The notes under the pieces are model-generated. The model was not told the origin of the DNA and made no database searches. It was given only the letters and a program-made list of their open reading frames with translations. Shown here one piece after another: positions 1-64,000 of a stretch of DNA of 64,000 bases. Position numbers and translations under genes: made by a program. Where the stretch lies: NCBI GenBank assembly GCA_028875575.1, contig JAPPDF010000052.1, forward strand, positions 2,554 to 66,553, in the 5' to 3' direction. The DNA comes from Acidobacteriota bacterium. GTDB taxonomy: Bacteria > Acidobacteriota > Terriglobia > Versatilivoradales > Versatilivoraceae. Position 1 is the stretch's first letter. Every line of letters begins with the position of its first letter.

Positions 1-1
1 G

Positions 2-451
2 GGGGGACGGGAGTTCGTCTTCTACAAGTTCCGGTCCATGGTCGAAAACGCCGAAGCTGCCCAGGGGCAGTTGCAACATCTCAACGAGATGTCGGGACCG
101 GTTTTCAAGATCGGCAAGGATCCCCGCTGCACGCCGGTGGGCCGCCTCCTGCGCAAGTTCAGCCTGGATGAGCTTCCCCAGCTCTTCAACATCCTGAAGG
201 GAGACATGTCTTTCGTGGGGCCGCGCCCGCCACTCCCGCGAGAGGTGGAAAACTACCAGCGCTGGCAGCGTCGAAGGCTTCGGATGAAACCGGGACTTAC
301 CTGTTTGTGGCAGGTTCGCGGCAGAAACGAGATCGATTTCGACGAGTGGATGAAGTTGGACCTGCACTATATCGACAACTGGTCCCTGCTGCTGGACGTC
401 AAGATCGCCTTGAAGACCATTCCGATTGTGCTGCTGGGGAAGGGAACCTGA
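2..451 (+). CDS. Polyprenyl-phosphate sugar phosphotransferase (bacterial sugar transferase, WbaP/ExoY-like), C-terminal part; 5' end lies outside the window
   Basis: The frame is open from base 2. The translation GGREFVFYKFRSMVENAEA...LDELPQLFNILKGDMSFVGPRP matches the conserved C-terminal catalytic domain of the sugar transferase family. Stop TGA at 449-451. Confidence 0.8.
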   Translation, partial: GGREFVFYKFRSMVENAEAAQGQLQHLNEMSGPVFKIGKDPRCTPVGRLLRKFSLDELPQLFNILKGDMSFVGPRPPLPREVENYQRWQRRRLRMKPGLTCLWQVRGRNEIDFDEWMKLDLHYIDNWSLLLDVKIALKTIPIVLLGKGT

Positions 452-462
452 CCGGCTTGGTT

Positions 463-1194
463 TCAGTCCGCCTGATCCCCCCGGACGGAGCCCGCCCGGA
501 TCTCCAATCCGGGCAGCCGGTGGTAATCGGTCCGGTCCTGCACGCCCGCCTCGAGGAAGGAGCGCCGGCGCTCGGCGCACTTGTTGCAACCGCCGCAGTG
601 TTTTTCCCCAACCGGGCGGATACAGGAGAACGTCAACTCCAGGGGCAGCCCCGTGCCCAGTTGGACCACCTCTGTTTTTGAGAGATTTCTGAACGGAGTG
701 AGAATCTCCAGTGGATGGGTTAGAGCGTCGCTTGCCAAACGTTCAAAACCGCGAAGAAAGGCCGGGGTGGCGTCGGGGAAGGGGTTCCCCTTCAACAGCC
801 CCAAAGCGATGACGCCGATCCGGTTAAGCGAGCAATAGACCGCGGCCTTGGAGAGGAGAAGGAGGTTGCGGCCCGGCAGATAGACGGCGCTATCCTCGGA
901 ATGAGCTCCCGGAACGGCCTGGCCGGTGGTGCTCCAATGGGATTGGTAGGTGTCCTCGACCGGAAGACTGAGCTGCCTCAGGGGTTGGATTCCGGAATAG
1001 TTCAGTCGGGCCAGAAACCTCCGGAGCCATATCAGCTCGATCCTTTCCCAGACCAGGCCGGCCCGGACATAAAGGGGTGTGAGCTCCCAGCCCTGTTCGG
1101 CAAGGTGGGCCAACAGAACGCAGCTATCCAGCCCGCCACTGATCAGCACACAGGCCCGGCGATGCTTCCGTCCTCTTGAACTGACCGCGGTCAT
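463..1194 (-). CDS. queC: 7-cyano-7-deazaguanine synthase QueC
   Basis: PP-loop motif VLISGGLDS near the N-terminus and a C-terminal zinc motif CGGCNKCAERRRSF. ATG at 1194 chosen; an in-frame GTG at 1281 would add 29 residues that are atypical for QueC. Confidence 0.8.
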   Translation of the reverse strand: MTAVSSRGRKHRRACVLISGGLDSCVLLAHLAEQGWELTPLYVRAGLVWERIELIWLRRFLARLNYSGIQPLRQLSLPVEDTYQSHWSTTGQAVPGAHSEDSAVYLPGRNLLLLSKAAVYCSLNRIGVIALGLLKGNPFPDATPAFLRGFERLASDALTHPLEILTPFRNLSKTEVVQLGTGLPLELTFSCIRPVGEKHCGGCNKCAERRRSFLEAGVQDRTDYHRLPGLEIRAGSVRGDQAD

Positions 1195-1562
1195 TGCCGT
1201 TTCAGGTGGGCCCAGCCCGGTGTGCGGATCATTCGAGGATAAAGAGCCGGTCGTCAATACAGGCGAACCACGAATGGACACGGATGAACACGAATAGACT
1301 CGATAACAGATAGACCTGCTTCAACGGCAAGCGGCACCAAAATGTGTCTGAAATCTTGCCCCCGTGGCGTGAGTTCGTGTCCTTGGGGAATGACTCGCTA
1401 CATTGGTTTCAAGATCTCTTGAATCGAAGAAACACGGACAGGTGAGTCAAGAATTGTGGATTTCAGGCGGATTGCAGCAAATTTATAATTCAAATATTTG
1501 GTGTCCATTCATGGTTCTTCGTGCCCCTTCGTGGATAACCCCTCAACTGGTTCGACACAAGG

Positions 1563-1883
1563 TCAATCCTTGAACAGACTGTCAAAGGCCGACCTGGCGT
1601 CGAGGGCTGCGGTTCCGGAAGAGGCGCCGGCCCTTGTCTCGGCGGGTGAAAAGTAGTCGCAGAAGTTTGCCCGCTCTCTGTCGCTCACCCATTCAGCCTG
1701 GGTCTCCCGGCATTGATTGTGGACGGTTGGATCGTGGAAGCTGCAATTCTTGCAGACGTGGAGGTCGCTGTGGCATTGGTCGCAACTGTCGTTTCTCGAG
1801 ATCCTGCTACCAGGATCAAGATCAATGGACATGCCGCATTTCCAGCATTGCACGACACTACCTCCCGGATGGCCGCCAATCAC
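1563..1883 (-). CDS. Cys-rich zinc-ribbon hypothetical protein (CWKC...CDQC...CKNC plus two further Cys)
   Basis: 106-codon ORF with a GTG start and three CxxC pairs. It lies immediately downstream (2 bp from) the M16 peptidase gene on the same strand. No family assigned. Confidence 0.45.
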   Translation of the reverse strand: MIGGHPGGSVVQCWKCGMSIDLDPGSRISRNDSCDQCHSDLHVCKNCSFHDPTVHNQCRETQAEWVSDRERANFCDYFSPAETRAGASSGTAALDARSAFDSLFKD

Positions 1884-1921
1884 TCCCGACGGCTTCAGCC
1901 TCCGAACTAATCGAGGCAGTT

Positions 1922-4726
1922 CTACTTCTTGGCAGCCGCGGCGAAGTCTCCTGCCTTGACGATGGTCATCTTGTCCAGGTCCAGGTGGCGTCCGAGGGCG
2001 GATAGGATCTGGTCCGCGGTGAGAGCATCGATCTTCCGCTCGAAGTCCTCGTCCCAGGCCAGCGTTCGACCCTGAAAAAGGCGACTGGCCATGGTGCCGG
2101 CCAGGCGGTTGTCCTGAGATCGGCTCACCTGGCGGGACTGCAGGTACCCCGACTTGGCTGCCGCAATTTCCTTGGCGGTGAACCCGTCGGTGAGCGCCCG
2201 CTCAACCTCCTCCCGGAAGGCCGCTTCCACTCTTTCGATATTTTGCGGCGCCGCAATCGCCCAGGTGCTGAAGGCACCGTGCTCGTCCTTGGCTCGCGCT
2301 TCCAGATAGGCTCGAACCCCGTAGCTGAGCCCCTCTTTCTGGCGAATGCGCACCGCCAGGCGAGAGTTGAGAAATCCGCCGCCCAGCATGTAGTTGCCCA
2401 ACACCAGCGCCGGGTAGTCGGGGTGGCTGTCGCTGACAGCCAGGGGCATTCCGGCGATGAAGACTGCGTTGGCCTTGTCGGGCGTCTCTACCGAACGGTT
2501 GGCCGGGGCGATTTCCTGATAGGGGTTTTCAACTCTCTGGTAAGCACCGGGGCTGCTCCAATCGGGAAAGATCTCCTTCAGGACCTCAACGATGCTGTCG
2601 GTTTCGAAGTCCCCCGATATGGCCACTTCTCCGTCTGAGGCGCCGTAGAAGTCCCGGTGGAATCCTTTCACCTCCTCCAGAGTTGCAGACTTGATGGAGT
2701 CAATTCGCTCGTCAAAGGTGGGCGAATAGTTGACATGCCCCTTGGGATAAGTATTGCCGTGGCGCGCAAAGGTGCTCGCGGCAATCGCTTGGGGATTGCT
2801 CATCTGCTGCTCTATGGCGGCCAGTCGTTCCTCCTTGAGCGTGTTGAACTCCCCTTCCGGAAAGGAAGCCTGGCGAAACACTTCCCCGACCAGCCGCAGG
2901 ACTTCGGGAAGATTCTCCTTGACAGTCTCCATCGATGCGGAGGCGCCGGTCGCGCCTCCCGAGACGCGGCCTGTCGCCTTGAGCCGATCCAGTGCATCCT
3001 GGATCTCCTGCCTGGTGCGCCCCGCCGTGCCTCGCATGAGCATCGATCCGGTCAATCCCGCGATGATGTTCTTATGCATCAGGCTCTTCTCGTTGCCGAA
3101 ATGAAGTCTTATGTTGGCGACGACCGTGCTCCCGCGCGTTTTCTTGGGAAGCAGCGCCAGTTTCAGGTTGGATCCGATCGACAGTCGTTGCACTCGAGAC
3201 TCGATGTTACCGGGTGACGGATCGAATGCCTCACCCGCGGCGACGGCGGCGTCCCCCTTGTAGTCCTTGAGCATGGCTGCGACGTCGGGGCGTTGGGGGA
3301 TTTCGGCCCTGTCCGGATCCTCGGTGGGGACGAATTGCCCCAGGGTTCGGTTGGATGACTTCAGATAAGTGGACGCCGCCCGGTGCACATCTTCAGGCGT
3401 CACTTTTCTGATGCGGTCCCGATGGAGGAAGAAAAGGCGCCAGTCACCCATGGCTACCCATTCACTCAGGCTCAAACCCACTCGATTCACGTCGTTGAGA
3501 GCCAGATCGATGTTCTTCAGCAGTTGCGTCCGCGCCCGCTCGACCTCCTCAGCCTTGGGCGGTTCCCGCCGGATGTCCTCGACCGTGCTCAGGTAGGCCT
3601 GCCGGGCCTGCTCCAGCGAATCCTGCTGGCGCACTTCGGCGCCCAACAGCACAACTCCCGGGTCGTGTAATTGAAAGTTGAAGCCGTAGACTCGGCTGGC
3701 CTTCTTGGTTTCGACCAGTGTCTTGTGCAAACGCCCCGAGGGTGTATCGGAGAGGATATGGGTCAGGAGATCCAGGGCGGCAAAGTCGGGGTGGGATCCC
3801 GCTGGAATGTGGTAGGCGGCCATCAGCAACTGCACGTCGCCCACCCGACGCAGCGTTACCGTGCGTTCGCCATCCTGGGTGGGCTCGGAGGTATAGGGTT
3901 TCTGCAGTCGTCGGGTCGGGCGGGGAATGGGACCGAATTTCTTGGCAATCAAGGCCAGGGTGCTGGCGACCTCGAACTTTCCGGCCACCAGCAGGACGGC
4001 ATTATCGGGCTGGTAGTACTTGCGATAGAAAGCCTTCAAGCGGTCAATGGAGACGTTTTCGATGTCGGAGCGGGCGCCGATAGTGGACTTGCCGTAGTTG
4101 TGCCAGAGAAAAGCAGAGGCCAGCGTGCGCTGCATCAGGATGCGGACCGGATTGTTTTCCCCGCGCTCAAACTCGTTGCGGACCACCGTCATTTCGCTGT
4201 CCAGGTCCTTCTTGGCGATGAAGGAATTGATCATGCGGTCGGCTTCCAGATCCAGTGCCCAATCCAGATTTTTGTCGGTAGCTCTGAAGGTTTCGAAATA
4301 GTTGGTCCGGTCGAACCAGGTAGTGCCGTTGGGGCGGGCTCCATGCTCGGTCAGTTCCTGCGGGATGTTGGGGTGCCGCGGAGTGCCCTTGAAGACCAGG
4401 TGCTCCAGCAGGTGGGCCATCCCGGTCTCACCGTAACTCTCGTGCAGGGATCCCACCAGGTAGGTGATATTCACGGTAATGGTGGGCTTGGAGGGGTCGG
4501 GAAAGAGCAGAATCCGAAGCCCATTGTCCAGGCGGTATTCGGTGATTCCTTCGACCGAAGTCACCCGCTCCATTCCTTCCGGCAGGCTGGAGTCTTGCGG
4601 CCGCACGGGAACCGGCGCCGCGGCAGCGGTGGACCCCGTCCACAAAACCAGGGCGAACAAGACCACGCCCGCCAAAATCATGGCAAGGGGTCTGGAAGAG
4701 AGGGAGATTGTTCTGGGAGACTGCAT
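1922..4726 (-). CDS. M16 family zinc peptidase (insulinase/PqqL-like, two-half single chain) with N-terminal signal peptide
   Basis: Inverted zinc motif HLLEHLVFKGT (HxxEH) in the first half and a second inactive M16 half, about 930 aa. ATG 4726 is preceded by GAGGA 8 nt upstream. Hydrophobic signal MILAGVVLFALVLWTGSTAAAA. Confidence 0.85.
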   Translation of the reverse strand: MQSPRTISLSSRPLAMILAGVVLFALVLWTGSTAAAAPVPVRPQDSSLPEGMERVTSVEGITEYRLDNGLRILLFPDPSKPTITVNITYLVGSLHESYGETGMAHLLEHLVFKGTPRHPNIPQELTEHGARPNGTTWFDRTNYFETFRATDKNLDWALDLEADRMINSFIAKKDLDSEMTVVRNEFERGENNPVRILMQRTLASAFLWHNYGKSTIGARSDIENVSIDRLKAFYRKYYQPDNAVLLVAGKFEVASTLALIAKKFGPIPRPTRRLQKPYTSEPTQDGERTVTLRRVGDVQLLMAAYHIPAGSHPDFAALDLLTHILSDTPSGRLHKTLVETKKASRVYGFNFQLHDPGVVLLGAEVRQQDSLEQARQAYLSTVEDIRREPPKAEEVERARTQLLKNIDLALNDVNRVGLSLSEWVAMGDWRLFFLHRDRIRKVTPEDVHRAASTYLKSSNRTLGQFVPTEDPDRAEIPQRPDVAAMLKDYKGDAAVAAGEAFDPSPGNIESRVQRLSIGSNLKLALLPKKTRGSTVVANIRLHFGNEKSLMHKNIIAGLTGSMLMRGTAGRTRQEIQDALDRLKATGRVSGGATGASASMETVKENLPEVLRLVGEVFRQASFPEGEFNTLKEERLAAIEQQMSNPQAIAASTFARHGNTYPKGHVNYSPTFDERIDSIKSATLEEVKGFHRDFYGASDGEVAISGDFETDSIVEVLKEIFPDWSSPGAYQRVENPYQEIAPANRSVETPDKANAVFIAGMPLAVSDSHPDYPALVLGNYMLGGGFLNSRLAVRIRQKEGLSYGVRAYLEARAKDEHGAFSTWAIAAPQNIERVEAAFREEVERALTDGFTAKEIAAAKSGYLQSRQVSRSQDNRLAGTMASRLFQGRTLAWDEDFERKIDALTADQILSALGRHLDLDKMTIVKAGDFAAAAKK

Positions 4727-4757
4727 GGTTTCTATCCTCGCTTTTATTGGAGCGGTA

Positions 4758-5474
4758 TCAATTCTTGACAAGCGGTGCCACTGGCTCCTTGTCGCGATTC
4801 ATCTCCGGCAAACCGCTGCCGTCAGAGCCTTTGCGGCAATAGCGGGCTTTGGCGGGCGGGAGATTCCACCACACCTGGCGGCAGTCGAACTGGTGTTGTC
4901 GGGCAAACCTGCCAATCCTCGAGTTGACCTTCCGGAGCCGGTCGCGGTCCGCGGCCTTGAGAAAGCGGCTCCTGACGCCGGGGGACAGGGAGTATTCGAA
5001 ATAGACAAACACGCCCCTGGCGGTCAGGTGGTTCATCAGGATCTCCAGGATTTCATCGACCGTCTGAACATCGAAACTGTTGAAGGGAAGTCCGCAGACG
5101 ATGAAATCGTAAGGCCGTGCCTGCTCCAATTGACGCACGTCGGCATTGTGGAGGTTGCATCGGACGCCCCGGGCGTGGAGGTCCTGATTTTGAAGGAAGC
5201 GACTCAAATACCGGCAGAACCTGGGGTTCGACTCGTAGATGTCCAGCCGGTCTCCGGGGATCAGAGACTTGAGGATCCGGGCGGTGAAGACCCCGGTGCC
5301 GGCTCCCACTTCCAGGACCGCAATGGGGCGTTCCGGCCGGTCCTGAAGGGGTTGGACAATTGCCTTGGCCAGAAGCGGTGAGCTGGGGGCGATGGCTCCC
5401 ACGGTGCCGAAACTGGACAGGACCTGGGAAAGAAAAATCCGATTCTGGTCCCAAAAAGGTCTGACTCTCCCCAT
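4758..5474 (-). CDS. Class I SAM-dependent methyltransferase
   Basis: Glycine-rich SAM motif LEVGAGTGVFT. Start assigned to the internal ATG (MGRVRPF...), because the 114-codon upstream extension is Pro/Gly/Ser-rich read-through without homology. Confidence 0.65.
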   Translation of the reverse strand: MGRVRPFWDQNRIFLSQVLSSFGTVGAIAPSSPLLAKAIVQPLQDRPERPIAVLEVGAGTGVFTARILKSLIPGDRLDIYESNPRFCRYLSRFLQNQDLHARGVRCNLHNADVRQLEQARPYDFIVCGLPFNSFDVQTVDEILEILMNHLTARGVFVYFEYSLSPGVRSRFLKAADRDRLRKVNSRIGRFARQHQFDCRQVWWNLPPAKARYCRKGSDGSGLPEMNRDKEPVAPLVKN

Positions 5475-5999
5475 GGCCTGTTGCAATGGACCGCGGCTGG
5501 AGGGGCAGTCGATCAAAGGACTCACCGGAAATTCCCGGGTATGGGTTTCAACCCGGTTGCTGGACGAGTTCCGGCCTTGAAGCATACCCGATCTCGGACC
5601 GTGCGCCAAGCGCGGCGGGCGAGTCGGCGCAAGCGTGTCCCATGCTGCCCCACTGTTCGGGCAACCCTTGTGGATGCCCATTGTCGGCGCTCGCCCGGTT
5701 ATCTCCGCATGGGACGTCCACAAGGGGCACCCACAAGGGGCGCCCCTACGGTCGCACAAGGAATCTGGGCCTGATGGGGAACAATAGATCAGTGGCGCAA
5801 TACCTCCCGGAGCCAAGAATTGATTCCGGGAGGCACTGCCAGCCCTGTATCATAGGGGCGCAAATCGGGGAGAGAGGGTGGTTTTCAATGGGAATTCAGT
5901 TACCCTCTCGGCAATAGTCGACCCGTGCGGCGTCACCTGATCTTGTGTTGGGGTGCCCGCCAATCCGCACTAACCAACTGCTGACTTGGAGTTTCTTCA

Positions 6000-7241
6000 A
6001 TGTTGACCGTCAAGGCCGCCAGGGGAATCGTTCTGGACCATTGCGGCTCCATCCGGCCCGGCCGGTTGTCCACGGAAGTGGTGTCGTTGCCGGCCTCACA
6101 AGGTCGGGTCCTGGCCGAGCCGGTACACCTCGACACAGACCAGCCGCCGTTCGATCGCAGCATGCGAGACGGATATGCCGTCAAGTCCCGGGATCTCGAT
6201 CCGCTGCCGGCCCGGCTCCGATGTGTGGGTGAGATTAAGGCGGGGGAGGTCCCGACCCGGGTTCTGAAATCGGGAGAGGCCATTCAAATCATGACAGGGG
6301 CGCCGGCGCCCAAGGGCGCAGACGCCGTCGTCATGGTCGAGCATACGGAAAGCCTGCCCAAGGATGAAGTGGCTGTGCTTCGATCGGTTCCTTCGGGAGC
6401 CAACATCGCCCCCAGAGGTTCGGAACGCAGGTGCGGCGAACTCCTGATGCCGCCCGCCACCCGCCTGGGTGTTCTGGAGGTGGGAGGCCTGGCCGCGGTA
6501 GGAAAGGCACGGGTTCAGGTTTTTGGGCGTCCGGAGGTCAGCATTTTGGCCACCGGGGACGAACTGGTCGACGTCGATCAGGAACCCGGTCCGGGGCAGA
6601 TCCGCAACTCCAATGCCTATTCTCTATCCGCCCAGGTGGTGAGTCATGGTGGCGTGCCCCGAGTCTTGGCCACAGCCGGAGACACCATGGAACAGCTCAG
6701 GCGGCAAATTCGCCTGGGTCTGGAGAGCGATGTTCTGCTGGTGAGCGGTGGCGTTTCGGCAGGGAAATACGATCTGGTCGAGGAGGTCTTCGAGGAACTC
6801 GGTATTCAAATCCTGTTCGAAGCGGTGAGCATGCGACCCGGAAAACCCACGGTTTTTGCGAGGCGCGAGCAGCAATTCGTTTTCGGTCTTCCCGGCAATC
6901 CCGTGTCGACTTTTGTGGCCTTCGAGCTTTTTGTGTCTCCCGTGCTAAAGGTCCTGCAGGGGTTGCCGGCCGGAGCCCTGAATATGGTGAGGGGGCGGGT
7001 TCAGGAAAAAATTCTGGAGAAATCAGGACGCACGGCTTTGCTGCCGGCAACCGTTACCCTCGACTCCGGCCGCATCTGCATACGACCCGTGTCCTGGAAG
7101 GGATCGGCGGACATCTTCAGCCTGGCGGAGGCCAACGGACTGGTGGTGGTTCCCTTGGAGTGCAGGGAACTGCTTCCCGGCCAGGAGGCTGACGCGCTGC
7201 TGTTCGAGCCCATGAGAGGACTGTCCGGTTGTGAATTTTGA
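6000..7241 (+). CDS. moeA: Molybdopterin molybdenumtransferase MoeA
   Basis: Motifs SMRDGYAV, GDELV and GGVSAGKYD, 413 aa. GGAG upstream of the ATG. Confidence 0.9.
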   Translation: MLTVKAARGIVLDHCGSIRPGRLSTEVVSLPASQGRVLAEPVHLDTDQPPFDRSMRDGYAVKSRDLDPLPARLRCVGEIKAGEVPTRVLKSGEAIQIMTGAPAPKGADAVVMVEHTESLPKDEVAVLRSVPSGANIAPRGSERRCGELLMPPATRLGVLEVGGLAAVGKARVQVFGRPEVSILATGDELVDVDQEPGPGQIRNSNAYSLSAQVVSHGGVPRVLATAGDTMEQLRRQIRLGLESDVLLVSGGVSAGKYDLVEEVFEELGIQILFEAVSMRPGKPTVFARREQQFVFGLPGNPVSTFVAFELFVSPVLKVLQGLPAGALNMVRGRVQEKILEKSGRTALLPATVTLDSGRICIRPVSWKGSADIFSLAEANGLVVVPLECRELLPGQEADALLFEPMRGLSGCEF

Positions 7242-7288
7242 AGCGCGGACCCTGTGATTTTCTTCTTGACGTGGGGAGGAGTTACAGC

Positions 7289-7762
7289 ATGAGCCAGTTC
7301 TCTCACCTCGACGATGCAGGCAGGTTGCGCATGGTGGATGTCTCCTCCAAGCCCGTCACCCAACGCAGGGCTCGCGCCCGGGGTGAGGTCAGGGCGTCCG
7401 CGGAAACCATCGCCCAAATCCACAATAACCGGCTGGCCAAGGGCAATGTCCTCGAAGCAGCCAGGCTGGCAGGGATCATGGCGGCCAAGAACACCGGACA
7501 GTGGATTCCTCTGTGCCATCCTCTGCAACTGAGCCACGTTCAACTGGAGTTCATGGTCAACGACGAAGGGGTGGAAATCGAAGCGACCACCCTGGCCGAG
7601 GGGAAGACCGGGGTTGAAATGGAAGCCCTGGTGGCCGTGTCGGCAGCGGCGTTGACCATTTACGATATGTGCAAGGCCATCGACCGAACCATGGAGATCG
7701 GGAACATCCGCCTGATGGAAAAGTCCGGCGGCCGGTCCGGGCACTTCGTCCGTTCCGATTAG
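7289..7762 (+). CDS. moaC: Cyclic pyranopterin monophosphate synthase MoaC
   Basis: MoaC family sequence (…LSHVQLEF…EMEALVAVSAAALTIYDMCKA). Start ATG 7289 is preceded by GGGAGGAG. Confidence 0.9.
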   Translation: MSQFSHLDDAGRLRMVDVSSKPVTQRRARARGEVRASAETIAQIHNNRLAKGNVLEAARLAGIMAAKNTGQWIPLCHPLQLSHVQLEFMVNDEGVEIEATTLAEGKTGVEMEALVAVSAAALTIYDMCKAIDRTMEIGNIRLMEKSGGRSGHFVRSD

Positions 7763-7821
7763 GCTGCTCTGGTACCGGTTATAATGGGGGTCAGAAATTG
7801 CTGGTGAGGAGTTACTGAATC

Positions 7822-9234
7822 ATGAAGCCACAGACCCTGTTCGACAAGATATGGACAGCCCACCTGGTCCGTGAAGAGCCGGGCCAGCCCTGTCTCCTCT
7901 ACATCGACCGGCACCTGGTGCACGAGGTGACCTCTCCGCAGGCATTCGAGGGACTTCGACTGGCCCGACGGCCGGTTCGCAGACCGGACCTCACCTTCGC
8001 AACCATGGACCACAATATCCCGACCACGGACCGCCAACTGCCCATCCGGGACCCCATTGCAGCCAAACAGGTGCAGACGCTCGAGGAGAACTGCCGGGAA
8101 TTCGAGATCACCCTGTTCGACCTGAACAGCCCCTACCAGGGCATCGTGCACGTCATCGGTCCGGAACTCGGCCTGACGCTGCCCGGGTTGACCCTGGTGT
8201 GTGGAGACAGCCACACCTCGACCCATGGCGCCTTCGGAGCGCTGGCCTTCGGGATCGGCACCAGCGAGGTGGAACATGTTCTGGCCACGCAGTGTCTACT
8301 CCAGGACAGACCCAGAACGCTGTTGGTCCAGGTGGAAGGCCAGCGACCCTATGGTGTTGAGGCAAAAGATATTATCCTTTCCATAATCGGTCGTATCGGG
8401 ACCAGCGGCGGGGCAGGGTCGGTGATAGAGTACGCCGGGCAAACCATCCGAGAGCTCACCATGGAAGAGCGCATGACCGTTTGCAACATGTCGATCGAGG
8501 GAGGAGCACGGGCGGGGATGATTGCCCCGGACGACACGACTTTCAACTATCTCCGGGGCCGAAAGTATGTTCCGGCGGACTTTGAAGCGGCCGTTGCCGG
8601 CTGGAAACACCTGGCCAGCGACCCTGAAGCGGAGTTCGACGACAGCATCCACATCGCGGCCTCCGGCTTGAGTCCACAGGTCACCTGGGGCACCAATCCG
8701 GGCCATGTGGCTCCCATCGATTCCCGGGTTCCCGACCCGGCGGAGTTCGATGATCCCAATGCACGCAAGTCGGCCGAGCGAGCTCTGCAATACATGGATT
8801 TGAAGCCGGGCACGCCCCTGGTCGACATTGCGGTGGATCGTGTCTTCATCGGATCCTGCACCAACTCGCGCCTGGAGGACCTCCGGTCGGCGGCGCGCTT
8901 CGTCAAGGGGCGACGCGTTTCTTCCGGAGTTCAGGCCATGGTGGTGCCCGGATCTCAGCAGGTGAAATGGCAGGCTGAAAAGGAGGGGTTGCACCATTTG
9001 TTTCGGGAGTCCGGATTCGACTGGCGTGAATCGGGGTGCTCGATGTGCCTGGGGATGAACCCCGACATTCTCAGCCCGGGCCAGCGGTGCGTGTCCACCT
9101 CCAACCGCAATTTCGAGGGGAGGCAGGGAAAGGGAGGCAGGACCCACCTGGTCAGTCCCATCATGGCGGCTGCCGCGGCCGTTGAAGGCCATCTGGTGGA
9201 TGTCAGACAATACGACCTGGACGGAACACCTTAA
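7822..9234 (+). CDS. leuC: 3-isopropylmalate dehydratase large subunit
   Basis: Aconitase-family LeuC sequence over 470 aa. SD GGTGAGGAG upstream. Confidence 0.95.
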
Positions 9235-9273
9235 CCCAACCTGTCCTGACGCCCAGTCGCCGAGGATGCGAAT

Positions 9274-9885
9274 ATGGAACCCTTTGAGAAAGTTCACGGA
9301 GTGGTGGCGCCGCTGGATCTACCCAACGTGGATACAGACCAGATCATTCCCAAACAGTTCCTCAAACGGATCGAACGGACCGGCTTCGGCCAGTTCCTTT
9401 TCTACGACTGGCGCTTTCTGGAAGGGAAGACCCTCAATCCTGAATTTGAGTTGAATCAGGAACGCTATCGGGGGGCACGCATCCTGGTCGCCCGAGCCAA
9501 CTTCGGGTGCGGCTCCTCTCGGGAACATGCCCCTTGGTCCCTTCTGGACTACGGCTTCCGTTGTGTCATCGCTCCCTCGTTTGCGGACATCTTCTTCAAC
9601 AACTGCTTCAAGAACGGTCTGCTCCCGGTGCGGCTCTCCGAGGAGCAGGTGGAAGCCATTTTTCAGCGCGTTCGAGGGACCGCTGGCTTTCGGATGACGG
9701 TTGACCTGCAGAAGCAGCAGATTCATGCCGAAGGCGGGATGAGCTACAGCTTCCAGGTCGATCCCTTTCGGCGCCGTTGCCTCCTCAACGGTTGGGACGA
9801 TATCGGCCTCAGCCTGCGGCATGAAGACCTGATCTCACAGTTCGAATCCCGAAACGCCCCGCCTCTGAACCACCCGTCGGTCTGA
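9274..9885 (+). CDS. leuD: 3-isopropylmalate dehydratase small subunit
   Basis: LeuD family, 203 aa, immediately after leuC. Confidence 0.95.
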
Positions 9886-10094
9886 GCCTGAGCGGCCGGT
9901 TGTTTCAAGCCGCGTCGCACGGGCAGTAGACGAGCCTTGCCGCCCAACCGCATCGGGCTTCGCCATCCGGCTCGGCTTCTGCGACTCCCCCTCAAGGGGA
10001 GAGTGATAGCTGGGGTTCTTGAAGGATGTTATGCGAATATGGAGGGCAGACGCTCGAAGATAATCAGTTGAAAAATCCTATCCGCCGGCAGTTT

Positions 10095-10289
10095 TGTGGG
10101 TTAAGGGGGAGCTGCGAAGCTGCGGCTGGCGTGGGTTACCCGGCGAGACGTCTCCTGCAAGCCATCCTTGTAGAGCTGCAACGCAGCGGCTTCGTGTAGC
10201 CCCGGACGGCAGCCCGGGGTCGTTGGAATTCCGCGCAAACCTAGCCGCGAATGCGGCGCATTTAGAGCTGCGTTTCCGAACCCACAGCC
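10095..10289 (+). repeat. Intergenic repeat element R2, copy A (candidate structured ncRNA)
   Basis: About 195 bp, about 70% identical to 32666-32859. Terminal 8-bp complementary ends TGTGGGTT/AACCCACA and several internal hairpins conserved with compensatory changes. Confidence 0.5.
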
Positions 10290-10336
10290 ACCCAACGTAC
10301 AGAGAGCGGGGAGCCGGATTCAACTGAGACGGGACA

Positions 10337-11227
10337 CTAATGCTTGGGAGACAGGAAGGAATCGAACTGCTTGGTCAGGCCGAACACGATACCCGACTTG
10401 GGGGAGTGGTGTGCCAGCCCGGCCACGGCGGCGACGTCCCAACGCAAACCACCGGCGTGGATCTGGAGTCCCATGCGAAACTGAGAGAGGCTCTCGGTTC
10501 CCAGAGGCGCTTGGTGGCGGCTGTTGCGGTGGCCGAATACCTCACCGGCGAGATTGACCTTGGAGGTAAGGGGGTAGATCCCGGCCAGCCCATAGAGCAT
10601 GACGTCGTTTTGAACTCCCGCCAGTACGGGGTTGGCCAGGATCCCCAATCCCAGATTGCCGAAGACATGGAGTTCACCGAAGTGCTTCCCCACCAGAATG
10701 CCGCCGCGATATTGGGTGGCGTTCAAGCCGAGGCCCTTGGCGGTGGATGCATTGGGCACCTGAACCGAAGTGAAGAAGCCAAAAGAAGGTTTGGGGCCGC
10801 CTTCGCGCAACATGCGTATCTTGGTGGAAAGGAAGAGATCGCCGTAGTCGCTGGTTGCGGTCCCGCCGGAACTCAAATGGGGCCTCACCGGGGCGGGCGT
10901 GGATTCGGTAACCGAGAGAAGGTTGTGCGCAGTCCAGTCCATCTGTACTTCCGCCACCCCGGCCAGGCTGATATGAAGGCCCATGACTCCCAGACCGGTC
11001 TGATCCCCTCGTAGTCCCGAGACCGGAAATTTGGCGTCCTGCAGGAAATCGAACCCGAACTCCACCGAGGCGCGACCCGATTTCAAGATGGTGGGGTCTT
11101 CGGTTTGCAAGGGACGCTGTTGTGCGTCCGCATAAAGGGAACACACCGCAAAAGCCAGCACTAGAGTGGAAAGCCTCTGGAGGCTGCGAACGATCGGGCG
11201 GACTGGCGTGCAATGAGATGGATTCAA
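10337..11227 (-). CDS. Outer-membrane beta-barrel protein (putative transporter/porin-like) with signal peptide
   Basis: Alternating-polarity beta-strand composition ending in an aromatic residue. Signal-like n/h region with AxA cleavage (ADA|QQ). Start set to TTG 11227 (MNPSHCTPVRPIVRSLQRLSTLVLAFAVCSLYADA). The annotated ATG 11284 lies inside a repeated 32-bp element and is probably fortuitous. Confidence 0.5.
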   Translation of the reverse strand: MNPSHCTPVRPIVRSLQRLSTLVLAFAVCSLYADAQQRPLQTEDPTILKSGRASVEFGFDFLQDAKFPVSGLRGDQTGLGVMGLHISLAGVAEVQMDWTAHNLLSVTESTPAPVRPHLSSGGTATSDYGDLFLSTKIRMLREGGPKPSFGFFTSVQVPNASTAKGLGLNATQYRGGILVGKHFGELHVFGNLGLGILANPVLAGVQNDVMLYGLAGIYPLTSKVNLAGEVFGHRNSRHQAPLGTESLSQFRMGLQIHAGGLRWDVAAVAGLAHHSPKSGIVFGLTKQFDSFLSPKH

Positions 11228-11252
11228 TCCTCCGAAGTGAGATTTCGGGGGG

Positions 11253-11284
11253 CTGGTGTTCTGTCTCAGAAATAGGGTTGCCAT
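11253..11284 (-). repeat. 32-bp repeat unit (copy i), minus-strand reading ATGGCAACCCTATTTCTGAGACAGAACACCAG
   Basis: One of three near-identical copies in the rsmE-OMP intergenic region. Confidence 0.6.
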
Positions 11285-11323
11285 TTTTCGGCGCGAAGCG
11301 GGGCTGGATGCTCGGAGCGGATA

Positions 11324-11355
11324 CTAGTGTCCTGTCTCAGGAATAAGGTTACCAT
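11324..11355 (-). repeat. 32-bp repeat unit (copy ii, degenerate: ATGGTAACCTTATTCCTGAGACAGGACACTAG)
   Basis: 27/32 identity to copy i, same orientation, 71 bp away. Confidence 0.5.
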
Positions 11356-11564
11356 CTCCGATGGAGGTTCCACCGGGAAACGGTCGTAGGAAAGGTCCGT
11401 TGCGTTTCAGAGAACCGCCACCGTTGTGCTCCCCCGCCCTGGAACCTCCATCGGCCCTCCGGGTTCGGGCGGAACAGCGCCGTCGTCGTCGTCGCTCCTC
11501 CTCACAATGAGTGGGCATTGCATCGTCGTCGCTCCTAGAATGCGGCGCTGTTGCGCTCCGAAAT

Positions 11565-11596
11565 ATGGCAACCCTATTTCTGAGACAGAACACTAG
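11565..11596 (+). repeat. 32-bp repeat unit (copy iii, inverted relative to i and ii: ATGGCAACCCTATTTCTGAGACAGAACACTAG)
   Basis: 31/32 identical to copy i but on the opposite strand. It creates the spurious plus-strand ORF 11511-12104 that runs antisense to rsmE. Confidence 0.6.
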
Positions 11597-11618
11597 TCCA
11601 AGGCCGGTGCGGAAGCAA

Positions 11619-12356
11619 TCAATTTCCCGGGAACAGTTCGTACCGCAAAAGGGCCGCCGCAACCGTAGCAGCGGTTTCGGTTCTCAGGGTGCTGTGGCCC
11701 ATTTGAACCGACTGAAACCCGCTACGCAGGAAGGTCTCGCATTCGCCGTCGGTCCATCCGCCTTCCGGACCGACGGCGAAGGCGACCGACGGCCAGGACC
11801 TGCCCCGGAGCAGCTTCTTGAGGGACATAGCCTGGGGAGCGGCCTGAAAGAGAAGTTTCAGATCGGCATCGACAGCTTCACAAATCTCACGGCACTCCAC
11901 CGGTGGATAGAGTGTCGGTATGGTGGACCGACGGCACTGCTTGGCAGCGTTGACAAGGATGGTCCTCCACCGTTTCACCTTGGCCCGCCTCCTGTCCTGG
12001 TCGAAACTGACCACCGAACGGCGACCTTGAACCAGGTAGATCTCGGAGACCTCCAGTTCAGTGGCCTTCTGCAGGATCCAGGTCAGTCGATCGGACTTGC
12101 ATAGGGCCTGGATCAGTGTCAACCGGACGTCGGGGTCGGCTGTCGAGGAGAGTAGGGAAACTTCCACCAGCCGGACCCGGTTTTCCGATATTTCCCCGAC
12201 GCGGGCCGACCACAACCGTCCCCTTCCGTCTATGAGCTCCACGCTGGTGCCCACATCCGCCCGCAGGACATGAATCAGGTGGTGAGCCTCGCGTTTCTCC
12301 AGCATTGCGATGGCTCCGCTTGGGGGTGTGTCCAGAAAGAATCGTCGGACCGGCAT
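11619..12356 (-). CDS. rsmE: 16S rRNA (uracil1498-N3)-methyltransferase RsmE
   Basis: RsmE family with C-terminal GPEGGW…E motif. ATG at 12356 (MPVRRFFLD). Confidence 0.8.
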   Translation of the reverse strand: MPVRRFFLDTPPSGAIAMLEKREAHHLIHVLRADVGTSVELIDGRGRLWSARVGEISENRVRLVEVSLLSSTADPDVRLTLIQALCKSDRLTWILQKATELEVSEIYLVQGRRSVVSFDQDRRRAKVKRWRTILVNAAKQCRRSTIPTLYPPVECREICEAVDADLKLLFQAAPQAMSLKKLLRGRSWPSVAFAVGPEGGWTDGECETFLRSGFQSVQMGHSTLRTETAATVAAALLRYELFPGN

Positions 12357-12428
12357 GGTGGATCCCAAACAACCGGTTATTCGAGAACCGGGAGAGTGGC
12401 CGGGAAGTCAGGTTCCGGGCCGTTTGGA

Positions 12429-13319
12429 TCAAGATCCCTCGGGCCGGGACGAGGGGTTCCTTCCAAACACGAGACACCGCCATTCTCCCTTGGCGATGTC
12501 TTGCGACAGCGTCAGTGGCAGGTCGCGAACGATTTCCGACCGGAATATGCCCGTTGCATCCCGTTCCAGCAGCCCGGAGAGAATGAGGCTGCCCTGCGGA
12601 TTGAGGTGTTGGGCGAAGTCGGCCAGTTTCTGCTGAATCAGGTTGCCCTCCAGGTTAGCCAGGATGACATCGAATCCGCTTCCGGCAAGAGCGTCGACTT
12701 CTCCCGTAAACAGGCGGATCCGTTGGTCAACCCGATTGCGGCAACAGTTGGCCCGGGCGACCTGAATGGCCACCGGATCGATATCGAACGCCAGGACGCT
12801 TGCAGCGCCCAATTTGGCGGAGGCGATTGCCAGAATCCCGGATCCGGTGCCGATGTCCAGCACGGTTCTGCCGGTCAAGGGGAGTCTTTCCAGCACCTCC
12901 AGGCAGAGCTGGGTCGATTCGTGCGTGCCGGTTCCAAAGGCCATTTGAGGCTCCAACCACATGGAAATGCGATCCTGGACGGAAGTCCCGGAAACCTGCC
13001 GCCCGGGAATGATCCAAAAGCGAGCGCCGACCGGGAAGGGCTTCAGATTCCGGCGCCATGCCTTCAGCCAGTCGTGTTCTTCCTCGATTCCGGCGGTGCA
13101 GCCGGCAACCGAGACGGCTGAATCCCGGCATCGGGACTGGAAATCACTGTGCACACGACCGATGTCGCTGGAGGCATCGAAATAGGCCTTCAGTAACACC
13201 GCTCCCGACTTCAGTGGCTGTTCGTGCAGGCCTCGGGTCCCCATTTCGGCAACGATGGCCGAGGCCACTTCAACATGCCGGGGGTGAAGGGAGAACTGGA
13301 GATAGTTCCACTGTCGCAT
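12429..13319 (-). CDS. prmA: Ribosomal protein L11 methyltransferase PrmA
   Basis: PrmA family with SAM motif VLDIGTGSGILAIA. ATG 13319 (MRQWNYLQF…). Confidence 0.85.
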   Translation of the reverse strand: MRQWNYLQFSLHPRHVEVASAIVAEMGTRGLHEQPLKSGAVLLKAYFDASSDIGRVHSDFQSRCRDSAVSVAGCTAGIEEEHDWLKAWRRNLKPFPVGARFWIIPGRQVSGTSVQDRISMWLEPQMAFGTGTHESTQLCLEVLERLPLTGRTVLDIGTGSGILAIASAKLGAASVLAFDIDPVAIQVARANCCRNRVDQRIRLFTGEVDALAGSGFDVILANLEGNLIQQKLADFAQHLNPQGSLILSGLLERDATGIFRSEIVRDLPLTLSQDIAKGEWRCLVFGRNPSSRPEGS

Positions 13320-13442
13320 CGAAATTTGAACCAAGGGACGATACCGGCGACAGTCTTGACAAACCGGCTCCCGGCGGGGGACCTGTGGTTCAGGGCCTGT
13401 CCGGTCAGGGAAATGCGGAATGAGAGAGGCGGGTCTCGGGGA

Positions 13443-14558
13443 TCAACCCAGAATGTCCTTGACCCTGTCGAACAACCCCCGCTCCAGGGGCTTGTTCTCC
13501 ACCGGTGTCAGTTTCGCCAACTGCTCCAACAAGCGGCGTTGGTCCCGATTGAGCTTTCTGGGAGTCACCACGTTGACGGAGACGAATTCGTCTCCACGGC
13601 CGCGGCCGTTGACACCGGGGATGCCTTTGCCTCTCAATCGAAAGACCTTGCCACTTTGAGTGCCTGGCGGGATCGACAGGGTTTCCTCTCCTTCCAGGGT
13701 AGGGACCTTGATGGTCGCACCCAAAGCCGCCTGGGTGAAACTGATGGGAATCCTGCAGTGAATGTCGTTCTCCTGGCGCTCGAAGACTTCATGGTCTCCC
13801 ACTCTCAAGACCACGTAGAGGTCTCCCGGCGGTCCACCCTGGAGACCTCCCTCACCCTCCCCGGAATACCTCACCCTGGAACCGCTGTCGACTCCGGCCG
13901 GAATCGTCACCTGGAGGAAGCGCTCCCGGCGAAGGCGACCCTCTCCGCGGCAATCGACGCAACGATCCTTGACCAGTCGTCCCGATCCCTGGCACTGGTG
14001 GCAGGGGCGGCTGATAGTGAAAAACCCTTGCTGGTAACGCATCTGGCCCTGCCCGTGGCAGGTGGGGCAGCTGGTGGCCGTAGCCCCGGGCGAGATACCG
14101 GAACCTTGACAGGGCTCGCATGACTCCATGCGGGGCACCTTGATCCGGGTCTTCATTCCAAAGGCCGCGTCCATGAAGTCGATCTGCAGGTCGTAACGGA
14201 GGTCGGCTCCCCTGCGCGCGGAAGATTGGCGGCGGGACGCTGATCCGAACAGGTCGCCAAAGCCGAAAAAGTCGCCAAAAATGTCTCCGAATTCCGAAAA
14301 AATGGTCGGGTCGAAGCCGGCTCCCCCGCTCCCGCCGACCGAACTGTGGCCGAAACGGTCATATTGAGCCCGCTTTTGGGGATCGCCCAGAACGCTATAG
14401 GCTTCGGCAGCTTCCTTGAATTTTTCTTCGGCGGATCGGTCCCCGGGGTTCTTGTCGGGGTGGTACTTGACGGCGTGCCTGCGGTAAGCGCTCTTGATCT
14501 CCTGGTCGGAGGCCGATTTGGAAACACCGAGGACTTCGTAGTAATCGCGCTTGCTCAA
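13443..14558 (-). CDS. dnaJ: Molecular chaperone DnaJ
   Basis: J-domain (YYEVLGV…HPDKN), G/F region, four CxxCxGxG zinc repeats and a C-terminal domain. TTG start with GGGAGA SD 9 nt upstream. Confidence 0.95.
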   Translation of the reverse strand: MSKRDYYEVLGVSKSASDQEIKSAYRRHAVKYHPDKNPGDRSAEEKFKEAAEAYSVLGDPQKRAQYDRFGHSSVGGSGGAGFDPTIFSEFGDIFGDFFGFGDLFGSASRRQSSARRGADLRYDLQIDFMDAAFGMKTRIKVPRMESCEPCQGSGISPGATATSCPTCHGQGQMRYQQGFFTISRPCHQCQGSGRLVKDRCVDCRGEGRLRRERFLQVTIPAGVDSGSRVRYSGEGEGGLQGGPPGDLYVVLRVGDHEVFERQENDIHCRIPISFTQAALGATIKVPTLEGEETLSIPPGTQSGKVFRLRGKGIPGVNGRGRGDEFVSVNVVTPRKLNRDQRRLLEQLAKLTPVENKPLERGLFDRVKDILG

Positions 14559-14581
14559 CGCAACAATCTCCCTACACCGTT

Positions 14582-15286
14582 CTAATTGCTTTGTGTTTCG
14601 GTCGTCGTCTTGTCCGGAGCGGCAGCAACCTTTACCAGAGCGGGACGAAGCAGACGGCCCTTGAGAGTATAGCCCGGCTGCAGTTCATCCATAATCTGAT
14701 TGTCGGCAAAAGCTTCCGTCTCCTCCCGCATCAGGGCTTGATGGCGATTGGGGTCGAAAGTTTGACCCGAAGTTTCAATGGGTTCCAGACCTGATTGGGC
14801 CAGCAGGTCCGTGAATTGCTTCAGGACCAGTTGAAACCCCGTCTTGTAGTCTGCAACCGTCTCACCCTCGGCAACTTCAAGCCCTCGTTCAAATGCGTCC
14901 AGGACCGGCAGCAACTTGCGTACAAAGTCGGTCAGAGCATAATCGAAGAAGTCATGCTTTTCCCGTTCGGTCCTCTTGCGAAAGTTATCGAATTCGGCCT
15001 GAAGTCGAAGCAGCCTCTGAAAAAGCGCCTCCTTTTCGGCCTTGAGGCGATGGAGTCGGGGATCCTCAGGGGCCGCCACGGCCGTTTTGTCGGTCGGGGT
15101 TTCGCCAGCGGGCTCCTCCGGGCCCTCAGCCGGTGGCTGTGCCCCGGGCGGCCCCTGCCGTGGGGTGGACTCCCGATCTCCTGTTTCACCTCGTTCGAGC
15201 GACGCCGATGGGTTTTGAGCCTCCGCGGCAGCCGTCACCGGGGGAGAATCCGCATTTTCTGAAGTTGAAGCCATGGCTGTGGTCAT
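14582..15286 (-). CDS. grpE: Nucleotide exchange factor GrpE
   Basis: GrpE family C-terminal region with an acidic disordered N-terminus. Start uncertain (ATG 15286 or 15274, or GTG 15301). Confidence 0.85.
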   Translation of the reverse strand: MTTAMASTSENADSPPVTAAAEAQNPSASLERGETGDRESTPRQGPPGAQPPAEGPEEPAGETPTDKTAVAAPEDPRLHRLKAEKEALFQRLLRLQAEFDNFRKRTEREKHDFFDYALTDFVRKLLPVLDAFERGLEVAEGETVADYKTGFQLVLKQFTDLLAQSGLEPIETSGQTFDPNRHQALMREETEAFADNQIMDELQPGYTLKGRLLRPALVKVAAAPDKTTTETQSN

Positions 15287-15396
15287 GCCGCGCGACGGCA
15301 CCGGTTCGCCGTGCCTGCGTGTCTTCGCAAATTGGATGCAGCCGCTGTGAAGCGGTCGGTCCGAGGTGGCTTTTCGACTTGAATGGGGGAATTCAA

Positions 15397-16479
15397 TCAG
15401 AGGCGCGCCACTTCGCCGCTTCCGGAGTCGGCGCCGAGGATCTGACCATAAAGCTTGGCGACATAGTCAACCGTGTTGATGGCTTTGGCATATTCCATAC
15501 GCGTCGGCCCCAGGATACCCACCGAGCCCAGATTCCGATCATGGATCGTGAGCGGAGAGGAGATCAACGTGTATTCCCGTAATCCCGGCAACGAGTTTTC
15601 CGAGCCGATGATGATTCTTACACCCTGTCCGGGTCGTGCTTGAAGACACTGGTTGAGGATCTTTACCAGCCGGCTCTTTTCTTCGAAAGTCCTGAAGATG
15701 GACCGCATCCGTTCGGTGTCGGCAAACTCGGGTTGACCCAGGAAATTGGAAGCGCCGTCGAGGTAGATGTCGACATCGGGCTCGGCCACCTCGTCGATCA
15801 GACCTCTATCGCAGAGCAATATCACGTTGTTGAGGAAACGGTCGTAGAGGGCTTTTTCCTCCTTCATCTTCTTGAGGATGTCATCGCGGATGGAGAGCAG
15901 GCTGTAGCCGGAGTAGTTCTCGTTCAGAAACCTGGCCGTCTGGTCCAGCTCGCGTTGGTTGAACGACTCGTCGATTTGAATGATTCGGTTCTGCACCAGA
16001 CCCGATTTGGACACGGTGATCACCAGGATCTTGGAATCGCTGAGCTGAATCAACTCAAGGTGTTTCAACAGGCTGTGACCGAGCGAGGGAGATATGACGA
16101 AGCCGACATTGTTGGTGGCGTGGGAGATCGCCTGGGAAATCCGCTCCATGACGTTATCGTGGGAGTCCGGAGTGAAAATCCTGCCGTTGATCAACTCCTG
16201 GTCCGAGCTGTTCAGGCAGGAAGATTCCAGCAGGTTGTCCACGTAGAATCGGTATCCCTTGTCGGTGGGAACCCTGCCTGCCGAGGTGTGAGGCTGAATC
16301 AGATAACCCGCTTCCTCCAGGTCGGCCATGATGTTACGAATGGTTGCAGGGCTGATACGCTGACTACGCTCCTTGGCAAGGATACGGGAGCCTACCGGTT
16401 TGCCGCTGGCGATGTAGTGCAGGATTACAGACTTCAGAATGTCTCTTTCCCGCTCATTCAACTCACGCTTGGTGTCCAT
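15397..16479 (-). CDS. hrcA: Heat-inducible transcription repressor HrcA
   Basis: HrcA family (N-terminal winged helix ILKSVILHYIASGKPVGSR). Start ATG 16479 (MDTKRELNERERDIL). First gene of the hrcA-grpE-dnaJ operon. Confidence 0.9.
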   Translation of the reverse strand: MDTKRELNERERDILKSVILHYIASGKPVGSRILAKERSQRISPATIRNIMADLEEAGYLIQPHTSAGRVPTDKGYRFYVDNLLESSCLNSSDQELINGRIFTPDSHDNVMERISQAISHATNNVGFVISPSLGHSLLKHLELIQLSDSKILVITVSKSGLVQNRIIQIDESFNQRELDQTARFLNENYSGYSLLSIRDDILKKMKEEKALYDRFLNNVILLCDRGLIDEVAEPDVDIYLDGASNFLGQPEFADTERMRSIFRTFEEKSRLVKILNQCLQARPGQGVRIIIGSENSLPGLREYTLISSPLTIHDRNLGSVGILGPTRMEYAKAINTVDYVAKLYGQILGADSGSGEVARL

Positions 16480-16656
16480 TGGAACCGTTGCCTGATCGAA
16501 GGTTACTGAACGGTTTATAGTATCTGTATTCTGGAGTGTCAAGCGCTTTTGGCTTGCCGTTATGTCTCCCCTGGAGCCTCGCCGTGGCATTGGATTTTTC
16601 CCTGTGCCCCAGTGGCATACGGAGAATGAAACGGGCCGTGTCCGTCCTCGTGACAG

Positions 16657-17538
16657 TCATTGAAGTCGTGGCTCAGGACGAGGAATGGGGCAAGCGTCGA
16701 CCAGGCGGGTCTGTCCCAGTGCCTCCGCCTCCGACCGCATGTCCGGGTCCAGGGAGCAGGCCTCTATTCGGACGTTGAGACCCCGCCGAAAGCCGTCCTG
16801 CAAGCATGAGACAACCGCAGAGAACTCCGGTGCCTCCCCAAGGCAGGATTTGAGGGTGGCAACGTTCGAGGCCAGGTTCGAAAGTGTCTGTCCGCGCAGG
16901 GCCCCTTGCAGCAAACCCGGATCAAAGTCCAGGAGAATGGACCCGTGCTGCAGGAATCCCCGGAGGGTCCTTCGCTGGGCGCTGCCGACAAGTTTTTTGC
17001 CCGCGAATAGAATCTCGTGGTGAAGGGTGGTGGCAAAGCAGGCATGGCTGCGATGGGACCGTTGACTGCGTCTTTGCCCGACTGCCGGGCCGGCGAGGGT
17101 GGTGTCGATCCCGAGCAGTGCCAGACCCTGCTGCAGAGCTGCTGAAATTTTCCCGTAGGTATCTTGTATGGACCAGGCGGGGAAGAGGGAGCGGTCGTTG
17201 GAGATGAAGGAGTAGGTGACTTCCCGATGGTGCAGCACTGCCTTCCCCCCGGTGGCCCGGCGAGCGACCGCAATGCCATGTCGCCGACAATACCCGAAAT
17301 CCACCACCCGGGAAGCCTGTTGGGACATGCCGAGGGACAAGGTCGGTTTCGGCCAACCGTAGAAGCGCAGGAACGTCTCGACCACAGCCGATTCTACCGA
17401 GACTCGACGCAACAACAATTCATCCAGTGCCAGGTTGGAGGCTCCGTCGCCAAGTTGTTCCAGAACCAGTGCGCAGAACGGATCAGCCGGGTCGGAGACT
17501 GGACCGATACTGTATTCGGTAGCGTCGGCTGGCGCCAT
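16657..17538 (-). CDS. Lipoate-protein ligase / octanoyltransferase family protein (BPL/LPL catalytic domain)
   Basis: Conserved RRxTGGKAVLHHxEVTYSF block typical of LplA/LipB-family enzymes. Confidence 0.7.
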   Translation of the reverse strand: MAPADATEYSIGPVSDPADPFCALVLEQLGDGASNLALDELLLRRVSVESAVVETFLRFYGWPKPTLSLGMSQQASRVVDFGYCRRHGIAVARRATGGKAVLHHREVTYSFISNDRSLFPAWSIQDTYGKISAALQQGLALLGIDTTLAGPAVGQRRSQRSHRSHACFATTLHHEILFAGKKLVGSAQRRTLRGFLQHGSILLDFDPGLLQGALRGQTLSNLASNVATLKSCLGEAPEFSAVVSCLQDGFRRGLNVRIEACSLDPDMRSEAEALGQTRLVDACPIPRPEPRLQ

Positions 17539-17603
17539 GGACGGGGGTTAGGAGTGTGGGTACGCAGCCTGCCGCCGGCCTCTCGTGGGGCGAGCGATGA
17601 CAC

Positions 17604-18251
17604 CTACCTGGTGGAGATGACGGTCAACGGGCGATCCAGGCGGATGACCATGAGAGTACCTGCCGGGATTTCTATTTCCTTGCCACCCCGCCTCAAGACG
17701 TCGACCAGTCCGATGAGTCCGCCGGCGCCCGCACCGATGGCTGCTCCCTTTCGGCCGCCGGCGATGGCTCCGATCCCGGCGCCGATTGCTGCCCCGGCTC
17801 CGATTTCGGCGGCGCTGCTCTTGCGGCTGGACTCTCCCAGGATGGTCCCTTCACGGCGGTCCATTTCCTCTTTTTGAGTATCGTCCAGCTCGGCCTGGGA
17901 GGCGATGATGGTCTCCGAAACGCCGTTGGGAAAAATCAAACGCTCATAGATGAGGTTGACCTCCGCCCGCCCCTTGATGCGGCCAGGTTGTCGGACTTCA
18001 GCAACCCGGCCCTCCACCGTGGTGCCCATCGGAATGACCTCCTTACCCCGAACCTGAACACTTTCAACTACCTTTGCGGTGAAGCGGTCTCCCTGCCGAT
18101 TGGTCTTGGAGTTGACGGTTGATTCCAGGCGCACCTGTATGCGTGTTCCCTCGGGCACCAGGTAAGATCGGGTGGCCTGGGCCTGTAGATTGATTGGGGA
18201 AAAGAGGCCGGCACAGAAGAAAACGGACAGAACGGTTGGAAACGATTTCAT
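17604..18251 (-). CDS. Secreted protein with glycine-zipper (GxxxG-rich) C-terminal region
   Basis: Signal peptide (MKSFPTVLSVFFCAGLFSPINLQAQA) and a GAGAAIGAGIGAIAGG…GAGAGGLIGL glycine-zipper segment. Confidence 0.55.
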   Translation of the reverse strand: MKSFPTVLSVFFCAGLFSPINLQAQATRSYLVPEGTRIQVRLESTVNSKTNRQGDRFTAKVVESVQVRGKEVIPMGTTVEGRVAEVRQPGRIKGRAEVNLIYERLIFPNGVSETIIASQAELDDTQKEEMDRREGTILGESSRKSSAAEIGAGAAIGAGIGAIAGGRKGAAIGAGAGGLIGLVDVLRRGGKEIEIPAGTLMVIRLDRPLTVISTR

Positions 18252-18328
18252 GGCGTGTCTTCTTTCAACTCTCGTCTGACGTTAGCGCGAAAAATCCGCG
18301 GCTCGCGGAGCAACCAGACCGGGCACGA

Positions 18329-18574
18329 GCCCGCATTTCTCACCAGGGGGCATGATCATGGCGCAGGAATTTTCCCTTCAGCGCGTGCTCGCGACCGAAG
18401 AGCGTAGCGGTCACTACGGTCGAGGGAGCCTGTGCGCGCTGAATGGAAAAGGACCAGTCAGGGCATGCCCAGCGCCGTCTGTTACCTGCAAGCCCTTACC
18501 ATGGAGCCAATCAAGGTACTGAAAGATAAACTGCCTTTCGTCATGCTACCAGCGACCTGGTGAGAAATGCGGGC
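18329..18574 (+). mobile_element. MITE-like element, copy 1 (246 bp, about 20-bp terminal inverted repeats GCCCGCATTTCTCACCAGG / CCTGGTGAGAAATGCGGGC)
   Basis: Perfect terminal inverted repeats, internal nested palindromes, no coding capacity. Flanked by GA…TA. The right flank CTA on the plus strand is the TAG stop codon of degP on the minus strand. Confidence 0.7.
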
Positions 18575-20136
18575 TAGGGCACCGACCCCGTCAGGAAGAG
18601 CGTGGTAATTTCTCCCGCTTCGCGGTCCCAGCGCTTCACCAGGAATAAAAGGTTCATGCCGGACTGCAGGTCGGAGGTGAGTTCCTGCAGGTCACCGACG
18701 GTGCGGGTCGGCTTCTTGTTGATCTCCATGATCAGGTCGTGGGGTCTGATCCGGGCCTCCTCGGCAATGCTGTCGGGTTCGACCCTCATGACGTAGACTC
18801 CGCTCTCCTCATCCGACAAATTGAATTGCCGGGCCAGTCGGGGAGTGAGGTTCTGTGCGGAAATTCCCAGGCGGACCGATTCGGAAGGTCCCTCCTCTGC
18901 AGGAGCAGCGCCGCGGGAAACCGAAGGAAGGTCCTCTCGATCCATGGCCGTCAGTTGGGTGGTCCTGAGCCGGCCGTCCCGAATGTACTTGATGGTGATC
19001 CTGGTTCCCGGGGCCACGGCGGAGAGCACTCGATGCATATCGTAGGTGTCATTGATCTTGTTCCCGTCCACCTCCACGATCACGTCGCCCTGCTCGAGCC
19101 CGGCCTTGGCGGCGGGACCGTCAGCCGGGTCGGCCCTTTCCACAATCACTCCCTTGCCGTCGGCTGCACCCAAGGCCTTGAGTGTTTGAGCGGTAGCCTC
19201 CCCCTGCATCCGAATTCCTATGGCCCCGCGCCGAACCTTGCCATGTTCGATGAGCTGGTTATAGACGTTGGTGGCCAGGTTGGAGGGAAGAGCGAATCCG
19301 ATACCGAGATTTCCCCCCATTCCCCCAAAAGTGTTTTGGGTCAAAATGGCGGTGTTGACGCCGATGACCTCTCCGGCCATGTTGACCAGGGGGCCTCCGC
19401 TGTTGCCCCGGTTGATGGCGGCATCGGTTTGCAAGAACTGTTGCCAGGGCGTGGCATCTCCCATGTTCTTGCGACCGGTGGCGCTGATGATGCCGGCGGT
19501 GACCGTCTGCTCCAGACCAAAGGGGCTGCCCACCGCCAGTACCCAGTCGCCCTGACGCATCCCGTCCGAATCGCCCAACCTGGCAGCGGTGAGCTTGTCT
19601 TCGGCTTCTACCCGGATTACGGCCAGGTCGGTATTGACATCCTTGCCCACCACCTTGGCCTCGTACTCGTCTCCGGTGGACAGCTTGACGGTGATGGTGT
19701 CGGCATTTTCAACCACGTGGGCGTTGGTGAGAATATATCCCTTGGCATCCACCACGAAGCCCGATCCGAGGGACTGGCTCCTACGACTCCGGCGGGGCAT
19801 TTCCGGACCGAAGAAGCGTTCGAAAAAGTCCTGGAACGGGTCGTTGCGGTACTGCCGGCGGGGGGAAGACTGCCGCCTGACGATGGTTTCAGTGCTGATA
19901 TTGACTACCGCGTTCTCGACTTTTTGAGCCACTGTTGAAAAGTGCGACGACAGCTTGGTGGGAGAAGGCACGCTGATGGGCGCGGGCGTGGAGGCCGCCG
20001 ACCTGGCGGCGCTCACGGAATGGTCGATCATGGTGCCGATGGCCACCCCCAGGATGAGGGTTCCCAGAATCATCGAGAAGAAAAGAAGTCTGCGCCTCCT
20101 CATGGCTCTCAATATCCTTTCGACGGAAGCGATCAT
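18574..20136 (-). CDS. degP: Periplasmic serine endoprotease DegP/HtrA (Do family, trypsin domain plus two PDZ domains)
   Basis: Catalytic-triad context (TNAHVV, DLAV, GNSGGPL) and two PDZ domains. ATG 20136 with AAGGTG upstream; a GTG at 20142 is an alternative start. Confidence 0.9.
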   Translation of the reverse strand: MIASVERILRAMRRRRLLFFSMILGTLILGVAIGTMIDHSVSAARSAASTPAPISVPSPTKLSSHFSTVAQKVENAVVNISTETIVRRQSSPRRQYRNDPFQDFFERFFGPEMPRRSRRSQSLGSGFVVDAKGYILTNAHVVENADTITVKLSTGDEYEAKVVGKDVNTDLAVIRVEAEDKLTAARLGDSDGMRQGDWVLAVGSPFGLEQTVTAGIISATGRKNMGDATPWQQFLQTDAAINRGNSGGPLVNMAGEVIGVNTAILTQNTFGGMGGNLGIGFALPSNLATNVYNQLIEHGKVRRGAIGIRMQGEATAQTLKALGAADGKGVIVERADPADGPAAKAGLEQGDVIVEVDGNKINDTYDMHRVLSAVAPGTRITIKYIRDGRLRTTQLTAMDREDLPSVSRGAAPAEEGPSESVRLGISAQNLTPRLARQFNLSDEESGVYVMRVEPDSIAEEARIRPHDLIMEINKKPTRTVGDLQELTSDLQSGMNLLFLVKRWDREAGEITTLFLTGSVP

Positions 20137-20457
20137 GTTCACACCTTGAACAAAGTGTAAGTTATCGCCTCGGTGAGGGCAACCTTGAATGCGCGCGGTA
20201 CGGGAGCAGCCGGCCCCACCCTCGCCTCATGATCCTGCCAATATCTTTTTTGGTAATCGTACGGGGATATGCTAACATCCCGCCGTAATTTGGGCGAGGA
20301 CGGGCCGGGCAGTTTCGGTCCCCGGCGGACCGCCTGAGTCCCGGCGGTGGCCGCGCCCTGTGCTTTCCGGGTCCGGGACAGCATTGCTTTCGAACCCCAA
20401 TCCCTCACATCATCCCTGGCAAGGGATCCTTCGGTTCCCGACCGGCCACTATCGCCG

Positions 20458-20835
20458 ATGACGCTTCAATTTGCCAATGTGCTGGTTTTTCTGGGCGTCG
20501 GCGCGCTGTTCATCTTCGTCAATCTGCTCATTGCAAGCTTGATTCGCCCCTCCAAGTACAGCGAGGAAAAGTTGATTCCCTACGAGTGTGGGGAGAATCC
20601 GGTCGGCAGTCCCTGGATCAAGTTCAATATTCGTTTCTACGTTTTCGCCTTGATTTTCATCATATTCGACGTGGAGGTGGCCTTTTTGCTGCCGTGGGCT
20701 GTGGTTTTCAAGGAACTGGGGTGGATCGCGTTCATCGAAGGACTCATCTTTATCGCCATACTGGTGGTCGGCCTGGCCTACGTTTGGGCCAAGGGGGATC
20801 TGCAATGGGTGCGGCCCGAAGAACGTTACCAGTGA
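20458..20835 (+). CDS. nuoA: NADH-quinone oxidoreductase subunit A
   Basis: NuoA/ND3 family, three TM helices ([11 protein letters not shown]…). The 5' extension in the ORF track is rejected. Confidence 0.9.
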
Positions 20836-20847
20836 TGGAAGGGAGCC

Positions 20848-21366
20848 ATGGGAATCCTGGAGAATAGGTTCGGCGACAACATCGTTCTTACGACCGTGGA
20901 TACATTGCTGAACTGGGGAAGAGCCTCGTCGCTATGGCCGATGACCTTTGGCCTGGCCTGCTGCGCCATCGAAATGATGGCGACCGGAGCTTCCCGCTAC
21001 GACTGGGATCGCTTCGGAATGATTCCCCGGGCTACGCCCCGCCAGTCGGATGTCATGATCGTGGCGGGGACGGTCACCTTGAAGATGGCCACCCGTGTGA
21101 AGCGGCTTTATGAGCAAATGCCGGAACCCAAGTATGTGATCTCCATGGGCAGTTGCGCCAACAACGGAGGACCCTACTGGCAGCATGGCTACCATGTTCT
21201 TAACGGCGTGGACCACGTGATACCGGTAGATGTCTACGTTCCCGGCTGTCCCCCGCGTCCGGAAGCCCTTCTTTTCGGCGTCATGAAGCTTCAGGAAAAG
21301 ATCATGCGGCAGCGTGTACTTCGCAAGAAAGGGTCCACGCAAGAAAGGGCCCGCCAAATCGGATGA
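20848..21366 (+). CDS. nuoB: NADH-quinone oxidoreductase subunit B
   Basis: N2 cluster ligands ([21 protein letters not shown]). Confidence 0.95.
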
Positions 21367-21923
21367 AACAGGCCTCGGAGATCATCCAGACCCTCCAGGA
21401 TCAATTCCCGGACCAAATCATCAAGTCCAGCCAGGAATGCCTCCAGCCCTTCGTTGTAGTGGCTTCGGATGCCGTGGCGGAGATCTGCGCCTTTCTCAAG
21501 AACGATCGCGACCTGGCTTTCGATACCTTGATGTGCTTGAGCGGCGTGGACTACAAGAGTGCCAAGAACGAACCGGAGCGGCTCGAGGTGGTCTACCACC
21601 TTTTTTCCATGCACCACAGGCACAAGATCGTGCTCAAGGCGGAACTGCCGAGAGAAGACCCGGCCCTGCCCACGGTCGAAACCGTCTGGGACATCGCCAA
21701 CTGGCATGAAAGAGAGGCCTACGACATGTACGGCATCCACTTCGACGGCCATAGCGACCTGCGCCGAATCCTTTGTCCAGACGACTGGGTGGACTTTCCG
21801 CTGAGAAAGGACTATGTCCAACCGGAGACCTACCGCGGCATGCCGGCCGCGGCGTCCAAACAGTTTGCCGAACGGGCCCAGGAGGGAGAAGATCTGGGAA
21901 CCGATCCCTTCCAGGCCGGTTGA
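21363..21923 (+). CDS. nuoC: NADH-quinone oxidoreductase subunit C
   Basis: NuoC/30 kDa subunit family. 4-bp overlap with nuoB. Confidence 0.9.
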
Positions 21924-21971
21924 CGGGATCGTTTCAACCTGCCCCGGAGCGCCGTCCCCCGAGTAATTTAC

Positions 21972-23096
21972 ATGCAAGTCGAAGCTTACGCCGGCGAGGA
22001 AATGGTCCTGAACATGGGCCCCCAGCATCCCAGCACGCACGGCGTGTTGCGCCTGGAGCTGGAAACGGACGGTGAAATCGTCAGGAACGTCACTCCCCAC
22101 ATCGGCTACCTGCACCGCTGTTTCGAGAAGCACGCCGAACACATCGACTATCCCGGCGTCATCCCCTTTTGCGACCGCATGGACTACATTGCCTCCATGA
22201 ACAACAGCCTGGGCTATGCGCTGGCCGTTGAAAAGTTGATGGATCTGGAGGTCAACGAGCGGGTGAAGACCCTCAGGGTGTTGATGGCCGAACTCAACCG
22301 CATTGCCAGCCATCTGCTTTCGGTTGGCACCTATGCCATGGATATCGGGTCTTTCACCCCTTTCCTGCATTGTTTCCGGGAGCGGGAGAAAGTTCTGGAC
22401 CTGTTCGAATGGCTGTGCGGCGCCAGGCTCCTGTACAACTACAACTGGGTCGGTGGCGTTTCGCACGACATTCCCGAGGGCTTCGAGGCCAAGACCCGCG
22501 AGTTTCTGACCCAGTTCGAGCCCGTCATCGCGGAGTTGGACAAGTTGCTCAGCTATAACAAGATCTTCCTGGAACGCACGGCCGATGTCGGGATCATCAG
22601 CGAGGAGCAGGCCCTGTCGCACAACGTGACCGGACCCAACCTGCGCGGATCCGGAATCGCATGGGACCTGCGCAAGGAAGAGCCCTACTGCGGCTACGAG
22701 ACCTATGAATTCGAGGTTCCGGTGGGCCTGGGCGAGCACGGTCCTCTCGGCTCCTGTTGGGACCGTTACTATGTGCGGGTTCGCGAGATGGAGCAGAGCC
22801 TTGGACTGATTCGCCAGGCCTTGGATCGACTTCCCGAAGGAGACGTGCACGAGCACATTCCCCGACGGGTGCGGCCCGCCAAGAGCGAGGTCTACGACCG
22901 CACCGAAACGCCTCGAGGAGAGTTGGGATACTACATAGTGAGCGCCGGAGGACTCATCCCCTTCCGGGTCAAAGTCAAGTCCCCCTGCTTTACGGTGCTG
23001 AGCCTGCTTCCTGCCATCGCCAAGGGTGGAATGGTGGCGGATATCATCGCCATAATCGGCAGCATCGATATCGTGATGGGTGAGATCGACCGTTAG
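21972..23096 (+). CDS. nuoD: NADH-quinone oxidoreductase subunit D
   Basis: 49 kDa subunit family (MGPQHPSTHGVLRL…). Confidence 0.95.
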   Translation: MQVEAYAGEEMVLNMGPQHPSTHGVLRLELETDGEIVRNVTPHIGYLHRCFEKHAEHIDYPGVIPFCDRMDYIASMNNSLGYALAVEKLMDLEVNERVKTLRVLMAELNRIASHLLSVGTYAMDIGSFTPFLHCFREREKVLDLFEWLCGARLLYNYNWVGGVSHDIPEGFEAKTREFLTQFEPVIAELDKLLSYNKIFLERTADVGIISEEQALSHNVTGPNLRGSGIAWDLRKEEPYCGYETYEFEVPVGLGEHGPLGSCWDRYYVRVREMEQSLGLIRQALDRLPEGDVHEHIPRRVRPAKSEVYDRTETPRGELGYYIVSAGGLIPFRVKVKSPCFTVLSLLPAIAKGGMVADIIAIIGSIDIVMGEIDR

Positions 23097-23132
23097 TTCC
23101 TTCGGCAGGGCCGAGGATCGACTGCCGATTTC

Positions 23133-24209
23133 ATGCCCACAAAGAAGATCCGGTACGCATCCATGGAATACCTCAGAGAGGTACTGACTCAGCAGGTGGC
23201 AGGGTACGATCAATTGCCCGAGGTTCTGCAGATCTTCCTCCCCATGCTGCTGGCCTGTTTACTGTGCCTGGGGTTGGTTGCCTTCATCCCCCTGGTGGCA
23301 ATCTGGGGGGAGCGCAAGGTTTCGGCCCACATGCAGGACCGGTTGGGACCGATGCGGGTGGGCGGCTGGCACGGATGGGCCCAGACCATCGCCGACGGAG
23401 TCAAGCTGCTATTGAAAGAGGACATCATCCCGGCTCAGGCCGACCGGCTGCTCTTCAAGCTGGCCCCACTGGTGGTTTTCGCCGGGGGCTTTGCCGCCTT
23501 TGTGGTGTTGCCCTTCGGCGAGCGGCTCATCGTCAGCGACCTCAATATCGGAGTGCTGTATATCGCGGCCATCTCCTCGTTGGGCGTGGTGGGGATCATC
23601 ATGGCCGGTTGGGCCTCCAACAACAAGTACGCGCTGTTCGGGGGAATGCGGGCGGCTGCCCAGATCGTCAGCTACGAGATCCCCACCGTTCTGGCCATCC
23701 TGACGGTGGTGATTCCGGTGGGCAGCCTCAGCATGCAGGAGATCGTGCGGGCTCAATCGGGGGGTGTTTTCAACTGGTTCATCTTCCAGCCCGTCACCTT
23801 CCTGGCATTCTGGGTCGTCTACCTGGGTACGCTGGCCGAGGTGAACCGGACTCCCTTCGATATTCCGGAGGCCGAATCGGAGCTGGTGGCCGGGTACCAC
23901 ACCGAATACAGCGGCATGCGCTTCGCGTTCTTCTTCCTGGCGGAGTATGCCAACATGTTCCTGGTGAGCGCGCTGGCGACCACCCTCTTCCTGGGGGGAT
24001 GGCATGGGCCGGGCTTTCTTCCGGGGCCGGTCTGGTTCATCCTCAAGGCAACGGCTCTGGTCTTCGTGCAGATGTGGTTGCGGTGGACCTTGCCCCGTTT
24101 GAGGGTCGATCAGCTCATGCACGTGAGTTGGAAGGTCCTGTTGCCCATTTCTTTCGTCTTGGTGTTGGCCGCGGGGACGCTGGCCCTGTGGCGGGAGGGA
24201 ACCCCTTGA
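23133..24209 (+). CDS. nuoH: NADH-quinone oxidoreductase subunit H
   Basis: ND1 family ([19 protein letters not shown]). Directly follows nuoD, with no nuoEFG in between. Start may be an internal ATG (23163). Confidence 0.9.
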
Positions 24210-24228
24210 CCATGGGGAAGGGGAAGCC

Positions 24229-24723
24229 ATGAAACGTTATATTCGAGATATTTTCCAATCCATCTGGACGGTGCTGCAGGGAATGAAGATCACCGGGATC
24301 CACCTCTTCACCCGCTCCTGCACGCTGCAGTACCCCAACGTCAAATGGGAGCTGCCCGAGCGCTCCCGCATGCGGCTGTTCAACAAGATCGAGGACTGCA
24401 TCGGCTGCGGTCAGTGCGTTCGGGCCTGCCCGGTCGACTGCATCTACATGACCACCGAGAGACGCGGCAAGGAGGAGGCTCCCATCTTCGCGGCCGACGG
24501 GACCCCCATCAAGCTGCGGGTCACCCAGTTCGATATCGACATGTCTCTCTGCTGCTACTGCAACCTCTGCACTTACCCATGTCCGACCCATTGCCTGGTC
24601 ATGACTCCCGAGTACGAGTTTGCGGTGCAGTCCAAGCAGGACTTTCTCTACCGCTTCGCCAAGGACGAACCCCAGGCCCCGCCCAAGCCCGCTCCGAGCC
24701 CCCGGCCGGCAGGGGCCAGTTGA
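24229..24723 (+). CDS. nuoI: NADH-quinone oxidoreductase subunit I (2x[4Fe-4S])
   Basis: Two CxxCxxCxxxCP ferredoxin motifs. Confidence 0.9.
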   Translation: MKRYIRDIFQSIWTVLQGMKITGIHLFTRSCTLQYPNVKWELPERSRMRLFNKIEDCIGCGQCVRACPVDCIYMTTERRGKEEAPIFAADGTPIKLRVTQFDIDMSLCCYCNLCTYPCPTHCLVMTPEYEFAVQSKQDFLYRFAKDEPQAPPKPAPSPRPAGAS

Positions 24724-24733
24724 GGGTATCCCG

Positions 24734-25234
24734 ATGAGTGTTACCGACATCGTTTTCATTCTTACCGCCATCGTCACGGTGGGATCGGCCGTGGTGGTGG
24801 TGGTGTCCCGAAGCTTGATCTACTCGGTTTTTTCCCTTCTCTTCACCTTTTTCGGGGTGGCGGTTCTTTACGTATTCCTGGGGGCCGACTTCCTGGCCGG
24901 TGCCCAGGTGCTCATCTACGTGGGAGGGATCCTGGTTCTGCTGCTGTTTGGCGTGATGCTGACCCACCGGCTCTACAATCTGAATCTGACTACCGAAAGA
25001 TTTCAGCCGGTTGCAGGCACCCTGATTGCGGCGGCGGTTTTCGCTTCCATCAGCCTGGCTGCGTTCAAGACCAAATGGAAGCTGGTTGGCGAGAGGGAAT
25101 TGGAGCCTACCACCCAACAGATCGGGGAGGCCTTCCTGAGCAGCTACCTTCTTCCCTTTGAAATTGCATCGGTACTCCTTCTGGTCGCCCTGATCGGAGC
25201 CGCCATGCTGGTGAGAAGGAGGACGGACGTTTGA
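24734..25234 (+). CDS. nuoJ: NADH-quinone oxidoreductase subunit J
   Basis: ND6 family. ATG 24734 (MSVTDIVFILTAIV…). Confidence 0.85.
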   Translation: MSVTDIVFILTAIVTVGSAVVVVVSRSLIYSVFSLLFTFFGVAVLYVFLGADFLAGAQVLIYVGGILVLLLFGVMLTHRLYNLNLTTERFQPVAGTLIAAAVFASISLAAFKTKWKLVGERELEPTTQQIGEAFLSSYLLPFEIASVLLLVALIGAAMLVRRRTDV

Positions 25235-25536
25235 TCGAACTCAAGTATTTCCTGCTGATTAGCGCGTGTCTGTTTTCCCTGGGCGTGTTCGGCGTGTTGA
25301 CTCGGCGCAACGCCGTCAACGTGCTGATGGGAGTGGAGCTGATCCTGAACTCGGCCAACCTGAACCTGGTGGCCTTCTCCCGCTACAGCTCTACCGGGAT
25401 CGACGGACAAATGTTTGCGGTTTTCGTCATTGTGGTGGCCGCCGCTGAAGTTGCCGTGGCCCTGGCGATCGTCCTCACCCTCTACCGGGTTCTGAACACG
25501 GTGAACCTGGATCGGGCCGATGTGCTCAAGCGGTAG
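25231..25536 (+). CDS. nuoK: NADH-quinone oxidoreductase subunit K
   Basis: ND4L family. TTG start overlapping the nuoJ stop. Confidence 0.9.
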   Translation: MIELKYFLLISACLFSLGVFGVLTRRNAVNVLMGVELILNSANLNLVAFSRYSSTGIDGQMFAVFVIVVAAAEVAVALAIVLTLYRVLNTVNLDRADVLKR

Positions 25537-25631
25537 ACGGGCCGGAGGCCTGCCTTGGCGCCGGGACCCCTCGTGATCCTCCTGGGCGCAGCATTTTCCA
25601 AGCGGGAAGAAAGAAAGAGGTTGGATCCTCA

Positions 25632-27122
25632 ATGAACCTCGGCAACCTGGACAGCCTGACCTTTTTCCGCCCGGAGCTGATCCTGCTGGGTGGCATCCTC
25701 CTGGTGGTGATTTCCGACATCGCGCTCAAGGGGTTGAGGAACCACGTCAACCCGCTGCTGACCCTGGCGGCGCTCCTGCTGGCTCTCTTCTACACGCTGC
25801 AGACCGATCATGGCTCGGCCATGACTCTCTTCGAAGGGATGCTGGCTCTGGACAACTTTGCCCTCTTCTTCAAGGTCTTCCTGCTGATGGCGGGGATCCT
25901 GGTGCTGCTGGGTTCTCTGCACTCGGAGGAATTGGCTTCCGTCCACCAGGGAGAATTTCACGCTCTCCTGCTGGCGGTCACCCTGGGCATGCTGCTGATG
26001 GCCAACTCGGCCCACCTGGTCATGCTCTACCTGTCACTGGAGCTGGTGTCACTGACCTCCTATGTCATGGTGGGCTACCTGCGCAGCGATCGTCTCTCCA
26101 ACGAGGCCTCCATGAAGTACATCCTGTTCGGCGCCGTGTCGACTGGAGCCATGCTGTATGGATTCTCCCTGCTGTACGGCATGACCGGAAGCCTCGATCT
26201 CTTCGCAATCCGGGACGCGCTGCTGGCGCAGGAAGTGGTCGGGTTCAATCAGGTCACCCTGGTGCTGATCGTGGTGCTGACCACGGCCGGTTTCGGATTC
26301 AAGACGGCAGCGGTGCCCTTTCACTTCTGGTGCCCGGACGTCTATACCGGCGCTCCCACACCGGTGACGGCCTTTCTCTCGGTTGCTCCCAAAGCCGCCG
26401 GCTTTGCCATTCTGGTGCGCTTCTTCCTGGGCGGACTGAGTCAACCGGCTGGGGAGCAGTGGGGATTCATCAGCGGAATCGACTGGCCGACGGTGCTTAT
26501 CGTGGTGTCGGTAATGACCATGAGCCTGGGGAACATCGCCGCGCTCACCCAGAACAACCTGAAGCGGATGCTGGCCTATTCCAGCATTGCGCACGCCGGC
26601 TACATCCTGATGGGTGTGGTCCTGCTGACCGGCACCGGCCTCAAAGCCATGCTGGTCTATCTCTTTGTTTACCTGTTCATGAATCTGGGCGCCTTCTTCG
26701 TGGTCACGGTAATTTTCAACAGCGAGAAGACCTTCGAACTGGAGGACTACAACGGCATGTTCCGTCGCTCGCCCTTTCTGGCGGTCGCCATGAGCATCTT
26801 CCTGTTGTCTCTGATCGGCATTCCGCCCTTTGCCGGATTTCTGGGCAAGCTCTATATCTTCGGCGCCGTCATCGACCAGGGCCTCTACTGGTTTGCTCTC
26901 GTGGGAGCCCTCAACGCCGCCGTGGCGGCCTTCTACTACATGAGGGTCATGAAGCACATGATTCTGGAAAACGATGACCGGCCGCCCACCCCGCTGCGCA
27001 TCTCCACTCTGAACCGGGCCCTGCTGGTTCTGCTGCTGGTTCCCAATATCCTCCTGATTGTCTTCTGGACCCCCATCGACCGCTGGACGGCCAACTCCAT
27101 CACCCTCTTCGGCGGACTATAG
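25632..27122 (+). CDS. nuoN: NADH-quinone oxidoreductase subunit N
   Basis: ND2 antiporter-like family, about 14 TM helices. Follows nuoK directly; nuoL and nuoM are elsewhere. Confidence 0.85.
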   Translation: MNLGNLDSLTFFRPELILLGGILLVVISDIALKGLRNHVNPLLTLAALLLALFYTLQTDHGSAMTLFEGMLALDNFALFFKVFLLMAGILVLLGSLHSEELASVHQGEFHALLLAVTLGMLLMANSAHLVMLYLSLELVSLTSYVMVGYLRSDRLSNEASMKYILFGAVSTGAMLYGFSLLYGMTGSLDLFAIRDALLAQEVVGFNQVTLVLIVVLTTAGFGFKTAAVPFHFWCPDVYTGAPTPVTAFLSVAPKAAGFAILVRFFLGGLSQPAGEQWGFISGIDWPTVLIVVSVMTMSLGNIAALTQNNLKRMLAYSSIAHAGYILMGVVLLTGTGLKAMLVYLFVYLFMNLGAFFVVTVIFNSEKTFELEDYNGMFRRSPFLAVAMSIFLLSLIGIPPFAGFLGKLYIFGAVIDQGLYWFALVGALNAAVAAFYYMRVMKHMILENDDRPPTPLRISTLNRALLVLLLVPNILLIVFWTPIDRWTANSITLFGGL

Positions 27123-27830
27123 CCCCCCGATCACCCAGGTGAGTTGTCTCACCGGACCGTGGGCCCCCTTGATCAGGACCTTTTCGATATCGGCGGTGCG
27201 GCTGGGACCGGTGATCATCGTCAGCGCCGCCGGCAGCCGGCCCTCTTCAGGTGCGGTCCCCAATTGGTGGAAGACGGCAGCCAGGTCCGGACAGATCTGG
27301 TCTGGGGTGGCCAGCACCAGGTGGGCAGTAGGGAGCAGGCTGATCTGACGACTGGAGCCGGTGCTGGCAACAAGGACGGTACCGCTCTCAGCGATCAGGA
27401 ATTCCGCCCCCGTGATGGACAAATCCGCTTGGGCCAGTTGCCGGGAATTCCGCCGCCGGGAACCCCTGCTATCCGAATCTCCTTCCTCGGTCCAAAGACT
27501 CACCTCGGGAAGCAGGTCCGAAAGCGCCTGGGCCAGGCGATGGCGCCGGCAGATTTCATGGTTGGAGACGGCGACCCTGCGGTATCCGGCGGCCACAACC
27601 AGGTCCTGAATGCCCCTCAGGGCTTCCTCACTATCGGTGCAGAGTCGGGGCTCGCCACCGACCCGTTCCGATTGTTCCCGAAACTGCCCGAAGAGCTGAG
27701 CGGGATCCACCCGGCCGGGGGACGAATCAGCCCTGTTGAGGCTGCCATGCGACTGTCCCTGCCCAGGGCCGGGGCGAAGCAACGCCCGCCGAATACGGCC
27801 AAGGATGACCTCCCGGGAACCGTTCATCAT
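27117..27830 (-). CDS. lutC: Lactate utilization protein C (LUD domain)
   Basis: LUD/YkgG family. ATG overlaps the lutB TGA (ATGA overlap). Confidence 0.75.
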   Translation of the reverse strand: MMNGSREVILGRIRRALLRPGPGQGQSHGSLNRADSSPGRVDPAQLFGQFREQSERVGGEPRLCTDSEEALRGIQDLVVAAGYRRVAVSNHEICRRHRLAQALSDLLPEVSLWTEEGDSDSRGSRRRNSRQLAQADLSITGAEFLIAESGTVLVASTGSSRQISLLPTAHLVLATPDQICPDLAAVFHQLGTAPEEGRLPAALTMITGPSRTADIEKVLIKGAHGPVRQLTWVIGGL

Positions 27831-29233
27831 CCCTCTCCCCGTGGCCGGTTCTCCTCCCACCACTGCTTGAAGGAGGTCTCGGCCAACGCCGGAAAGTCCC
27901 GGGTTGGACTCCATCCCGGAACGGCGAAAGGGCGATTGCCTTTACCTGACACCTTCAACAACAGACGCAACAGCGCCGAGCCCATCCGATACAGGGCCGG
28001 ATCCTTCATGCCGGCCGCGAAGAGAGACATCGCCAGACGCTCCTGCCAGGGAGTCGCCCGGCGGGATACCAGCTTCTCGCGCAGCCACAGCAGTTGGTGA
28101 TGGAGGTCGATCTTGACCGGACAGATATTGGAGCAGGAGCCGCAAAGCGAGGAGGCGTAGGGGAGATCCTTGGCGACCTCCAATCCTTGGAACAGTGGCG
28201 TCAGCACCGATCCGATGGGACCGGAGTAGACGGACCCGTAGGAGTGCCCTCCGACTCGCTGGTAGATCGGGCAGGTATTCAGGCAGGCGCCGCAACGAAT
28301 GCAGTAGAGCGAACGGCGCATTCGAGGATCAGCCAGAATGTCGCTGCGCCCGTTGTCGAGCAGAATCAGATGAAATTCTTCGGGGCCGTCCCATTCCCGC
28401 TCTCGGCGCGGTCCGCTGATCATGGAGACGTAACTGGTCTGCCTCTGTCCGGTCGAGCTGCGGGCCAGCAGCCTCAGGAAAAGCGGAAGGTCTGCAAACC
28501 GGGGGATTACTTTCTCCAAACCCATGATGGCCAGATGGACCCGAGGAAGGCTGGTGCAGAGACGGGCATTGCCCTCGTTTTCCACGATTACGATGGTGCC
28601 CGTATCGGCCGCGGCGAAATTGACCCCTGAGATTCCCAAACGGGCCGATAGAAACTCGCGGCGCAGCCGTTGCCTGGCAAAAGCACACAATTCCGCCGGA
28701 ACATCCGTGTAGGGAATTCCGAATTTTTCATGAAAGAGGTTTCCGATCTGCTGGCGGGTCATGTGCAGGGCGGGTGCGATGATGTGGGACGGAGTTTCGC
28801 CGGCGACCTGAATGATGAACTCACCCAGATCGGTTTCCACGGGTTCCACTCCGGCAGACTCCAGCGCATCGGCCAGCCCGATTTCCTCGGCAGCCATTGA
28901 CTTGGATTTCACCACGGTCGGGGCCTGCAGCCGGCGGCAGAGATCCACTACGTAATTGGAGGCCTCGCTTGCGTCCCGGGCCCAGAACACCCGGCCGCCC
29001 CGCCGAACCACGCTGGCTTCCAGCTTCTCCAGGTAGAAGTCCAGGTTCTCGACAGTTTCTTCCTTGATGCGATGGGCTCTCTCTCGAAGATCCTCCCACT
29101 CGGGCACCAGTTGGACGGACTGGGCGCGCTGCCCCAGGGCATGGCCGGTGGCCGATTGAAAGGTGTTGCGAAGACGCTGGTCTGCGACATTCTCCGAGGC
29201 AAGAATCTTGAATTGGCTGGGCGTACGATTCAT
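27827..29233 (-). CDS. lutB: Lactate utilization protein B (iron-sulfur, LUD domain)
   Basis: CIRCGACLNTCP and CGSCSNICP 4Fe-4S motifs plus a LUD domain. ATG 29233 (MNRTPSQFKIL…). Confidence 0.85.
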   Translation of the reverse strand: MNRTPSQFKILASENVADQRLRNTFQSATGHALGQRAQSVQLVPEWEDLRERAHRIKEETVENLDFYLEKLEASVVRRGGRVFWARDASEASNYVVDLCRRLQAPTVVKSKSMAAEEIGLADALESAGVEPVETDLGEFIIQVAGETPSHIIAPALHMTRQQIGNLFHEKFGIPYTDVPAELCAFARQRLRREFLSARLGISGVNFAAADTGTIVIVENEGNARLCTSLPRVHLAIMGLEKVIPRFADLPLFLRLLARSSTGQRQTSYVSMISGPRREREWDGPEEFHLILLDNGRSDILADPRMRRSLYCIRCGACLNTCPIYQRVGGHSYGSVYSGPIGSVLTPLFQGLEVAKDLPYASSLCGSCSNICPVKIDLHHQLLWLREKLVSRRATPWQERLAMSLFAAGMKDPALYRMGSALLRLLLKVSGKGNRPFAVPGWSPTRDFPALAETSFKQWWEENRPRGEG

Positions 29234-29241
29234 CCCTGCAG

Positions 29242-29961
29242 TCAAAGGTTCTCTCCCAGCAGGTCGGCCAGATGGAGCGGCTTGATCGGAAGGTTCTGAC
29301 GACTCAGGTAGCCTCCGATCTGCATCAGGCAACTGGAGTCGTTGGCCACTACATATTCCGCTTCCGTCTTGAGGATGGCTTCGCTCTTGTCCTGCGTCAT
29401 GGCGGTGGATATTTCGGGGAACTTGACTGAAAAGGTGCCACCGAATCCGCAACAGGCGTCGCTGTTTTCCATCTCCACCAGTTCGATCCCGCGGACGTGT
29501 CGGATCAGCTCTCGGGGGGCACGGTGCACCCCCAGCTCCCGGAACAGGTGGCAGGCGTCGTGGTAGGTGACACGATGGGGAAAGGTGGCCCCCAAATCCT
29601 TGATTCCCATAACGTTGACCAAAAAATCGGAGAATTCTCGGGTTCTGCGGGTGACCTCCTGGAGTTGCTGGCGCAGGCCGGGATCCGGGAGTATCTCCGG
29701 GTAGAACACCTTCACCATGCTGGTGCAGGAGCCGGAGGGAGAGACAATGGTTTCGGCTTCTCCGAAGACCTCCAGGAAACGCCGAGCCAGCTGGGTAGCC
29801 TCCTCATGATATCCTGAGTTGAACGCCGGTTGACCGCAACAGGTCTGCTCCCGCGGGTAGTCGACCGACACTCCCACTTTGCGGAGGATCTTGACCAGGT
29901 TGATACCCACGCTGGGAAAGAACTGATCCACCAGGCAGGGGATGAACAGTGAAACGGTCAT
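29242..29961 (-). CDS. lutA: Lactate utilization protein A ((Fe-S) oxidoreductase with two CCG domains)
   Basis: Two cysteine-rich CCG motifs (CCGQPAF…, CCGFGGTF…). ATG 29961. Confidence 0.85.
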   Translation of the reverse strand: MTVSLFIPCLVDQFFPSVGINLVKILRKVGVSVDYPREQTCCGQPAFNSGYHEEATQLARRFLEVFGEAETIVSPSGSCTSMVKVFYPEILPDPGLRQQLQEVTRRTREFSDFLVNVMGIKDLGATFPHRVTYHDACHLFRELGVHRAPRELIRHVRGIELVEMENSDACCGFGGTFSVKFPEISTAMTQDKSEAILKTEAEYVVANDSSCLMQIGGYLSRQNLPIKPLHLADLLGENL

Positions 29962-30443
29962 GGAGCGTCCGAGGTGCGGGAACAACGCGCGGGGAAGCCA
30001 TTAATAGCACAATTGGGCAGCGTCCCCTATTCCTCTTTTTTCGGTTGTTTCAATAAAGTTCCACCGCCGCCCTGTGCTGCCGATCATGCGAGCGTGAAAC
30101 AAGAGCAGTCCATGGCCTGTCGGGAACAAGATTTTGAACATCGATGCACAGGATTTACAGGATAATCAGGACGTGGCGTTGCTGCAACAGAGACTGACTC
30201 CGGCGATGATCACCTGCGGCTATGCGGATGTTCAGGACTGCAAGCCAGCCGTCTCCGGATAAAATCCGGTGCATCCGGTGCATCGATGTAACTGGACCAT
30301 CTGCTCAGGCTCGATTTTGAACCGGTTGCCAGCCAACGGAGGTCGTGGTTTGAAACTCACGCGGGGGCGCGGGCTGGATTGCCGGGTCGCAACCCTGCCG
30401 ATGCGTCCGAGTCGTCACGCTTGGTGGCCCTTCGTGTCACTTC

Positions 30444-31208
30444 GTGGATTACTCTTTTTTGGGTTGTTGCAGGTATGAACTCACCGTGGTATCGATTAGA
30501 GACCGCATAGCTATTGTGACCGGCGGAACGCGGGGAATCGGTCAAGCCATCGCCCGCGCTTTGCTGGAGGCCGGCGCCCGTGTGGTAATCTGCGCCCGAG
30601 ACCGGGAGGCAGTGGCCGCCTGCGTCGAGCAGTTGCAACCACAGTGGGCCGGCAGGGTCAAGGGAACGGCCTGTGACGTTTCCCGCTACGACCAGGTCCG
30701 GTCCCTGGTGGACTTCACCCTGGAGGAGTTCGGAGGGCTGGACATACTGGTGAACAACGCGGGGGTGGGAGTGATGGGCGATATCGCCGAGATATCTCCC
30801 CGGCAGTGGCAAGAGGTCATCGGAACCAACCTCACCGGTGTTTTCCACTGCTGCCATGCGGCCGTTCCCATATTGAGAAGGCGAGGAGGCGGGTATATCC
30901 TCAACATCGGAAGCTTGGCGGGGACACAGGGTTTTGCGGGCGGCTCGGCCTACAATGCCTCCAAGTTCGGCCTCAATGGCTTCAGCGAAGCCATCATGCA
31001 GGATCTGCGCCACGACAATATCCGTGTCAGCGCCGTCCTTCCGGGAAGCGTCAATACCGGATTCCGCGGGCATCGGACCGGCAAGGAGGTCCGCTGGAAG
31101 CTGGCGCCGGAGGACGTGGCCCAGGTGGTGGTGGATCTGCTACGGCACGATCCCCGGTCCCTTCCCAGCCGGGTGGAACTGCGCCCCTCCCGGCCCCCCA
31201 GGAAATAG
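30444..31208 (+). CDS. SDR family NAD(P)-dependent oxidoreductase
   Basis: TGGTRGIGQAIA Rossmann motif and NAG, Y…K catalytic signature. Annotated GTG 30444 lies inside a conserved ACGAAG repeat; the true start is more likely GTG 30489 (MVSIRDRIAIVTGG). Confidence 0.8.
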   Translation: MDYSFLGCCRYELTVVSIRDRIAIVTGGTRGIGQAIARALLEAGARVVICARDREAVAACVEQLQPQWAGRVKGTACDVSRYDQVRSLVDFTLEEFGGLDILVNNAGVGVMGDIAEISPRQWQEVIGTNLTGVFHCCHAAVPILRRRGGGYILNIGSLAGTQGFAGGSAYNASKFGLNGFSEAIMQDLRHDNIRVSAVLPGSVNTGFRGHRTGKEVRWKLAPEDVAQVVVDLLRHDPRSLPSRVELRPSRPPRK

Positions 31209-31219
31209 AGAGAATTGCC

Positions 31220-31621
31220 ATGGCCTACTGGTTGTTGAAGACGGAACCTTCGGACTACGCCTATGCGGATCTGGAAGCAGACCAGGGGACCCTCTGGGAC
31301 GGGGTCAGCAACAACCTGGCTCTGAAGCACCTCAGACAGATCCGTCGTGGAGATCAGGCCCTGATATACCACACCGGCGGAGAGAGGGTGGTAGTCGGCA
31401 TCGCGGAGGTGACCAGCGATCCCTTTCCCGATCCTGAGCGGGACGATCCCCGGCTGGTGGTGGTGGAGGTGAAGCCCGGGCGCAAGCTGGCAAAACCGAT
31501 TCCACTTGCCGACATCAAGTCGGACCCGGAACTCAAGGATTTCGACCTGGTTCGGCTGCCGCGTCTTTCGGTCATGCCGGTAACCGAAGCTGTCTGGAAA
31601 CGCCTTTTGTCGGTTGGCTGA
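31220..31621 (+). CDS. EVE (PUA-like) domain protein
   Basis: MAYWLLKTEPSDY…LWDGV…YHTG pattern typical of standalone EVE domain proteins. 133 aa. Confidence 0.7.
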   Translation: MAYWLLKTEPSDYAYADLEADQGTLWDGVSNNLALKHLRQIRRGDQALIYHTGGERVVVGIAEVTSDPFPDPERDDPRLVVVEVKPGRKLAKPIPLADIKSDPELKDFDLVRLPRLSVMPVTEAVWKRLLSVG

Positions 31622-31632
31622 CCAATGGGGCA

Positions 31633-32502
31633 CTAGTAAAGAGTTCGGGCCAAGCGTCCCCTGAACTCCTCGGCCAGGTCGCTTCTTTCCCCAATCAGGC
31701 TGAAAACGGCCAGCATGGCCTTGCGGGCGGAGTCCTCCCGGTAATGCTTGTCCCGGGCGACCACGGCCAGAAACTCCTCCAGCGCTTCCCGATATTGTCC
31801 GGTCGCCGCCAGGCAGGAGGCCAGGGCCATGCGTGCGCCCAGGTCTTGCGGAGTGCTTTCCAGGATTTTCCTCAGAGAGGCCTGACCGCCCGCCTCCGCG
31901 CAATCCGCCTGGAATCCGATAACCTGTTCCAGCCGGTCGGCGGCTTCCTTTTCGTCGGCCAGAAACGGAATGGCCTTGAGATGGGATCGGGCCTGTTCCG
32001 GCAGGTGCTCCTCAATCAACAGCCTGGCCAGAGCCAGACGGGCCGGCGAGTGTTGTGGTTCGCGGTCGATGACCTGTTCCAGAAGACCTTTGGCCGCCTC
32101 TTTTCTCCCGGCCTCCAATGCAACTCGTGCCTCAGAAAAGAGCTTGTCGACCTCGGTGGGACAGTAGGGTTTGAGAAACCGGCGAATCTCGGCTTCAGGG
32201 ATGGCTCCCGCGAACTGGTCGACCGCTTTCCCCTCCAGGAAAAGGACGACTTGCGGGATGCTGCGGATCTGGAAGGCAAGGGCCAGGTCCGGACTTTCGT
32301 CGGTATTGATCTTGGCCAGCAGGAAGGCTCCAGCGTACTCTACTGCCAGTTTCTCCAGGACCGGACTCAAGCTGTGGCAGGGACCGCACCAGGGAGCCCA
32401 GAAGTCCACCAGCACCGGGGTGGTGCGGGATTTTTCGACCACTTCGGATTCAAACTGGTCCTGCTCGAGGTCAACGACAAATTTTGAAGTGGATGACGCC
32501 AT
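31633..32502 (-). CDS. Thioredoxin-domain cochaperone with TPR repeats (YbbN/CnoX-like)
   Basis: WCGPC thioredoxin active site followed by about 180 aa of TPR-like helical repeats. Confidence 0.8.
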   Translation of the reverse strand: MASSTSKFVVDLEQDQFESEVVEKSRTTPVLVDFWAPWCGPCHSLSPVLEKLAVEYAGAFLLAKINTDESPDLALAFQIRSIPQVVLFLEGKAVDQFAGAIPEAEIRRFLKPYCPTEVDKLFSEARVALEAGRKEAAKGLLEQVIDREPQHSPARLALARLLIEEHLPEQARSHLKAIPFLADEKEAADRLEQVIGFQADCAEAGGQASLRKILESTPQDLGARMALASCLAATGQYREALEEFLAVVARDKHYREDSARKAMLAVFSLIGERSDLAEEFRGRLARTLY

Positions 32503-32665
32503 TTCCAGTCCTCCCGTAAACCCATGTTACCAAACCCTGTCCTGCAACAAGAAACGGATCCACGAACACGATTGTACGACAAAGCTGTGAAGGGAGATCC
32601 GTGGATCAAGTGCCCCCCTACTGGGGCCAGACATTAACCGAAAGAAATTTCCACGCTCAGCAGCA

Positions 32666-32859
32666 TTGTGGGTTAGGGGAGAGCCGCGAAGCTGCGGTTG
32701 GAGTGGGTAGGCAAGGAAACGCTTACTACAAGCCATCCTTATAGAGCTGCGTAGCAGCGGCTCAGGGTAGCCCCGGGCGGCAGCCCGGGGTCGTATGGTT
32801 CTGCTCCAACCCCGCCGCGAAGGCGGCGAATCAAGAGCCGGGTCCCGCAACGCACAGCC
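32666..32859 (+). repeat. Intergenic repeat element R2, copy B (candidate structured ncRNA)
   Basis: Same orientation as copy A (10095-10289). Conserved blocks CAAGCCATCCTT(G/A)TAGAGCTGC and GTAGCCCCGG(A/G)CGGCAGCCCGGGGTCGT. Confidence 0.5.
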
Positions 32860-33110
32860 TCGCCAGAGCGCAGCCCGGGGTTTCCTGATCCCGCGCGCCG
32901 CCCTGGCCGCGTATGCGACGAATCAGGTTCGTCGTGCAGCACCGCAGTGCCCGTCCAATAAAGGCTAAGCATCCACCCATCCAATCGAGCGTTACAAGTG
33001 CCAAGGGGAGAGTTACATGTCGGCCAATTTTTGTTGGTGTCCGCCGTCGGTTGTCTTGGATCGGGAGCGGTGTTAGGATGGAGGGCGAAGCGGGCTAAAA
33101 GAGGTGACCG

Positions 33111-33809
33111 ATGCGCAAGGTGCTGTGGATGGCTTCATTGCTACCGGTTGTTGCCACAATGCACCATCCTGTGGCAGCCCAGGTCAACCTGTCCTTTGAC
33201 GGCAGGGTGGTGAACCTGACGGCGTCGAACGAGAGTTACGGAAGCATCCTGGACCTTCTGGGCCGGCACACGGGAATGGCGGTGGAGATTCCCGGCGAGT
33301 TGAAGTCCGTGCGGGTTCCCCTGCTGGAGATACGAGGGCTGGAAGTCAAGGCAACCGTTCTGAAGATCATGGAAGGGAGTGGTTTTGATTACTTTCTGTT
33401 GACTCGGACGGGTCGTCCCGACACCCTGTCCCGCTTGATCGTATCCGGCAAATCCAAGAAGATCGCGCCACCGGCCCGGCGCAGTCGACCGCCCTCCCGA
33501 TCTCCCCGCAGACCCTTTGTTGGCCGCAATGTGACACCTTTCAACCCACGGACGGGTTCAGGGGCAAGGACTGGCTCCAGGGCGCAGAAGATCAAGCCGG
33601 CGGTGCAGCCCAAGACCACGCCGACCGCCCAGCCCGCCACTGCCTTTCCGGTCGGCCAGCCCTACGGCCAAACCTTGAGCAGCCAACCTCCTGGTATCGG
33701 CCAACCCGCTGCAGCGCAGCCCCGGCAGGTGCGTTCCCCACGGGCCTCCGGGGGACAGACAACCGCGAATCCCAGCCGTCGTGCACCCAACCCATACCAG
33801 CGGAAATAG
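33111..33809 (+). CDS. Secreted hypothetical protein: N-terminal about 110-aa globular domain (STN/secretin-N-like pattern) plus Pro/Arg/Gln-rich low-complexity tail
   Basis: Signal peptide MRKVLWMASLLPVVATMHHPVAA. SD AGAGGTGA. The C-terminal half is compositionally biased. Domain assignment is tentative. Confidence 0.5.
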   Translation: MRKVLWMASLLPVVATMHHPVAAQVNLSFDGRVVNLTASNESYGSILDLLGRHTGMAVEIPGELKSVRVPLLEIRGLEVKATVLKIMEGSGFDYFLLTRTGRPDTLSRLIVSGKSKKIAPPARRSRPPSRSPRRPFVGRNVTPFNPRTGSGARTGSRAQKIKPAVQPKTTPTAQPATAFPVGQPYGQTLSSQPPGIGQPAAAQPRQVRSPRASGGQTTANPSRRAPNPYQRK

Positions 33810-33833
33810 CCCTTCAAGCGCAGTGCCGGGCTC

Positions 33834-34316
33834 ATGAAGTCTTCCAACACGCAGCGGACCGGAGAAAAGACAGTCAGCCTGAACAGGAAGGCCTTCCACC
33901 AGTACCACATCTCCGATGTTTTCGAAGCCGGCATGGCCTTGCGCGGCACCGAGGTCAAATCCATTCGAGCCGGTCGGGTCAACTTGAAAGAAGGGTACGG
34001 TGCGGTCAAAGGCGGGGAAGTGTGGCTGCTCAACTGTCATATCAGTCCCTATGAGCAGGGAAACCGCATGAACCACCATCCCCTGCGGCCGCGAAAGTTG
34101 TTGCTTCACCGCCGGGAGATTCGAAAACTGATTGGGCAGACCAGTGAGCGGGGCATGACCCTGGTGCCGCTTCGCATCTACTTCCACAAGGGCCGGGCCA
34201 AGTGTGAGATCGCGCTGGCCAAGGGGAAGAAGCTCTTCGACAAGCGGGAAAAGGAGAAACGCAAGGCCATGGAGCGGGAAGCCCGCCAGGCCATGAAACA
34301 GAAGGCGGTTGGTTGA
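33834..34316 (+). CDS. smpB: SsrA-binding protein SmpB
   Basis: SmpB family (…LRGTEVKS…LLNCHISPY…) with basic C-terminal tail. Confidence 0.95.
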   Translation: MKSSNTQRTGEKTVSLNRKAFHQYHISDVFEAGMALRGTEVKSIRAGRVNLKEGYGAVKGGEVWLLNCHISPYEQGNRMNHHPLRPRKLLLHRREIRKLIGQTSERGMTLVPLRIYFHKGRAKCEIALAKGKKLFDKREKEKRKAMEREARQAMKQKAVG

Positions 34317-35098
34317 GGGAAGGCAGTGCGAGGTCGACTGTGGGAAACAGCTTCGAGTTGAAGACCCGCCGGCTTTTCGCCGGCATCATCGGTCAGCGGG
34401 ACCGGTGGTTAGAGCGGCAGCGGTCTCCCGGGGCCGATGTGACGTTCGAGCGATTGACCGGAGACGTTTGGGCCAGACACAACTGCGCTCTGGACCAGCC
34501 CGGGGTGAGGGCCGGTCCTGTACCGGCCTCCTGGCAAAACGAGGGGCGGCGTCAACTGGAGCGCCACCTCAAGGCTTGCCGCTGGTTTCTGGAGAGAGTC
34601 CCACAATCCGCTGCGCCGACTCCTGCCGACCTGCGGCAGCTGCACTCCCGACTCATGGGACAGCCCGCGGATCGACTATCCGACTACCGGAATGCGCCGG
34701 CAGCGCCCCTGCTGGAAAGTCATGACCCTGCAGAGTGGGAACTGGTTCCACACCTGGTTGATACGGCCCTTCAGTGGTGCCGGGCGGATAGTTTCGGCGA
34801 GATGCACGAGGTGGAGCAGACTGCGTTGGTCCTGCTGAAGTTGACCGACATCCAACCCTTTGACCGCCACAACGGAAAGACACTGCGCCTGTTCTCGAAC
34901 TTCTTTCTGGTCAGATCGGGATATCCGCCCGCTGTGATTCGCTCCGAGCAGGCCGATCGGTATCTGATGGCGCTTCAGAAGGGTCTGTGCTACCAAACCG
35001 GTTCGTTGGTCGAGCTCTTGACCGAATCGGTGGCATTCAGCCTCGGCTACTGTCTGGGAGAACCTCCCAGCCCGCCACCTTTTGTGGTTCTGGACTGA
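34313..35098 (+). CDS. Fic-fold family protein with degenerate active-site motif
   Basis: Helix-motif region ALVLLKLTDIQPFDRHNGKTLRLFSNFFLVRSG aligns to the Fic core HPFx(D/E)GNGR, but reads QPFDRHNGK (catalytic His replaced by Gln). TTG start overlaps the smpB stop by 4 bp. Confidence 0.6.
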   Translation: MREGSARSTVGNSFELKTRRLFAGIIGQRDRWLERQRSPGADVTFERLTGDVWARHNCALDQPGVRAGPVPASWQNEGRRQLERHLKACRWFLERVPQSAAPTPADLRQLHSRLMGQPADRLSDYRNAPAAPLLESHDPAEWELVPHLVDTALQWCRADSFGEMHEVEQTALVLLKLTDIQPFDRHNGKTLRLFSNFFLVRSGYPPAVIRSEQADRYLMALQKGLCYQTGSLVELLTESVAFSLGYCLGEPPSPPPFVVLD

Positions 35099-35133
35099 AG
35101 ACATCCCGGGCCACCTCTGACCTGTTCTCTCCC

Positions 35134-35715
35134 ATGGAAGCCGTCAGAACCTTCATCTGCCTCCAACTTCCCGCGTTCGCCAGGGAACGGCTTGCGTCCA
35201 CCCAGCACCAGTTGCGGGAGAGTGGAGCGCAAGTCAGTTGGGTCAAGCCGCACAATATCCACCTGACCCTCAAGTTTCTGGGGTCGGTCCCGGCGGAACG
35301 CCTGCATGAGGTGGTGCGGGCAGTGCAACGGGCGGTGGTGCCGGCCCCGCCCATCCAGTTGGAATTGACCGTGTTGGGTTGTTTCCCCAACAGGCGTGCG
35401 CCCAGGGTTATCTGGGCGGGGCCGAAACAGCTGCCCGAAAAGCTGAGAAACCTGCAGCAGAGGGTTGAAAAGGAGCTGGTCGCAACAGGGTTTCCTGCTG
35501 AATCACGTCCCTTCTCTCCCCATTTCACCTTGGGTAGGGTCCGATCGGGCCGAAACATTGGGAAGCTGGTGGCGGCAATGCAAGCGGCGCGGCTGGAGCC
35601 GCTGCTGTTCGAAGCAGCCGAAGTCATAGTGATGGCCAGCCGGCTCCACCCCTCTGGTGCCCTTTACACCCCCGTCTCGCGCGTCCCCTGGAATTCCCCC
35701 GACCCCGGCCACTGA
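35134..35715 (+). CDS. thpR: RNA 2',3'-cyclic phosphodiesterase ThpR (LigT-like 2H phosphoesterase)
   Basis: Two H-x-T/S-x motifs (HLTLKFLG and HFTLGRV). ATG 35134. Confidence 0.8.
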   Translation: MEAVRTFICLQLPAFARERLASTQHQLRESGAQVSWVKPHNIHLTLKFLGSVPAERLHEVVRAVQRAVVPAPPIQLELTVLGCFPNRRAPRVIWAGPKQLPEKLRNLQQRVEKELVATGFPAESRPFSPHFTLGRVRSGRNIGKLVAAMQAARLEPLLFEAAEVIVMASRLHPSGALYTPVSRVPWNSPDPGH

Positions 35716-35729
35716 GCAGGTAGCTGCTA

Positions 35730-35974
35730 GCCCGCATTTCTCACCAGGGGGCATGATCATGGCGCAGGAATTTCCCCTTCAGCGCGTGCTCGCGACCGAA
35801 GAGCGTAGCGGTTTCTACGGTCGAGGGAGCCTGTGCGCGCTGAAGGGAAAAGGACAAGCCAGGGCATGCCCAGCGCCGTCTGTGATGCGCAAGCCCTTGA
35901 CATTGAGCCAATCAAGGTGCTGAAGATAATCTACTTCTTGTAATGCCTCCAGCGGCCTGGTGAGAAATGCGGGC
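35730..35974 (+). mobile_element. MITE-like element, copy 2
   Basis: About 85% identical to copy 1, same orientation, same terminal inverted repeats. Flanks TA…TC. Track ORFs 35657-35923 (+) and 35503-35760 (-) fall inside it and are rejected. Confidence 0.7.
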
Positions 35975-36053
35975 TCGTCCTGGCATCTGCAGCCAAGACG
36001 CCTGTACGGCCCACGAGAATTCCCTATCCGATCGGCAGTTGGACTGTCGAACT

Positions 36054-37571
36054 TCAACCCTTCCTTGAGAAATACTCCTCCATGGCCTCAATTAGCGAAG
36101 CCGTGGTGTACTTTTCAGGGACGAGGTCTACCTGTAACCCCAAGTCCCTGGCAGTGCCGGCGGTGATGGGTCCGATACAGGCTACGGCTGCGCCCTGCAG
36201 GCTCTCGGCCAGGGACTTGGGGCGGGTGAGGTCGGCCAGGTTGGCGACGGTAGAGGAGCTGGTGAAGACCACCATGTGGGGAGGAGCGTCATTGAGCACT
36301 TGCGCCCATCGGAACTGTGCATTTTCCGGGGGCCCGGTTCTATAGGCCTCGACCACCTCCACGCGGGCGCCCTGTCGCTGCAGTTCCCGGGGCAACACCT
36401 CGCGGGCGACCCGGGCCCTTGGAAGCAGCACCCGCATGCCCTTGACCACCTTGCCGCGCAGGCTCTCCACCAGGCCCTCGGCCTGGTAGTCGCTGGGAAG
36501 GGTGTCCACGGCCAACTTGAAGTCAAGAACAGCCCGGCGAGTTGCCGGCCCGATGGCTGCGATACGGACCCCCTTGAGCTGTCGAATGTCGGGATGGCGT
36601 CGAAAGTACCTATTGAAGAAGTATTTGACCCCGTTAACGCTGGTGAAGATGAGCCAATCGTATCGATCGATGGTTTCAAGGGCTCGATCCAGCTTTGCCC
36701 AGGAGTCCGGTTCACGCACCTCCACCGTGGGAAAGGAGATGGCCATGGCCCCCAGCAGCTCCAGGGCTCTGCGGAAGTCCCGGGACTGGTGGCGGGGGCG
36801 GGTGATCAGGATGCGCTTTCCGAACAGGGGACGGTTGTCGAACCATCGCAGCCGCTCCCTTAGCCTGACCACTTCGCCGACAACGATCAAGGTGGGGGGA
36901 GACATTGGCGCGACTTGCTCCAGGATGGACCCCAGTGTGGCGGTGACGACCTCTTGTGAGGGACGTGTCCCCCAGCGGATCAGAGCAATGGGCGTGGACG
37001 GGCTGCGACCGTGGCGGGTAAGCTGCTCCACCACCTGCCTCAAGCTCCTGGCCCCCATAAAAAAGACCAGGGTTTCGGCGGCCGAGGAAATTTTCTTCCA
37101 GTCCAGCGCAGAATCGTCGCGGGTCGGATCCTGCTGGGCTGCCACAAAAGCCACGGTCGGACCATAGTCCCGATGGGTCAGCGGAATTCCCGCGTAGGCC
37201 GGTGCAGCCGAGCCTGCCGAGACTCCGGGCACAACCTCGAAGGGAATACAGGCCCGAGCCAGAACTTCCGCCTCCTCGCCGCCGCGTCCGAAGATGAAGG
37301 GATCGCCTCCCTTGAGGCGGGCCACCGTTTTCCCTTGGCGGGCGCGCTCCAGCAGCAGGGAATTGATCTCCGCCTGGGCAATATGGTCCCGGCCTCCCTG
37401 CTTGCCCACGTAGACTCGTTCCGCCGAGCCGGGAGCGTACCGCAGCAGTTCCCGGTTCACCAGGTGGTCGTAGATCACGCAGTCGGCCGCCTCCAGACAG
37501 CGGCGTCCCTTCAAGGTGATGAGCTCGGGATCGCCCGGACCGGCCCCGATCAGATAGACGGCCGTCTTCAT
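36054..37571 (-). CDS. Bifunctional uroporphyrinogen-III C-methyltransferase / uroporphyrinogen-III synthase (CobA-HemD fusion)
   Basis: N-terminal SUMT domain (VYLIGAGPGDPELITLKG…) followed by a HemD domain. 505 aa. Confidence 0.9.
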   Translation of the reverse strand: MKTAVYLIGAGPGDPELITLKGRRCLEAADCVIYDHLVNRELLRYAPGSAERVYVGKQGGRDHIAQAEINSLLLERARQGKTVARLKGGDPFIFGRGGEEAEVLARACIPFEVVPGVSAGSAAPAYAGIPLTHRDYGPTVAFVAAQQDPTRDDSALDWKKISSAAETLVFFMGARSLRQVVEQLTRHGRSPSTPIALIRWGTRPSQEVVTATLGSILEQVAPMSPPTLIVVGEVVRLRERLRWFDNRPLFGKRILITRPRHQSRDFRRALELLGAMAISFPTVEVREPDSWAKLDRALETIDRYDWLIFTSVNGVKYFFNRYFRRHPDIRQLKGVRIAAIGPATRRAVLDFKLAVDTLPSDYQAEGLVESLRGKVVKGMRVLLPRARVAREVLPRELQRQGARVEVVEAYRTGPPENAQFRWAQVLNDAPPHMVVFTSSSTVANLADLTRPKSLAESLQGAAVACIGPITAGTARDLGLQVDLVPEKYTTASLIEAMEEYFSRKG

Positions 37572-37629
37572 GGACCCTGCCTCTCCCGTTTGGTCAGCAT
37601 GACACCGAGGATACCGGGGCTCACGTCGC

Positions 37630-38553
37630 TCACCCGGTCATTTGCAACAACTCGCCGGCGCCGCGGTCGAGGAGTCTGCGGGCGACCGAATGGCCCAACT
37701 CTGCAGATTCCTCCAGGGTTGCCTGGCCGACCTCCCGAATCAGGCGGCTTCCATCGGCAGCCCCAACCAGTCCGGTCAGTCGCAACTGCGCCTCGTGGAT
37801 GACGGCAAATCCGGCAATGGGCACCTGGCATCCCCCACCCAGACGGCTCAGCAGACTCCGTTCCGCCTCGGCAGCTTTTCTGGAGTCCCTGTCGTCGAGC
37901 CCCTGGATTCGGTCGAGGGTCAAACGGTCGTCGCAGCGAACCTCCACCGCCAGCGCGCCTTGTCCGATGGCCGGACAGATGGTGTCGACCGATAGCTTCT
38001 CGCGAATGCGATGATCCAGTCCCAGTCGAATCAGGCCGGCGCAGGCCAGAATAATGGCGTCGTAGTCTCCCTCATCCAGTTTGCGAAGGCGGGTATCCAG
38101 ATTCCCCCGCAGGTTCTTCACGTGCAGGTCCGGACGGAGGTGCAACAACTGGCATTGCCGTCTCAGGCTGCTGGTCCCGACGGTGGACCGAGGGGGAAGT
38201 TCCGCCAGGCAGCCAAACCGGTTGGAAAGGAAGGCGTCTCGTGCATCTTCTCTTGAAGTGATGGCACCCAGGCAGAGGCCATCGGGCAGGCGGGTTGGGA
38301 GGTCTTTGAGACTATGGACAGCCAGATCGATCTCCTCGCGAAGCAGGGCTTCTTCGATCTCCTTGGTGAAGATCCCTTTGCCCCCAATCTGGTGCAGCGG
38401 AGGTCCGCTGCGTCGATCCCCGGTAGTGAGAATGCGGCGGACGGTTATGGGTAGAAGGGGCTGTGTCCGGCTCAGCTGGTCCTTTACGAGGTCAGCCTGC
38501 CTGAGGGCCAGAGGGCTGCTTCGCGAGCCAATGACAAGAGGTTTATCGGCCAT
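37630..38553 (-). CDS. hemC: Hydroxymethylbilane synthase (porphobilinogen deaminase)
   Basis: HemC family (IGSRSSPLALRQA…). Confidence 0.95.
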   Translation of the reverse strand: MADKPLVIGSRSSPLALRQADLVKDQLSRTQPLLPITVRRILTTGDRRSGPPLHQIGGKGIFTKEIEEALLREEIDLAVHSLKDLPTRLPDGLCLGAITSREDARDAFLSNRFGCLAELPPRSTVGTSSLRRQCQLLHLRPDLHVKNLRGNLDTRLRKLDEGDYDAIILACAGLIRLGLDHRIREKLSVDTICPAIGQGALAVEVRCDDRLTLDRIQGLDDRDSRKAAEAERSLLSRLGGGCQVPIAGFAVIHEAQLRLTGLVGAADGSRLIREVGQATLEESAELGHSVARRLLDRGAGELLQMTG

Positions 38554-38730
38554 GATCGGTTTCCCATCCGGACGGCAACCGGTTTCCGGAAAGTACCGCG
38601 AGTAAAGAAGAGAGAAAAGACGGGCCGGGTGTGATCCCTTGCCTGAAACGACCCTGTTGCGCCACAGTGAGCCGCGGCGTCACAAAGGAAGGGGGCGGCC
38701 AGTCGAAAAGATTACCCAATCTCCCGCGGG

Positions 38731-39996
38731 TCAAGGCTTAAGTCCCAGCATCTTCTTGATGGTGGCGATTTTCTGCTCTGCGGCGGGGTCCTGGCCCAAC
38801 GACTTGATTTCCGAGATGGGGCCGTGCAGGATCTTGTTCAATATCCCTCGAGTCAGCTGCTCCAGGGCGGCCTCCTGCTGATCATTCAGGGCCCCCAGCT
38901 TCTTGCGGTTCCTGGCCAGTTCCTCTCTCCGGATGTCGTCCCAGTGCTTCCGCAGCGAGACGATGGCCGGAGCCACATCCAGTCCTCGGGTTTGCTTGAT
39001 GTAGGACTGGACCTCCTCCTGGATGATGGCTTCCGCGAACTGAGCTTCCTTCCGACGCTGTTTGAGGTTGGCATCGACCACGTGCTGGAGGTCGTCGATG
39101 TCATAGAGAAAAATGTTGTCCAGGCGGTTTACCTCGGGGTCCACGTCGCGGGGCACTGCGATGTCGATGATGAAGACCGGCCGGTTCTTGCGCAACTGGA
39201 TCAACCTCTGCCCGTCGGACCTGGTGAGGATGAACCCGGGAGAACCGGTGGAACAGATGAGAATGTCTGCCCGTTCGACATGGCGAAAGAGCTCTTCCGG
39301 AGGGATCGCCTCTCCATTCAGGCCACTGGCCATTTCCACGGCCCGCCGGTAGGTCCGGTTCCAGACCAGCAGTCGGGAGATTCCTTGAGAAATCAGGTGT
39401 TTGGCTGCCAGTTCACTCATCTTTCCGGCCCCCAGCAACAACACCGTGCGTCCTCCCAGGTGGTCGAATATTTTCCTGGCCAGTTCCACCGCGGCAAAGC
39501 TGACCGATACTGCGGCGCTGGAGATGGCGGTCTCCGAACGCACTCGTTTGGCCACAAAAAACGCTCGATGAATCAGGGGGCTCAAGGCATCCCCCACGGA
39601 TCCGATACTGCGAGCCAGACTGAAGGCGGTCTTGAATTGACCCAGTATCTGGGGTTCTCCCAGCACCATCGAATCCAGACTGCTGGCGACGCGGAACACA
39701 TGACGCACCACCTCGGAGTGGGTCAGATCGTACAGGTAGGGGTGCAGGGACTCTTCCGGCTGGCGGTGAAAATCGGAGATGAAGTTTCTGACCATCATGA
39801 CGCCGTGTCGAGCATCCGCCGAGTGGGCCAGAACCTCCGTCCGATTGCAGGTCGACAGTATCAGACTCTCGGCGATGGCCGATTGGGCGGTGAGGCATTG
39901 CAAGGCCTCCCGCAGCCTGGAGTCCGGAAAGTGAAGCCTCTCGCGGACCTCGACCGGGGCTGTCTTGTGGCTAAGTCCTACCAGTAGCAGACTCAT
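38731..39996 (-). CDS. hemA: Glutamyl-tRNA reductase
   Basis: HemA family (LSTCNRTE active-site Cys context). ATG 39996 overlaps the upstream gene stop (ATGA). Confidence 0.9.
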   Translation of the reverse strand: MSLLLVGLSHKTAPVEVRERLHFPDSRLREALQCLTAQSAIAESLILSTCNRTEVLAHSADARHGVMMVRNFISDFHRQPEESLHPYLYDLTHSEVVRHVFRVASSLDSMVLGEPQILGQFKTAFSLARSIGSVGDALSPLIHRAFFVAKRVRSETAISSAAVSVSFAAVELARKIFDHLGGRTVLLLGAGKMSELAAKHLISQGISRLLVWNRTYRRAVEMASGLNGEAIPPEELFRHVERADILICSTGSPGFILTRSDGQRLIQLRKNRPVFIIDIAVPRDVDPEVNRLDNIFLYDIDDLQHVVDANLKQRRKEAQFAEAIIQEEVQSYIKQTRGLDVAPAIVSLRKHWDDIRREELARNRKKLGALNDQQEAALEQLTRGILNKILHGPISEIKSLGQDPAAEQKIATIKKMLGLKP

Positions 39997-40793
39997 TGGA
40001 TGAAAGGATGGGCGCTGCCCTGGGAGCGGGTGCCGAAAAAGGTTGCCAGGATGAGAATGAATCCCAGGATGGACATCCAGGCAGCGCGCCTGCCGCGCAG
40101 ACCCTCCGAGAATCGATAGGCGATAAGCACGGCGTAGACGATCCAGGTGCTGAAGGAGGCGATGATTTTCTTGTCCAGCTCCCACGGCGCCTGCCAAAGG
40201 ACGCCGGCTATCAGTCCCAGAGTCAACAGGGGAAAACCGATGCTGAGAGCCCGATACCCCAACTCGTCACAGACTTCAAGCGAGGGAAGGCGATAGTAGA
40301 ATGCCTGGGGTCTACGTCGCTTCAACTCGTTTTCCTGGATGAGGTACATTAATCCGGAGGCAAAGGCCACGAAAAAGGCCGCGTAGGCAAAGAAGATGAA
40401 TGGCACATGCAGGTAAAGCCAAAGGCTCCCCAGCATTTCGGGAAAGGGCTGGCTCGGCTCCGACGTCAGGTTGGCGGCCAGCGTCAAGATGAAGGCCAGC
40501 GGGAAAACGAAAACGCTCAATGAATCCAGCCGGTAGCGGGCGTAGGCCAGGAGGAATGCCAGCACGATCACCAGGGCGAAAAAGGAGAGCACGCCCTGCA
40601 ATTCGTTGATCGGCGGGTGACGGGTCTCGAACCAGGCCACGGAAATCGCCAGCAGATGGCACAGGAATCCCGCGGAAATACTGGCCAATGCGACCCGAAA
40701 CAGTGTCTTCTTGCGGGTAATGACGGTCAGGAATGAGTGGAGCAGGCCTACCGAGTAGAACGCGATGGTCAAGCGAAGCAGCAGCAGGCTCAT
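39993..40793 (-). CDS. Cytochrome c assembly protein (CcsA/ResC-like) preceding hemA
   Basis: Polytopic membrane protein of the CcsA family (W-rich region WxxxW…). Translationally coupled to hemA. Confidence 0.75.
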   Translation of the reverse strand: MSLLLLRLTIAFYSVGLLHSFLTVITRKKTLFRVALASISAGFLCHLLAISVAWFETRHPPINELQGVLSFFALVIVLAFLLAYARYRLDSLSVFVFPLAFILTLAANLTSEPSQPFPEMLGSLWLYLHVPFIFFAYAAFFVAFASGLMYLIQENELKRRRPQAFYYRLPSLEVCDELGYRALSIGFPLLTLGLIAGVLWQAPWELDKKIIASFSTWIVYAVLIAYRFSEGLRGRRAAWMSILGFILILATFFGTRSQGSAHPFIQ

Positions 40794-40822
40794 AGGGATC
40801 TCTGGGACAAGCTTGGAAGCGG

Positions 40823-41677
40823 TTGCCGCTCGGGACGAATCGCCGCAACCCATTATACTATCGGCATTTCGATCCAACAAGGAGCCCCGATACCGGTCCC
40901 CGCCGCACTTCCGGACCGGCTAGAGTTTATTCGCGCACCTATGCTAAGCTGCGGCTGATCGTGGCACTCGGGCCGCCCTGGAGGGTCATCGGGTCGGGTG
41001 CCGTCTTCGCCATCGGAGCCTCCGTGATCGACACCGCGCAGTTGGTCCAGTTTCTTTTTTTCATGATCGTGTTTCTGTTTTCTCTCAGTGTGCACGAGGC
41101 GGCTCATGCCAAGACCGCAGAGTGGTTTGGAGATCCCACGGCGCGATACCTCGGACGGGTAACGTTGAATCCGATCGCGCATATCGACGTGGTTGGAACC
41201 CTGATTTTCCCCGCCATTGCTTTCTTTTCGGGGGGGCTGCTGTTTGGTTGGGCCAAGCCGGTTCCCTGGAATCCGCTTCACGTCAAGGATCGCCGCAAGG
41301 CGGATATCTGGATTTCCGCGGCCGGACCCATCAGCAACCTGCTGCTGCTGGCTGTTTTCCTCCTGGGCGTAAAGGGCCTCCAGAGCTATGAGATGGGCGG
41401 AGGGGTGATCGTTGGGACAGTGCTGGAGCCACTGTGGCGGATGTGTCTGCTGGGAGCCTTCCTCAATACCGCCCTGGCCGTGTTCAACATGATTCCCATT
41501 CCACCCTTGGACGGAAGTTGGATTCTGCCCCACTTCCTGCCGAGTGGTTTGGCCGATGCCTACCACCAGATTCGCCCCTATGGATTTCTTATTCTGTTCG
41601 TGTGTCTTTATCTCGGCGTCCTGGGTGGAGTGCTGAGACCCTTCATGCAAATCGTCCACTGGATCATCGCCGCCTGA
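40823..41677 (+). CDS. Site-2 protease family (M50) membrane zinc metalloprotease
   Basis: HEAAH zinc motif in the first TM helix and LDG motif (PPLDGS) downstream. The real start is probably an internal GTG (around 40951 or 41026). Confidence 0.7.
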   Translation: MPLGTNRRNPLYYRHFDPTRSPDTGPRRTSGPARVYSRTYAKLRLIVALGPPWRVIGSGAVFAIGASVIDTAQLVQFLFFMIVFLFSLSVHEAAHAKTAEWFGDPTARYLGRVTLNPIAHIDVVGTLIFPAIAFFSGGLLFGWAKPVPWNPLHVKDRRKADIWISAAGPISNLLLLAVFLLGVKGLQSYEMGGGVIVGTVLEPLWRMCLLGAFLNTALAVFNMIPIPPLDGSWILPHFLPSGLADAYHQIRPYGFLILFVCLYLGVLGGVLRPFMQIVHWIIAA

Positions 41678-41701
41678 CAGTTGCCGGGCGACCCTATTCA
41701 C

Positions 41702-42703
41702 ATGGTTCCCTCAGAGTCAAACAAACCTCGAATTTCCAGTGGAATGCGTCCCACCGGCAAGCTCCATCTCGGGCACGTGGTAGGTGCCCTGAAGAATTGG
41801 GTGGAACTGCAGGAGAGTTACCGGAGTTTCCACTTCATTGCCGACTGGCACGCGCTGACCTCCGATTTCGCCGATACTTCGGAAATCGACCACTTTCGCA
41901 CTGAGATCATGATCGACTGGCTGGCAGCCGGTCTTGACCCGCAGAAGTCGGTGCTCTTCGTGCAGTCGGCAGTTCCCGAGCACGCCGAGCTGCACCTGCT
42001 TTTCTCCATGATCACGCCGCTGGGATGGCTGGAAAGGGTTCCGACCTACAAGGAACAGCGAGACAACGTACCCGACAAGGACCTGGGCAACTACGGCTTC
42101 CTGGGGTATCCGGTGCTGCAAGCCGCGGATATCCTGATGTACAGGGCCGACGCCGTGCCGGTGGGCGAGGATCAGGTGCCGCACGTGGAGCTCACTCGGG
42201 AGATTGGCCGGCGTTTCAACTCCCTCTACGGTCGGGTCTTCCCGGAACCTCAGGCTCTGTTGACTCCCGTCCCCAGGCTTCCCGGACTGGATGGGCGCAA
42301 GATGAGCAAGAGTTACGGCAACGATATCTCCCTTTCCGACTCCCCCGAGACCATTCACGCCAAGGTCAGGACAATGATGACCGATCCGGCCCGAAAGCGC
42401 CGCCACGATCCGGGAAATCCTGAACTCTGTCCGGTTTTTTCCTACCACAAGATCTATTCGTCCCGGGAGACACAGGCGACGGTCGATAGAGAATGCCGGA
42501 CGGCCGGGATCGGTTGCGTCGACTGCAAGAAGTGGATGAGCGACGGCTTGATCCGTGAGTTGTCCCCCCTGCTGGAACGCCGGCGGGACTACGCGGGCCG
42601 TCGTCAAGAGATCGGTGAAATCATTCAGGACGGGAATCGACGGGCCGCCCAGGAGGCCGGCGAGACGATGCAGGCCGTTCGACAGGCCATGAAGATGACC
42701 TGA
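41702..42703 (+). CDS. trpS: Tryptophan--tRNA ligase
   Basis: Class I aaRS HIGH-type motif (TGKLHLGH) and KMSKS (KMSKS present). Confidence 0.9.
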   Translation: MVPSESNKPRISSGMRPTGKLHLGHVVGALKNWVELQESYRSFHFIADWHALTSDFADTSEIDHFRTEIMIDWLAAGLDPQKSVLFVQSAVPEHAELHLLFSMITPLGWLERVPTYKEQRDNVPDKDLGNYGFLGYPVLQAADILMYRADAVPVGEDQVPHVELTREIGRRFNSLYGRVFPEPQALLTPVPRLPGLDGRKMSKSYGNDISLSDSPETIHAKVRTMMTDPARKRRHDPGNPELCPVFSYHKIYSSRETQATVDRECRTAGIGCVDCKKWMSDGLIRELSPLLERRRDYAGRRQEIGEIIQDGNRRAAQEAGETMQAVRQAMKMT

Positions 42704-42712
42704 CAACCACCC

Positions 42713-43504
42713 ATGGACGATCCTTACAGGATTCAGTTGCCGGCCTACGAGGGCCCTCTGGATCTGTTGCTGGAGCTGATTCGCAAGCAGCAGATCGACA
42801 TCTACGACATCCCCATCGCCAAGATTACACGGCAGTACCTGGACACGATCCGGGCCATGCAGGAACTCGACATCAAGCTTGCCGGCGAGTTCCTGTTGAT
42901 GGCGGCAACCCTCATCCACATCAAGTCCAGGATGCTCCTGCCCGCCGATCCGCTTGAGCCGGAGGGCATGCAGGACGACCCCCGGGCCGAGCTGGTGCAT
43001 CGGCTTCTGGAGCACGAGAAGTTCAAGAACGCCGCTCAAATGCTCCACCAGAAGGAACAAGTGGAGCGGGCCAGCTGGACCCTGCCGGGAGTGTGGGATT
43101 TTCGGGAGACATCGGTGGAACCCGAGCAGAAAGCCAGCTCCTTCGACCTGATTATCTCTCTGCACAGGATTCAGGAGCGGCACAGGGCCGTCCGAGCCAT
43201 GGAAATCGAGCAGGAAGAGGTGACCATCGGGAAGGTTCTCCATGACTTGAAGACCATTTTCGAGGATTCCGGGGGCGAGGTCTCCGTCGACCGGCTGTTT
43301 GCCCTCTATCGGAGCCGAAAGGCGCTGGTGGTGGTGTTTGTCGCCCTCTTGGAGATGTCCTATCTGCAGGCCATTGTGCTGGTTCAAAAGCAGCGTTTCG
43401 GCGATATCGTGGCCAGGCGCAAGGACAAATTTACCGAGGTGATGGGTGACCTTGAACTATGGACAGGCCGGATAGAACTGGCGGTGGCCGGCAGACCCTC
43501 CTGA
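42713..43504 (+). CDS. scpA: Segregation and condensation protein A
   Basis: ScpA family (YEGPLDLLLELI…). Confidence 0.9.
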   Translation: MDDPYRIQLPAYEGPLDLLLELIRKQQIDIYDIPIAKITRQYLDTIRAMQELDIKLAGEFLLMAATLIHIKSRMLLPADPLEPEGMQDDPRAELVHRLLEHEKFKNAAQMLHQKEQVERASWTLPGVWDFRETSVEPEQKASSFDLIISLHRIQERHRAVRAMEIEQEEVTIGKVLHDLKTIFEDSGGEVSVDRLFALYRSRKALVVVFVALLEMSYLQAIVLVQKQRFGDIVARRKDKFTEVMGDLELWTGRIELAVAGRPS

Positions 43505-43759
43505 AATCGGATTGATTGGTGGAGAGTGAAGAGTGAAGAGCTACTTGATCGACACGCAAAGCATCTTGTCGGTCTCGGCGAAGTCCTTCGCGAAGTGCAA
43601 CCAAGTCATCGGGCACTGGCTTGCATTTGCGACTGACCACTGGCCACCGGCTACTCTCCACTCTCCACTATTCACCTATCCGTGCCGCTGTCCCGGACGA
43701 CGGGGCGTCTCATGAGGGGCGAAACAGGGGACTGTTCCAGGCAAGCTTCGGAGTGCGGG

Positions 43760-44443
43760 ATGAATGAAGAAGAGCTGAGACCGATCGTGGAGGCGCTCGT
43801 CTACCTGGCGGAGGAACCCGTCACCGTGGCTTCCATGGTCGAATTGTTGGGAAAGGAAAACGAAGCTTCCATTCGCCAAGCGCTTTCTCACCTTCGTCGC
43901 CGCTACGCCTCGCCCGAGCACGGAATCGAGATCAAGGAGATCGCCGACGGCTACAGGATGGCCACCAAGCCCGAGCATCACGCCTGGGTTCAGAAGTTTT
44001 TGAAACACCAGGCCCCAGTGATCAGGCTCTCGCTGCCTGCCTTGGAAACCCTGGCGGTGATCGCCTACAAGCAGCCGGTCACTCTCCCGGAAATCCAGGA
44101 AATTCGGGGAGTCAACGCCACGGCCGTTATGAAGACTCTGGTCGAAAAGAAACTGGTAACCGCCGGCGGGCGCAAGAACGTTGTGGGCAGGCCCATTCTT
44201 TACAAGACCACTCGAGACTTTTTGCTTCAATTCGGGCTCAAGAACCTGGGGGAACTCCCCAGCCTGGACGAATATGAGGAACTGGCGCAGGCATCCCTGG
44301 AGGGAATGGCGGTCACGAGTGGAGCCGAATCGGAAACGGGAGCGGAAGGCGCCTCCAACCGGCGGGAGACCGCCATCGCCTCCTCGAGCGCCGGCGAACA
44401 GTCGGGCGACGGTCGGGTGGTTCCCGGGAAGCAGACGCCTTGA
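43760..44443 (+). CDS. scpB: Segregation and condensation protein B
   Basis: ScpB family winged-helix pair. ATG 43760 (MNEEELRPIVEALVY…). Confidence 0.85.
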   Translation: MNEEELRPIVEALVYLAEEPVTVASMVELLGKENEASIRQALSHLRRRYASPEHGIEIKEIADGYRMATKPEHHAWVQKFLKHQAPVIRLSLPALETLAVIAYKQPVTLPEIQEIRGVNATAVMKTLVEKKLVTAGGRKNVVGRPILYKTTRDFLLQFGLKNLGELPSLDEYEELAQASLEGMAVTSGAESETGAEGASNRRETAIASSSAGEQSGDGRVVPGKQTP

Positions 44444-44448
44444 GAGCC

Positions 44449-45186
44449 ATGGTGACGGACCGGCTGCAGAAAGTCATTGCCCACGCCGGCGTTTGTTCCC
44501 GGCGCCGGGCCGAAGTCTTGATTCAGGAGGGGAGGGTTTCCGTAAACGGCAAGCCGGTCACCCGGCCAGGCGCCAAAGTGGATACCTCCCGTGACCATGT
44601 TCGAGTCGACGGGAACCGTATTCGTCCGGACGGGCGGCGAACCTATCTGCTGCTAAACAAGCCGCGAGGATATTTGTGCACCCTTTCGGACCCGGCCGGC
44701 AGGCCACTGGTGGGCCAGCTGATTCGGGGGTGCCCACCGGGAGTGAACTCGGTCGGCCGTCTGGATTTCAACACTGAAGGTCTACTGCTCTTGACCAATG
44801 ACGGCGAATTTGCCAACCGGATCGCCTCAGCCGGATCTCATTGTCCCAAGACCTATGTGGCCAAAGTGAGAGGGACTCCCAGTCGGGCCATTCTGGCGAG
44901 GGTCTCGAAAGGACTCTCCCTGGACGGAAGAAAGCTGGCGCCTTGCAAAATCGCCATGGCGAAGCAGGGCGACAACTGTTGGCTGAGAATTACGTTGATC
45001 GAGGGCAGAAACAACCAGATCCGTAAAATGTTTGACCGTGTCGGACACTCTGTGATCAAGTTACGACGCATCCAGATCGGGTATTTGAAGGACGCCCGGC
45101 TGAAACCGGGGGAGTACCGCCACTTGAGCCGCCAGGAAGTGATGCGCTTTCTGGATGCGAAGTCGGATACACGCAAGGAAGCGTGA
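44449..45186 (+). CDS. rluB: Ribosomal large subunit pseudouridine synthase B (S4 domain plus RsuA-type catalytic domain)
   Basis: S4 domain (…HAGVCSRRRAEVLI…) and catalytic motif GRLDFNTEGLLLLTNDG. Confidence 0.85.
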   Translation: MVTDRLQKVIAHAGVCSRRRAEVLIQEGRVSVNGKPVTRPGAKVDTSRDHVRVDGNRIRPDGRRTYLLLNKPRGYLCTLSDPAGRPLVGQLIRGCPPGVNSVGRLDFNTEGLLLLTNDGEFANRIASAGSHCPKTYVAKVRGTPSRAILARVSKGLSLDGRKLAPCKIAMAKQGDNCWLRITLIEGRNNQIRKMFDRVGHSVIKLRRIQIGYLKDARLKPGEYRHLSRQEVMRFLDAKSDTRKEA

Positions 45187-45322
45187 GAATCGCGGGCTCG
45201 GGTTGGAACCGGAGAGACGGAATCGATCCGTATTCTCACCCCTGGCCCGCGGGGGCGCAGGCACTGGTGTCCCGCACTGCCAACCCGGTGAGAAATATGG
45301 GCTTGTCCCACGGGGTGGACCC

Positions 45323-45730
45323 ATGAACGACCCTACGGAAATCAAGCGCCTGCTCGAGTGTTCCAGGACCATTGCCGTGGTCGGACTCTCCGCCAATCCA
45401 AGCCGGCCCAGCAATGCGGTGGCTCGCTACATGCAGACGCAGGGCTACCGAATCGTTCCCGTGAATCCCAACCACCAAGCGGTCCTGGGGGAGTTCTGCT
45501 ACCCCAGCCTGCTCGACATCCCTGCTTCCACTTCCATCGATCTGGTCAATGTTTTCCGTCGTCCGGATGCCATTCCCCTAGTGGTGGAGCAGACCATGCA
45601 GATCGGTGTCGGAGCCATATGGATGCAGGAGGGTGTCGTCGACGGACAGGCGGCCCGGAAGGCCGAGCATGCCGGATTGACGGTGATCATGGATCGGTGC
45701 CTGCTCAAGGAACACAGCCAGTACATCTAG
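45323..45730 (+). CDS. CoA-binding domain protein (YccU/YneT family)
   Basis: IAVVGLSANPSRPS…RIVPVNP pattern of the CoA-binding fold. ATG 45323. Confidence 0.75.
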   Translation: MNDPTEIKRLLECSRTIAVVGLSANPSRPSNAVARYMQTQGYRIVPVNPNHQAVLGEFCYPSLLDIPASTSIDLVNVFRRPDAIPLVVEQTMQIGVGAIWMQEGVVDGQAARKAEHAGLTVIMDRCLLKEHSQYI

Positions 45731-45835
45731 CCTTCCTTTTGCTTGAATGCGTCGGGACGATCTGTTAGCTTAAATTGCTTTCCGGGCGTTTCAAGAAAAC
45801 TGAATCGGGTCCGAATTTTCCCCTTGGGTGGCGCC

Positions 45836-47170
45836 ATGGCGCAGCAACGACCTCACGGTCTCGCTTCCAGGTTGAACGAACGGCTCGAGTCCGTTGTCAT
45901 GGTCAGCGCAATCTTGGGACTGTCGCTGGCGTGGCTGTGGCTGCTGCCCGATGATCCCTCGGCAGCACCCATCCAGCCTTTAAACCACCAGACCCCTCCT
46001 GCCACCGAGCACCCGCCACCGCCACCTCAACTGAGTGTGATTGAGGGGAAAGTCGCGAGAAACGCCACCTTCGGCCAACTGATGGGTGCCCACGGTTTTT
46101 CCCCTGAGACCGTTTACCGGCTGACGCGCACGAGCCGGCCGGTCTACAACCTGGCCAGACTCAGGGCAGGGAATCGATTCGAGTTGGAACGGCTGGCTGA
46201 CGGCAGGCTGAACGCATTCCGCTACCAGGTGGACTCCGACAAGTATCTGCAGTTGGATCGCACCGGCGACGGCTTTCGGGCTCAATTGATTCCCATCGAG
46301 TACGAAAAGCGCGAACTGCCGGTGGCAGGAACCATTGAGTCTTCCTTGTTCGGCACGCTTTCCGACCTGCAGGAAAAGGATCAGTTGGCTCTGGACATGG
46401 CCGAGATCTTTTCCTGGGACATTGACTTCAACACCGAGATCCAAAGAGGGGACCATTTTCGCCTGATGGTCGAAAAGCTCTATCTGGAAGATCGAATGGT
46501 CCGATATGGAAACATCCTGGCCGCGGAGTTTCATAACGCCGGGAAACTCTATACCGGATACCGCTTCGAAGATCCTGAGGGTGAGGTCGGTTATTTCGAC
46601 GATCGCGGGCGATCGCTCAAGCGGGACTTTCTAAGATCTCCGGTGAAGTTTTCCCGCATCAGCTCGCGCTTTTCCTACAGGAGGCTTCATCCCATCCTGC
46701 GAAAGCGACGGCCGCACCTGGGAGTCGACTACGCGGCGCCTACAGGGACTCGGGTTGTGGCGGCCGGCAACGGCCGAGTACGGTTCCGCGGATGGAAGGG
46801 CGGTTACGGCAACCTGATTGAAATCAGGCACGGCAACGGGTTCACGACCTACTACGCCCACTTGTCCCGCTTTGCCCGAGGATTGCGGAGGGGTTCGAAA
46901 GTCATCCAGGGCCAGGTAATTGGCTACGTCGGGTCGACCGGACTCTCCACCGGTCCCCACCTCGACTACCGAGTGCGGCGAAACGGTGTCTTTGTAAATC
47001 CGCTCACTCTCAAGATGAAGCCGTCCAAACCGCTGAAGCCCGAATACCGGAGTGCGTTTCGGCAAGTCAAGCTGCAGTGGCAGCAACAGTTGGCCGCGAT
47101 CGCTCCTCCCGCGGAACAGACCCGACAAGCCAGTTCGGCCCACGGCTTCGAGGCAGATTTCATCTACTAG
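45836..47170 (+). CDS. M23 family metallopeptidase (peptidoglycan DD-endopeptidase-like) with N-terminal TM anchor
   Basis: C-terminal M23 signature HLGVDYAAPTGTRV…HLDY. N-terminal TM (VVMVSAILGLSLAWLWLL). Confidence 0.8.
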   Translation: MAQQRPHGLASRLNERLESVVMVSAILGLSLAWLWLLPDDPSAAPIQPLNHQTPPATEHPPPPPQLSVIEGKVARNATFGQLMGAHGFSPETVYRLTRTSRPVYNLARLRAGNRFELERLADGRLNAFRYQVDSDKYLQLDRTGDGFRAQLIPIEYEKRELPVAGTIESSLFGTLSDLQEKDQLALDMAEIFSWDIDFNTEIQRGDHFRLMVEKLYLEDRMVRYGNILAAEFHNAGKLYTGYRFEDPEGEVGYFDDRGRSLKRDFLRSPVKFSRISSRFSYRRLHPILRKRRPHLGVDYAAPTGTRVVAAGNGRVRFRGWKGGYGNLIEIRHGNGFTTYYAHLSRFARGLRRGSKVIQGQVIGYVGSTGLSTGPHLDYRVRRNGVFVNPLTLKMKPSKPLKPEYRSAFRQVKLQWQQQLAAIAPPAEQTRQASSAHGFEADFIY

Positions 47171-47231
47171 ATGGTTGTGACCTGAACGTCCCGGATGCTG
47201 CTGACCAGCAGTGATTCCCCAGGAGGTAGCG

Positions 47232-48803
47232 GTGAACATTCTGCTTTTTTCGATGCCGGACTCGTTTGAGCACATGCCCACCGTGGCCATTCGCATGCCT
47301 AACGGAGCCCTGACGTCGCTTGCAGGCAACGTCGATTCACATCATCGCGTGTCTGTCGCCGATCTGATTCTGGTGCAATCTCAGGTTCGCCAAACCGTGA
47401 TTCGCCTGGTTCAGGAGTGTCAGCCGGATGTGGTCGGGCTATCGGTGATGACCTTCCAGCGCCATACTGCCCAAAAGATCATCAGCCTGGTGCGCCGGCT
47501 CAAGCCCGATGCCCATATCGTGGTGGGCGGCTACGACCCCAGCCTGGATCGGGTTGCCTACACCCGTCCTGTGCCCGGGAGGCCTGATTTTATCGTTCGC
47601 GGGGAAGGAGAGAAGACCTTTCGGGAGCTGCTGCAAGCCCTGGAAAACGGCAAGGATTACTCTGCCATCGCCGGTTTGTCGTATCGGCAGGGAGACCGAT
47701 TTCACCATAATCCGGAGCGCCCGGCAAGCTCACTGACGGGCGAGGAGGTCAAGCTTCCGCGCAGGGATTCCAGGGTTCTGCAGGGCTACACGTTGCTGGG
47801 GAGGCCGGTTGACGTTGTGGAGACCTCACGCGGTTGCACCTATGATTGCAGCTTTTGCTCAATCATCGAAATGCGGGGACGAAACTTCCACACCTACCAT
47901 ATCGAGCGGGTCATCGAGGATATTCGTGATGCCTACCAGCGGGGGGCCCGGGCCGTCTTCCTGGTGGACGACAACATCACGCTGAACGTGCACCGCTTTG
48001 AAGCCTTTTGCCAGGCAATCATCGACGCGGAGCTGAACGACGTCGACTACATTCTTCAAGGCATGACCTCGGCTCTGGCCAACCACGGGGAACGTCTGGC
48101 CCCGCTCATGCGCCGGGCCGGATTCCGCTATGTGTTCCTGGGAATTGAAAATATCCTGGAAGAAGATCTGAAATTCCTGCGGGCCAGCTCCAAGAACCAG
48201 GAGCGCCAGAATGGACGCTCTGTAGGCAATGCCTCCATTCGGGCGATCGAGTATCTCCATCAGAACGGGATCTACGTGGTCGGCGGACTTATCGTCGGGA
48301 ATCCGGACGATACCCGGGAATCCATCCTGACCAACCTGGAGTTCGCCAAAAAGTATATCGACTGGCCCTATATTCAACACCCCACACCCTATCCGGGCAC
48401 TCCCATGACCCTGGATTTCCGCGCCCGCAATCTGATCATCAACGAAGCGCTGGAGGAATATGACGGCACCACCGCCGTGGTGAAGGCGGAGCACCTTTCG
48501 GCTCAGGAAATCGAGTTTCTGCGATGGCAGGCCGAGCGCTGGATCAAGACACGGCATTTCCCTACGGCGCTGTGGCACAGTCCCGGATTCGTGTTTCGGC
48601 ACGGGCACAAGATGCTGACCCATACCTTCAGGGGCAGCAGTTGGAAATCTGCGTTGGGGTTGGAATCGTCTCGTCAAGTCTATGAGCGCTACCAGGCCAT
48701 CCGCAAATCCGAACGGAACTACCTGCCACTTGAGGTTCCTTCCCGGGATGCCGCGGACATTCCGCGAGACACCTCTTCCCGGCCGGTCCGAAAAACCGCA
48801 TAG
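47232..48803 (+). CDS. B12-binding domain-containing radical SAM protein (class B)
   Basis: N-terminal cobalamin-binding fold followed by radical SAM CxxxCxxC (CTYDCSFCS). GTG start 5 nt after AGGAGG. Confidence 0.8.
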   Translation: MNILLFSMPDSFEHMPTVAIRMPNGALTSLAGNVDSHHRVSVADLILVQSQVRQTVIRLVQECQPDVVGLSVMTFQRHTAQKIISLVRRLKPDAHIVVGGYDPSLDRVAYTRPVPGRPDFIVRGEGEKTFRELLQALENGKDYSAIAGLSYRQGDRFHHNPERPASSLTGEEVKLPRRDSRVLQGYTLLGRPVDVVETSRGCTYDCSFCSIIEMRGRNFHTYHIERVIEDIRDAYQRGARAVFLVDDNITLNVHRFEAFCQAIIDAELNDVDYILQGMTSALANHGERLAPLMRRAGFRYVFLGIENILEEDLKFLRASSKNQERQNGRSVGNASIRAIEYLHQNGIYVVGGLIVGNPDDTRESILTNLEFAKKYIDWPYIQHPTPYPGTPMTLDFRARNLIINEALEEYDGTTAVVKAEHLSAQEIEFLRWQAERWIKTRHFPTALWHSPGFVFRHGHKMLTHTFRGSSWKSALGLESSRQVYERYQAIRKSERNYLPLEVPSRDAADIPRDTSSRPVRKTA

Positions 48804-48876
48804 GTCCCCCATTATCTCTATCTTCTCCGATTCCAGCCGCCAATCCGTTGATTCTCAAGCTCCTGGTTCCTGCGTC

Positions 48877-50778
48877 ATGAAGCGTCCCTCGAGATATCTG
48901 CGCCTCATTCCGTGGCTGCGATGGGGCTTGCCGGTGTTGCTGCTCAGCCTGCCGGCAGTCACCGTGAAAATCCTTCCTCAGGAATGGCCCCACTACGGGG
49001 GGGATCTGGCCGCACGGAAATATTCGGCTCTGGACCAGATCAACCGGGACAACGTCGCGAAACTGAAGGTCGCGTGGACCTACCATACCGGTGATGTCAG
49101 CGATGGATCGAAGTATCCGGTGCGGTCTGCTTTCGAATGCACACCCCTGGAGGTGGACGGAGTCCTTTACCTGACCACCCCCTTTGGCCGCGCGGTCGCC
49201 CTGGACTCGGCGACCGGTAAGGAGCTCTGGGCCTTCGACCCCAATCTCGACAAGCATCGGCCCTACAACCTGTTCATCAATCGCGGCCCGGCCTATTGGC
49301 GCCGGGGCAAGCAGAAACGGCTCTATTGGGGAACACTGGACGGGCGGCTGTTCGGCTTGAATGCCCGCACCGGACGGCCGGTTGCGAGTTTCGGCAGCGG
49401 CGGTGTCCTGAACCTTAGAGCTGGCATGGCCGACCGCTTTCCCAAGCGTATCTACGGGGTGAGTTCACCTCCATTGATTTTTGAGAACCTGGTAATTGTG
49501 GGCTCGGTGGTGTCGGACGGCCTGCCCGAGGGACCCGATGGAGATGTCCGCGCCTTCGATGCCGATACGGGGCGACTGGTCTGGCGGTTCAACACGGTAC
49601 CCGGTCCCGGAGAGTTGGGGAACGACACCTGGGAAGGAGAATCCTGGAAGGGCCGGGGAGGGACCAACGTCTGGGCTCCCATGAGTTGCGATGCCGAACG
49701 AGGCATCCTCTATCTCCCGGTGAGCTCTCCTTCCCCGGACCGATACGGAGGCGGGCGCAAGGGGAAGAACTGGTTCGGGGATTGCCTGGTCGCCCTGGAC
49801 ATTCGCACCGGGCGGCGTCTGTGGCACTACCAGATCACTCATCATGATCTTTGGGACTGGGACCTGCCGGCGCAACCCAATCTGGTTGACGTGCGCCGCC
49901 AGGGAACCATCGTGCCTGCGGTGGCCCAAATCACCAAGATGGGTTACGTCTTCCTGTTCGATCGGGTGACGGGAAAACCCCTGTTCCCGATTGAGGAGCG
50001 GCCCGTTCCCCCCAGTCCGGTTCCCGGAGAGGAAGCCTGGCCGACCCAGCCGGTGCCGCTCAAGCCTCCGGCCATTGCCCGTCAAGGAATGACAGCCGAC
50101 GAGATCAATCGGCTGGACCCCGAAACGGAGGCCGAGTGCCGGACAATTCTAAAGAATGCAAACCTGGGCAAGATGTATCAACCGCCAGGCCTGGAGTACA
50201 CGGTGCTGTTCCCGGGCACCAACGGCGGACCCAATTGGGGCGGGGCATCCTACGATCCCACCTTGAACTTGTTGTTCGTCAACTCCATGGACGTGGGCCA
50301 GGTGGTGAAGATGGTGGAAGGGCGGGCAGGGAGTCGACTGCCCTATATGGCCCGGGGAATTCGGCAGGGACGTTTCTGGGATTCCAGGCGGCTGCCCTGT
50401 CAGGTTCCCCCCTGGGGAACCCTGACGGCTATCGACCTGAACCGTGGAAGCCTGCGCTGGCAGGTGCCGCTCGGCCTGGTGGAAGAACTGGCAGCTCGCG
50501 GGATCACCGAAACAGGCTCACCCAACCTGGGCGGCTCCATCGTAACAGCCGGCGGCCTGGTGTTTATTGCGGCCACCAATGACCGCCGCATTCGAGCCTT
50601 CCACTCTGAAACGGGCCGCCAGCTTTGGGTGACCCGGCTGGATTTCAGCGGGCACGCAACCCCCATGACCTTCTGGTCGAAGCGTTTGAAGAAGCAACTG
50701 GTGGTCATCGCCGCCGGTGGCGGCAACAAGTACAACGACAGTTACGGCGATGCCCTGGTAGCCTTCGCCTTGCCTTGA
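48877..50778 (+). CDS. PQQ-dependent dehydrogenase (quinoprotein, 8-bladed beta-propeller) with signal peptide
   Basis: Repeated W-motif propeller blades (…GVLYLTT…, …GKELWAF…, …GRLVWRF…, …GRRLWHY…, …GRQLWVT…). N-terminal signal MKRPSRYLRLIPWLRWGLPVLLLSLPAVT. Confidence 0.85.
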   Translation: MKRPSRYLRLIPWLRWGLPVLLLSLPAVTVKILPQEWPHYGGDLAARKYSALDQINRDNVAKLKVAWTYHTGDVSDGSKYPVRSAFECTPLEVDGVLYLTTPFGRAVALDSATGKELWAFDPNLDKHRPYNLFINRGPAYWRRGKQKRLYWGTLDGRLFGLNARTGRPVASFGSGGVLNLRAGMADRFPKRIYGVSSPPLIFENLVIVGSVVSDGLPEGPDGDVRAFDADTGRLVWRFNTVPGPGELGNDTWEGESWKGRGGTNVWAPMSCDAERGILYLPVSSPSPDRYGGGRKGKNWFGDCLVALDIRTGRRLWHYQITHHDLWDWDLPAQPNLVDVRRQGTIVPAVAQITKMGYVFLFDRVTGKPLFPIEERPVPPSPVPGEEAWPTQPVPLKPPAIARQGMTADEINRLDPETEAECRTILKNANLGKMYQPPGLEYTVLFPGTNGGPNWGGASYDPTLNLLFVNSMDVGQVVKMVEGRAGSRLPYMARGIRQGRFWDSRRLPCQVPPWGTLTAIDLNRGSLRWQVPLGLVEELAARGITETGSPNLGGSIVTAGGLVFIAATNDRRIRAFHSETGRQLWVTRLDFSGHATPMTFWSKRLKKQLVVIAAGGGNKYNDSYGDALVAFALP

Positions 50779-50802
50779 ACTATCGTCGGACCGGTCGCCC
50801 CC

Positions 50803-51363
50803 ATGCCCAAAATCCCGGAGGGTCTGCTACATTGGGGTGCCAGAACGTCGATTCAGACGATCTGCCTGGCCTTGCTGGCGGCGATCCCCTGGATCTCCGG
50901 TGCTTACCAAGTTTCGTCGCAGAGTCGGAACGATACGCAGCCGCTCTCGCAACCGCTCCCCTTCAGCCATCGCAGCCATAGTCAACTGGGGTTGAATTGC
51001 TCCACCTGCCATAGCATGGAGGGTAGAGGCGGCAGCGCAGGCTTTCCTCCCGTAGCTCTTTGCCTGTCCTGTCACCGTGGAGGCAAGGGAGAAATCACGC
51101 CTGTTGGAGTCTCGTTGGAGGGCTACGAGCAAAGGGGCGAAACCATTCCCTGGGTCCGGGTCTACAAGATCCCCGATTTCGTGTTCTTCAGCCACAAGGA
51201 GCACCTGGACTCAGGAGCCACCTGCACGACCTGCCACGGTGCGGTGGAGCTGCGGGACAGGCTCAAGCAAGAGGTCCCGACTTCAATGGAGCATTGCATG
51301 GATTGCCACAAGTCTCGGGGAGCCTCCCTGGAATGCCATTTCTGCCACGAGTTGAACCAGTGA
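50803..51363 (+). CDS. Pentaheme c-type cytochrome
   Basis: Five CxxCH motifs (CSTCH, CLSCH, CTTCH, CMDCH, CHFCH) in 186 aa, with N-terminal signal/anchor. Immediately downstream of the PQQ dehydrogenase. Confidence 0.8.
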   Translation: MPKIPEGLLHWGARTSIQTICLALLAAIPWISGAYQVSSQSRNDTQPLSQPLPFSHRSHSQLGLNCSTCHSMEGRGGSAGFPPVALCLSCHRGGKGEITPVGVSLEGYEQRGETIPWVRVYKIPDFVFFSHKEHLDSGATCTTCHGAVELRDRLKQEVPTSMEHCMDCHKSRGASLECHFCHELNQ

Positions 51364-51438
51364 CGACCGCGGTAGATAACCCGCGAGTGACCGGTGATCC
51401 ATAATCTGTATTGATAGTTGGCATAAACAAAACTGATT

Positions 51439-51466
51439 TTGACCATCGGAGCGGTAACTCTACAAT
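51439..51466 (+). promoter_or_regulatory. Sigma70-like promoter TTGACC-N16-TACAAT
   Basis: Near-consensus -35 and -10 hexamers in an AT-richer island between the cytochrome and porin genes. Confidence 0.35.
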
Positions 51467-51472
51467 GAGCTC

Positions 51473-51610
51473 ACTTCTTCGATACAGAGCCGTATCGAGG
51501 GGGATAGATCGCCCACCGCCGACGGGAGTGGCCCGGTGGTGGTGATTTGGACAGAGACGTCCATTGGATCCGAGCGGGGACTCGTGCCGATGGACGTCTT
51601 TTTTTATTTG
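51473..51610 (+). ncRNA. Candidate small RNA or terminated leader (about 140 nt) between promoter 51439-51466 and the intrinsic terminator
   Basis: Promoter followed about 80 nt later by a GC-rich hairpin (AGACGTCCATTGG…CCGATGGACGTCT) and a T9 run. No plausible ORF inside. Confidence 0.35.
51555..51610 (+). terminator. Rho-independent terminator (13-bp stem, T-rich tail)
   Basis: Inverted repeat AGACGTCCATTGG / CCGATGGACGTCT followed by TTTTTTTTATTT. Confidence 0.6.
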
Positions 51611-51668
51611 GGGCCTCTATAGGGTTCCGCAAGAAGGGACTAATGGGACCGGAAAGGAATGGAAAGCA

Positions 51669-52955
51669 ATGAAAACGAATTGGGCCAGGTTGCTTATGGC
51701 TGGACTGCTGGCCTCGGGTTTGTCGAGTGGGGCGACCCTTGCGCAGGACAGCAGTCAGGAGGAGTTGCTGGAACGAATCAAGAAACTGGAGGAGCGGATC
51801 GCTGAACTGGAAGGGACGAGCAAAGCCACTTCCAAGGAAGCCGAACCGGCCGCCGACGCCGCACCCGGCGAGGCGGCTGCTCCTGAGGCGGAAGCCAGTG
51901 ACACGGCGCCCATACTGGATTTTTTCAAGGCGACCAAAGTCAGTGGATATGTCGATGCCTATTACGGCTACAACTCAAACGATCCCGATAGCGGTATTGT
52001 CGACCTTCGTGGCCTGGATACCAGGCACAACAGCTTTCAGTTCGATCTGGCAAAAATAGTATTCGACCGGCCTGCCGGCGAGACCAACAGCCTGGGCTAC
52101 CGCATCGACCTGGTCTACGGTCCGGCGGCCGACACCTACCACTCATTTGAACCCGTTGGCGGCCAGCAGGAAATCATCAAAAACATTCAACAGGCCTACG
52201 TGAGCTACATCGCCCCAGTCGGTGACGGCCTGACCGTCGATGTCGGAAAGTTCGGAACCTTTGTGGGTGCGGAAGTGCTCGACACCATCGACAACTTTCA
52301 ATACCAGCAATCGATTCTCTTCGGCTTCGCCCAGCCCTATTACCACACCGGAGTCCGCACCAGCTATTCGGTTTCAGACACGGTGGACGTGGGCTTCTAT
52401 CTTGTGAACGGTTGGAACAATTCCACCGACAACAATACCGGGAAGAGCGTCGGCTGGTCGATCGCCGTTTCGCCGAACGACAATTTCAGCATCAGTCAGG
52501 GGTATCTGGGAGGCCCGGAGCTGGACGGCATCAACAGTCCCTGGCGGCACCTCTTCGACACTGTGATCAGCGCCAGCGTCAACGACCAGGTGGAGGTGCT
52601 GATCAACTATGACTATGGATACGATGCCGCGGACCTGCCCCATTTCGAGCGAACGGCCTGGCAGGGCATTGCCGGCGCCGTGCGTTTCAGCACGACCGAC
52701 AAGAAGTGGGCTTTTTCACCACGCTTTGAATACTTCGCGGACAAAGATGCCTTTGCTACCGGGATCTCCCAGGACCTGAAGGAAATCACCCTGACGGCCG
52801 ACTATCGGGCGCGCCCGAACTTCAGCACCAAGTTCGAATACCGCTACGACTGGTCTGACCAGCCCTTCTTCGTCTCGGGAGCCGACGACCTGGTCACGAG
52901 CCAGAGCGTTTTCCTGATTGGGTTCGTGTACAGCTTTGGTTTCGGCGACGAGTGA
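51669..52955 (+). CDS. Outer-membrane porin-like beta-barrel protein with N-terminal coiled-coil segment
   Basis: Signal peptide (MKTNWARLLMAGLLASGLSSGATLA|QD), coiled-coil (EELLERIKKLEERIAELE), beta-rich body, C-terminal FVYSFGF(GDE). Confidence 0.6.
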   Translation: MKTNWARLLMAGLLASGLSSGATLAQDSSQEELLERIKKLEERIAELEGTSKATSKEAEPAADAAPGEAAAPEAEASDTAPILDFFKATKVSGYVDAYYGYNSNDPDSGIVDLRGLDTRHNSFQFDLAKIVFDRPAGETNSLGYRIDLVYGPAADTYHSFEPVGGQQEIIKNIQQAYVSYIAPVGDGLTVDVGKFGTFVGAEVLDTIDNFQYQQSILFGFAQPYYHTGVRTSYSVSDTVDVGFYLVNGWNNSTDNNTGKSVGWSIAVSPNDNFSISQGYLGGPELDGINSPWRHLFDTVISASVNDQVEVLINYDYGYDAADLPHFERTAWQGIAGAVRFSTTDKKWAFSPRFEYFADKDAFATGISQDLKEITLTADYRARPNFSTKFEYRYDWSDQPFFVSGADDLVTSQSVFLIGFVYSFGFGDE

Positions 52956-52967
52956 TGGCGCTTGGCG

Positions 52968-54116
52968 TCAACCTTCCTTCGTTTCCGCAATGTCGGTGAC
53001 TTCCATCTTTCCATGGGTGGCCAGGTAGATGGCCAGTCCAATGGTTACGACCAGGATCCCCAGAGCTGCCAGCAGCAGATGGCGGTTCATGGTATCGACG
53101 GCGATATGGGTTTCGCTCATGTCCTGTTCGACAATGGAGATCCAACGGAGTTGGGGGTATTTCGACGACAGGGCCAACTTCCTGAACGCCACCATCTTTC
53201 TGCCGCCGCCCAGGGCCGTGGCTTCAATGAAGTCCGGCTGACCCGGCTGCCGCAGTGCGTTGAGAATTTCATCGAAATAGGGCACCTCCATCAGTTGAGC
53301 GGCCACCAGGTGGCCGGAATCCTCACTCTCCGTGGAGGTGGGATCACCAGTCTGAGCAGGGGGGAAGTCCACCACCTCGCTGCCGATGATGGTGCCGTCT
53401 TCCCGAGCCAACGACATGTTTCCAGTGGCTCCGATGGGAGTTCCCGTAACCAGAAGAAAAAGGTCGCTGATGTCAACGGCCACCCCGATGACCCCGATGA
53501 CTTCCTCCGGCGATTTGTTCGCCACGGGGACGACGATGTGAAGCACGTTGATCTGGGTCAGGGGGTCGAAACGGACATCCTCAATGACCACCTGGCCGGT
53601 GACGCCATCCCTGAAGCTCTGGCGCCACCAGGGTTCGTCCCCCTGCTCGAAGTCGATGGGCTTGACGTTGGCCGCCACCGTCCCGCCGAATCGATCGGTA
53701 ACGGTGATGCGCCGAAAGGCCGGATTGATGGCCACGAAGCCTCTCAAGTATCGGGAGGCAGGGTTGGAGAGAATCCGTTGAACCGTGGCTTCCCCCCGAG
53801 GTTGCAGCCAAGCTTGCTCGATGGCCGTGATTTTTCGGCGCACCGCGTCGGGGGATCTCGGATAGGAGGCGTTTCCGGCCACAATAGCAGCTTGAACCGC
53901 GGCGTTCACGGCCAAGGTTTCCACTTCTCTGACCAGGTTGTTGACGGCATAGCTCATGGTGGCTGCGTTGTTTCCGGAAATAGCCCTGAAGTTGGCCGCT
54001 ACTTCCTCTTCGATAGCGGTCTTGGCCTGGTCGACTGTGAAGAAAATAACGATCCAGGTCGGGAGGTTGGCCAATATCAGCACGATCACGGCTGTGCGCA
54101 AATCGATGCGTCTCAT
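52968..54116 (-). CDS. Membrane-anchored periplasmic sensor-like (Cache/PDC-like) protein with two TM helices and no cytoplasmic output domain
   Basis: TM1 (AVIVLILANLPTWIVIFF), about 300-aa periplasmic region, TM2 (LLLAALGILVVTIGLAIYL), then only 15 residues. ATG 54116 with AAGGAGG 6 nt upstream. Confidence 0.5.
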   Translation of the reverse strand: MRRIDLRTAVIVLILANLPTWIVIFFTVDQAKTAIEEEVAANFRAISGNNAATMSYAVNNLVREVETLAVNAAVQAAIVAGNASYPRSPDAVRRKITAIEQAWLQPRGEATVQRILSNPASRYLRGFVAINPAFRRITVTDRFGGTVAANVKPIDFEQGDEPWWRQSFRDGVTGQVVIEDVRFDPLTQINVLHIVVPVANKSPEEVIGVIGVAVDISDLFLLVTGTPIGATGNMSLAREDGTIIGSEVVDFPPAQTGDPTSTESEDSGHLVAAQLMEVPYFDEILNALRQPGQPDFIEATALGGGRKMVAFRKLALSSKYPQLRWISIVEQDMSETHIAVDTMNRHLLLAALGILVVTIGLAIYLATHGKMEVTDIAETKEG

Positions 54117-54617
54117 GATGCCTCCTTTGGCAAACGTCTGTAGGGGGTTTGCTGATTCAAGTCTATTGGCTGGGTAGGCAATCGTCAAGCGAGGCCATAG
54201 TCGGTTGCGGATCTCGAAATAATGGCATTCGAGGAATGAGGACGTGTTCTCGACCTCCCTTTCTACAGGCACTCGCCAATCCCTCGAACCGATGTCGCGA
54301 GTGGAAACCGGGACGCATTCTCTTGGAAACCGTAGCCATCAGGATGCACGGCGAGCCTGTTTTTGGGCCGCATAACCCTCTCGGGGAATCATTGGTCATT
54401 GACTTCAAAAAAGGACTTATGCTAAAAATCCTGCGGCTTACCTACAGGGTCCGGCGAATGCGTGTTCCTTGAGGTTCTCGAGCGTTGCGCAATCGACGGT
54501 AGCCATTCCCAGCCTGACACTTCCAGAACCGGCCAACGGCTGTTCCGTGTCCTTCTCCATGGTTCCATCTGAGGTCTTTTCGATTCTGGCCTCCTGCAAC
54601 ATCACCAAGGTCATTTC

Positions 54618-56675
54618 ATGAATTTTCTGGAGATGCTCGCGCTGATTCCGTTGTTTCCCGCGGCCGGAGCGCTTGTTAACGGCCTTTTGGGTCGACGGTG
54701 CTCCAAAGCGTGCATCGGCACGGTAGCCTGCGGGACGGTGGGTATTTCTTTCCTGCTGTCCCTGGGCGCTTTTTACCAACTTCTGGGCAGACCGGAAGGG
54801 CAGCGCCTGGTGGAGCAGGAGCTGTTTACCTGGATTTCTGCCGGAGCTGGAGAACTGAGCTCAGGGGCCATCTCCCAGTTTCTGGTGCAGTGGGGCTATC
54901 AACTGGATCCGTTGTCGGCGGTGATGATCCTGGTCGTCACCGGCGTAGGGTTCCTGATCCACATCTATTCCATCGGATACATGGCCCACGAAGAAGGCTA
55001 TGGCCGCTTCTTCACCTACATGAACCTCTTCATGTTTTCGATGTTGACGCTGGTTCTGGCCAATAACTTCGTGCTCATGTTCGTGGGTTGGGAGGGAGTC
55101 GGTCTCTGTTCCTACTTGCTGATCGGCTTCTACTTCGAGAGGAAGAGCGCCGCCGACGCCGGCAAGAAGGCCTTTATCGTCAATCGGATCGGGGACTTCG
55201 GCTTCATGCTGGGAATATTCCTGATCTTCACTGCCTTCGGAACACTGGACTTCACCGGCGTATTCGGACTGGTCGAAACCCAGGCTCAGGCGGGAATGCT
55301 CGTCAGCGGCGACGCCACCATCACCGCGATCTGCATCCTGCTGTTCGTGGGCGCCATGGGAAAGTCGGCCCAGGTCCCGCTCTACGTCTGGCTGCCGGAC
55401 GCCATGGAGGGTCCCACTCCCGTCAGCGCCCTGATACACGCCGCAACCATGGTCACCGCCGGCGTCTACATGGTGGCCCGCTGCAGCGCGCTTTTCGTCT
55501 TATCTCCCGACGCCATGCTGCTTGTCGCCGTAGTTGGTGCATTTACGGCCATTTTTGCGGCCTCGATCGGGCTGGTTCAAAACGATATCAAGCGGGTTCT
55601 GGCCTACTCCACCGTGAGTCAACTGGGCTACATGTTTCTGGCCTGCGGTGTCGGGGCCTTCGGCGCAGGTGTGTTCCATCTGATGACCCATGCTTTTTTC
55701 AAGGCTCTGCTGTTTCTGGGCGCCGGAAGCGTGATTCACGCCCTGAGCGGGGACCAGGACATGCGCCGGATGGGCGGACTCAGGACGCGCATCCCGGTCA
55801 CATTCTGGACCATGATGGTTGGAACGGTGGCCATTGCTGGCTTCCCGCCCCTGGCGGGCTTTTTCAGCAAGGACGAAATACTGTGGCGTGCCTTCTCCAG
55901 TTCACAGGGGCACGTGCTGTTGTGGGCAGTTGGAGTGTTGGCAGCGGGCATGACCTCCTTCTACATGTTCCGCATGATGTTCCTGACCTTTTTCGGGAAG
56001 CCCCGGATGTCCCCTGAGGTCGATTCCCACGTTCATGAGTCTCCCAAGGTCATGACAGCTCCGCTCGCGGTGCTGGCAGTCGGCGCGGTCGTCGCGGGCT
56101 GGGTCGGCATTCCCCACCTGATCGGTCAATATGTTTTCCACTTGCCTCAGTACTTCGAGCATTTTCTGGCTCCGGTCGTGGCTCATCCGGCCGCGGTGGA
56201 GGGAGGACACGCCTCCGAAGGCCTGGAGTGGGGACTCATGGCGTTCTCGGTAGCCATCGCACTGATTGGGTTGTGGCTTGCGCGACGCTTCTACCTGACC
56301 CACCCGGCGCTACCGGAACAGATGATGTCCCGCTTCAAGAACATCTACACGACCTTGCTCAACAAGTACTGGGTGGATGAACTCTACGACCTGCTCTTCG
56401 TCAATCGGACCAAGGGCCTGGCCGACCGTTTGGCGAGGTTCGACAACAGGGTGGTCGACGGAGCAGTGAACGGCTCGGCCTGGTTGACGCGGCTGACGGC
56501 TTCGGTTTCCGGTTTCTTAGACTATTGGATTGTCGATCTGGCAGTTCGGCGCTCAGACCTTATCTACTACCTGAGTTTTCCCCTGCGGCGAATCCAGACC
56601 GGCGTCATACAGACCTATGCGGCACTGACCATCGGCGGCATACTTGTGATTGTCGGCTATTTCATGCTGACATGA
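54618..56675 (+). CDS. nuoL: NADH-quinone oxidoreductase subunit L
   Basis: ND5 antiporter-like family with long C-terminal amphipathic helix region. 685 aa. Confidence 0.95.
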   Translation: MNFLEMLALIPLFPAAGALVNGLLGRRCSKACIGTVACGTVGISFLLSLGAFYQLLGRPEGQRLVEQELFTWISAGAGELSSGAISQFLVQWGYQLDPLSAVMILVVTGVGFLIHIYSIGYMAHEEGYGRFFTYMNLFMFSMLTLVLANNFVLMFVGWEGVGLCSYLLIGFYFERKSAADAGKKAFIVNRIGDFGFMLGIFLIFTAFGTLDFTGVFGLVETQAQAGMLVSGDATITAICILLFVGAMGKSAQVPLYVWLPDAMEGPTPVSALIHAATMVTAGVYMVARCSALFVLSPDAMLLVAVVGAFTAIFAASIGLVQNDIKRVLAYSTVSQLGYMFLACGVGAFGAGVFHLMTHAFFKALLFLGAGSVIHALSGDQDMRRMGGLRTRIPVTFWTMMVGTVAIAGFPPLAGFFSKDEILWRAFSSSQGHVLLWAVGVLAAGMTSFYMFRMMFLTFFGKPRMSPEVDSHVHESPKVMTAPLAVLAVGAVVAGWVGIPHLIGQYVFHLPQYFEHFLAPVVAHPAAVEGGHASEGLEWGLMAFSVAIALIGLWLARRFYLTHPALPEQMMSRFKNIYTTLLNKYWVDELYDLLFVNRTKGLADRLARFDNRVVDGAVNGSAWLTRLTASVSGFLDYWIVDLAVRRSDLIYYLSFPLRRIQTGVIQTYAALTIGGILVIVGYFMLT

Positions 56676-56761
56676 ACCCAGGACGGTTCAAGGACATCGA
56701 GGCTGGGTTGACAAGCCCGCACGGCAGAGTCATCGCAGTGATACGATCGGGAGCTTGATAC

Positions 56762-58366
56762 ATGTTTGAAGACCATCTCTTGTCCATTGTCGCCTACACG
56801 CCGCTGCTGGGCGCCCTGCTGCTGCTGTTGGTGAACAGGGAAAAGACCGAGGTCATCCGCTGGTTTGCCAACATTGTGGCCGCCATCGGATTTCTGGTGT
56901 CCATTCCGCTGATCATCGGGTTCGATACGGATGCTGAAGGGCTGCAGTTCGTGGAGCGCGCCTCCTGGATTCCCTCCATCGGCGTGGAGTATCACTTCGG
57001 CATCGACGGCATCAGCCTGTTGTTGATCGTGCTGACCACGGGGTTGGGGTTCCTGTCCATTCTCTCTTCCTGGAATGCGATTCAGGAGCGGGTCAAGGAA
57101 TATTACATCTTCATGTTGATGCTCCAGACCGGCATGCTGGGCGTCTTCATGTCCATGGACCTCTTCCTCTTCTACGTATTCTGGGAGGTCATGCTGGTCC
57201 CCATGTACTTCCTGATCGGCGTATGGGGAGGGGCGAGAAAGCTGTATGCAGCCATCAAGTTCTTCCTCTACACCCTGCTGGGATCGGTGGTGTTGCTGCT
57301 GGGCATCCTGGCCCTCTACTTCTACAACCACGAGGTGACCGGCGTCTACACCTTCAGTATTCCGGCACTGCTGGAGCTGGATTATCCCTGGGAGTATCAG
57401 TTCTGGGTGTTCCTGGCCTTCTTCATCGGGTTCGCCATCAAAGTCCCCATGTTCCCGTTCCACACCTGGCTCCCCGATGCCCACGTGGAGGCTCCCACGG
57501 CCGGTTCGGTGATTCTGGCCGGCGTGCTGCTGAAGATGGGCACCTACGGCTTCATCCGCTTCAGCCTGCCCATGTTTCCGGATGCGGTTCAGGACACCAC
57601 TTCATTGAACTTTGCCTATATGACGTTCGGTTGGTTCGACCAGCAATTCGGGCTGCTACACCTGATGATCTTTCTGTCGATCGTCGGGATCATCTATGGC
57701 GCCCTGGTGGCCATGATGCAGAAGGATGCCAAGAAACTGGTGGCCTATTCCTCTGTCAGCCACCTGGGATTTTGCATGTTGGGTTTGTTTGCGCTGAATC
57801 CCAACGGAATCAACGGCAGCATCCTGCAGCAGATCAACCACGGGATTTCGACCGGGGCTCTCTTCCTGATCGTAGGCATCGTCTATGAACGGAGACACAC
57901 CCGGGAGATTTCCGAATATGGCGGGCTCTCCCGCGTCATGCCGGGCTATGCCGTCATATTCCTGATCATCACCATGGCTTCCATCGGGCTGCCGCTCCTC
58001 AACGGATTCATCGGAGAATTTACCATCCTTGCCGGAGCTTTCCAGCGCCACTGGAGTTGGGGGGCCTGGGGCTGCGCGGGAATCGTTCTGGGTGCGGCCT
58101 ATATGCTCTGGCTCTATCAGCGAATGATGTTCGGGCCGGTGACCAATCCCAAGAACAAGGATTTGAAGGACCTCAGCGTCAGGGAGTACGCCACGCTGTT
58201 GCCGCTGGTCATCATGTGCTTCTGGATCGGGATCTACCCCAAGCCCTTCTTCAAGTACATCGAAAAGCCGGTTGAGAAAATCGTGCAGAGGGTGCAGCCC
58301 GGTTTCTTCGATCGTTCCGAGGCCCTGATGGCCACGCTGCCCATACAGGAGGCAAGGAAGAAGTAA
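56762..58366 (+). CDS. nuoM: NADH-quinone oxidoreductase subunit M
   Basis: ND4 family. 534 aa. Confidence 0.95.
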   Translation: MFEDHLLSIVAYTPLLGALLLLLVNREKTEVIRWFANIVAAIGFLVSIPLIIGFDTDAEGLQFVERASWIPSIGVEYHFGIDGISLLLIVLTTGLGFLSILSSWNAIQERVKEYYIFMLMLQTGMLGVFMSMDLFLFYVFWEVMLVPMYFLIGVWGGARKLYAAIKFFLYTLLGSVVLLLGILALYFYNHEVTGVYTFSIPALLELDYPWEYQFWVFLAFFIGFAIKVPMFPFHTWLPDAHVEAPTAGSVILAGVLLKMGTYGFIRFSLPMFPDAVQDTTSLNFAYMTFGWFDQQFGLLHLMIFLSIVGIIYGALVAMMQKDAKKLVAYSSVSHLGFCMLGLFALNPNGINGSILQQINHGISTGALFLIVGIVYERRHTREISEYGGLSRVMPGYAVIFLIITMASIGLPLLNGFIGEFTILAGAFQRHWSWGAWGCAGIVLGAAYMLWLYQRMMFGPVTNPKNKDLKDLSVREYATLLPLVIMCFWIGIYPKPFFKYIEKPVEKIVQRVQPGFFDRSEALMATLPIQEARKK

Positions 58367-58719
58367 CGATCTGAGAACACGGGGACGCCTTGGCTGGTTT
58401 TGTCCGGTGGGACGTGGAAAGAGTTATCCACAAAGGAAAACGACCAACCACGAATAAACACCAATAAATGGGTTGATGAGTGGGCGATTGAGGAGTTTGG
58501 CAACCGAAATCGAGGGATCACCGGCAAAAGACACGGAGTTTTACCTAGTCGACAAAGTTGCAGAAGCACTCTGGCGCCGCTTGTCGTTGAAGTCGGCCCA
58601 ACTGTGTTCGCGTTTATTCGTGTCTGTCGGTGTTAATTTGTGGTTCGTCTTTATGGACGATTGGGTGTTTCCCCTCGAATGATCCGCACAGCAGGGCGGG
58701 GGCGGGGCTGGACTGCGAC

Positions 58720-59331
58720 TCAGCCTCTTCGGGGTCTCACCAGCTTGAAGGTGTAGGTCCTCTGATCGCCGCTCCGGGTCTGGATCAGCTCCACGCCTTT
58801 TCTGGGATAGCGCCAGCTCGTGGTCTGGAGATCCGGTCGGAGACGGCGGGGCTCCGGACCGAACATCTTCTTGAACAGATCCAGGTTGCCCCGCCGCAGA
58901 ATCGAACGGAATCGTCCCTTCACCTTTCTGGCCAGGGTGGTATTGACGTAGATGGCCATGACCTTGCCGGTCTGCTTGTCGATGTCCAGGTAGATACCTC
59001 GTTCCTGATAGGCGGAACGATACAGGCCTCCCACCGGGGTGGTTCCAAGGGGTTTCCCCAGTTGCTTGTTCTGGTTGACCTCTGCTGTCCGGTCTCCCAA
59101 CTTGACGCCCATGACTGACAGGTTGCGACTGGTCAGATCCGAAATTTGGGTAATATCTTCCTTCACCAGATCGTAGACCTTGATCTCCTCCGGTTCCGGG
59201 GCTGCTTCTTCCGCTTTAGGGGCTTCCGCCTCCGCGTCGGCTGCCGGTGGGGACTCGGGAGCCTGAGTACAACCGGCAATAAATAGCGAAGCGACGACGA
59301 TTGCTATCCCAAGAGTATATTTTCCAGGCAT
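58720..59331 (-). CDS. Hypothetical lipoprotein
   Basis: Lipobox LFIAG|C after signal MPGKYTLGIAIVVAS. GGAGGA SD upstream of ATG 59331. The long 5' extension in the track is rejected. Confidence 0.55.
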   Translation of the reverse strand: MPGKYTLGIAIVVASLFIAGCTQAPESPPAADAEAEAPKAEEAAPEPEEIKVYDLVKEDITQISDLTSRNLSVMGVKLGDRTAEVNQNKQLGKPLGTTPVGGLYRSAYQERGIYLDIDKQTGKVMAIYVNTTLARKVKGRFRSILRRGNLDLFKKMFGPEPRRLRPDLQTTSWRYPRKGVELIQTRSGDQRTYTFKLVRPRRG

Positions 59332-59412
59332 GGCGTCCTCCAGTCGAACTCGGGCGTCCGACGTTGACCTCAAGCGGATGATAATGCATCCGCCGGCGAG
59401 AGCGCAAACAAG

Positions 59413-59622
59413 GTGGCGACCAGGTTTCAACAATACGGAGACTTGCTGACGCTGGGGATCATGTTTCCGGCCTGCATTGCCATCGGATACGGCCTGGGAT
59501 ACTTGCTGGACAGCTGGACGGGGAGCCGGAACACCTTCAGCTTCATCGGCATTCTGTTCGGAATCACGGCGGCTTTCGTCAATCTCTTTCGAGTGGTCAA
59601 GAAGGTCGATGGGAAGGAATGA
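59413..59622 (+). CDS. AtpZ/AtpI-family small membrane protein (ATP synthase operon leader protein)
   Basis: 69-aa two-TM protein immediately upstream of atpI-atpB. Confidence 0.55.
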   Translation: MATRFQQYGDLLTLGIMFPACIAIGYGLGYLLDSWTGSRNTFSFIGILFGITAAFVNLFRVVKKVDGKE

Positions 59623-60067
59623 CATTCATCCCAGGAATCTCTCCTTCGTAGCCTTGACAGACGAGGGCCTGGAGCGCCGGCTTTGGAAAATCAGTCTCGG
59701 CCTGGGCGTTCCGGCCTGTCTGGCAGCCCTGATCCTCGGCGGACTCGACTCGGGCCTGGGCTTCCTGGCAGGGGCGGTGCTCTCCTGGATCAACTTCAGG
59801 TGGCTCAAGCAAGGGGTGGACCATTTCCTGGAAAGCGCCCGCTCGGCGCAGCCGACACCCAAAAGGGCGGCGCGTGCTGCTATCTTCAAGTATTTCTTAA
59901 GATACGCCTTGATTGGGCTGTCACTCTATGCTACATTCCGCGTTGATCTGCTGGAGGTCTTTGGATTTTTCTCGGGCCTTGTCTTGCTGGTCGGTGCCGT
60001 GCTGGTCGAGTGTGTATTGCAAGTGATCAAAGGTTGGGACGAGGACCCTTGCCATGGAACACGGTAG
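59609..60067 (+). CDS. atpI: ATP synthase protein I (AtpI-like, four TM helices)
   Basis: Hydrophobic four-helix protein overlapping atpZ and ending at atpB. Position typical of atpI. Confidence 0.55.
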   Translation: MGRNDIHPRNLSFVALTDEGLERRLWKISLGLGVPACLAALILGGLDSGLGFLAGAVLSWINFRWLKQGVDHFLESARSAQPTPKRAARAAIFKYFLRYALIGLSLYATFRVDLLEVFGFFSGLVLLVGAVLVECVLQVIKGWDEDPCHGTR

Positions 60068-60803
60068 CACCTGGATAGCCGAATGGGTCAACAGCACCTT
60101 GGGTCCGGTGGTGGCGGCTCTGCTCGGCAGTCTCTATGGGCTGTTTGGCTACACATACACTCCCGGGCACATGATCATTCCCGAGCATGTTACCTTTGCC
60201 GTACTGGTGTTTCTCTTCTGCGCGGTGTTTTTCCCCATCGCCGGGCGGTCGTTTTCTCTGGAGAAGCCGGGCAAGATACAACAGATTCTGGAGCTGGTAG
60301 TTGAATTCCTCAACGGGCAGTTGGAGGAGATCATCGGCCATGGGGCCAAAAAGTACCTTCCCATGGTGGCGACCATCGGAATCTTCATTCTGCTGATGAA
60401 CCTTTGCGGACAGATTCCGGGATTTGCCTCTCCGACCAGCAGCATCAACGTGACCGTCGGCTGCGCCCTGGTGGTGTTCCTCTACTACAACTACCTGGGG
60501 ATTCGAAAGCAAGGATTGGTTTCCTATCTCAAGCACTTTGCCGGTCCGGTGCCCCTGATGGCGCCGTTGATGGTTCCGATAGAAATCATCAGCCACTTGG
60601 CCCGACCCTTTTCGCTGTCGGTCCGTCTTTTTGCCAACATCTTCGGAGAGCACCAGGTAGTGGCCGTGTTCTTTGCCCTGGTCCCCTTCATCGTGCCGCT
60701 TCCCATCATGGCGCTGGGAGTGTTTGCCAGTTTTCTGCAGGCTTTCATCTTCATGGTCCTGACCATGATCTATATTGCGGGAGCCGTCTCGGAGGAGCAT
60801 TAA
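60054..60803 (+). CDS. atpB: F0F1 ATP synthase subunit a
   Basis: Subunit a family with conserved Arg in LSVRLFANIFGEH. Stop TAA 60801-60803. Confidence 0.9.
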   Translation: MEHGSTWIAEWVNSTLGPVVAALLGSLYGLFGYTYTPGHMIIPEHVTFAVLVFLFCAVFFPIAGRSFSLEKPGKIQQILELVVEFLNGQLEEIIGHGAKKYLPMVATIGIFILLMNLCGQIPGFASPTSSINVTVGCALVVFLYYNYLGIRKQGLVSYLKHFAGPVPLMAPLMVPIEIISHLARPFSLSVRLFANIFGEHQVVAVFFALVPFIVPLPIMALGVFASFLQAFIFMVLTMIYIAGAVSEEH

Positions 60804-61048
60804 CCCGCATTTCTCACCAGGCCGCTGGTGGCAGGACGAAGGCTAGTTTATCTGTCAGTACCTTGATTGGCTCCATGCAAAGGGCTTGCGGATAACAGAC
60901 GGCGCTGGGCACGCTCTGGCTGGTCTTTTTCCCTCCAGCGCGCACATGCTCCCTCGACCGTAGTGACCGCTACGCTCTTCGCTCGCGAGCACGCGCTTGA
61001 GGGAAAAATCCTGCACCATGATCATGCCCCCTGGTGAGAAATGCGGGT
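60803..61048 (-). mobile_element. MITE-like element, copy 3 (inverted orientation), inserted between atpB and atpE
   Basis: Reverse complement of copies 1 and 2, same terminal inverted repeats, flanked by TA on both sides. The left TA belongs to the atpB TAA stop. Track ORF 60997-61182 inside it is rejected. Confidence 0.7.
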
Positions 61049-61226
61049 TAAGCCTCAGAGGTCACGGCGCCGGCAAGGTCGAATTCGACCGTCCCTGCCA
61101 CTTGTGTGAGCCCGGGATGCACGAGGGGTTCTCGGGAACCACCTCCAAGTGGCGCTTCATTGGTTCCAGCGGAGCTCCTTAAGATCGGGTATCCGCGGCG
61201 AACCCCAACCGAAAGGAGAATCCACC

Positions 61227-61589
61227 GTGAAGCGATTTTACCTGGCAGTCTTCATCGGCATCGTCGTTCTGTTGACGGCATCGCCGGTTTTTGCCCAAAC
61301 CGATGACACCAGCTGGTGGCCGTTTTCGACGGAAGGTACCGGCAGTCACTGGCATTACATCAGCATCGGTTTCGCCATGGCCTTCGCCGCCGCCATTTGC
61401 GGCCTGGCCCAGGGGCGGGCCGTCTCGGCAGCCTGCGAAAGCCTCGCCAGAAATCCCGGAGCCGCAGCTTCCATCCGATTTGCCCTGTTGCTGGGGCTGG
61501 TGCTCATCGAATCGCTGGTCCTCTACACGCTGCTGATTGCCTTCATGCTTTACTTCAAGCTACCGGCAATTCCCCCAACTCCCTTCTAG
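61227..61589 (+). CDS. atpE: F0F1 ATP synthase subunit c with N-terminal signal-like extension
   Basis: C-terminal hairpin with GxGxGxG-like helix 1 (AICGLAQGRAVSAA) and the ion-binding Glu (LIESLVL). GTG 61227 is 7 nt after AAAGGAGAA. Hydrophobic N-terminal segment AVFIGIVVLLTASPVFA. Confidence 0.8.
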   Translation: MKRFYLAVFIGIVVLLTASPVFAQTDDTSWWPFSTEGTGSHWHYISIGFAMAFAAAICGLAQGRAVSAACESLARNPGAAASIRFALLLGLVLIESLVLYTLLIAFMLYFKLPAIPPTPF

Positions 61590-61605
61590 TTCTCGCGGTA
61601 ATTCT

Positions 61606-61645
61606 GCAGCCGCCTGCCGAGACTCCGGCAGGCGGCTTTTTTTTT
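61606..61645 (+). terminator. Rho-independent terminator after atpE
   Basis: GCAGCCGCCTGCCG-AGACTC-CGGCAGGCGGC followed by T9. Confidence 0.6.
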
Positions 61646-61808
61646 GGAGTTTTCCGTTATCGCGTCCTCTGCCGACCCGCAGGACAATAGGTGGAGTGAC
61701 GCCCGCGCTGACGGGATGCCGTCATCCCGCGACAATACTCCTCCAATGAGGGGAGTCAGCAGGACAAGGGCGGAGCCCGCGGTCGAGCCGGTGGGGGTAA
61801 TCGGAAGG

Positions 61809-62255
61809 TTACTGCTGAGGCGCCGTCAGGGTTTCGGCCAGCTTGTCGAAGAAGCGCTTGATCATCATCTTGGAGGTGGTGTCGAGCAGGCGCTGTCCCA
61901 CGGCCGAGATGGTGCCTCCCACTCGGACCTCTCCCTCGTAGCCAACGGACGTTCCACCGTCTTCGGGGGTCAACTGCAGCAGGCCGTCTCCCTTCAGGAA
62001 ACCGATCCTGCCCGATCCTTCAACCAGGAGGCGAAAGCTGTGGGGGAAGTTGCGGTCGGCAATGCGGACCTTGCCGTCGAAAAGGCCGGAGATGCTGGCC
62101 AAAGCCATCTTCATCTTCATGGCGTAGGTGTCTTCGGCCACCTGGACCAGGCTCCGGCAGCCGGGCATGCAGCGCTCCAGCACACTTGGGTCCTGGAGCG
62201 CCCGATAACACTGCTCCTGATCCAGGGCGAGAAAGCGGGATCCGCTGATTTTCAA
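61809..62255 (-). CDS. coxG: Carbon monoxide dehydrogenase subunit G-like (CoxG, SRPBCC fold)
   Basis: CoxG family sequence, 148 aa, downstream of coxM. Confidence 0.7.
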   Translation of the reverse strand: MKISGSRFLALDQEQCYRALQDPSVLERCMPGCRSLVQVAEDTYAMKMKMALASISGLFDGKVRIADRNFPHSFRLLVEGSGRIGFLKGDGLLQLTPEDGGTSVGYEGEVRVGGTISAVGQRLLDTTSKMMIKRFFDKLAETLTAPQQ

Positions 62256-62264
62256 TGCGGCCCC

Positions 62265-63110
62265 CTACAAGGCGGCCTGGATGGCGCGAGCGGTGTAGAC
62301 GCGAGCCACACTCCTGCGATAGTCGCTGGAGGCGTGCAGATCCGAAATGGCGTCGACGCCCTCATCCACCGCAGCGGAAGCCCTGGCGACGTCGTCTTGG
62401 GAACCCGCAGAGCCCTCCAGCAGCGCCTCCACCCCGGTAGCCCGGTAGGCCGTGGCGCTCAGGCCGGTCACACCGACCCGGGCCATGGTGATTCGGCCAC
62501 CCGAGGTTCGCACCCGGGCCGCCACGCCCACAATGGCAAAGCCCGATGCCGGCTGGCGCAGCTTCTGGTAGCTGACTCCGGTGCCGGCCTCTTCAACAGG
62601 CAGGATGAGCTCGGTGATGATCTCGTCCGGTTCCACGGCAGTGGTGAGGGCATCCACAAAGAAATCCCCGATGTCCACCACCCGTTCCGAATCCTTTCGA
62701 ACTAGCCTGACCTTGGCCTCGAGGGCGCATAGGGCCGCAGGATAATCGGCGGCAGGATCGGCGTGGGCGGCGCTACCGCCCAAGGTGCCCATGTTCCGCA
62801 CCTGAGCGTCGCCGATATGGCCGGCTGTCTCGGCCAGCAGGGGGCACTTCTCCTGAACCAGGGCCGAGGTGGCCACCTGGTGATGGGTAAGCAGAGCCCC
62901 CAGATGCAGGCTGCCACCCTCCTCGGCAATCCGATTCAGGTCGGCAATACGGCCCAGATCCACAACGTGTTCCGGAGCGGACAGCCGGAGCTTCATCAGG
63001 GGGATCAGGCTCATGCCCCCCGCCAGCACCTTGGCTTCGCCATCGGCCAGCAGATCGGCGGCTTCCTGCACCGTTCCGGGTCTGGAGTAATTGAATTCCT
63101 GGGGAATCAC
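62265..63110 (-). CDS. coxM: Xanthine dehydrogenase/CO dehydrogenase family FAD-binding medium subunit
   Basis: FAD-binding PCMH domain (KVLAGGMSLIPLMKLR, …GTLGGS…). Confidence 0.85.
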   Translation of the reverse strand: MIPQEFNYSRPGTVQEAADLLADGEAKVLAGGMSLIPLMKLRLSAPEHVVDLGRIADLNRIAEEGGSLHLGALLTHHQVATSALVQEKCPLLAETAGHIGDAQVRNMGTLGGSAAHADPAADYPAALCALEAKVRLVRKDSERVVDIGDFFVDALTTAVEPDEIITELILPVEEAGTGVSYQKLRQPASGFAIVGVAARVRTSGGRITMARVGVTGLSATAYRATGVEALLEGSAGSQDDVARASAAVDEGVDAISDLHASSDYRRSVARVYTARAIQAAL

Positions 63111-64000
63111 GCTGAACCTCCTTGCTGAACAAGTTTCCAGATTTTTTCCGGGGTCAGAGGCATGTCGATATGCCGGACCCCCAGGTGAGAAAGAGCGTCC
63201 ACCACCGAGTTCACCACCGCCGGTGAGGCTGCGATAGTGCCGGCTTCACCCACGCCCTTGACACCCAGAGGATTGACCGGGGAGGGTGTTTCGGTGCGGT
63301 CGGTCTCGATGGTCGGAACCATGGCCGCCTTGGGAAGGGCATAGTCCATGTATTCGCCGGTGATAAGTTGGCCGGTGTCGTCGTAGACCACCTGCTCGAA
63401 CAGCGCCTGACCCAGGCCCTGGGCGACGCCGCCATGCACCTGGCCATCCACCAGCAGGGGGTTGATGACCTTACCGCAGTCATCCACGGCCAGGTAGCGC
63501 TTGATGGCCACTTCACCCGTGTCCGGATCGACGTCGCTCACCACGATGTGAGCCCCGAAAGGAAAGGCGAAGTTGGGAGGCTCCCAGTAGTTGGTCGCAA
63601 TCAGGCCGGGCTGAGTGTTCGGGGGGTAGTTGGGACCGATCCAACTGGTCAGGGCGATTTCACCCAGGGGAACGGTCTTTCCGGTCTTGTTGCAGGTGCA
63701 GACGCCGTCGGCATAAGTCACGTCGTCGGATTCCAGCAACATGGCCCCGTAGGTTTCGATCTTCTCCTTGAGCTCGCGAATGGCCAGCACCAGGGCTGTT
63801 CCTCCCACGGCCGTGTTGCGACTGCCGAAGGTGCCCACGCCGTGCTGCACCGTGGACGTATCCCCGTGGGCCACCGTGATGTTCTCGATGTCCACGCCCA
63901 GCTCGTCGGCCGCAATCTGGCTGAAGGTGGTTTGCGAACCCTGACCGTGAGGGGACACGCCCGTCATGATGGTGACCTGACCTGAAGGTTCGATCTTGAC
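63107..64000 (-). CDS. coxL: Xanthine dehydrogenase/CO dehydrogenase family molybdopterin-binding large subunit, C-terminal part (gene continues beyond the window end)
   Basis: C-terminal MoCo-binding domain sequence (…GVGEAGTIAASPAVVNSV…). ATGA overlap with coxM. Form I versus form II cannot be decided because the active-site loop lies outside the window. Confidence 0.85.
   Translation of the reverse strand, partial: VKIEPSGQVTIMTGVSPHGQGSQTTFSQIAADELGVDIENITVAHGDTSTVQHGVGTFGSRNTAVGGTALVLAIRELKEKIETYGAMLLESDDVTYADGVCTCNKTGKTVPLGEIALTSWIGPNYPPNTQPGLIATNYWEPPNFAFPFGAHIVVSDVDPDTGEVAIKRYLAVDDCGKVINPLLVDGQVHGGVAQGLGQALFEQVVYDDTGQLITGEYMDYALPKAAMVPTIETDRTETPSPVNPLGVKGVGEAGTIAASPAVVNSVVDALSHLGVRHIDMPLTPEKIWKLVQQGGSA

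Follow-up and report, generated by a model that had tools for sequence, protein, structure and literature searches.

What has a small mobile element done to an ATP synthase operon when it comes to lie between two of its genes, and how did it get there? In the window, i.e., the 64,000-nt stretch of DNA that was analysed as a whole, this question arises between the genes for two F0 subunits. The original prediction saw a MITE in a 423-nt spacer between atpB and atpE, and suggested that its hairpin could act as an attenuator or a processing site in the transcript. The gene for subunit a, atpB, covers 60054..60803 on the forward strand (249 aa; PF00119, E=3.4e-55) and ends with a TAA stop codon at 60801-60803, while atpE, encoding subunit c, runs on the same strand from a GTG at 61227 to 61589, and the spacer indeed amounts to 423 nt. 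The AtpE protein has 120 aa, with PF00137 (E=8.3e-13) at residues 45-108 and an N-terminal extension of about 45 aa, and relatives carry the same 120-aa gene call. Two further features had been predicted correctly: atpE has a Shine-Dalgarno sequence of its own, read from the sequence as AAAGGAGAA at 61212..61220 (forward strand), and is followed by an intrinsic terminator at 61608..61646 (forward strand) with a 12-bp stem containing 10 G-C pairs and a T8 tract.

The element itself, derived from the IS1380 family, measures 244 bp and occupies 60804..61047 (forward strand). The predicted span of 60803..61048 located it properly and took in one base too many of the flanking duplication at each end. 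Its terminal inverted repeats (TIRs), the left one being CCCGCATTTCTCACCAGG at 60804..60821 (forward strand) and the right one lying at 61030..61047 (reverse strand), match at 18/18 nt; the terminal stems are thus perfectly paired, as had been proposed, with a length of 18 rather than 19. Allowing up to three mismatches, the 18-mer is found 7 times in the window where 0.10 occurrences are expected by chance. Comparison of empty and filled sites identifies the TTAA at 60800..60803, which includes the atpB stop codon, and the TTAA at 61048..61051 as the left and right copies of the target-site duplication, and these palindromic flanks extend the terminal RNA helix to 22 bp. Folded as RNA the MITE reaches -126.6 kcal/mol (z=-7.2; shuffles have a mean of -90.3 and an sd of 5.0), and in a fold of the entire spacer it still forms a closed domain of its own. 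The predicted "long perfect hairpin" nevertheless holds only for the terminal helix and one internal helix, which are near-perfect; the remainder is branched and imperfect. A small protein encoded by the MITE was considered and rejected: its two 56-aa ORFs have no Pfam match, and their frames are broken by indels among copies. An Rfam 15 scan of 59000..62000 (E<=1) gave no match inside the MITE; the single weak match, to RF02883 (18.5 bits versus a gathering score of 40), sits at the atpE terminator. Taken together, the TIRs, the 4-bp duplication seen through empty sites, the non-coding and multicopy nature, and the existence of a matching autonomous insertion sequence (IS) justify the label MITE. 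As a practical matter the element disrupts short-read assemblies at the atp locus, short-read contigs ending inside it.

The comparison with uninserted relatives that had been proposed along with the prediction was run, and it bears on the history of the insertion. Eight loci (L122, L123, L129-L133, and L136), with 95.6% nucleotide identity to the window in atpZIB, have an atpB-atpE spacer of 178 nt in which the MITE and its terminal repeats are absent. Where L122, L123, and L129 read GCA-TTAA-GCC, with a single TTAA, the window reads GCA-TTAA-[element]-TTAA-GCC; L136 has TTGA at the insertion site, and a change of the atpB stop from TGA to TAA gives rise to the TTAA target. The site is likewise empty in L125, L126, L128, L138, L140, L141, and L142. 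Two other relatives are occupied: in L134 (91%) the copy sits in the very TTAA that is filled in the window and points the same way, and in L124 (88%) it lies 6 nt farther downstream. These alignments show the insertion in the window to be recent and specific to a lineage in Candidatus Versatilivorator or a close relative (Acidobacteriota), and the spacer seems to have been hit two or three times, independently in sister lineages. A transfer of the filled allele by recombination from the lineage of L134 was also considered and rejected; the flanks of the element have 96.6% identity to the empty-site clade versus 90.3% to L134, which makes such an import unlikely, a tiny tract excepted. All three insertions, in the window, L134, and L124, have the same orientation, an observation that could hint at orientation-dependent selection.

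At the nucleotide level, the element hit the TTAA formed by the end of atpB (...CAT TAA), and the left copy of the duplication makes the stop codon anew. AtpB is unchanged because this left copy restores TAA, and its C-terminus (...SEEH*) is the same as in relatives with an empty site. On the other side of the insertion the native spacer, which is the leader of atpE, is intact over 175 nt (61052..61226, forward strand) and 96.6% identical to the empty-site spacers of L122, L123, L129, and L136. It contains a conserved, structured hairpin outside the MITE (61096..61154, forward strand), of which the central block is invariant in nine relatives, down to 73% AtpB identity, with compensatory changes in the outer stem; in the same alignment (A8) the GAAAGGAG of the atpE Shine-Dalgarno sequence is invariant. 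The scan of 59000..62000 found no Rfam match for this hairpin. The insertion probably is tolerated because the native spacer, with both its hairpin and its Shine-Dalgarno sequence, lies untouched downstream.

The parentage of the element can be read from its ends. An Acidobacteriota MAG (CAWGEI010000003.1, locus L010) holds a 1711-bp IS at 336..2046 with 18-nt termini identical to those of the MITE, and its 458-aa protein is an IS1380-family transposase (NF033539, E=1e-118; PF13701, E=1e-155). On a plasmid of Stutzerimonas zhaodongensis (NZ_CP076684.1, L144, 403..2057) an annotated IS1380-family IS has CTAG on both flanks and termini CCCGCATTTCTCACAG that share 14/16 bases with the MITE termini. 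Judging from these shared ends, the MITE must have been moved in trans by an IS1380-family DDE transposase recognising the 18-nt termini. A tblastn search with the L010 transposase found no transposase in the window, and no autonomous IS1380 copy was found there; among the fetched loci the same query returned only L010 itself and a frameshifted copy in L029. None of the annotated plasmid records searched contains the MITE. Two other origins were ruled out. An IS630/Tc1-mariner origin, suggested by the CTAG flanks, is at odds with the duplication of four bases (TTAA) instead of TA and with the IS1380 transposases of the matching autonomous elements. Elements of the IS5 type do use a YTAR target of 4 bp; here the TTAA sites together with the IS1380 transposases exclude them. 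The IS1380 family, as described in ISfinder, has duplications of 4-5 bp and termini starting with CC, and the atp copy, with TTAA as a 4-bp duplication, fits this description. The copy in L124 is compatible with a 5-bp duplication (CCAAG/CTAAG), and IS1247 is listed with one of 5 bp (PMC3281130).

Two more copies lie in the window, both on the reverse strand and hence opposite in orientation to the one at the atp locus, which had rightly been called an inverted copy. The second (18330..18573) abuts the TAG stop of an HtrA/DegP-like ORF (18574..20142, minus strand) and is flanked by CGAG and CTAG, the syntenic L025 having an empty site with a single CTAG; the third (35731..35973) is intergenic, between convergent genes, and shares 98% identity with a copy at a non-orthologous site in Ca. 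Versatilivorator vitaminiformans (L037). Such 98%-identical copies at non-orthologous sites, like the polymorphic presence or absence of the element, are hints of mobility. Beyond the window, the exact TIR 18-mer occurs at no fewer than, i.e., at least, 120 loci in public genomes. Among the matches listed there are 68 paired elements, with flanks mostly of CTAG, TTAA, CTAA, or TTAG, and also among these the flanking tetranucleotides of paired elements often are non-identical; one copy in L025, for instance, has CCAG/CTCG flanks where the window has a single CCAG. From the flanks the transposase appears to insert into YTAR (CTAG, TTAA, CTAA, TTAG) with duplication of four bases, and there are copies that a simple duplication of 4 bp does not explain. 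YTAR sites are depleted about ten-fold in the genome (window GC 59.8%), with 16 occurrences of CTAG versus 231 expected and 18 of TTAA versus 105 expected. The position at the end of atpB is typical for the family, since in 16 of 62 copies among the matches listed the flanks overlap a stop codon that ends an ORF of 150 aa or more. A bias in orientation relative to the stop-codon gene was rejected, six copies having the same and four the opposite orientation. The rare YTAR sites are often located at stop codons, and conservation is poor over the initial ~45 nt of the spacer; the end of atpB would thus be one of few permissive targets.

Of immediate interest for the synthase is whether the element acts on the atp message. 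The MITE would be co-transcribed with atpZIBE, folding in the transcript into a closed domain in which the terminal helix has 22 bp and an internal helix 17 bp. A consensus scan of 59200..61800 found no promoter in or near the MITE, and the lack of a promoter-like site upstream of atpE makes read-through from atpB likely. A transcriptional attenuator or terminator, the hairpin of which would end some of the transcripts between atpB and atpE, could draw on the very stable fold (z=-7.2) and on one weak terminator-like match on the sense strand (60904-60920, then TGGTCTTTTT). The stem of this match, however, has only six pairs (three G-C), and the region as a whole contains 6 terminator-like matches versus 3.3 expected by chance. 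The attenuator idea of the original prediction also fares badly in the absence of a stem with a following U-tract: the terminal and the long internal helices are without a 3' U-run, the U-run lying on the 5' side, where it pairs with an A-run. The insertion moreover varies among relatives, as would be expected of a tolerated polymorphism and not of a conserved control element, and the conserved atpE leader and ribosome-binding site are intact downstream. Attenuation should be costly ahead of atpE, subunit c being the most abundant in F0, yet two or three insertions have been tolerated. We regard this reading as very improbable.

Cleavage of the message is easier to envisage. In the Correia elements of Neisseria, RNase III cleaves the hairpin formed by the terminal repeats, and the hairpin in the mRNA can change the expression of neighbouring genes. 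By analogy, RNase III might cut the MITE helices and uncouple the stability of the atpB and atpE parts of the mRNA, with an effect on subunit stoichiometry; the perfect 22-bp terminal and 17-bp internal helices in an independent domain, and the missing promoter-like site upstream of atpE (59200..61800), are in keeping with this. Against it, the closest relatives are without the MITE, making any such effect dispensable, and the hairpin of the leader (61096..61154) was there before the insertion and is the likelier native control element. A processing site seems to us doubtful, and at most the MITE may plausibly be a double-stranded RNA site at which RNase III cuts the message into an atpB and an atpE part. 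A third reading would have an outward promoter in the right end of the MITE drive atpE; ISEcp1 and other members of the IS1380 family drive neighbouring genes in this way. All three spacer insertions face atpE with the same end, and near its right end (61002..61030) the window copy has TTGAGG-17 nt-GATCAT, in which TTGAGG is due to substitutions at positions 195 and 196 that are found in this copy alone. The match is only 8/12, below the scan threshold, however; the family's orientation versus adjacent genes shows no bias (6:4), and three events would agree in orientation by chance with a probability of 0.25. The prospects of this promoter are slim in the extreme. Its effect on expression most likely being neutral to mild, the MITE at the atp locus very probably is an ordinary insertion of an IS1380-derived element that left the genes and the leader intact and provides neither a terminator nor an attenuator.

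The interior of the element is another matter. A variable left module (60822..60895, forward strand), which differs strongly among subfamilies (alignments A3 and A4), is followed by a conserved core at 60896..61020 (forward strand) that scores 150.1 bits (E=1.8e-35) with our covariance model R1; the model has 37 matches, in loci of Acidobacteriota and Gammaproteobacteria/Pseudomonadales. Within the core a long internal hairpin (60926..61008, forward strand) has a 17-bp basal stem, UUUUUCCCUCCAGCGCG / CGCGCUUGAGGGAAAAA, and a conserved CGUAG-loop-CUACG tip. A covariance-model alignment was used for the cross-phylum comparison, as plain MAFFT with RNAalifold mis-registered the gammaproteobacterial copies. 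In the hairpin (~85 nt) 86.8% of cells are paired, versus 31-49% with partners slid, and in 34 of 43 pairs both partners have changed, although the pairing counts are inflated by an alignment fitted to the model's structure; the observed values were reached in 0 of 500 shuffles. A passenger that is purely selfish and decaying would not be expected to covary in this way. The core might be a functional structured RNA or DNA module that the transposon ends merely spread, the MITE then being a mobile carrier of a cis structure that might stabilise RNA, bind a protein, or serve as a cofactor site for replication or transposition. Besides the strong covariation, this would account for a core of ~125 nt that is far better conserved than the left module, for the same architecture in acidobacterial and gammaproteobacterial subfamilies despite their sequence divergence, and for its absence from the parental IS in L010 (from the comparison and the ends as read). 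On the other hand, palindrome symmetry can persist through template-switch repair without selection, the core has no Rfam match, and no core copy was seen outside a TIR-bounded context. On balance we find such a module unlikely.

For the atp operon, then, the insertion is of little consequence: no protein is changed, the leader is untouched, and the nearest relatives do without it. The locus has more to say about the MITE. Parent family, YTAR target, 4-bp duplication, and empty sites all can be read from the sequence, which makes for a well-documented bacterial MITE and an example of how stop codons turn into landing sites in a G+C-rich genome. A search of the literature on IS1380 MITEs, acidobacterial MITEs, and 'Versatilivorator' brought up nothing specific, and as far as the searchable literature shows the family is undescribed. 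Its members occur in several phyla, and their 18-nt ends do not vary. Worth following are the covarying internal hairpin and a possible piggyBac-like seamless excision in bacteria. That both apply at once, in a cross-phylum IS1380 MITE family (Acidobacteriota, Gamma- and Alphaproteobacteria, and others) with a selected hairpin cargo of ~85 nt and seamless excision, appears rather improbable to us. Were seamless excision true, insertions at TTAA or CTAG stop codons would be reversible, and presence in L134 with absence in the relatives at 95.6% identity would reflect one old insertion and a precise excision, not two hits.

Among known systems, the Correia elements resemble the MITE in being small and non-coding, with TIRs, a position between co-transcribed genes, and a terminal hairpin in the mRNA, but they are unrelated in sequence, duplicate TA, measure ~100-155 bp, and are not known to derive from an IS1380 element. 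The palindromes of the REP/BIME and ERIC type likewise are structured intergenic repeats co-transcribed at the 3' ends of genes. The tip of the internal hairpin contains GTAG...CTAC, a point shared with these repeats. REPs, however, are 20-40 nt long and moved by RAYT tyrosine transposases, without TIRs or target duplication, whereas the MITE has both as well as a DDE-type parent. The IS1380-family ISs themselves (L010 and L144) have identical or near-identical termini (CCCGCATTTCTCAC..., beginning with CC) and a 4-bp flanking duplication of the CTAG/TTAA type. They differ in being ~1.65-1.7 kb long and in encoding a transposase, the gene for which is missing from the 244-bp MITE; past ~35 nt at the right end the interior of the MITE is unrelated to the IS and has the conserved hairpin core instead. 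IS1380 transposases are bacterial relatives of those of eukaryotic piggyBac, and published trees use them as its outgroup from the prokaryotes (PMC10813416). With piggyBac and its MITEs the window element shares the TTAA target, the 4-bp duplication, and termini of the CCC...GGG type; unlike the eukaryotic elements it is bacterial, and it goes by the looser target YTAR, most often in the form of CTAG. Seamless excision is the hallmark of piggyBac, and for the window element it is a possibility with which the empty sites are compatible.

The atp genes comprise atpZ (59413..59622, PF09527), atpI (between atpZ and atpB, PF03899), atpB (60054..60803, PF00119, E=3.4e-55), and atpE (61227..61589, GTG start, PF00137, E=8.3e-13), the last followed by a strong intrinsic terminator (61608..61637; 12-bp stem, T8); the atpB-atpE spacer is 423 nt long, as in the original prediction. 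AtpE begins with a ca. 45-aa extension (VKRFYLAVFIGIVVLLTASPVFAQTDD...) that resembles a signal peptide and precedes the Pfam ATP-synt_C domain (residues 45-108); in relatives, the gene callers differ on its start, giving 102 to 163 aa. Within the spacer lies a 244-bp element (60804..61047) with a perfect 18-nt inverted repeat CCCGCATTTCTCACCAGG at both ends and TTAA on either side. A MITE with 19-bp stems had been placed at 60803-61048: element and terminal stem are real, but the span was one base too long at each end, and the stem is an 18-nt repeat in a 22-bp helix that includes the palindromic TTAA. As RNA, the element folds at -126.6 kcal/mol (shuffle mean -90.3; z=-7.2) and keeps to a closed domain of its own in a fold of the whole spacer.

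The terminal 18-mer (up to 3 mismatches) is matched 7 times across the window, where 0.10 matches would be expected. By these matches the element has two more full copies (18330..18573 and 35731..35973), 88-91% identical to the atp copy and both running opposite to it. The copy at 35731 shares 98% identity with one at a non-orthologous site in Ca. Versatilivorator vitaminiformans, which suggests that the family has recently been active. A degenerate terminal repeat, CCCATATTTCTCACCGGG (3 mismatches), occurs at 45284-45301 and may pair with one near 45232; the region (45225..45301) may be a ca. 75-bp remnant, like the 47-85-bp paired termini at five loci of other genomes (L020, L033, L044, L050, L101).

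Relatives were found by an AtpB search, and the contigs encoding them were fetched (loci from other genomes carry L-numbers). The closest (L122, L123, L129-L133, L136, including the MAGs GCA_027493225.1 and GCA_027493275.1) are 95.6% identical in nucleotides over atpZIB; the spacer is 178 nt in all of them, and none has the terminal repeat. At the insertion point L122, L123 and L129 have GCA-TTAA-GCC and the window has GCA-TTAA-[244 bp]-TTAA-GCC, by sequence a textbook empty/filled pair with a 4-bp duplication; L136 has GCA-TTGA-GCC. The AtpB protein is unaltered, since the TAA of the left TTAA is the atpB stop codon. Likewise the 18330 copy, adjoining the TAG stop of a DegP/HtrA-like gene, stands as CGAG-[element]-CTAG against a single CTAG in the syntenic Ca. 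Versatilivorator sp. chromosome OZ241970.1 (L025; 85-91% identity over window 14.8-22.5 kb). Short-read contigs of the atp locus break off inside the element, as expected of a dispersed repeat.

Other lineages too have copies in this spacer. L134 (91% identical in atpZIB) has a 244-bp copy at the exact same TTAA in the same orientation, 94.3% identical to that of the window, and L124 (88%) a degraded copy, also in the same orientation, beginning 6 nt past its TGA stop; the remaining sampled lineages are all empty. Pairwise identity puts the window in one group with the empty L122 clade, a group that includes neither L134 nor L141 (empty, TGA). We favour two independent insertions at the same TTAA in the window and L134 lineages. 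One ancestral insertion followed by precise, piggyBac-like excision is a possibility to which the derived bases common to both copies lend weight, as do their 14 differences in 244 positions, fewer than the ca. 9% of the flanks (binomial P=0.03); it would require at least two precise losses, and independent insertion would take two events. Import of the filled allele by recombination is unlikely, the sequence next to the element being closer to the empty clade.

Why this spot was chosen may be read from the target, the YTAR tetranucleotides (CTAG, TTAA, CTAA, TTAG). These are strongly depleted in the window (59.8% GC): CTAG occurs 16 times (231 expected from base composition), TTAA 18 (105), CTAA 16 (148), and TTAG 18 (164), altogether 68 sites in 64 kb against ca. 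650, a roughly ten-fold deficit that is largest for CTAG. Many of the remaining sites are stop codons. In 16 of 62 family copies a flank overlaps the stop codon that ends an ORF of 150 aa or more (an approximate count from an ORF heuristic), as it does in two of the three window copies (atpB TAA, DegP-like TAG). The atpB stop is TGA in L124, L125, L126, L128, L136 and L141, TAA within TTAA in the window, L122, L129, L134, L138 and L142, and TAG within CTAG in L140; a synonymous stop switch therefore makes or removes the target. The native spacer shows little conservation in its first ca. 45 nt, a stretch that should therefore tolerate insertions.

The window has other repeats as well. A second, unrelated family (10088..10223 and 32660..32794, 84-86% identical) is related to L129 3985..4158, part of ca. 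260 extra nt that L129/L136-type relatives have between atpE and the COXG gene; sister lineages therefore have an insertion site 3' of atpE as well. A third forms an inverted pair (1211..1384 / 58527..58700, 71% complementary), with one copy ca. 700 nt upstream of atpZ, and matches L100 5097-5267. An inverted repeat of 70 nt (11250..11319 / 11530..11599), its arms separated by 210 nt, may be a further small element. In the close relative ERZ25084491 (L122 4080..5252) an rve-type (IS481/IS3-like integrase) gene directly follows atpE, in the place taken by the COXG gene in other relatives, and again points to a neighbourhood that gathers mobile DNA.

The element had been proposed to act as an attenuator or processing site for atpE. 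No promoter-like sites were found in 59200..61800, and the element itself gave a single, weak terminator-like hit (6 pairs, 3 G-C); its two long helices are not intrinsic terminators, because their U-run lies on the 5' side, paired with an A-run. The sequence thus gives no support to an attenuator. Processing by RNase III at the 22-bp terminal helix would be a fair inference by analogy with Correia elements, which offer a precedent for such cleavage. The native 175 nt 3' of the element are 96.6% identical to the empty-site spacer and contain a hairpin (61096..61154), without a match in Rfam, whose central block does not vary among 9 relatives, with AtpB identity as low as 73%. Within its outer stem (UGCCACUUG / CAAGUGGCG), which shows compensatory changes, lie a CCCGGGA...UCUCGGG hairpin and ACCACCUCC, similar to the anti-Shine-Dalgarno end of 16S rRNA; an invariant GAAAGGAG follows ahead of atpE. 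This leader may serve subunit c as a control element of translation or processing. As both features lie downstream of the element, it sits upstream of the apparent real atpE control region. We conclude that the insertion is, as far as sequence can tell, a tolerated passenger, and the regulatory role finds no support there.

Aligned copies consist of a variable left module (ca. 75 nt) and a conserved right part (ca. 150 nt) with a hairpin of ca. 85 nt (window 60926..61008). Its tip (CGUAG-loop-CUACG) and the adjoining blocks are conserved in sequence; the 17-bp basal stem varies between subfamilies with its pairing kept (UUUUUCCCUCCAGCGCG / CGCGCUUGAGGGAAAAA in the window, UUUUCGCCCCGUGCGCG / CGCGCACGGGGCGAAAA in L030, UUCGUGUCCGUAAGC... 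/ ...GCUUACGAACACGAA in L110). A covariance model of this core gave 37 same-strand matches, which were aligned: 86.8% of cells are paired against 31-49% with partners slid, both sides have changed in 34 of 43 pairs, and none of 500 shuffles reached the observed pairing values, figures to be read with the alignment being fitted to the model and with palindromes able to stay symmetric without selection. Candidate roles of the core are transposition, an RNA module, or a protein-binding site. The locus itself is of modest interest; of somewhat more interest is the family, for its cross-phylum spread, covarying core, and possible seamless excision.

This spread emerged from scanning the exact 18-mer in one genome per species, which gave at least 120 loci; among the matches listed are Acidobacteriota (Terriglobia, Bryobacterales, Ca. 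Versatilivorator), Gammaproteobacteria and Pseudomonadales, Alphaproteobacteria, 'delta proteobacteria', Aminicenantes, Planctomycetes and others. Mis-binning is rejected as the cause because several loci sit on closed chromosomes. Among the same listed matches, paired termini are mostly 160-310 bp apart and flanked overwhelmingly by CTAG, also by TTAA, CTAA and TTAG. One pair, in the Acidobacteriota MAG contig CAWGEI010000003.1 (L010 336..2046), encloses a 1711-bp element, flanked by CTAA and TTAA and without the hairpin core, whose 458-aa ORF matches NF033539 'IS1380 family transposase' (E=1e-118) and PF13701 (E=1e-155). An annotated IS1380-family transposase on a Stutzerimonas zhaodongensis megaplasmid is 55% identical to it, and that IS has the termini CCCGCATTTCTCACAG with CTAG on both sides. 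It follows that the ends conserved across phyla are the sequence which a widespread IS1380 subgroup recognises, and that the window element is, on sequence grounds, a non-autonomous derivative of this subgroup; the 64-kb window encodes no such transposase. The MITE label was thus correct and can be made specific: IS1380 family, YTAR target, 4-bp duplication.

The flanking tetranucleotides of family copies are often unequal, e.g. CTAA/CTAG or CTAG/TTAA (window 18326..18329 and 35974..35977; L024, L025, L080, L090); CGAG recurs beside a terminus, and a copy in L025 has CCAG/CTCG where the empty site of the window is a single CCAG. Such flanks do not fit a plain 4-bp duplication plus point mutation; possibly, the new site receives overhangs from the donor, as happens with piggyBac. 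Published trees place IS1380 transposases as the prokaryotic outgroup of piggyBac (PMC10813416), and the CCC...GGG termini and TTAA duplication of our element fit this relationship.
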